The notes beneath the pieces were generated by a model that was not told where the DNA came from, ran no database searches, and saw only the letters and a list, made by a program, of their open reading frames with translations. A program made the position numbers and the translations under genes. From Candidatus Electronema aureum (GTDB lineage: Bacteria > Desulfobacterota > Desulfobulbia > Desulfobulbales > Desulfobulbaceae): 32,000 nucleotides of DNA. The stretch lies in the NCBI GenBank assembly GCA_004284765.1, contig NQJD01000015.1:1-32000 (forward strand), given 5' to 3'. Shown here piece after piece: positions 1 through 32,000 of this stretch (position 1 is its first letter; each line of letters opens with the position of its first letter).

Positions 1-154
1 AGTCAAATTCATCCGAAAGCGCATCGAATCAGCATTCAGCGTCATCACCCAAAGATTTCCAGCGCATATTCATGCTGTCACCTCGCATGGCTTTGAATTG
101 AAGGTTTTTCTTTTTATCTTGGCTTACTACGGCATTGAAAAAACAATGTTATAG
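1..154 (+). mobile_element. 3' end of a DDE transposase gene (C-terminal 50 codons); the IS element continues beyond the left window edge
   Basis: Frame +2 is open from the window edge to TAG at 152-154. It reads VKFIRKRIESAFSVITQRFPAHIHAVTSHGFELKVFLFILAYYGIEKTML*. The R-x3-E / IExxFS block followed by a hydrophobic tail resembles the C-terminus of IS4/IS5/IS982-type DDE transposases. It has no start codon in the window and is therefore absent from the ORF track. The family assignment is from memory only. Confidence 0.45.
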
Positions 155-254
155 GTCACAACTTGGGTTATAACCATCAAGAACAGCACTCTCTGGAATA
201 CCTCTTGGGGGCTGCGAATTCAAGGCGAGGCATAGGGACGGACACTGCTTTATT

Positions 255-1112
255 TCAGCCCTCCATCAGCAAAGAAATACAGGCGGCGATGAAGAGCGTC
301 AGGGAGATGAAGCCGTTCATCGAAAAAAAGGACATCTCAATGCGCGAGAGGTCGCGGGGATTGACGATGAGGTGCTGATAGAACAAGGCCGCGCCGGTTA
401 AGGCTATGCCGAGATAATAAACGATATTAAGGTGCTGCGCGTAGCCGGTCAGGGTGAAGAGCAGAAAAGCGAGGAGATGAAAGAGGACAGCCAGCCGGAA
501 GGCGTTCTTCCGCCCCAGAATGGCGGGCATGGAATGCAGCCCTGCCTGACGGTCAAATTCCGCGTCCTGCGAGGCGTAGATGATGTCAAACCCGGCCACC
601 CAGAACAGCACGCCCAGCGACAGCATCCACGGATAACCGGACAAACTGCCAGCCGCTGCCGCCCAGCCACCCAGCGGGGAAATCGCCAAGGCCACGCCAA
701 GGACAACATGACAGAGCCAAGTGAAGCGTTTGGTCAGGGAATAGAAAAAGGTCAGGGCAAGGGCAAAAGGCGCGATGCCTAGGCAGAGGCTGTTGAGCAT
801 CGCGCAGGCGAAAAAAAAGAGCGCGGACGTGGTGGCCACCAGCAGCCATGACTCTTTCAGCGAGACGGCTCCGGCAGGAATGGCCCGGTCTTTGGTGCGG
901 GGATTGGCTGCGTCAAAGCGATAGTCAGCGATGCGGTTGAAAGTCATCGCCGCAGTCCGCGCCCCGATCATGGCGATGATCACCCAGAAGAAAACCCGCA
1001 GCGACGGAATGCCCCGAACAGCGAGAAACGCCCCCAGCAGGGCAAAGGGCAGAGCAAAAACGCTGTGCTTGAATTTGATCATTTCAAGTACAGCTTGCAG
1101 TTTTTTGAGCAT
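255..1112 (-). CDS. UbiA-family aromatic prenyltransferase (4-hydroxybenzoate polyprenyltransferase-like; possibly menaquinone/futalosine-branch)
   Basis: 285-aa polytopic membrane ORF. It carries both Asp-rich UbiA motifs, NRIADYRFDAANPRTKDR and YASQDAEFD. Confidence 0.9.
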   Translation of the reverse strand: MLKKLQAVLEMIKFKHSVFALPFALLGAFLAVRGIPSLRVFFWVIIAMIGARTAAMTFNRIADYRFDAANPRTKDRAIPAGAVSLKESWLLVATTSALFFFACAMLNSLCLGIAPFALALTFFYSLTKRFTWLCHVVLGVALAISPLGGWAAAAGSLSGYPWMLSLGVLFWVAGFDIIYASQDAEFDRQAGLHSMPAILGRKNAFRLAVLFHLLAFLLFTLTGYAQHLNIVYYLGIALTGAALFYQHLIVNPRDLSRIEMSFFSMNGFISLTLFIAACISLLMEG

Positions 1113-1149
1113 GACGGGCTGATCTTGTCCTTCCTATGGAAGGTTCCTT

Positions 1150-1566
1150 TCAGTATCTCTGCTCTAAACAGGCATCAACAAAGGAACGCAGACTTTCCTC
1201 TTGCTGCTCAGACAGGTTGTTAAATGCGGCACCAACCAGAACATGGTCGAGGTACTCGTTGTCCATGATCCAAACCACCTGCATAGGTACATCAGAGAAA
1301 GCGGCCATATCAGGGAGCCCGCTGATGCAGTGCAGGAGAATATGACCACCTCGCCAGATGCCGTCAAGCGAGCTACGTTCAACAGAAATTTGAATGCCGC
1401 CTTCGCTCATGTTAAGGATAGAAGAAGCCACAGCCTCATCCGGTGCCTCTTGGTCAAGCGGCGAAATCAACGCGGCAATCTTTCTGGGGTCTTTAAAAAT
1501 GATCCGGTGATGCCGCCGTTTTTCAGGCTGATGTTCTGTCATCATTGCTCCTTGCCCAGGCTGCAT
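1150..1566 (-). CDS. PilZ-domain protein (predicted c-di-GMP receptor)
   Basis: 138-aa ORF with the canonical PilZ pair: RRHHR (RxxxR), then about 30 aa later NMSEGG (D/NxSxxG). The true start may be one of the internal Met residues (MMTEH). Confidence 0.72.
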   Translation of the reverse strand: MQPGQGAMMTEHQPEKRRHHRIIFKDPRKIAALISPLDQEAPDEAVASSILNMSEGGIQISVERSSLDGIWRGGHILLHCISGLPDMAAFSDVPMQVVWIMDNEYLDHVLVGAAFNNLSEQQEESLRSFVDACLEQRY

Positions 1567-1604
1567 TTGGGACGTTGAGGTTAAAGAGAAGATGCTGCCG
1601 TTTA

Positions 1605-2627
1605 TTACTGCCTGCGCGGATCAAACGCCTCGCGTAAGGCCTCGCCGATGAAAATCAGCAGAATTAAGGTGCCAACCAGCACGATGACGGTGGAAAGCGA
1701 GAGCCACCAGGCTTCAATGTTGGCCTTGCCTTGCGCCAGCAGCTCGCCAAGACTTGGGATTTCAGGTGGCACACCAAGGCCAAGAAAGTCGAGACTGGTT
1801 AAGGCGAGAATCGCCCCAGACATGCGGAAAGGCAGAAAGGTGATTACCGGAGTCATGCTGTTCGGCAGCAAATGCCGCCACATGATGGTCAAGTTGCCCA
1901 CACCAAGAGCCTTGGCCGCTTTCACGTACTCAAGATTACGGCCTTTGAGGAACTCTGCCCGCACGTAATCGGCCAAGCCCATCCAGCCGAAAAGCGAGAG
2001 CAGAATCAAAATCAGCAATACGCTGGGTTTGAAGATGGAGGCAAAAATGATCAGCAGATACAATTCTGGCATTGCGCTCCATATTTCGATGAAACGCTGA
2101 AAGATCAAATCAGTGCGTCCACCAAAATACCCTTGCACTGCTCCAGCAAGAATGCCGGTCAAGGTGCCGATCAAAGTCAGAGCAAAGCCGAAAAGCACGG
2201 ACAAGCGGAAGCCGTAGATCAGCCGGGCAAGCACATCGCGGCCTCGGTCATCAGTGCCGAGGAGGTGCGATGTTGAAGGCGGCGCAGGCACGGCTTCGCC
2301 CAGATCAAGATCAATGGAATTGCTGCTGTAGGGATTAAGCGGGAAAAAAACTTTGTTGTCCTCGCTGTTCAGCCGTTCGAGCATGTACGGATCGCGGTAG
2401 TCAGCCTCGGTTGCAAAATCGCCGCCGAACACAGTTTCCGGGTAGGTTTTGAACAGCGGGTAATACCAGCCACCTTCGTAGTGGATGAGAAACGGCTTGT
2501 CGTTGCTGAGAACTTCGGCAAAAAACGAAAACAGAAACAGGAAGCTAAAGAACAGCAAACTGTAAAAGCCACGGCGATTCTTTTTGAAATTTCGCCAACG
2601 ACGATGGGCTAACGACTGCTTTTTCAT
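1605..2627 (-). CDS. yejE: ABC transporter permease, YejE-like (peptide/opine family)
   Basis: 340 aa, colinear with E. coli YejE along its length as I recall it (NRRG..SL, NDKP, LGTD..G.DVLAR, FIE.WS.MP, SLGELL.QGK, IGEA.R.AFDP). Confidence 0.9.
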   Translation of the reverse strand: MKKQSLAHRRWRNFKKNRRGFYSLLFFSFLFLFSFFAEVLSNDKPFLIHYEGGWYYPLFKTYPETVFGGDFATEADYRDPYMLERLNSEDNKVFFPLNPYSSNSIDLDLGEAVPAPPSTSHLLGTDDRGRDVLARLIYGFRLSVLFGFALTLIGTLTGILAGAVQGYFGGRTDLIFQRFIEIWSAMPELYLLIIFASIFKPSVLLILILLSLFGWMGLADYVRAEFLKGRNLEYVKAAKALGVGNLTIMWRHLLPNSMTPVITFLPFRMSGAILALTSLDFLGLGVPPEIPSLGELLAQGKANIEAWWLSLSTVIVLVGTLILLIFIGEALREAFDPRRQ

Positions 2628-2630
2628 CGC

Positions 2631-3680
2631 CTACTCCAGCCGGGCAAAACTGATTCTTGGATCGACCCAGACATAGCTCAAGTCCGAGAGGAGCCGGGAA
2701 ATCAGACCGAGTATGGTGAAAAAATAGAGGGTACCGAGAACCACCGGGTAGTCGCGGTTCAGCACTGATTCGTAGGCCAACAAGCCCATGCCGTCTAAGG
2801 AAAAGATAGTTTCAATCAGCAGGCTACCGGTGAAAAAAGAGGCAATGAACGTACCGGGAAAGCCCGTGATGATCGGAATAATGGCATTGCGGAAGACATG
2901 TCGATACAAAACTTGGCCTTCAGATAAACCTTTGGCGCGAGCGGTCAGCACGTACTGTTTGCGGATTTCTTCAAGAAAGGAGTTTTTGGTCAGCAAAGTC
3001 ATCACCGCCAAGCTGCCAACCGTGGAGGCAGTGATCGGTAGCACCATGTGCCAGAGATAATCCAGCACCTGAGCAGTTGCGCTCATCTCGCTCCAGTTGT
3101 CCGAAACCAAGCCGCGCAGGGGGAAGATGCTCCAAAAGCTACCGCCGCCGAACAGCACAATTAATACCAGCCCAAGGACAAAACCGGGAATGGCGTAACC
3201 CACCAAAATCAGGGTGCTGGTGGTCACATCAAAACGGGAGCCGTCATGAATGGCCTTGCGAATGCCGAGCGGAATGCAGACCGAATAGACGATCAAAAAC
3301 GACCAAAGACCGAGCGACATCGAAACCGGCAGTTTGGAAATGACTAATTCCGCTACGCCTTTCTGGTGATAGTATGAGTCACCAAAATTGAAAACCGCAT
3401 AGGAGGCCATCATGCTGAAAAAACGTTGTACCGGCGGTTTATCAAAGCCATAGAGCTTGCGCAATTGCTCAATCCGCTGCGGATCAAGGCCCTGCTTGCC
3501 TTGATAAATGCCGCCTCCACCGCTGGTCGCCTCGCCACGACCACCGTGGCCTTCGAGCTGGGCGACCATCTTTTCCACCGGCCCGCCTGGCACAAACTGA
3601 GTGATCGCGAACGTGATTAGCATGATCCCGAACAGCGTCGGAATCATCAACAGGACGCGCTTGAGGATATAAGCAATCAT
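2631..3680 (-). CDS. yejB: ABC transporter permease, YejB-like
   Basis: 349 aa. N-terminus MIAYILKRVLLMIPTLFGIMLITFAITQFVPGGPVEKM plus an EAA-type permease core. Its stop lies 3 nt upstream of the yejE start. Confidence 0.9.
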   Translation of the reverse strand: MIAYILKRVLLMIPTLFGIMLITFAITQFVPGGPVEKMVAQLEGHGGRGEATSGGGGIYQGKQGLDPQRIEQLRKLYGFDKPPVQRFFSMMASYAVFNFGDSYYHQKGVAELVISKLPVSMSLGLWSFLIVYSVCIPLGIRKAIHDGSRFDVTTSTLILVGYAIPGFVLGLVLIVLFGGGSFWSIFPLRGLVSDNWSEMSATAQVLDYLWHMVLPITASTVGSLAVMTLLTKNSFLEEIRKQYVLTARAKGLSEGQVLYRHVFRNAIIPIITGFPGTFIASFFTGSLLIETIFSLDGMGLLAYESVLNRDYPVVLGTLYFFTILGLISRLLSDLSYVWVDPRISFARLE

Positions 3681-3692
3681 CCGTAGGCTTGA

Positions 3693-3965
3693 TTAAAATA
3701 TCTTGATGCTACCGACGGTACCGTCATCCGGTGCTTCCACAGTCTCGATTCCTTCTGCCGCACCTTCAGGGTGCTGACTGGGCTGTAGCTCTCTTTTGCA
3801 GAACAACATCAATCCTTCTGGCATCATAGTCGCTGTGACCAATTCCCAACCTTGGCGACCTTCTTCGTTAAGCATTGCCTCGGTTTCATCTTCATCAATG
3901 TATTTTTCACCCAGCAGCCCGTCTTTCTGGAATTCAACAAGGAGGGTTTTGTATTGCCATTGCAC
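3693..3965 (-). CDS. DUF4177-like small protein
   Basis: 90 aa. It starts MQWQYKTLLVEF and contains LNEEGRQGWELV, the pattern typical of DUF4177 (M.WEYK ... GWELV). Confidence 0.65.
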   Translation of the reverse strand: MQWQYKTLLVEFQKDGLLGEKYIDEDETEAMLNEEGRQGWELVTATMMPEGLMLFCKRELQPSQHPEGAAEGIETVEAPDDGTVGSIKIF

Positions 3966-3976
3966 GGTGGTATTTC

Positions 3977-5530
3977 CTATTCTTTGATCAATTCGTCATT
4001 CTTAAATTGGCCGGTGACAGTCTGTCCGTCCGGGTGGGTGATGGTTCCCGCGCCGTGGCGCTTGCCGATTTTGAACATGCCTTTATAGACGCTGCCGTCC
4101 ACGGATACTAATGTTCCTTCGCCGTTGGGCAAATCATGGGCAAAAGTGCCGGTATATTTTTTGCCGTTTTTATAAACCAAGGTGCCTTGGCCTGAGAAAT
4201 AACCATTCAAGAATTGGCCGATATATTTGCTGCCGTCCGGGAAAATATAAGAACCTTTGCCTGCAAACACGCCTTGAACAAAATCGCCTTCGTAGGAGGA
4301 GCCATCCTGATAGGTCAGTAGGCCATGTCCTTCCCGCTCACCCCGCTGGAAGGTGCCGGTATATTGACGGCCATCGACAAAAACGTAGGTACCTTGGCCG
4401 TGAAACTTGCCTTCGACAAAATCGCCTTCATAAACCTCACCGTCCGGTAACTGAAGGGTACCCCAGCCATTTTGCCTCCCTTTTTTGAATTCTCCTTGAT
4501 AGGAGGAACCATCCGGTAGCTGAATCCCGGCAGTGCCACTAAAAAGGGTCGGTGGATTCTTTTCCCGCGAATAGAGCAGCCCGTTTTCGGCAAAAAAAAG
4601 TTTTTGACCAGACTGAACTGCTGCTGTGACCGGAACCGGAGCAGAATTGCTTTTTTTAAACTCTAACTCTGCAGCAGGTTCATCCAGCGATTCAACTGTC
4701 GCCGTCGCTGGCGGTGCGGTTTCCACGGCTGCCAACGGTGCGATTTTGATTTCAGCGATGGCAGCTCTGTCATCTGGTGGCGATTCAAGGAGTAAGCTGT
4801 TTTCTACAGGCTTGCCGCCCTTGAATTCACCCGCGTGGATTATCCGGCCATCAGCAGCAAACAGCCTGCCTTTGCCTTCGTATTGGTCACGGTGAAAAAA
4901 TCCCTCATAACGGCTACCGTCGGGCAGCTGTAACACGCCGTAACCCTCGCGAGATTTGCCGATAAATCCGCCTTTGTAACGACTGCCGTCTGGGTAGCGG
5001 CGAGTGATTTCAATTTCGCCTGCAGGCTTGCCTTCTTCAAAAAGCCCCTCGTAGGAGCTACCATCGGGCAAGGTCATTCTGCCGGGACCGTGCGGCAATC
5101 CTTCGCGGAAGCTCCCCGCATATTTTTTGCCGTCCGGCCAAATCAGCAAACCTTTACCGTGAAAGCGGCCCATGATGAAATCGCCTTTGTAGCGACGGCC
5201 ATTGGCTTCGGTTAGACTACCCTGCCCATTGATCACGCCGTTTTCAAACTCACCTTGGTAAACGCGCCCATCTTGGCTTTTCAACGTGCCTTTGCCGTGA
5301 TAGCGGCCTCGGACAAATTGGCCAGAGTAACGCAACCCATTCGCAGTAGTCAGTACACCTTTGCCCCAAAGAAAGCCATTTTTGAACTCGCCTTCATAGA
5401 GTCGTCCATCCGCGCTTTCTAATTTGCCCATGCCGTTGCGGCAGTCGCCGGATAAGCAGGCAGCAGTACAGAGCTGTACCACAGGCAGCTGCGCAAAAAA
5501 GGCGATAATCAGCAACGTTGGAATACGCAT
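3977..5530 (-). CDS. Secreted MORN-repeat protein
   Basis: 517 aa with an N-terminal signal peptide (MRIPTLLIIAFFAQLPVVQLCTAAC). About 16-17 copies of the 23-aa MORN unit (YxGxFxxGxxxGxGxxxxxxGxx) sit in two arrays, separated by a Pro/Ala-rich linker. Confidence 0.9.
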   Translation of the reverse strand: MRIPTLLIIAFFAQLPVVQLCTAACLSGDCRNGMGKLESADGRLYEGEFKNGFLWGKGVLTTANGLRYSGQFVRGRYHGKGTLKSQDGRVYQGEFENGVINGQGSLTEANGRRYKGDFIMGRFHGKGLLIWPDGKKYAGSFREGLPHGPGRMTLPDGSSYEGLFEEGKPAGEIEITRRYPDGSRYKGGFIGKSREGYGVLQLPDGSRYEGFFHRDQYEGKGRLFAADGRIIHAGEFKGGKPVENSLLLESPPDDRAAIAEIKIAPLAAVETAPPATATVESLDEPAAELEFKKSNSAPVPVTAAVQSGQKLFFAENGLLYSREKNPPTLFSGTAGIQLPDGSSYQGEFKKGRQNGWGTLQLPDGEVYEGDFVEGKFHGQGTYVFVDGRQYTGTFQRGEREGHGLLTYQDGSSYEGDFVQGVFAGKGSYIFPDGSKYIGQFLNGYFSGQGTLVYKNGKKYTGTFAHDLPNGEGTLVSVDGSVYKGMFKIGKRHGAGTITHPDGQTVTGQFKNDELIKE

Positions 5531-5561
5531 CGAACAAGGGAAAGATCGCTAGAGCGATGGG

Positions 5562-6209
5562 TTAGATGATTTTCTCAATCTTAGCAACAAAATCTTGGGC
5601 CGCCTCCGGGTCTCCAATCTCCTCCATCAACAGATTGGTCAGCTCGACAATTCGGGCCGGAACAGGCGGGCCGCTCTGTTGCCATTGCTCAATATAATCC
5701 TGCATGACCATTCCTGCAACAGGCCCGATGGCTCCTGCTAATGCCTGCTCAATTCTGCACAACATAGCTTGGAGCTGGGCGGGATAAAGACCGCTGACCG
5801 CAGCTTCCGACTCCGCTGTCTCTGGTTCTTCCTCTGCCGCCCAAACAACAGGAGTTTCGCTTGGCGTTGTCAATCCATCTGCCCGCAGCACAGCAGCTAA
5901 TCGGGCCGCCGCAGATGCCACCGCAGAGTAATCAGCGTAGGGATTACAGACAGCGATCAGTGCCGAGCTGGCTTGAAAAGGCAGGCCGATGACCGCATAG
6001 CGATCAAAGAGAAACTGGGCGGTTTTGATGCTGAGACCGCTCATCTCACCAAGCTGGAAAAGTCGAACCAAGTGCGCCCCTACAGTTTCCAATAGCCCAG
6101 CAGCAAGCTGCTCATGGGCCGCGCCGCAGAGCACACCGTCCTTTTTGTCGAAAATACAGGCACCAATCACCCCTGAAAGCGTGGAGACTTGCTCAAGGAG
6201 ATTCTGCAT
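5562..6209 (-). CDS. Roadblock/LC7 (MglB-like) domain protein with an acidic linker and a helical C-terminal domain
   Basis: I prefer the start at the internal ATG at 6207-6209 (MQNLLEQVSTLSGVIGACIFDKKDGVL...). The longer ORF beginning at 6293 would overlap the upstream gene by 100 nt. The Roadblock call is based on pattern only. The C-terminus contains an AIGPVAGMVMQD motif. Confidence 0.6.
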   Translation of the reverse strand: MQNLLEQVSTLSGVIGACIFDKKDGVLCGAAHEQLAAGLLETVGAHLVRLFQLGEMSGLSIKTAQFLFDRYAVIGLPFQASSALIAVCNPYADYSAVASAAARLAAVLRADGLTTPSETPVVWAAEEEPETAESEAAVSGLYPAQLQAMLCRIEQALAGAIGPVAGMVMQDYIEQWQQSGPPVPARIVELTNLLMEEIGDPEAAQDFVAKIEKII

Positions 6210-6930
6210 GATCTCGCTGTGTTCGTTCCGGCATCCGCAGAGCCGCTCGAATTTTGGTGCTGATCTCCGGCACCGAGGCTTGGTTGTCAGCAAGCAAACC
6301 GATGATCAGACTCGCGCTGGGTAGGATCAGGAGTAGTTCGCCGGTGGCTAACTCCGCTTGAATGCTTTGCGGTCCCCGTACCTTGTCGCCCAGACTTTGC
6401 CGCATCTGAAGGCTGCTCATGACCGCGTAGGAAATAAAGGTGCAAATTTGCCGATTATCCGAGGAGCGAGCCACTGTTTTTCCTTGCCGATTGAACAAAT
6501 AATAATGGCGAATTTCCGGCACCGCCATGATTCCCGCCACTAAACGCCGGAGCAGTGGATGTGACTTTACCGCGTCTGAGACAGGTAGCTCTTCCGGCAG
6601 GATTTTTTTTAGCTCCACCTCGTCCTTAGCTGATGAGGCATGAAGCAGGATGCGAGCCAAGGACTGGCTGATCCGTACCATCCGGTCTTCAGGTGCGCTG
6701 ACTTGAAAAGCAGGCTTTTTCAGGGAGAGCAGAAGATCAACAGCTGCTATCCCGGCTCGGCCTTCACAGCGGGCATCAATCAGTTGTCCTTCTCGGAAAA
6801 AGAAACAACCGCTCCGGCCATCGGCAGAGACGCTCAGGGTGCAGTTTGTACGCTCCTGTTCCAGCAGCTGAAGAAAAGACGGCAATGATACGCCGTGAAG
6901 ATTCTGACCAGCATGGACAGACGCGTTCAT
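6193..6930 (-). CDS. DUF4388/PATAN-like domain protein with a C-terminal Roadblock-like domain
   Basis: 245 aa. The N-terminus GVSLPSFLQLLEQERTNCTLSVSADGRSGCFFFREGQLIDARCEGRAGIAAVDLLL matches the DUF4388 pattern (L.dlLq.l...g.L.v...g.i.f.eG.iv.A...G..A...ll). The C-terminal half looks like an alpha/beta Roadblock fold. Confidence 0.7.
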   Translation of the reverse strand: MNASVHAGQNLHGVSLPSFLQLLEQERTNCTLSVSADGRSGCFFFREGQLIDARCEGRAGIAAVDLLLSLKKPAFQVSAPEDRMVRISQSLARILLHASSAKDEVELKKILPEELPVSDAVKSHPLLRRLVAGIMAVPEIRHYYLFNRQGKTVARSSDNRQICTFISYAVMSSLQMRQSLGDKVRGPQSIQAELATGELLLILPSASLIIGLLADNQASVPEISTKIRAALRMPERTQRDHAESP

Positions 6931-6945
6931 CTGCTGCCCACGCCC

Positions 6946-8130
6946 TCAGGAGCGGTAGTTAGCGTTAATTTTGACATAATCGCAGCTCAGGTCGCAAGTT
7001 AGTATTTCTGCCGTTGCCGCGCCTTCACCAAGACTGATTGTGACGCTGAACTCTTTCTTTTTCAGCACTTGGGTGGCTGCTGCTTCAGCGTCCTTGCCCA
7101 GACCGAAACCTTTTTCCACTAAGAGCGCATCATCAAAAGCGATAGAAACCCGCTCTGGTTGAAAGCTGCACTCGGAGCGACCTAACGCGGCAATAATCCG
7201 TCCCCAGTTGGCATCTTCACCGAAAAATGCCGTCTTCACCAAGGGTGAATTGGCAATAGTGCGGGCTGCGTCCACTGCTTCGTCCTGCGTCGCTGCACCT
7301 GTCACCCGGATGGTGACTAACTTGGTTGCGCCTTCGCCATCACGCACGATCTGGGCGGCTAACTCTTTAAAAATGCAGTGCAATGCTTCGGTGAAGACGG
7401 CCAAAGCCTGCGGAGTGTTTTCATCGATCAAGGTGTTACCTGCTGCGCCGTTTGCAAGGCAAAGCACAGTGTCGTTGGTGGAAGTGTCACCATCAACGGT
7501 AATCCGGTTAAAAGACAACTCGGTGCCGCTGCTCACCGCTGCTTGCAAGGCGGATTGAGCAATGTGTGCGTCAGTCACGGCAAAGCAGAGCATGGTAGCC
7601 ATGTTAGGCATGATCATGCCAGAACCCTTGGCCGCAGCGAAAAGCCGCACTTCCACTCCGTCAATCATGATCAGCGCAGAGGCGGTCTTGGGTACGGTGT
7701 CGGTGGTCATGATCGCCCGCGCCAAGTCATCAAAGCCGTCTTCAGACAGCGCGGCAGCCAACTTGGGCATGGCCTCGATGAAAGGCCGTAGATCAAGCTG
7801 CGCACCGATTACCCCGGTGGAAGCCACCTGCACCAGATCCTCGCTGATGCCTAAGGCTTCAGCAGCCAGCGCACCCACGGCACGAGCTGCCTTCATGCCC
7901 AGCTCGCCAGTACAAGCATTGGCATTGCCGCTGTTGACAATGATCGCTTGCGCTTTCCCCTGCCGCAGTCGCTCCATGCCAAGAAGCACCGGCGCGGCTT
8001 TAACCTTACTGGTGGTAAAAACCCCAGCAGCAATCGCTGGAGTTGCGGAATAAATCAGGCCGAGATCAAGCCTGTTCTGATACTTGATGCCCGCCTCAAC
8101 TGCGGCGGCAGAAAATCCTTTAACCTTCAT
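6946..8130 (-). CDS. argJ: Bifunctional glutamate N-acetyltransferase / amino-acid acetyltransferase ArgJ
   Basis: 394 aa. Contains the ArgJ hallmark self-cleavage site PNMATMLCF, the TTDT motif, and C-terminal DLSCDYVKINANYRS. Confidence 0.95.
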   Translation of the reverse strand: MKVKGFSAAAVEAGIKYQNRLDLGLIYSATPAIAAGVFTTSKVKAAPVLLGMERLRQGKAQAIIVNSGNANACTGELGMKAARAVGALAAEALGISEDLVQVASTGVIGAQLDLRPFIEAMPKLAAALSEDGFDDLARAIMTTDTVPKTASALIMIDGVEVRLFAAAKGSGMIMPNMATMLCFAVTDAHIAQSALQAAVSSGTELSFNRITVDGDTSTNDTVLCLANGAAGNTLIDENTPQALAVFTEALHCIFKELAAQIVRDGEGATKLVTIRVTGAATQDEAVDAARTIANSPLVKTAFFGEDANWGRIIAALGRSECSFQPERVSIAFDDALLVEKGFGLGKDAEAAATQVLKKKEFSVTISLGEGAATAEILTCDLSCDYVKINANYRS

Positions 8131-8254
8131 GCGCTGTCCGATTCGATTTGTATTTTTCCGCAGGCAACATGACCGCCCGCAATCTATGTGCTATATTAGC
8201 ATAGAGCATAGGTTATGTACAGCGTGTTAATAGCCGAACAACCCACAAAAAAAC

Positions 8255-8974
8255 ATGAGCAGAATTCTGCTTCTCAGCGATATTCACGGTAATTGGCCCG
8301 CTCTGCTGGCAGTGGCTACGCAGGTTGACCTCAGCCGCGTTGATCAGATCATCAACTGCGGTGATTCAACGGTTTATGCTCCTTTTGCTAATCAGGTTTT
8401 GGACTGGCTGGCGGATCACCGTGCTTTATCTATCCTTGGCAACACCGACAGCAAAGTGGTCAAGCTGCTCAACGGCAAAGCGTTCAAAAAACCAAGCAGC
8501 GCGGAGAAGCGGATCATGTACACCCACACCGCTGAAACTCTGATTCGCCGAAATAAGCAGCGGTTATTGGCAATGGAAAAGCAGGGGCGTTTGCAGGTGA
8601 AGAAGCACCGAATCGCCTTTTTTCACGGCAGCCCGGATAAACAGAGCGAATTTCTTTGTATCTCCACACCAGATCAACGCTTTCACGAACTGGCCAACAG
8701 CACCGAGGCTGAAATCATTATCACCGGCCATTCACACGAGCCGTATCATAAAATCATTGGCGACGTGCATTTTCTCAATCCCGGCTCAGTGGGCCGGATG
8801 TCTGACGGTAATCCCGCTGCCTCATACGCAGTCCTTGAATTAGAGAAAAAGAATGTCCGGGCAGAGTTCTATCGCTGTGTTTACGAGGTCGAAACGGTGG
8901 CGCAAGGATTAGCGCAGGCTGGTCTGCCTGCGATCTATGCTGACATGTACTGCAAAGGCCGGAAGCTGAATTGA
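8255..8974 (+). CDS. Metallophosphoesterase, YfcE/MJ0936 family
   Basis: Carries the calcineurin-like motifs SDIHGN, GDS, GNTD, FHGSP, GHSH and NPGSVG. Confidence 0.85.
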   Translation: MSRILLLSDIHGNWPALLAVATQVDLSRVDQIINCGDSTVYAPFANQVLDWLADHRALSILGNTDSKVVKLLNGKAFKKPSSAEKRIMYTHTAETLIRRNKQRLLAMEKQGRLQVKKHRIAFFHGSPDKQSEFLCISTPDQRFHELANSTEAEIIITGHSHEPYHKIIGDVHFLNPGSVGRMSDGNPAASYAVLELEKKNVRAEFYRCVYEVETVAQGLAQAGLPAIYADMYCKGRKLN

Positions 8975-9166
8975 AAAACTGTTTTTTATTTTGAGAGTTG
9001 AGAGCGGTCGATACTCAGAAAACGCCTGACTAAGAGACCATTATCGAAAAAATCCGCGTTCTGCTGTACAAAAAGTGTTCTGTCGGTTAAAATTGTTTGC
9101 CATTTCAATCAGAGAATCCGTGATCATTCGCCGCCGCAAGGCTGGACAGGAGGCTGAGAAAACGCC

Positions 9167-11320
9167 ATGACTGACGAGCAGACAGACAAGCAGGAATTCA
9201 ATCTTGATTCGCCGCAGTGGTATCTGAACCGCGAGCTGACCTGGCTGGAGTTCAACCGCCGGGTGCTGCATGAGGGCCAGGACCCGCGCACTCCGCTGCT
9301 GGAGCGGATCAAATTTTTAGCCATAGTCAGCAGCAATTTGGACGAGTTTTTCATGAAGCGCGTCGGCGGCCTCAAGCAGCAGGTCGGGGCCGGGGTGCGC
9401 AGCCTGACTGTGGACGGCAGATCGCCGGGCGAGCAAATCGCCGAGTGCCATGAGTCGGTGCGGGACATCCTCCGCCGCAAGGAGGAGCTGGAGGAGGAGC
9501 TGCTCGGCCTGCTGGCGGAGCAGGGCATCCGCATCGTCAGCTATCAGCAGCTAGACCGCGACCAGCAGCGGGAGGCCGACCGCTATTTCCATGACAACAT
9601 CTATCCCCTGCTCACCCCGCAGGGCATGGACCCGGCGCACCCCTTCCCCTTCATCTCCAATCTTTCCATCAACCTGCTGGTGGTGACGCGCTACGAGAAC
9701 GACGACCATTTCTTCCTCAACCGGATCAAGATGCCCACCGGGGTCGGCGTTCCCCGCTTCATTAGGATCGGCGGCGGCCACCTCTACATCCGCTTTGAAG
9801 ACCTGATCGCCAACAATCTGGCCATGCTTTTTCCCGGCCTGCTGATTGAGTCCTGCTCGCTCTTCCGAGTGACGCGCAACGCGATCACCGAGCAGAACGC
9901 GGAAAAGGCCAACGACCTGCTGGCGGTGATCGAGAGTGCCCTGCGCGACCGCAAATTCGCCGAAATCGTCCGGCTGGAGGTCGAGCCGGGCATGAACCCC
10001 TCGCACCGGGGAATGCTGGCCGCCGAGCTGGGCATTGACGAGGGCAAGGATGTGTTCGCCGCCAAGGGCATCATCGGCAAGCGCGACTTTTTCCAAATCG
10101 CCTCACTTGACCTGCCGGAGCTGCGCTGTCCGCCGCATCAGCCCTGCGACCATTTCCGCCTGACCGGAGAATCCCGCAACATCTTCCACATCATCCGCGA
10201 GTTCGGCTCGCTGCTGCTCCAGCATCCTTACGAGTCTTTTGAATGCACGGTGCTGCGCTTTCTGCGCGAGGCCAGTCAAGACCCCAAGGTGCTGGCGATC
10301 AAGATGACGCTCTACCGCACCTCGGCGGACTCCGGCATCATTCCCTGTCTGATTGACGCGGCCAAGAACGGCAAGCAGGTGGCGGTGGTGGTTGAGCTGA
10401 AGGCCCGTTTTGACGAGTCGGCCAACATCCGCTGGGCCGAGCAGATGGAGGAGACCGGGGTGCATGTCACCTACGGCGTGGTCGGACTGAAGACGCATTC
10501 CAAGGTCATCTTTGTCGTCCGCCGCGACTTTGACGGCCTGCGCCGCTACGCTCATATCGGCACCGGCAACTACCACGCCGGCACAGCCCGGATCTATTCG
10601 GATCTTGGCATTCTGACCTGCGATCCGGTCATCGGCGAAGACCTGACCGAGCTGTTCAATTACCTGACCACCGGCTACGCCCCGGACAGGCACTACCAGA
10701 AGTTACTGCCCTCGCCGCGCGTTCTGAAAAAGGCACTGTTGGAGAAGATCAGCCGGGAAATCGCCCTACACAGCGAGAAAACGCCGGGCCGGATCCAGTT
10801 CAAGACCAACGCCTTGGAGGACAAGGAGATCACCGCCGCCCTCTATAAAGCCTCAATGGCCGGGGTCAAGGTGGATCTGATTGTCCGCGACAGCTGCCGC
10901 CTGCGCCCCGGCATCGCCGGGCTGTCCGAGAATGTGAGCGTGATTTCCGTGGTGGGCCGCTTCCTTGAGCATTGCCGGATTTACTATTTCCACAACGGCG
11001 GCGAGGAGGAGTATTTCATTGGCTCCGCCGACATCATGAAGCGGAATCTGGAGGAGCGCGTGGAGGTTATCACCCCGGTCGAGCCGCCGGAGCTGCGCGC
11101 CCAGCTGCGCCGTTTTCTGGAGTTTCAGCTGAGCGACCAGCGCAGCGCGTGGGAGATGCAGCCGGACGGCAGCTATGTCCAGCGCAGCGGCGAGGATCAG
11201 GTTAGCTGCCACGAAAAGCTGATCCGGCAGGCGGAGAAGCGGCTCTCCGACGCGCAGCAGCAGGTCAAATTGCGGCGCAAGAAGATTATCAAGCGGAAAA
11301 AAAGCGTGGTGAAGGAGTAG
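9167..11320 (+). CDS. ppk1: Polyphosphate kinase 1
   Basis: 717 aa. Typical PPK1 N-terminus (YLNRELTWLEFNRRVLHEGQDPRTPLLERIKFLAIVSSNLDEFFMKRV) and both PLD-like C-terminal domains. The long antisense shadow ORFs reflect its high GC3. Confidence 0.97.
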   Translation: MTDEQTDKQEFNLDSPQWYLNRELTWLEFNRRVLHEGQDPRTPLLERIKFLAIVSSNLDEFFMKRVGGLKQQVGAGVRSLTVDGRSPGEQIAECHESVRDILRRKEELEEELLGLLAEQGIRIVSYQQLDRDQQREADRYFHDNIYPLLTPQGMDPAHPFPFISNLSINLLVVTRYENDDHFFLNRIKMPTGVGVPRFIRIGGGHLYIRFEDLIANNLAMLFPGLLIESCSLFRVTRNAITEQNAEKANDLLAVIESALRDRKFAEIVRLEVEPGMNPSHRGMLAAELGIDEGKDVFAAKGIIGKRDFFQIASLDLPELRCPPHQPCDHFRLTGESRNIFHIIREFGSLLLQHPYESFECTVLRFLREASQDPKVLAIKMTLYRTSADSGIIPCLIDAAKNGKQVAVVVELKARFDESANIRWAEQMEETGVHVTYGVVGLKTHSKVIFVVRRDFDGLRRYAHIGTGNYHAGTARIYSDLGILTCDPVIGEDLTELFNYLTTGYAPDRHYQKLLPSPRVLKKALLEKISREIALHSEKTPGRIQFKTNALEDKEITAALYKASMAGVKVDLIVRDSCRLRPGIAGLSENVSVISVVGRFLEHCRIYYFHNGGEEEYFIGSADIMKRNLEERVEVITPVEPPELRAQLRRFLEFQLSDQRSAWEMQPDGSYVQRSGEDQVSCHEKLIRQAEKRLSDAQQQVKLRRKKIIKRKKSVVKE

Positions 11321-11361
11321 ACCTCTTGCAGAAAAGACCCTGCGCCGAGACGGTCTATCGA

Positions 11362-11383
11362 TTTTTTCCAACGTTGGAAAAAA
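11362..11383. repeat. Perfect 22-bp palindrome TTTTTTCCAACGTTGGAAAAAA in the ppk1-ppk2 spacer
   Basis: Read directly from the sequence; it is its own reverse complement. It lies 42 nt after the ppk1 stop and 31 nt before the ppk2 start. Confidence 0.9.
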
Positions 11384-11413
11384 TTTAAGCACTACGTTTT
11401 AAGGACTAACAAC

Positions 11414-12349
11414 ATGAGGGAGTTTGCCATGCAGGATGATGAGCAGAAAAAAAAGCCGAAGGCGGATATGGACGGAAAGGATGCCGAAGTGCGGCTCTTT
11501 GAGGGAACAGCGGCGAAAAGTATAAATAAAAAAGAAAAGAAAGGCCGCCTCGCCATCTGGATAGACGAAGATGACTTGGAGTACGAGACCAAGCTGAAGA
11601 CCCTCCAGGTCGAGCTGATGAAGCTGCAGCTCCATATTAAAGCGGGCGGCATGAGGGTGCTGGTCATCTTCGAGGGCCGCGACGCAGCGGGCAAAGGCGG
11701 CACCATCAAGCGGATCACCGAATTTCTCAATCCGCGCACCACCCGCGTGGTCGCCCTGTCCAAGCCCAGCGACATTGAGGTGACACAGTGGTATTTCCAG
11801 CGCTACGTTTCCCATCTTCCGGCAGCGGGCGAGCTGGTGCTCTTCGACCGCTCGTGGTACAACCGGGCGATGGTCGAGCCGGTGATGGGCTTCTGCAGCG
11901 ACGAGCAGCACAAGCGGTTTCTGAAAGATGTGCCGCTCTTTGAGCAGATGCTCGTCAAAGACGGCATCATCCTGTTTAAATTCTACTTCTCAGTTTCCAA
12001 AGAGGAGCAGGCCCGCCGTTTCGATGCGCGGAAGACCGACCTGCTCAAGCAGTACAAGCTCTCGCCGGTGGACAGCCTTGCCCAGCAGCATTGGGATCAG
12101 TACAGCGTCAAAAAATTCCAGATGCTCAACGAGTCCAATCGCAGTATAAGTCCTTGGATGATCATCCGTTCTGACAATAAAAAGAAGGCGCGGCTCAACT
12201 GCATCAAACACCTGCTCGCCAACATGGACTACCCGGAAAAAATTGCGGCGGAGCACTTGAAAACCGACCCGGAAGTGGTTATTTCCGGCATTGATGAAAT
12301 CCAGCACATGGAAGAGCATTTGTTTAAGCCTGGTCTGCTCCGGGGTTGA
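11414..12349 (+). CDS. ppk2: Polyphosphate kinase 2 (single-domain PPK2)
   Basis: Walker A region VLVIFEGRDAAGKGGTIKRITEFLNPR, then FDRSWYNR and the lid region. It has a Lys/Asp-rich N-terminal extension. Confidence 0.93.
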   Translation: MREFAMQDDEQKKKPKADMDGKDAEVRLFEGTAAKSINKKEKKGRLAIWIDEDDLEYETKLKTLQVELMKLQLHIKAGGMRVLVIFEGRDAAGKGGTIKRITEFLNPRTTRVVALSKPSDIEVTQWYFQRYVSHLPAAGELVLFDRSWYNRAMVEPVMGFCSDEQHKRFLKDVPLFEQMLVKDGIILFKFYFSVSKEEQARRFDARKTDLLKQYKLSPVDSLAQQHWDQYSVKKFQMLNESNRSISPWMIIRSDNKKKARLNCIKHLLANMDYPEKIAAEHLKTDPEVVISGIDEIQHMEEHLFKPGLLRG

Positions 12350-12383
12350 TTGTACAGTTCAAAGAACAAGGGAGAAACCGCCA

Positions 12384-12920
12384 ATGATCAGCTTCAGCGT
12401 CATTTTTTGGACATTCATTGTGCTGTTCGCGTTGATCGGCGCACTGCGCGGGTGGAGCAAAGAACTGTTAGTGATGTTCAGCATTATTTTGGCGTTATTC
12501 ATCATTCAGGTCGTCCAAAAATATGTGCCGTTGGTGTCACGAATGATGTCTTCCAGTGACCCACGAGGGCAATTTCTCCTTTGGTCGCTCATCATTACGA
12601 TTTTTGCCTTGTTCGGCTATCACACTCCTCATGTTCATAAATTAGCCGGTGTTAAATTAACGACACCCCGCGACCGGCTTCAAGATTGGCTCCTCGGTGC
12701 AATCCTCGGAGCCTGTAATGGATATCTCTTAGTGGGGACGATCTGGCATTATCTCGACACAACCGGTTATCCTTTTTCAGAAACCTACATGACTGCTCCT
12801 CGGCAAGGCGCAATGGCGGCGAAGATCATCACTTGGCTGCCGCCCGTTTGGCTCGGTGTGCCGGAGATTTATTTTGCCGTGGCTATTGCCTTCGCCATTG
12901 TTGTGATTGTGTTTATTTAA
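12384..12920 (+). CDS. CvpA-family membrane protein (paralogue 1)
   Basis: I prefer the start at ATG 12384, which has a GGGAGA Shine-Dalgarno 9 nt upstream; the ORF-track start at 12291 overlaps ppk2. The N-terminus FALIGALRGWSKELL resembles the CvpA motif. Four or five TM helices. Confidence 0.65.
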   Translation: MISFSVIFWTFIVLFALIGALRGWSKELLVMFSIILALFIIQVVQKYVPLVSRMMSSSDPRGQFLLWSLIITIFALFGYHTPHVHKLAGVKLTTPRDRLQDWLLGAILGACNGYLLVGTIWHYLDTTGYPFSETYMTAPRQGAMAAKIITWLPPVWLGVPEIYFAVAIAFAIVVIVFI

Positions 12921-12957
12921 ATCACGAGCTATCAAGAGATAGAATAGCAAGAGTAGC

Positions 12958-13527
12958 GTGAACTTTACTCTTCATCCTTTCGCGATAGACAATTTTCCCT
13001 CCGGTTTTCGGATCAGTGGCATAGTTACCCGCAGTCGTGGCAGCTTACTCATCAGCTATGAACTGCGCGGTAATCTAACAAAAATCTTGCTGCCGGAGCG
13101 AGTGCAATCTCCTGAGCGCAAGAACAACCTCTGGCAGGAAACCTGCTTCGAGTTTTTTGTTGCATCCACGGACTCGTCTTGCTACTGGGAAATCAACCTC
13201 TCTCCTTCTGGAGACTGGAATGTCTATGCTTTTGACGATTGCCGGGCTGGAATGCGGCAAGAAACTGCCTTCACCTCGCTGCCATTTAAAATTGAGCGGC
13301 AGTCTGCATCTATTTTGCTCGAACTTGCCTTTCCGCTTGATACAATCATCCGTCCAGAGCAGTCTGTCGAGCTTGCAGTCAGCGCGGTTCTCCAAGGCAG
13401 TAGCGGTCAGTTTGGCTATTGGGCCTTGACTCACTGCGGCCTCACGCCAGATTTTCACCAACGTGAGAGCTTTCTCCTCAAGTTGCCTGCTTACGGCCCA
13501 GCAGTAAATTTTTCTGCTTGCGCTTGA
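12958..13527 (+). CDS. Hypothetical protein (beta-rich; possibly DOMON/CBM9-like)
   Basis: 189-aa ORF with a GTG start and no signal peptide. Only weak pattern recognition supports it (WQETCFEFFV..YWEINLSPSGDWNVYAF). Its last 37 nt overlap the convergent M48 gene. Confidence 0.5.
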   Translation: MNFTLHPFAIDNFPSGFRISGIVTRSRGSLLISYELRGNLTKILLPERVQSPERKNNLWQETCFEFFVASTDSSCYWEINLSPSGDWNVYAFDDCRAGMRQETAFTSLPFKIERQSASILLELAFPLDTIIRPEQSVELAVSAVLQGSSGQFGYWALTHCGLTPDFHQRESFLLKLPAYGPAVNFSACA

Positions 13528-15368
13528 TAATACGGCTTATTTTCAGGATTGATCTGCGCGGCCCGCAGTTCTGTGCGCACTGCCTCTTCAATCCGGCCCT
13601 GCGTCCACAGAGCAACAGCCAGCGTGTCAAGAATATGGCCCTTTTCCTCCAAACTGACTGCGGCAGAGGCTAGCTTCAGAGCGCGGTCAGGGTTGCGGAG
13701 GCTTTTGTCCTTGGCAGTCAGCAGCAGCCAAGCCAAGTTGTTGGCGGTTTCAGCTGAATCAGGTTCTGCCCGGAGTGCTGTTTCATAAGCCGCCCGCGCC
13801 TCGCGTTCTTCCCCCTTTTCCAGCAGCAGATCGGCCCGCAGCCTGAGCAAGTTACCGCTGTTCGGTGCTGTTTGTAGTTTTTGCTCAATTAATGCAGAAG
13901 CATACTGCATCTTAGCACGGTGCTGAAGAGCCTCGCTGTCTGGCACAGGCAGCAGCCAAACAGCCAAAGCAATCAGAGTGAAATAAACGGCCAAACTGGT
14001 ATAAACCTTGCGTTCGTGCTGCTGGGCTAAACCGGGCCTGCACTCACACTGCGCCAAAAAATCAATTCGCTCGCCGATACCAAAGTGGTGCCAATTTTTT
14101 TGATTACGGATATTACCGGTCAGAGCAGCGATTTTTTCAAAAGCGCGGATAAGTGGGAAAGTACTCTTCTGTACCTGAAAAGCGTGCAAATCAGCCTGTC
14201 GTTCAAAATTGCGGATAAAGTAGCCAAAGAGAAAGCGAAAATAAAGCAGCATCAGCACAAACATTACTGCTGCCGTAAGATGCTCGGCCATTTTGTCTGC
14301 TGTCAATCCTGACCAAAGCAGGAATCGCCAAAACCAGCTGCTACCGCAAAGCAGGCCAAGCAGCGGGCCAGCCAACGCTTCGGTGAACAGGCCAAAACCA
14401 AGCAACAGGAACAGATAAAGCAGCAGATGGTATTTTTTGACATGGCCGATTTCATGGGCCAGCACTGACTCTAATTCTTCTTGATCGAGCAGAGCCAGCA
14501 GAGCCGGAGTTAGAAGCAGGTATCGGAAGCGCGGCGCAATGCCCATCACCGCAGCGTTCAAGGCGCGGCCTTCCAGTAAAGGCCAGCTGAGGATTACGGC
14601 AGAAAAATTTTGGCGGCGGAAAAAAATTTCAATGATGCTGCGCTGCGGCCCCTGTGGTAAAGGCGTACAGTTCCACAGCCTACTGATCAGCGGCGGAAAG
14701 AGCAGGGCGAGAAAGATTACCGCTATCAGGAAAAAAATTAGCTCACCCCACGATGAGGCCAGTGTTTGCTGAAGACCGGGAAAAGGCAGTTGACGGAGAA
14801 GGTCGAAAGTCAGGGAAAGGGTCAACCAAGGCAGCACAATCGGCAGATTAACTCGGATATTAGTAGCAGCAAAGCGGGCGGCAGTGGTGCCGCGTCCAAA
14901 AAGCATTTGATAAAACGGATGACCTTGCAGCCAAATCAGGACAAGAAAAAAGAAAAACAGGAGTAGGCCACCTACATTTTCCAGTACCGGCAGCGTTCCG
15001 CCCAACGACAGGGGTTGAAGGTAATATTTGAGGTCTAAGGCAAAAACTGCGCCCACAAAAAAAAGAGCTGCCAGCAAAGAAAGCCTGCTTTCTGCGGCAA
15101 AATAGGTGGAGGCACCGCCCCGGTGGAACGCGGCTTTGAATTCCCGGCCTGCTATTCGGCGAAAAATAAGCAACGTCAGGCCGAAGAGCGGCAGAGCCAG
15201 CCAAGGTGCAAGCCATGGCTCCTTTGGCGCAGCAGAGACGGAAAGGGCAAAAATCACCGCCAAAAAATAAAGCAGATTACTGGAGATCATCGAACACCTG
15301 AGCGTTAAAGGGGGCAGTTTGCCGCAGTCTATCATCTCTGCGCTGGAAACGCCCGCCTGAACCGGCAT
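13491..15368 (-). CDS. Polytopic M48-family zinc metalloprotease with C-terminal TPR repeats
   Basis: HEIGHVKKYH (HExxH) follows multiple TM helices. The C-terminal 150 aa are TPR-like (AYETALRAEPDSAETANNLAWLLL...). The true start may be the ATG at 15290 (MISSNLLYFLAVIF). Confidence 0.85.
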   Translation of the reverse strand: MPVQAGVSSAEMIDCGKLPPLTLRCSMISSNLLYFLAVIFALSVSAAPKEPWLAPWLALPLFGLTLLIFRRIAGREFKAAFHRGGASTYFAAESRLSLLAALFFVGAVFALDLKYYLQPLSLGGTLPVLENVGGLLLFFFFLVLIWLQGHPFYQMLFGRGTTAARFAATNIRVNLPIVLPWLTLSLTFDLLRQLPFPGLQQTLASSWGELIFFLIAVIFLALLFPPLISRLWNCTPLPQGPQRSIIEIFFRRQNFSAVILSWPLLEGRALNAAVMGIAPRFRYLLLTPALLALLDQEELESVLAHEIGHVKKYHLLLYLFLLLGFGLFTEALAGPLLGLLCGSSWFWRFLLWSGLTADKMAEHLTAAVMFVLMLLYFRFLFGYFIRNFERQADLHAFQVQKSTFPLIRAFEKIAALTGNIRNQKNWHHFGIGERIDFLAQCECRPGLAQQHERKVYTSLAVYFTLIALAVWLLPVPDSEALQHRAKMQYASALIEQKLQTAPNSGNLLRLRADLLLEKGEEREARAAYETALRAEPDSAETANNLAWLLLTAKDKSLRNPDRALKLASAAVSLEEKGHILDTLAVALWTQGRIEEAVRTELRAAQINPENKPYYQAQAEKFTAGP

Positions 15369-15394
15369 TTTTTCCGAGTTTCTGCTGTTTTTGA

Positions 15395-15423
15395 TTGACC
15401 TACGCCGTGCCGCTGGTATTATA
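15395..15423 (+). promoter_or_regulatory. Candidate sigma70 promoter for the tRNA (TTGACC-N16/17-TATTAT/ATTATA)
   Basis: TTGACC at 15395-15400 and TATTATA at 15417-15423, about 17 nt upstream of the mature tRNA 5' end. Confidence 0.4.
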
Positions 15424-15439
15424 AAGAGTTTAGCCTTGC

Positions 15440-15516
15440 GGGCCTATAGCTCAGTTGGTTAGAGCCACCGGCTCATAACCGGTCTGTCCCTGGTTCGAGT
15501 CCAGGTAGGCCCACCA
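15440..15516 (+). tRNA. tRNA with anticodon CAU; features favour tRNA-Ile2 (lysidine type) over elongator tRNA-Met
   Basis: 77-nt cloverleaf with acceptor GGGCCUA/UAGGCCC, a D-loop AGCUCAGUUGGUUAGAGC, an anticodon arm ACCGG-CUCAUAA-CCGGU, a T-arm GGUUCGAGUCC and an encoded CCA. G1-C72 is paired, so it is not an initiator. C4 and C5 in the acceptor stem and the anticodon stem resemble known tRNA-Ile2 sequences. Confidence 0.93.
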
Positions 15517-15666
15517 GCACGGTCAGGCGGCAGGGAAGATGTTCCTGCTTTGACGAATCACTCCACGCGCAGCAGTTTTTTGAATTCAAGCACGTCCGGC
15601 TCCCGAATTCCTGTTGGCAGTAGCAATCTGTTCTTAGACAGTAGCGCAAACACCATACGTTCTCAA

Positions 15667-15701
15667 GAGGCGCATCCGTCATGGATTGCGCCTCTTTTTT
15701 T
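15667..15701 (+). terminator. Intrinsic terminator-like hairpin (8-bp GC-rich stem, 12-nt loop, U7 tract)
   Basis: GAGGCGCA (15667-15674) pairs with TGCGCCTC (15687-15694), followed by TTTTTTT (15695-15701). Confidence 0.6.
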
Positions 15702-15706
15702 GTCCT

Positions 15707-23892: not shown

Positions 23893-24417
23893 ATGGTGTT
23901 ATCCAAAGAAACGCTTGTGCAGCATAAATATCCGGTTATCGGCGCAGTGCTGGCCCTTGTTCTGATCAGCTGGCTTTTCTGGTATTTTTCTGATACGCAG
24001 ATAATCAAACGCCAGCTCATCGGCCTGTCTTGGGATGTGGGCAAAGAGAATCGACAAGAAAGCACTATGGAAACTGCTCTTAAAATGCGAGACGTAAAGG
24101 CGGTGCTGGCGGATAACTGCACCTTGGTTATTCCTGAACGCAACCGCACTGAATCTGTAGAAAAAGACTTGGCGATCATGTATCTGATGCACTACCGTGA
24201 CCGCTACGAGATGATAGCTGTCACCTTTGAAGAGATGGATATCGATTTTCCCGGCAAAGGTGAGGCATCGGTACAGAGCAAGGTTCTGCTACGGAAGCAG
24301 GTTAATCAACAAGCTCCGGCAGAAATTACAGCACCGGTTAAATTGGCACTCAAGAAGGAAAACGGCGACTGGTTGCTGACGCAGGCTGATATCGCCGCTG
24401 CCTTGCTTGACGATTAA
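23893..24417 (+). CDS. Hypothetical membrane-anchored protein (one N-terminal TM helix; possibly an NTF2/SnoaL-like fold)
   Basis: ATG at 23893 has a GGAGA Shine-Dalgarno 7 nt upstream; the ORF-track GTG at 23854 is an alternative. No recognisable catalytic motifs. Confidence 0.5.
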   Translation: MVLSKETLVQHKYPVIGAVLALVLISWLFWYFSDTQIIKRQLIGLSWDVGKENRQESTMETALKMRDVKAVLADNCTLVIPERNRTESVEKDLAIMYLMHYRDRYEMIAVTFEEMDIDFPGKGEASVQSKVLLRKQVNQQAPAEITAPVKLALKKENGDWLLTQADIAAALLDD

Positions 24418-25109
24418 CGCGGTGCAGTGCCAGTCTCTTCGCTGCGTTCGTCGTTGATTTCTTCTTGCTGTACCGGCATGGACTGCGGTTCGGTCTCATC
24501 AGGGATTGTCACCGGCTTCACTTTTTCGCCATCAACGGGCAGCTGTTCTTTGCCGAGCTTCTTTTGCTCTTGCTCACCTTTGATTTCTTCTGGTGGCATT
24601 GGCTTGAGGTCATCGCGAACACTGACATTACGGATGAACTGGCGGATAATTTCTGCTCCTTGACTCAGATAAGGCACGGTGAGCGAACCTTCAAACAGCG
24701 GATGCGCGGCAGGCAGTACGGCAGCAAGCAGCATGAACAGCAGTACCGTGACTAAGCCGCCTCGTGCCACGCCCAGTAAACCACCAGTAAGTCGATTCGC
24801 CCAACCGAGCAAGCTGATTTCCAGCACCTTGTGCAGCAGGCTGCCAATGAGGGTAAAAACCAAAGCGGAGAGAAGAAACAGGCTGCCAAAGCTGACCAAA
24901 AAGACCGCGCCGGGTCGGTCGATAAATCCCTCCACATAAGGCATGACTTGGCCTACATATTCCCCTGCCAGCCAATAACTGCCCACCAAGGCAGCGGTGG
25001 CAGCTAATTGGCGAACAAAGCCGATGCAGAGGCCGCGCAACAGGAAGAGGGTAAGGATACCTGCGATGATGTAATCAAAAGTGCTTATGTCGTTCAAGTT
25101 CAGCGTCAT
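24414..25109 (-). CDS. CvpA-family membrane protein (paralogue 2) with a low-complexity C-terminal tail
   Basis: I prefer the ATG at 25107-25109 (GAGGTGAG Shine-Dalgarno upstream), giving MTLNLNDISTFDYIIAGILTLFLLRGLCIGFVRQL, a CvpA-type N-terminus. The last ~70 aa are Pro/Glu/Lys-rich. Confidence 0.72.
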   Translation of the reverse strand: MTLNLNDISTFDYIIAGILTLFLLRGLCIGFVRQLAATAALVGSYWLAGEYVGQVMPYVEGFIDRPGAVFLVSFGSLFLLSALVFTLIGSLLHKVLEISLLGWANRLTGGLLGVARGGLVTVLLFMLLAAVLPAAHPLFEGSLTVPYLSQGAEIIRQFIRNVSVRDDLKPMPPEEIKGEQEQKKLGKEQLPVDGEKVKPVTIPDETEPQSMPVQQEEINDERSEETGTAPR

Positions 25110-25173
25110 GCCGCTCACCTCAGAAAAAAATTTGCAAGAAAGCTGTATTCTGGCTTCGATTATACCCCTTGTC

Positions 25174-25935
25174 ATGAAGATCACAACCAATACTTGCCCG
25201 GAAAAGGCCGCGCTGCTGATAGAATCCTTTTTCCCGATAGCCTGCGCTTGGGGCCGCCTACGGGTAGAAAAACAAAAGCGCATTGCTTTAGTTGATCTCG
25301 ACCAGCTGCGCGAGGACGACGTAGTATTGCTGCTTTCTGAAGCAGAAAGGATATATTTTCAGCGTTTCCACCACCCCAAACGGCGGCGGGAATGGCTATG
25401 CGGTAGGATTGCGGCTAAGATGGCCTTGCTGGATATGTACGAAGCAGAGGAGTTCCGGCGATTGACTCTTCTCCCGGATGAACACGGTAGGCCCGTGGTG
25501 AGCGGCTTGACGAAGAACAATCTATCACTTTCCATCACTCACAGCGGTAAATACGCTGCCGCATTGGCTGTGCCGAGAGAAAGCTGCGGCATTGATCTGC
25601 AAAAAATATCCGATAAACTGCCTTCGTTGATTAATTATTTTGCTTCAGAGACTGAACTGAAGCTGCTGAAGAATCAATCTGATCTCGGTAATCAGGAAAC
25701 AGCGTTAACCATGCTCTGGGCGGTCAAGGAGGCAGTGAAAAAGAGCGTGTTTGCAGATCAACCGGGGATTTTCTCCGGGATTGAGGCGCAGCGGATATCT
25801 GCTGCTGGAGATCATACTTGGCGATTTGAATGCGGCACGCACGGCTGTGCGATACAGATAGTGGCCGTGCATGATTTTGCCCCGTATATTTTAGCATTGA
25901 CCGAAAAAGATGGTCAGAATACGTTGCTTGCTTGA
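25174..25935 (+). CDS. Sfp-type 4'-phosphopantetheinyl transferase
   Basis: Motifs CGRIAAKMALL, SITHSGKYAAALAV, GIDLQKI and WAVKEAVKKS (WxxKEAxxK). The start is uncertain. The ORF-track start at 25081 would overlap cvpA head-to-head, so the ATG at 25174 is used. Confidence 0.78.
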   Translation: MKITTNTCPEKAALLIESFFPIACAWGRLRVEKQKRIALVDLDQLREDDVVLLLSEAERIYFQRFHHPKRRREWLCGRIAAKMALLDMYEAEEFRRLTLLPDEHGRPVVSGLTKNNLSLSITHSGKYAAALAVPRESCGIDLQKISDKLPSLINYFASETELKLLKNQSDLGNQETALTMLWAVKEAVKKSVFADQPGIFSGIEAQRISAAGDHTWRFECGTHGCAIQIVAVHDFAPYILALTEKDGQNTLLA

Positions 25936-26040
25936 TGATTCAAAACTTACAGATCAAGCTGGTCGAACAGATTTTTAGTCGGTCTGATATTGCGTTATCT
26001 TTTGTTTTCAGGCTTTTTCTATTCAGCCTGCGCTTTTAGC

Positions 26041-26069
26041 TTGCGGAATCTGGGTAGAGTCTATATAAC
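26041..26069 (+). promoter_or_regulatory. Candidate sigma70 promoter (TTGCGG-N17-TATAAC) for the outer-membrane protein gene
   Basis: The hexamers were read directly from the sequence, about 120 nt upstream of the start codon. The match to consensus is weak. Confidence 0.3.
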
Positions 26070-26187
26070 TATGAAATACAAATTTTTAAATTTCTCACCG
26101 CAGCATCTTTTTCAGGTCAGACATTGCCCAGCGAAAGAGTTCTGCGCTGAGGCGATATCAACAAAAGAAGGAAGGAGGATGAACACA

Positions 26188-27138
26188 ATGAAACTCAAGG
26201 TGTTGTTCCAAGCTGCGGTTTTGCTGGCTCTATCGGTTTGTGCTGCTCAAGCGGTCACTGTGACCAACGTGCGCCGTAACCCGTTTTATCAGCCGCCACT
26301 GACTTCGGTATCTGATCTCAGATACATGATGCAGGCTACCCAAGAAGACATTAGAGACGGCCTGTATCAAGCAGGCTATCCTGAGCTGTATCAGCCACTA
26401 ATGGAGCAGTATCCCCAAGCTCCGGTGAGCAGGGTCGATTACCTGTCAGGCCAGAATTTTGTCTGGATGCTGTCCAAAGAAGGCGGTTACGGCTCAGTGC
26501 GAGTCGTCAGCGACATGGTCTGGGGCGGAAAGTCTTTGGCTGCGTATGAGTTTTCCATCTACAGCAACGGCGCGCAGTACGTCTTTTCTGTGCCGTTAGC
26601 CTGTGGCAATTTGGCTCTGAAAGAAGTCATCACCACTGGAGGTGGCGTAGTCGGAACAGGTCAGGTTGGTTGCCTGTCTTGCTACGGCTTCCGCTTTGTT
26701 GCCGATGTCGGCTATCTGCATCAGTCTGACCCAGCAGATTACCTTATGCTGCGGGCAGGTGTTGAGCATTCTTTGAGCAATCGACTTTCCTTTTTAGCGA
26801 TGGTCGGTGGTGCGCCGCATCTGTCCGGCACTGACGGCGACGATGCAATACTGGTGGATTTCCTCCTTCAGTATGACTGGTTCCGCTTCATGTTCGGCAA
26901 CCAGTGGTCACAGGCTTTTGTTGGAGTTGGTCTGGGTGGCTGGATTACTTCTGGCGACGACAACCTTGAGGCAGAAGACACTGACGTGGATGTGATTGCC
27001 AACATTGGTGCTCGTATCTACGGTCAGCCGGAAACCTTCAACGCCTCACTGTTCTTCGAAGCTCGCTCTGCTGTTGACGAGTTTGACACCCTCGGCGAGT
27101 ACGGACGTTTCGGAGCTGGGCTGCGCTGCCGCTTCTAA
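26188..27138 (+). CDS. Predicted outer-membrane protein of unknown family (N-terminal soluble domain plus small C-terminal beta-barrel)
   Basis: I prefer the start at ATG 26188, 3 nt after an AAGGAGG Shine-Dalgarno (9 nt from the GGAGG core). It has a signal peptide (MKLKVLFQAAVLLALSVCAAQA). The C-terminal half shows alternating amphipathic strands, and the protein ends in ...GAGLRCRF (terminal Phe, an OMP signature). Confidence 0.62.
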   Translation: MKLKVLFQAAVLLALSVCAAQAVTVTNVRRNPFYQPPLTSVSDLRYMMQATQEDIRDGLYQAGYPELYQPLMEQYPQAPVSRVDYLSGQNFVWMLSKEGGYGSVRVVSDMVWGGKSLAAYEFSIYSNGAQYVFSVPLACGNLALKEVITTGGGVVGTGQVGCLSCYGFRFVADVGYLHQSDPADYLMLRAGVEHSLSNRLSFLAMVGGAPHLSGTDGDDAILVDFLLQYDWFRFMFGNQWSQAFVGVGLGGWITSGDDNLEAEDTDVDVIANIGARIYGQPETFNASLFFEARSAVDEFDTLGEYGRFGAGLRCRF

Positions 27139-27164
27139 GCAGCTGAGTCTCCTGCGGCCTGAAC

Positions 27165-27212
27165 AAGGCGGAAAGTTCAGTCAGTTGACTGGGTTTTCCG
27201 CCTTTCTTATTT
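27165..27212 (+). terminator. Strong intrinsic terminator after the OMP gene
   Basis: AAGGCGGAAA (27165-27174) pairs with TTTCCGCCTT (27195-27204). There is an inner CAGTCA/TGACTG pairing, followed by a T-rich tail (TCTTATTT). Confidence 0.7.
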
Positions 27213-27220
27213 GACCACAA

Positions 27221-27249
27221 TTGACCGCTGCTGCTTTCATCGTTATGAT
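27221..27249 (+). promoter_or_regulatory. Candidate sigma70 promoter TTGACC-N17-TATGAT
   Basis: TTGACC at 27221-27226 and TATGAT at 27244-27249. This would place the transcription start near 27256, which argues that the DUF2868-like CDS starts at ATG 27296 rather than TTG 27221. Confidence 0.4.
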
Positions 27250-27295
27250 AGCGACATTGGCTTGTTTGCCGTCCCTTCCCGAACACTTGCAAAAA

Positions 27296-28858
27296 ATGTC
27301 CGCACAACGCTGGAACACCGCTGAACTGCTTGATCTTGAATTTTTCCTGCATCAGGACGAGGGCGAAGATATGGAACGGTTGGCCACCCGCGACCGGGCA
27401 ATCTGTCTTACTCTGCCTGCGGCGGTCAGCGAGCAACCGGACGTACTGCTCCGCAGCTGGTTAGCCAGCCGGAGAGCGGCGGAAACTACGGCTCTGCCCG
27501 GTGCGCTCTGGCAGGAGTTGTTTGTCCTCTTTTTCGGCGCAGCGGCACTGGCCGGACTGAGCAGCGGAGCGGGCTTGGCCTTTTCCTTACTTGCTTATTC
27601 TGGTGCCCAGCCGGTTAATGTGGCGGCATATTTTGCTATTTTTGTTCTGCTCCAGCTATCCCTGATTCTGCTGCTAACTGCCTCCATCTTCTGTAGTAAT
27701 TTGAAAGGAATCAGTATCCTCGAATCTTCTCTGCTCTATCGGCTGACCGGGCGGCTTTTTTTCTGGCTGCTGGAAAGATGCACAACCGCCGGTCGGCGCG
27801 CTACTTCGCGTATTTCTGCGGAAACCCGGATGAACTGGGCAGCCCACGCGAATAGTTTCAAAAGCCTACGGCAGCGGCATGGCCTGCTCTTTCTTCGGCC
27901 CTTTTTTCTCCTTGCCCAACTCTTCGGTATTAGCTTCAACATCGGGGTGCTGGCCGCAACTCTCCTCAAGGTAATCGGCTCTGATTTGGCTTTTGGCTGG
28001 CAAACCACGCTCCAGATTGATGCCGCCGCTGTTCATGCCTTGGTCGCCGCAATCAGCCTCCCTTGGTCTTGGCTGCCGAATTGCATTCCTTCTTTAGCGC
28101 AAATCGAAGGCTCGCGGCTGATTCTCAAAAATGGCATCTATCATTTGGCAAATCAGAATCTTACCTCTTGGTGGCCCTTCCTCTGCCTCTCGGTTCTGAG
28201 TTACGGCCTGCTGCCCCGGCTGGCTTTATTTTTCGTTGGAATTCTCCGCCAGCGCAAGGAATTAGCGCAATTCGATATGCAACAAGGCCGCTTCCGTCAG
28301 ATTCTTCACCGGATGCGTACCCCGTTAGTTTCCACTGCCGCCCGGACTGAGGAGCGGCGATCTTTATCTGAAGAAAAAAAATCGACTACAGTCAAGCCGC
28401 CGAATGATGAACAGCTCGTCTCTGCTGACCGCAAACTGCCGCCGGTCATCGCCCTGATTCCTGACGAGCTGGCGACCGTTCTGCCCTTCGCCGCTGTGGC
28501 GGAACAGCTCCGTTGCCGAGCCGGGCAGCAGCTTCTGCAGATTGTGCCGTTCTGGACACTCGACCGCAGCGAAGAAGAGGAATTAGTCGCGCTCAAGACG
28601 GCAATGATAGCGCAGGACTGCGCTGACGTGGTGATTATCCACGAGGCGTGGCAGCCACCAGTGCAGGAGCTGCTGACTTGGCTTGGTCTGCTGCGCCGCA
28701 CCATTGGCCCGCAGGCGATGATCAGTATCGCCTTGATCGGCAGACCGGCAGCGGACAGCCTGATCACCCCAGCGCAGTCGGAGCATCTGCGCATCTGGCG
28801 GCAGAAAATCGCGACAATTAGCGACTCCGGTCTGCATGTCATCGAATTGGTGAAATGA
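27296..28858 (+). CDS. DUF2868-like polytopic membrane protein with a cytoplasmic C-terminal alpha/beta domain
   Basis: The ORF-track version runs 27221-28858. It has about 5-6 TM helices (e.g. VNVAAYFAIFVLLQLSLILLLTASIF). The family call rests on gene-pair context with the downstream GTPase and on general architecture recalled from annotations. Confidence 0.7.
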   Translation: MSAQRWNTAELLDLEFFLHQDEGEDMERLATRDRAICLTLPAAVSEQPDVLLRSWLASRRAAETTALPGALWQELFVLFFGAAALAGLSSGAGLAFSLLAYSGAQPVNVAAYFAIFVLLQLSLILLLTASIFCSNLKGISILESSLLYRLTGRLFFWLLERCTTAGRRATSRISAETRMNWAAHANSFKSLRQRHGLLFLRPFFLLAQLFGISFNIGVLAATLLKVIGSDLAFGWQTTLQIDAAAVHALVAAISLPWSWLPNCIPSLAQIEGSRLILKNGIYHLANQNLTSWWPFLCLSVLSYGLLPRLALFFVGILRQRKELAQFDMQQGRFRQILHRMRTPLVSTAARTEERRSLSEEKKSTTVKPPNDEQLVSADRKLPPVIALIPDELATVLPFAAVAEQLRCRAGQQLLQIVPFWTLDRSEEEELVALKTAMIAQDCADVVIIHEAWQPPVQELLTWLGLLRRTIGPQAMISIALIGRPAADSLITPAQSEHLRIWRQKIATISDSGLHVIELVK

Positions 28859-30276
28859 TGCCGAATAACGTTCCTGTACCCGAATTCGCCATTGTCGGCC
28901 ATCCTAACGAAGGCAAATCTTCAGTGGTTTCAACCCTGAGCGAGGATGACTCGGTGCGGGTCAGTCCGGTGCCCGGTGAAACCACGGAATGCCGCATTTT
29001 TCCAGTGTTGATTGACGGACGCGAGGTCATTCGTTTCATCGACACGCCGGGCTTTCAGAACCCTCGCAAAACTCTGGCGTGGATGCGGGCGTATCAAGGC
29101 GATGACCGCGAAATGCTGGCTGAATTCATCCGCATTCACAGTAAAGACCCAGCCATGCACGACGACTGCGCTTTGCTTGCACCGTTATCCTCTGGCGCAG
29201 GGATTATTTTTGTTGTCGATGGTTCTCGCCCGCTCCGCAATATGGACCGAGCCGAAATGGAAATTCTGCGTCTCACCGGCAGGCCCCGCATGGCGATCAT
29301 CAACTGCAAGGACGAGAACAGCAGCTTTCTTGCTGATTGGCAAAATGAATTCAGAAAGCATTTCAATTCAATCCGTTTGTTCAATTCCAACCGAGCCACC
29401 TACAGTCAGCGTATCGCTCTGCTCAACAGCCTCAAGGCCATTGATCAGGATTTGGAAGGGGTGATTGAAACTGTCATTCAGGCGTTCAGTGCGGACTGGG
29501 AAAACCGCCGCCGCCAGAGCGCGACCTTGATCACCGCCATGCTCGCCGAGAGCCTGCGCTACCGGGCCAGCGCGGACTGTCCGCCCGGCAAAGATGAAAC
29601 GCAGCTCAAAGCGCAGCTGCACCGCGAATACACACAGTTTGTCACCAAATTAGAACGCACGGCGCACCAGCAAATCCGCAGGCTGTTCAAGCACAACCTT
29701 TTCAAGGTGCAACTGCCGGAGCAGTCGATTTTACAGGAAGATTTGTTTGCCGCCAAAACGTGGCAGTTTCTTGGTCTGCGTGATGAGGATTTGATCTGGG
29801 CGGCGGCGATGAGCGGGGCGGCAGTGGGCGTGGGGCTGGATGTTATGACCGCAGGAATTTCCTTTGGTGTGTTTGCGGCCATCGGTGGAGTGATCGGCGC
29901 AGCGGGCGCGGCTTTCAAAGGCAAGGAGCTGCTTTCCGGCAGCAGGCTTTTGGGCATGAAATTGGACAAGCAGCAGCTACAGGTCGGGCCGGTGACGAAT
30001 ATCCAGCTTCTCTACATCCTGCTCGACCGCGCCCTGCTTTACTGCCGCCAGATCATCAGTCGGGCGCATGGCCGCCGCGACAGCACCTCCGCATTGCTGG
30101 TCGATGAAGGCGAGAAGCAGGGCTATGCCTCCAGCTGGACAACTGAGGAACGAAAAATTTGCGACCGTTTTTTCAGAGCATTGCAGAAAGAGGATGCTCC
30201 TGCCCAAGAATTGGTTGAAAAGGAGCTAACTGAGTTAATTCGGGAAAAACTGCGGAAGATAGCGGAACATGCTTGA
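28855..30276 (+). CDS. P-loop GTPase with a C-terminal DUF3482-like region containing a glycine-zipper membrane hairpin
   Basis: G1 GHPNEGKSS, G2 GETTE, G3 DTPG, G4 NCKD. A helical middle region follows. A hydrophobic Gly/Ala-rich segment, WAAAMSGAAVGVGLDVMTAGISFGVFAAIGGVIGAAGAAF, is encoded at about 29797-29917. The start overlaps the upstream stop (ATGA). Confidence 0.85.
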   Translation: MMPNNVPVPEFAIVGHPNEGKSSVVSTLSEDDSVRVSPVPGETTECRIFPVLIDGREVIRFIDTPGFQNPRKTLAWMRAYQGDDREMLAEFIRIHSKDPAMHDDCALLAPLSSGAGIIFVVDGSRPLRNMDRAEMEILRLTGRPRMAIINCKDENSSFLADWQNEFRKHFNSIRLFNSNRATYSQRIALLNSLKAIDQDLEGVIETVIQAFSADWENRRRQSATLITAMLAESLRYRASADCPPGKDETQLKAQLHREYTQFVTKLERTAHQQIRRLFKHNLFKVQLPEQSILQEDLFAAKTWQFLGLRDEDLIWAAAMSGAAVGVGLDVMTAGISFGVFAAIGGVIGAAGAAFKGKELLSGSRLLGMKLDKQQLQVGPVTNIQLLYILLDRALLYCRQIISRAHGRRDSTSALLVDEGEKQGYASSWTTEERKICDRFFRALQKEDAPAQELVEKELTELIREKLRKIAEHA

Positions 30277-30286
30277 GATACACAAA

Positions 30287-30796
30287 TTACCTTGCCGGAA
30301 ACTCGTGAATTGCTCCCCGCAGTTCCTTGCCGATTTCCAGCGTGGCATAGGTGCAGAGATTTCCGTATCTACAGTTCATTTGAAAAGAGCCTGGGTTGAT
30401 GATCAATTTTCCCTCGGCCCGATGACAGACCGCTTTGTGCGTGTGGCCGTAGATCAGGCAAGCGGCTTGGGAAAAATGGGCGAGTAGCCCGGATTCTATC
30501 TCCTTGCCCTGCCTACCAAACTGGTTGCCGTGGGTTAGGCCGAAAGCAAAACCACCCAACTCAAACTCCAGCTGTTGGGGCAGAGCAGCTTGGGTGGACA
30601 GGTTGCAGCAGTTACCATGCACGGCGTACACAGTCTTATCGCGGAAGACATCCAGTGTGAAAACATCAACGACATCGCCTGCATGAATGACGACGTGGCA
30701 GTCGGCAAAGCAGCGGCGGACAGCATCGAGGAAATCCACGCTGACGCGGGTCAGGTGAGTATCGGAAAGAATGCCTGCCTTGATCATGAGGTCCAC
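30287..30796 (-). CDS. Metallophosphoesterase, YfcE/MJ0936 family (second copy)
   Basis: Motifs SDTHL, HAGD, HGNC, THGN, GHTH and NPGS. The start may be the ATG at 30787 (MIKAGILSDTHL). Confidence 0.85.
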   Translation of the reverse strand: MDLMIKAGILSDTHLTRVSVDFLDAVRRCFADCHVVIHAGDVVDVFTLDVFRDKTVYAVHGNCCNLSTQAALPQQLEFELGGFAFGLTHGNQFGRQGKEIESGLLAHFSQAACLIYGHTHKAVCHRAEGKLIINPGSFQMNCRYGNLCTYATLEIGKELRGAIHEFPAR

Positions 30797-31002
30797 GCGG
30801 TTGGATGTTCAGGTAAAAAATATGCGGGCTGATTTCCCCGGATGACTGCTGATACTCAGCACTTTAAAAGAGTTTCCCGTGCTTGACAAGAAAAGACAGG
30901 GAAAGGTTGCAAAAAACAGAGGCATCTCGTAACATGCGGCCTTATATGTACTACTCGCAGCACCTTATCATTTAACCAACACTTTTCACAGAGGATACAC
31001 CA

Positions 31003-31569
31003 ATGTACACAGCAGCAGACCTCCGCAAAGGACTGAAAGTTCAGGTTGACGGCGAGCCGTATATTGTGACCGATTTTGAGTTTTCCAAGCCAGGCAAAGG
31101 CCAAGCTCTCTACCGCACCAAGATGCGAAGTATGATCTCTGGCAACCAGTTGGTCAATACCTACCGCTCCAACGATAAGTTTGAGAAGCCGGACTTGGAC
31201 GAGCGAAACATGCAGTTCCTCTATGCTCAAGGCGAGGAATTCCACTTTATGGACACCGCCTCTTTTGAGCAGATATTTCTGACCCGCGAACAATTAGGCG
31301 ATAACGTTCATTTTCTCAAAGAAGGCATGGAAGTGCAGGTGCTCTTCTTTGGTGGTAGTCGGCCCATTGACGTGTCTATACCCAACTTCGTCAACCTGAA
31401 GGTAACGCAGGCTGATCCTTGGGCCAAAGGCGACACCGCAGGTACTGACACCAAGCCGATCACAGTGGAAACCGGTTATCAGCTTCAAGTACCGCCTTTT
31501 GTTGTCGAAGGTGACTTGATCCAGATCGACACCCGTTCAGGAGCGTATCTTACTCGAGTGAAAGAATAA
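31003..31569 (+). CDS. efp: Translation elongation factor P
   Basis: 188 aa, MYTAADLRKGLKVQVDGEPYIVTDFEFSKPGKGQALYRTKMRS..., with the conserved KPGKGQA loop. Confidence 0.97.
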   Translation: MYTAADLRKGLKVQVDGEPYIVTDFEFSKPGKGQALYRTKMRSMISGNQLVNTYRSNDKFEKPDLDERNMQFLYAQGEEFHFMDTASFEQIFLTREQLGDNVHFLKEGMEVQVLFFGGSRPIDVSIPNFVNLKVTQADPWAKGDTAGTDTKPITVETGYQLQVPPFVVEGDLIQIDTRSGAYLTRVKE

Positions 31570-31587
31570 ACCAACACGGAGGACAAC

Positions 31588-32000
31588 ATGGCAAAGCCCC
31601 GCATTCTGCTCAATCTGTTTCATCCTAACATTGAGCATTCCAGAGGCAACCGGATGCTGATCGAAAAAGTCAGGCAAATCTCCAACCTCACGTGCCGCAA
31701 TCTGTATCAGGAGTATCCTGATTTCAAGATTGACGTGAAAAAGGAGCAACAGCTGCTGTTGGATCATGATCTAATCGTTTTTCAGCATCCCATCCGCTGG
31801 TACAGCGGCCCGGCTTTGCTCAAAGAATGGCAGGATCAGGTGCTGCAATACGGCTTTGCCTATCCTCCAGGTGTGGGCAACCAACTCAAGGGCAAGTTTT
31901 GGCTCTCCGCAGTCACTACCGGCGGGCCGCAGGATGCTTACCGCTCCGGTGAGCGCAACAACTACACCATGAGCGAATTGCTGCGCCCGTTTCAGCAAAC
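31588..32000 (+). CDS. KefG/KefF-like flavodoxin-fold NAD(P)H oxidoreductase (5' partial, runs off the right edge)
   Basis: Hand translation from ATG 31588 gives MAKPRILLNLFHPNIEHSRGNRMLIEKV...YPDFKIDVKKEQQLLLDHDLIVFQHPIRWYSGPALLKEWQDQVLQYGFAYPPGVGNQLKGKFW...MSELLRPFQQ. This is colinear with E. coli KefG as I recall it. It is absent from the ORF track because no stop codon falls in the window. Confidence 0.85.
   Translation, partial: MAKPRILLNLFHPNIEHSRGNRMLIEKVRQISNLTCRNLYQEYPDFKIDVKKEQQLLLDHDLIVFQHPIRWYSGPALLKEWQDQVLQYGFAYPPGVGNQLKGKFWLSAVTTGGPQDAYRSGERNNYTMSELLRPFQQ

What the first reader, a model, noticed from the sequence alone, without database searches (positions are those of the whole stretch)
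26188..30276. Uncharacterised two-gene membrane-GTPase module (DUF2868-like polytopic protein plus P-loop GTPase with glycine-zipper hairpin) next to an unclassified outer-membrane protein
Seen in the sequence:
- A polytopic membrane protein of ~520 aa (about 5-6 TM helices and a ~170-aa cytoplasmic alpha/beta-looking C-terminal domain) is followed by a 473-aa GTPase. The stop and start codons overlap by 4 nt (ATGA at 28855-28858).
- The GTPase has intact G1-G4 motifs (GHPNEGKSS, GETTE, DTPG, NCKD), a long helical region, a Gly/Ala-zipper hydrophobic hairpin (nt ~29797-29917) and a helical C-terminus.
- That arrangement (GTPase, then stalk, then membrane paddle) is reminiscent of dynamin-like or membrane-remodelling GTPases.
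- The pair has its own good promoter (TTGACC-N17-TATGAT at 27221-27249). A strong terminator (27165-27212) separates it from the upstream gene.
- The upstream gene encodes a signal-peptide protein ending in a terminal Phe, with a novel N-terminal domain and a small predicted beta-barrel.

Established: as far as I know, the DUF2868 / DUF3482-GTPase gene pair is annotated in proteobacteria but has no assigned function.

Inference: this is a conserved envelope-associated GTP-driven system of unknown role.
Basis: partly seen in the sequence, partly recalled or inferred. Interest (0 to 1): 0.68.

Follow-up and report, generated by a model that had tools for sequence, protein, structure and literature searches.

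The report
Conserved membrane GTPase gene pair, function unknown
Two overlapping genes encode an inner-membrane protein and a membrane-anchored Era-like GTPase that always occur together in hundreds of bacterial species; both families are already catalogued (DUF2868, DUF3482) but nobody knows what they do, and the neighbouring outer-membrane protein gene is not part of the unit.

Summary
Genes at 27296-28858 (DUF2868, Pfam E=7.6e-58) and 28855-30276 (MMR_HSR1 + DUF3482, E=3e-65) overlap by ATGA. A terminator-like hairpin and a promoter-like site lie upstream.

The pair is a strict two-gene module. DUF2868 sits directly upstream, on the same strand, in 80/80 related genome loci and in a gammaproteobacterial plasmid. 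Stop and start overlap in 71/77 loci. No third gene is conserved. The OMP-like gene is absent from all related loci and belongs to a small family centred on cable bacteria.

- DUF2868 has 4 TM helices, not 5-6.
- Its C-terminal (beta-alpha)5 domain is about 140 aa.
- G1-G3 are invariant family-wide and of the K+-type, hydrophobic-substituted kind. G4 "NCKD" is not a canonical NKxD; only its Asn is conserved, so guanine specificity is unproven.

The dynamin likeness is architectural only. Dynamin_N scores below threshold, hhalign to LeoA and LeoB finds only P-loop and switch motifs, and Foldseek hits are weak (E~1e-4).

Best reading: a heteromeric inner-membrane nucleotide-driven machine, probably membrane-shaping, less likely a gated transporter. 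I found no published function. It is a new member of known but uncharacterised families, of moderate interest.

The parts
26179..27138 (+). Neighbouring OMP-like gene (signal peptide, C-terminal Phe). It is NOT part of the module; it is listed because the finding's coordinates include it.
   Evidence: ORF. No Pfam, NCBIfam or PDB match. Only 101 relatives, almost all in cable bacteria and close Desulfobulbaceae. Absent from 80/80 related GTPase loci.
27165..27212 (+). Terminator-like hairpin (18-bp stem, 4-nt loop, T tract) that ends the OMP transcription unit
27221..27249 (+). Sigma-70-like promoter candidate, TTGACC-N17-TATGAT
   Evidence: 10 of 12 matches and an intergenic position. The count of such sites in the region is not above chance.
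27296..28858 (+). DUF2868 gene: 520-aa inner-membrane protein, N-in/C-in, 4 TM helices
   Evidence: Pfam PF11067 E=7.6e-58. AF2 pLDDT 83. Hydropathy and positive-inside analysis. 779 homologues.
27296..27493 (+). DUF2868 N-terminal cytoplasmic three-helix domain (aa 1-66) with invariant D13, E15, R32-D33-R34 and W55
27497..27706 (+). DUF2868 TM1-TM2 hairpin (aa 68-137)
27881..28267 (+). DUF2868 TM3, conserved periplasmic loop and TM4 (aa 196-324). This is the most conserved part: Q208, N215, D230-x-AFGWQ, GS272-273, K278, G280, Y282, WWPFL292-296.
28442..28855 (+). DUF2868 C-terminal cytoplasmic (beta-alpha)5 domain (aa 383-520) with the invariant E450-x-WQPP motif and no P-loop
   Evidence: AF2 gives pLDDT >90 here. 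Foldseek gives only weak matches to G domains and flavodoxin-like folds, E>=0.02. hhalign against the partner G domain finds nothing.
28855..28858 (+). ATGA stop/start overlap, implying translational coupling
   Evidence: Stop and start overlap in 71/77 related loci, and 51 of those are the 4-nt ATGA type.
28855..30276 (+). GTPase/DUF3482 gene, 473 aa
   Evidence: Pfam DUF3482 E=3e-65 and MMR_HSR1 E=5.5e-13. AF2 pLDDT 77, pTM 0.76.
28855..29439 (+). Era/Der/EngB-like G domain (aa 1-195). G1 is GHPNEGKSS, T43 is the G2 threonine, and G3 is DTPGF (hydrophobic residue in place of the catalytic Gln). Two extra helices follow switch II. G4 is the atypical N150-C-K-D.
29446..29688 (+). Two long helices (aa 198-234 and 248-278), stalk-like
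29791..29919 (+). Glycine-zipper hydrophobic hairpin (aa 313-355). Asp329 sits at the turn and is near-invariant (90/95). G321, G334, G344 and G348 are conserved.
30001..30267 (+). C-terminal helices (aa 383-404, 430-445, 448-471) with conserved D391, R392, H405 and R408

Best explanation
**What the sequence shows.** The two translationally coupled genes encode the subunits of one inner-membrane complex.

- **NTPase subunit (DUF3482).**
  - It has an Era/EngA/FeoB-type P-loop G domain with GxxNxGKS and DTPG-Phe motifs. This is the hydrophobic-substituted type, probably activated by a monovalent cation and by dimerisation.
  - Two long helices follow, then a short glycine-zipper hairpin with a conserved Asp at its tip, then a C-terminal helical segment.
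  - With a hairpin anchor, both soluble parts should lie on the cytoplasmic face.
- **Partner subunit (DUF2868).**
  - It has 4 TM helices and a small N-terminal cytoplasmic helical domain.
  - It has a highly conserved periplasm-facing loop.
  - It has a C-terminal cytoplasmic (beta-alpha)5 domain that lacks nucleotide-binding motifs.

**What I infer.**
- The hairpin packs against the partner's TM helices.
- The partner's cytoplasmic domains dock on and regulate the G domain.
- Nucleotide binding and hydrolysis, through G-domain dimerisation, move the stalk and hairpin. That deforms, tethers or repairs the cytoplasmic membrane.
- This would be a small analogue of mitofusin, atlastin, BDLP, GIMAP or IRG built on an Era-like G domain, serving a housekeeping or stress role rather than defence.

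**Shown:** family membership, strict pairing and coupling, motif conservation, topology and predicted folds.
**Inferred:** the physical complex, K+ and dimer activation, and membrane remodelling as the output.
For: - **Family and fold.** Pfam assignments. The G domain is closest to Era, Der and EngB by sequence and fold.
- **Catalytic motifs across 95 family representatives.** G1 Asn18 92/95, Thr43 95/95, DTPG 95/95, Phe67 94/95.
- **Cation activation.** The G1 Asn is the K+ ligand in MnmE and FeoB (PMC3466195).
- **Architecture.** The AF2 model runs G domain, two long helices, hydrophobic hairpin, C-terminal helices, with pTM 0.76.
- **Longer fold matches.** The longest Foldseek alignments are to membrane-active GTPases: Irga6/IIGP1, IniA, GIMAP2/7, dynamin, MxA and EHD. 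All are weak, E 1e-4 to 1e-2.
- **Pairing.**
  - 80/80 loci have DUF2868 directly upstream on the same strand.
  - Stop and start overlap in 71/77 loci.
  - The same pair occurs in Thiodictyon at 39% identity.
  - No third conserved gene was found.
- **Uniform architecture.** Full-length family members are almost all about 455-495 aa, with the DUF3482 region starting near residue 180.
- **Setting.**
  - The window neighbours are core chromosomal genes.
  - The family is absent from viral contigs.
  - At least 580 matching loci were found among species-representative genomes.
Against: - **No experimental data** exist for any member of either family.
- **Homology to dynamin-like proteins is not supported.**
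  - Dynamin_N scores 16.4 bits, below the cut-off of 27, and covers only the P-loop.
  - hhalign of the family profile against LeoA and LeoB aligns only G1 and G3, with probability below 5%.
  - The PADLOC LeoBC hit is not reproduced by the stalk and hairpin region alone.
- **The G domain is small**, about 190 aa against about 300 aa in dynamins.
- **G4 is degenerate family-wide**, so GTP specificity is unproven.
- **The K+ signature is incomplete.** The second K-loop Asn, at Lys+5, is an invariant Ser here.
- **The DUF2868 C-terminal domain has no significant structural match**; the best is E=0.023.
- **Physical interaction was not modelled**, because no AlphaFold-Multimer job was available.
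- **Alternative reading of the membrane residues.** Invariant polar residues in and next to the TM helices fit a transporter or channel at least as well. These are N108, Q208, N215, D230 and Q236 in DUF2868 and D329 in the hairpin.
Confidence: 0.4

Rival explanations
1. Nucleotide-gated transporter or channel, FeoB-like in logic. The 4 TM helices of DUF2868 and the glycine-zipper hairpin of the GTPase, probably as an oligomer, form a permeation path. The Era/FeoB-type G domain gates it.
For: - The G domain is of the FeoB/Era type. FeoB_N scores E=3.4e-4 and NFeoB structures appear among the Foldseek hits.
- From my own knowledge, FeoB also uses an N-x-x-D type G4 rather than NKxD.
- Invariant polar residues lie inside or beside the TM helices, and an invariant Asp sits at the hairpin tip.
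- From my own knowledge, glycine zippers are typical of oligomeric channel helices.
- A 1:1 subunit ratio is implied by the stop/start overlap.
Against: - FeoB_N is below the Pfam cut-off (20.6 against 27 bits), and no FeoB_C or Gate domain is found.
- The membrane part shows no similarity to any known transporter by Pfam, NCBIfam, PDB sequence or Foldseek.
- Only 4+2 short TM segments are available.
- No substrate-related genes are conserved nearby.
Confidence: 0.2
2. Regulatory or quality-control switch at the membrane, comparable in logic to YcjX/YcjF or to the SRP-receptor type. The GTPase senses or licenses a membrane event, such as protein insertion, a stress signal or lipid state. The DUF2868 (beta-alpha)5 domain acts as a pseudo-receiver or pseudo-NTPase regulator.
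For: - The C-terminal domain is a (beta-alpha)5 fold with acidic residues at the ends of beta1 (D390-E391) and beta3 (invariant E450), reminiscent of receiver domains.
- There is a weak PDB sequence hit to a receiver domain, 2j48, E=0.33.
- There are weak Foldseek hits to G domains, including EF-Tu and YsxC.
- Signalling genes often lie nearby in subsets of loci: histidine kinases in 21 loci and a response-regulator cyclase in 17.
- One chimeric protein joins CHASE4-HAMP-HisKA to the C-terminal half of DUF3482.
Against: - All of these matches are non-significant.
- The signalling neighbours are lineage-local and vary in orientation.
- The chimera is a single cluster and may be an assembly artefact.
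Confidence: 0.15
3. Anti-phage defence module related to Eleos (the LeoA/LeoBC dynamin-like system).
For: PADLOC LeoA hits occur in 60/60 family members and LeoBC hits in 46/60.
Against: - The hits rest on the G-domain motifs. The non-G region alone gives no hit, and hhalign to LeoA and LeoB is negative beyond G1 and G3.
- No second dynamin-like gene is present.
- The pair is highly conserved (55-60% identity across orders), occurs as a single copy per fetched locus, and sits among housekeeping genes.
- It is absent from viral contigs.
- Nothing in the related loci suggests a defence island.
Confidence: 0.03
4. Three-gene envelope-spanning system that includes the upstream outer-membrane protein.
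For: The genes are adjacent on the same strand in this window and apparently in a contig of the same species (P0241 and P0121 share a 5756-nt contig).
Against: - A terminator and a promoter candidate lie between the OMP gene and the pair.
- OMP homologues are absent from 80/80 related loci, including five Electronema-like loci at 79-84% GTPase identity.
- The OMP family has about 100 members, whereas the GTPase was found at 580 or more loci in species genomes.
Confidence: 0.03

Closest known systems
Pfam DUF2868 (PF11067) and DUF3482 (PF11981) with MMR_HSR1; annotated by NCBI as 'DUF2868 domain-containing protein' and 'GTPase/DUF3482 domain-containing protein'
   Same: Full-length, high-scoring matches. 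The closest homologues carry the same annotation in Desulfobulbus sp. F5, Ca. Electronema, Ca. Electrothrix and Thiodictyon.
   Different: Nothing differs; this is a straightforward member. The families themselves have no assigned function.
TrmE-Era-EngA-YihA-septin-like (TEES) GTPases: Era, Der/EngA, EngB/YsxC, MnmE, FeoB N-domain
   Same: - These are the best sequence and fold matches for aa 1-190.
- The GxxNxGKS P-loop carries the K+-ligand Asn.
- A hydrophobic residue follows DxxG.
   Different: - All NCBIfam scores are far below the equivalog cut-offs.
- There is no KH, RNA-binding or transporter domain.
- Two extra helices follow switch II.
- G4 is not NKxD.
- The second K-loop Asn is replaced by Ser.
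- The protein is membrane-anchored by a hairpin.
Bacterial dynamin-like proteins and mitofusin or atlastin (BDLP, LeoA/LeoBC, IniA, DynA)
   Same: - The order of parts matches: G domain, helical stalk, hydrophobic paddle or hairpin, returning helices.
- The gene sits in a two-gene operon.
- There are weak Foldseek hits to IniA, dynamin and MxA.
- LeoB also has a glycine-rich hydrophobic segment.
   Different: - The G domain is about 190 aa, not about 300 aa.
- Dynamin_N is below threshold.
- hhalign to LeoA and LeoB is negative outside G1 and G3.
- The stalk is much shorter.
- The partner is a polytopic membrane protein, not a second dynamin-like protein.
GIMAP/AIG1/Toc34 and IRG (Irga6) membrane-associated septin-like GTPases
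   Same: - A small G domain is followed by a helical extension and a C-terminal membrane anchor.
- Foldseek hits include Irga6 (E=2.7e-4, 343 columns), GIMAP2/7 and Toc34.
- A Moraxella family member gives a weak AIG1 Pfam hit, E=0.0039.
   Different: - Those families are eukaryotic.
- All similarity is below the family thresholds.
- The anchor here is an internal hairpin, not a C-terminal TM helix or a lipid modification.
E. coli YcjX/YcjF (P-loop NTPase plus small membrane protein pair)
   Same: From my own knowledge only: the same genetic logic, a conserved NTPase gene paired with an inner-membrane protein gene of unknown role.
   Different: The Pfam families are unrelated. No match to them appeared in any scan here.

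Membership tests
Pfam DUF3482 (PF11981) | Score above the gathering cut-off (29.2 bits) over the full-length domain | tested here: met
   221 bits, E=3e-65, aa 168-452 against profile positions 7-278 of 293
Pfam DUF2868 (PF11067) | Score above the gathering cut-off (26.8 bits) | tested here: met
   196.9 bits, E=7.6e-58, aa 184-509 against profile positions 10-314 of 315
DUF2868/DUF3482 gene pair | The two genes are adjacent, co-oriented and translationally coupled across genomes | tested here: met
   80/80 loci plus Thiodictyon. Stop and start overlap in 71/77 loci.
TEES-class GTPase (MMR_HSR1, PF01926) | G1, G2 and G3 motifs present and a Pfam score above 21.9 bits | tested here: met
   49.5 bits. 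G1-G3 are invariant.
TEES-class GTPase (MMR_HSR1, PF01926) | Canonical G4 NKxD, which confers guanine specificity | tested here: not met
   The window has N-C-K-D. The close clade has N-[CS]-K-[ED]. Family-wide only the Asn is conserved, and Asp153 occurs in 13/95.
K+-activated (cation-dependent) GTPases (MnmE, FeoB, EngA, YqeH) | First Asn, in G1 (GxxNxGK[ST]) | tested here: met
   N18 is invariant in the clade and present in 92/95 family-wide. The rule comes from PMC3466195.
K+-activated (cation-dependent) GTPases (MnmE, FeoB, EngA, YqeH) | Second Asn, five residues after the P-loop Lys, which stabilises the K-loop | tested here: not met
   Position 26 is an invariant Ser. The rule comes from PMC3466195.
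K+-activated (cation-dependent) GTPases (MnmE, FeoB, EngA, YqeH) | K+-stimulated GTP hydrolysis | not testable with these tools
   Requires a biochemical assay
Dynamin superfamily / bacterial dynamin-like proteins | Large dynamin-type G domain (Pfam Dynamin_N above 27 bits) | tested here: not met
   16.4 bits, aa 12-40 only. The G domain is about 190 aa.
Dynamin superfamily / bacterial dynamin-like proteins | Homologous stalk (middle domain and GED) around a membrane-binding paddle | tested here: inconclusive
   The AF2 model has helices on both sides of a hydrophobic hairpin. Against this, hhalign to LeoA and LeoB is negative, PADLOC gives no hit for the C-terminal region alone, and the Foldseek hit to IniA has E=4e-4 with TM-score about 0.2.
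Dynamin superfamily / bacterial dynamin-like proteins | Nucleotide-dependent G-domain dimerisation and membrane remodelling | not testable with these tools
   Requires biochemistry or electron microscopy
FeoB ferrous iron transporter | FeoB_N above the cut-off together with FeoB_C or Gate membrane domains | tested here: not met
   FeoB_N scores 20.6 bits against a cut-off of 27, and no FeoB_C is found
Eleos (LeoA + LeoBC) defence system | Two dynamin-like genes, LeoA and LeoBC, matched over their full length | tested here: not met
   The PADLOC hits are partial: LeoA over aa 11-68 at 27 bits and LeoBC at 22.5 bits. No second dynamin-like gene is present.

The most novel reading that the evidence does not exclude
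The DUF2868/DUF3482 pair is a previously unrecognised class of bacterial membrane-shaping or membrane-fusing machine. In this reading it is a 'mini-mitofusin' that evolved from an Era/FeoB-type, cation-activated G domain independently of dynamins. It would work as an obligate heteromer with a 4-TM partner whose conserved periplasmic loop and the hairpin's invariant Asp form the membrane-active site.
Probability: 0.25. Interest if true: 0.75.

Novelty: new member of a known kind. Interest (0 to 1): 0.45.

Why it matters
The pair occurs at 580 or more loci in species-representative genomes of Thermodesulfobacteriota. It is also present in Gammaproteobacteria, including Pseudomonas aeruginosa and Moraxella catarrhalis. 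Neither protein has a known function.

The strict 1:1 coupling, the invariant catalytic motifs and the unusual anchor all point to a defined molecular machine in the cytoplasmic membrane. The anchor is a glycine-zipper hairpin with a conserved Asp at its tip.

If the pair remodels membranes, it would show that dynamin-like architecture arose convergently on an Era-like G domain. If it gates transport, it would be a second FeoB-like design.

Either way the hypothesis can be tested in tractable pathogens. For this particular window, however, the result is an ordinary instance of an already catalogued pair of domains of unknown function.

Tried and rejected
1. **Homology of the stalk and hairpin to LeoBC.** PADLOC reported a LeoBC stretch over aa 183-356. 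Scanning aa 183-473 alone gave no hit even at E<=1. hhalign of the family profile against ETEC LeoB and LeoA aligned only G3 and G1. Rejected as evidence of homology.
2. **DUF2868 C-terminal domain as a degenerate copy of the partner's G domain.** hhalign gave probability 0.3%. Foldseek matches to EF-Tu and YsxC had E>=0.02. Kept only as a weak lead.
3. **A third conserved gene.** Clustering all ORFs from the 80 loci found only lineage-local neighbours: histidine kinase, response-regulator cyclase, DinB, EamA, RecQ and Prc.
4. **OMP as part of the system.** Rejected.
5. **OMP classification.** Pfam, NCBIfam, PDB phmmer and a 45-sequence profile against PDB found nothing.
6. **Rosetta-stone fusion.** P0481 (984 aa) carries DUF2868, MMR_HSR1 and DUF3482. 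Its junction is an Arg-rich stretch that replaces the DUF2868 C-terminal domain, which is typical of a frameshifted high-GC reading. I do not count it as a true fusion.
7. **Phage or plasmid carriage.** There were no viral contigs. The 'phage' BLAST hits are Moraxella host DNA beyond attR. The only plasmid record is a 485-kb Thiodictyon replicon.
8. **Literature.** Only four papers mention either DUF, and none is functional.

Full report
**1. Observation**

The three ORFs exist as described.
- The OMP-like gene has signal-peptide starts at 26179 and 26188, ends at 27138, and its product ends ...GLRCRF.
- The polytopic protein's ORF opens at TTG 27221. Homologues align from the first ATG at 27296 with 100% coverage, so the gene is 27296-28858 and encodes 520 aa.
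- The GTPase gene is 28855-30276 and encodes 473 aa. The two genes overlap in ATGA at 28855-28858.
- A hairpin with an 18-bp stem and a T tract lies at 27165-27212.
- A TTGACC-N17-TATGAT site lies at 27221-27249 and matches 10 of 12 consensus positions. The number of promoter-like sites in the region (4) is not above the shuffle expectation (3.1). The promoter is therefore a reasonable candidate, not a demonstrated one.

**2. Family assignment**

- Pfam gives DUF2868 (E=7.6e-58) for the membrane protein. It gives DUF3482 (E=3e-65) plus MMR_HSR1 (E=5.5e-13) for the GTPase.
- FeoB_N (20.6 bits) and Dynamin_N (16.4 bits) both fall below their cut-offs of 27 bits.
- NCBIfam matches only the first 70 or so residues to Era, Der, EngB, HydF and MnmE models, far below the equivalog cut-offs.
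- PDB sequence searches find only G-domain relatives (Der, Era, EngB). They find nothing for DUF2868 or the OMP.
- The closest homologues come from Desulfobulbus sp. F5 (96%), Ca. Electronema (about 80%) and Ca. Electrothrix (about 72%). The window is therefore from a cable-bacterium-type member of the Desulfobulbaceae.
- The other genes scanned in the window are mostly housekeeping: EF-P, IspDF, a phosphopantetheinyl transferase, CvpA and a metallophosphoesterase.

**3. The pair is a strict two-gene module**

- A scan of one genome per GTDB species found at least 580 loci encoding a relative.
- In the 80 best loci, tblastn places a DUF2868 homologue directly upstream on the same strand in 80/80. 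These loci are from Desulfobulbales, Desulfocapsaceae and Desulfuromonadales.
- None of the window's other neighbours is found in any of those loci. That covers the OMP, the PPTase, CvpA, the phosphoesterase and EF-P.
- The DUF2868 stop and the GTPase start overlap by 1-17 nt in 71 of 77 evaluable loci, and 51 of these are the 4-nt ATGA type.
- Clustering all flanking ORFs found no third conserved gene.
- The same overlapping pair occurs on the 485-kb replicon of the gammaproteobacterium Thiodictyon syntrophicum at 39% identity. [quoted passage not shown]
- In P. aeruginosa the two families have consecutive gene ids (PMC12864544).
- A Moraxella catarrhalis chromosomal gene next to a prophage attR is also a full DUF3482 GTPase.
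- A phmmer search of 1.84 billion representatives with the DUF3482 region alone gives 558 clusters at E<=1e-3. Full-length members are nearly all 455-495 aa, with DUF3482 starting near residue 180. The architecture is therefore fixed.

**4. Anatomy of the GTPase**

The AF2 model has pLDDT 77 and pTM 0.76.
- **G domain (aa 10-195).** It is Ras-like, with two extra helices after switch II.
- **Stalk.** Two long helices span 198-234 and 248-278.
- **Hairpin.** A conserved amphipathic segment (TWxFLGL, 302-308) leads into a low-confidence hydrophobic hairpin at 313-355.
- **C-terminal part.** A small beta-hairpin is followed by three helices (383-404, 430-445, 448-471).

Conservation across 95 full-length representatives:
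- G1 GxxNxGK[ST]: Asn18 in 92/95.
- Thr43: 95/95.
- D-T-P-G: 95/95.
- Phe67: 94/95. This makes the protein a 'hydrophobic-substituted' GTPase like Era, EngA, FeoB and MnmE.

The G1 Asn is the K+ ligand in MnmE and FeoB. The second signature Asn, at Lys+5, is an invariant Ser here (PMC3466195). Cation activation is therefore plausible but only half-supported.

G4 is not canonical. The window has N-C-K-D and the close clade has N-[CS]-K-[ED], with Glu more common than Asp. Family-wide only the Asn survives, and Thiodictyon has NNLT. Guanine specificity is thus unproven.

In the hairpin, G321, G334, G344 and G348 are conserved, and Asp329 at the turn is conserved in 90/95. D391, R392, H405 and R408 in the returning helices are also conserved. 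The first hydrophobic arm is only about 15 residues long, so the hairpin could be either transmembrane or re-entrant.

**5. Anatomy of DUF2868**

The AF2 model has pLDDT 83. With hydropathy and charge analysis it gives this layout:
- A cytoplasmic three-helix N-domain (aa 1-66).
- TM1 and TM2 (about 70-137).
- A K/R-rich cytoplasmic helical loop.
- A long TM3 (196-232).
- A 60-residue periplasmic loop.
- TM4 (293-324).
- A disordered basic linker.
- A confident (beta-alpha)5 domain (383-517).

That makes four TM helices, not five or six.

The strongest conservation lies in three places: in TM3 and at its periplasmic end (Q208, N215, D230-x-AFGWQ), in the loop (GS272-273, K278, G280, Y282, WWPFL), and in an E450-x-WQPP motif after beta3 of the C-terminal domain.

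Foldseek finds no significant PDB match. The best are EF-Tu (E=0.023) and YsxC (E=0.07), followed by flavodoxin-like folds. The domain has no P-loop, and hhalign against the partner's G domain is negative.

**6. Comparison with dynamin-like proteins**

The order of parts recalls BDLP, mitofusin and atlastin: G domain, stalk, hydrophobic hairpin, returning helices. Foldseek's longer but weak matches include Irga6 (E=2.7e-4), IniA (4e-4), GIMAPs, dynamin, MxA and EHD.

PADLOC gave LeoA hits in 60/60 family members and LeoBC hits in 46/60. I fetched the ETEC leoCBA locus using DNA from the supplement of PMC4159319 and tested this link directly.
- hhalign of the family profile against LeoB and LeoA aligns only G3 and G1, with probability below 5%.
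- The stalk and hairpin region alone gives no PADLOC hit even at E<=1.

'Works like' therefore remains an architectural inference, and membership in the dynamin superfamily is not supported.

**7. The OMP**

- It has a signal peptide, a C-terminal Phe, and no Pfam, NCBIfam or PDB match, even with a 45-sequence profile.
- It has only 101 relatives in 5.8 billion clusters, almost all in Electronema, Electrothrix and close kin.
- It is not adjacent to the pair in any of the 55 related loci with enough upstream flank. These include five Electronema-like loci.
- It is an unrelated neighbour, restricted to this lineage.

**8. Mechanism and ranking**

- **Best-supported (0.4).** A heteromeric inner-membrane complex in which an Era/FeoB-type NTPase uses nucleotide-dependent dimerisation to move a stalk and hairpin packed against the 4-TM partner. 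The output would be membrane shaping, tethering or repair.
- **Rivals.** A FeoB-like gated transporter (0.2), a membrane-associated regulatory or quality-control switch with a pseudo-receiver partner (0.15), an Eleos-like defence module (0.03), and a three-gene system that includes the OMP (0.03).
- The remaining probability is for something not yet imagined.

**9. Novelty**

The window contains an ordinary member of two catalogued families of unknown function. No functional paper was found: four full-text hits, none functional.

What this analysis adds is evidence that the pair is strict, an account of which motifs are conserved, and the finding that the dynamin analogy is not backed by homology. 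Interest is moderate.

Noticed in passing
window 26179-27138 (+): The OMP-like protein belongs to a small, unannotated family of 101 relatives. Almost all are in the cable bacteria Ca. Electronema and Ca. Electrothrix or in close Desulfobulbaceae, often with several longer paralogues. It has no Pfam or PDB match. It may be a lineage-specific envelope protein of cable bacteria.
   Followed up: partly
window 20606-22918 (-): A 770-aa T2SSE/MshE-type secretion ATPase carries an N-terminal MshEN domain and a C-terminal cyclic-nucleotide-binding domain. The cNMP fusion looks unusual.
   Followed up: no
P0481 (984 aa; representative library): An apparent single-chain DUF2868 + MMR_HSR1 + DUF3482 protein from a high-GC organism. 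An Arg-rich junction replaces the DUF2868 C-terminal domain, so it is probably a frameshift or read-through artefact rather than a true fusion.
   Followed up: partly
P0357 (655 aa; representative library): A CHASE4-HAMP-HisKA sensor-kinase N-terminus joined to the C-terminal half of DUF3482 (hairpin plus returning helices). It is either a real domain shuffle or a chimeric assembly. Histidine kinases also lie near the pair in 21 of 80 loci.
   Followed up: no
L083 2420-3865 (Moraxella phage Mcat9 record KR093633.1): The prophage attR lies about 25 nt upstream of a host DUF3482 GTPase gene (466 aa), and an ABC1/UbiB-type kinase gene is convergent downstream. In Moraxella catarrhalis the prophage therefore integrates immediately upstream of the GTPase gene. 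Whether this separates it from a DUF2868 gene could not be seen, because the record starts at attL.
   Followed up: partly
L081 5878-7989 (Thiodictyon pTs485): The Thiodictyon DUF2868 protein is 703 aa because of a roughly 190-aa Pro/Ala/Glu-rich insert in the linker before the C-terminal domain. Its partner GTPase has NNLT in place of the G4 motif.
   Followed up: no
window 24414-25283 (-) and 25081-25935 (+): The longest ORFs of the divergent CvpA-like and phosphopantetheinyl-transferase genes overlap by about 200 nt. The Pfam domains begin at residues 69 and 83, so both true starts are probably further in.
   Followed up: no
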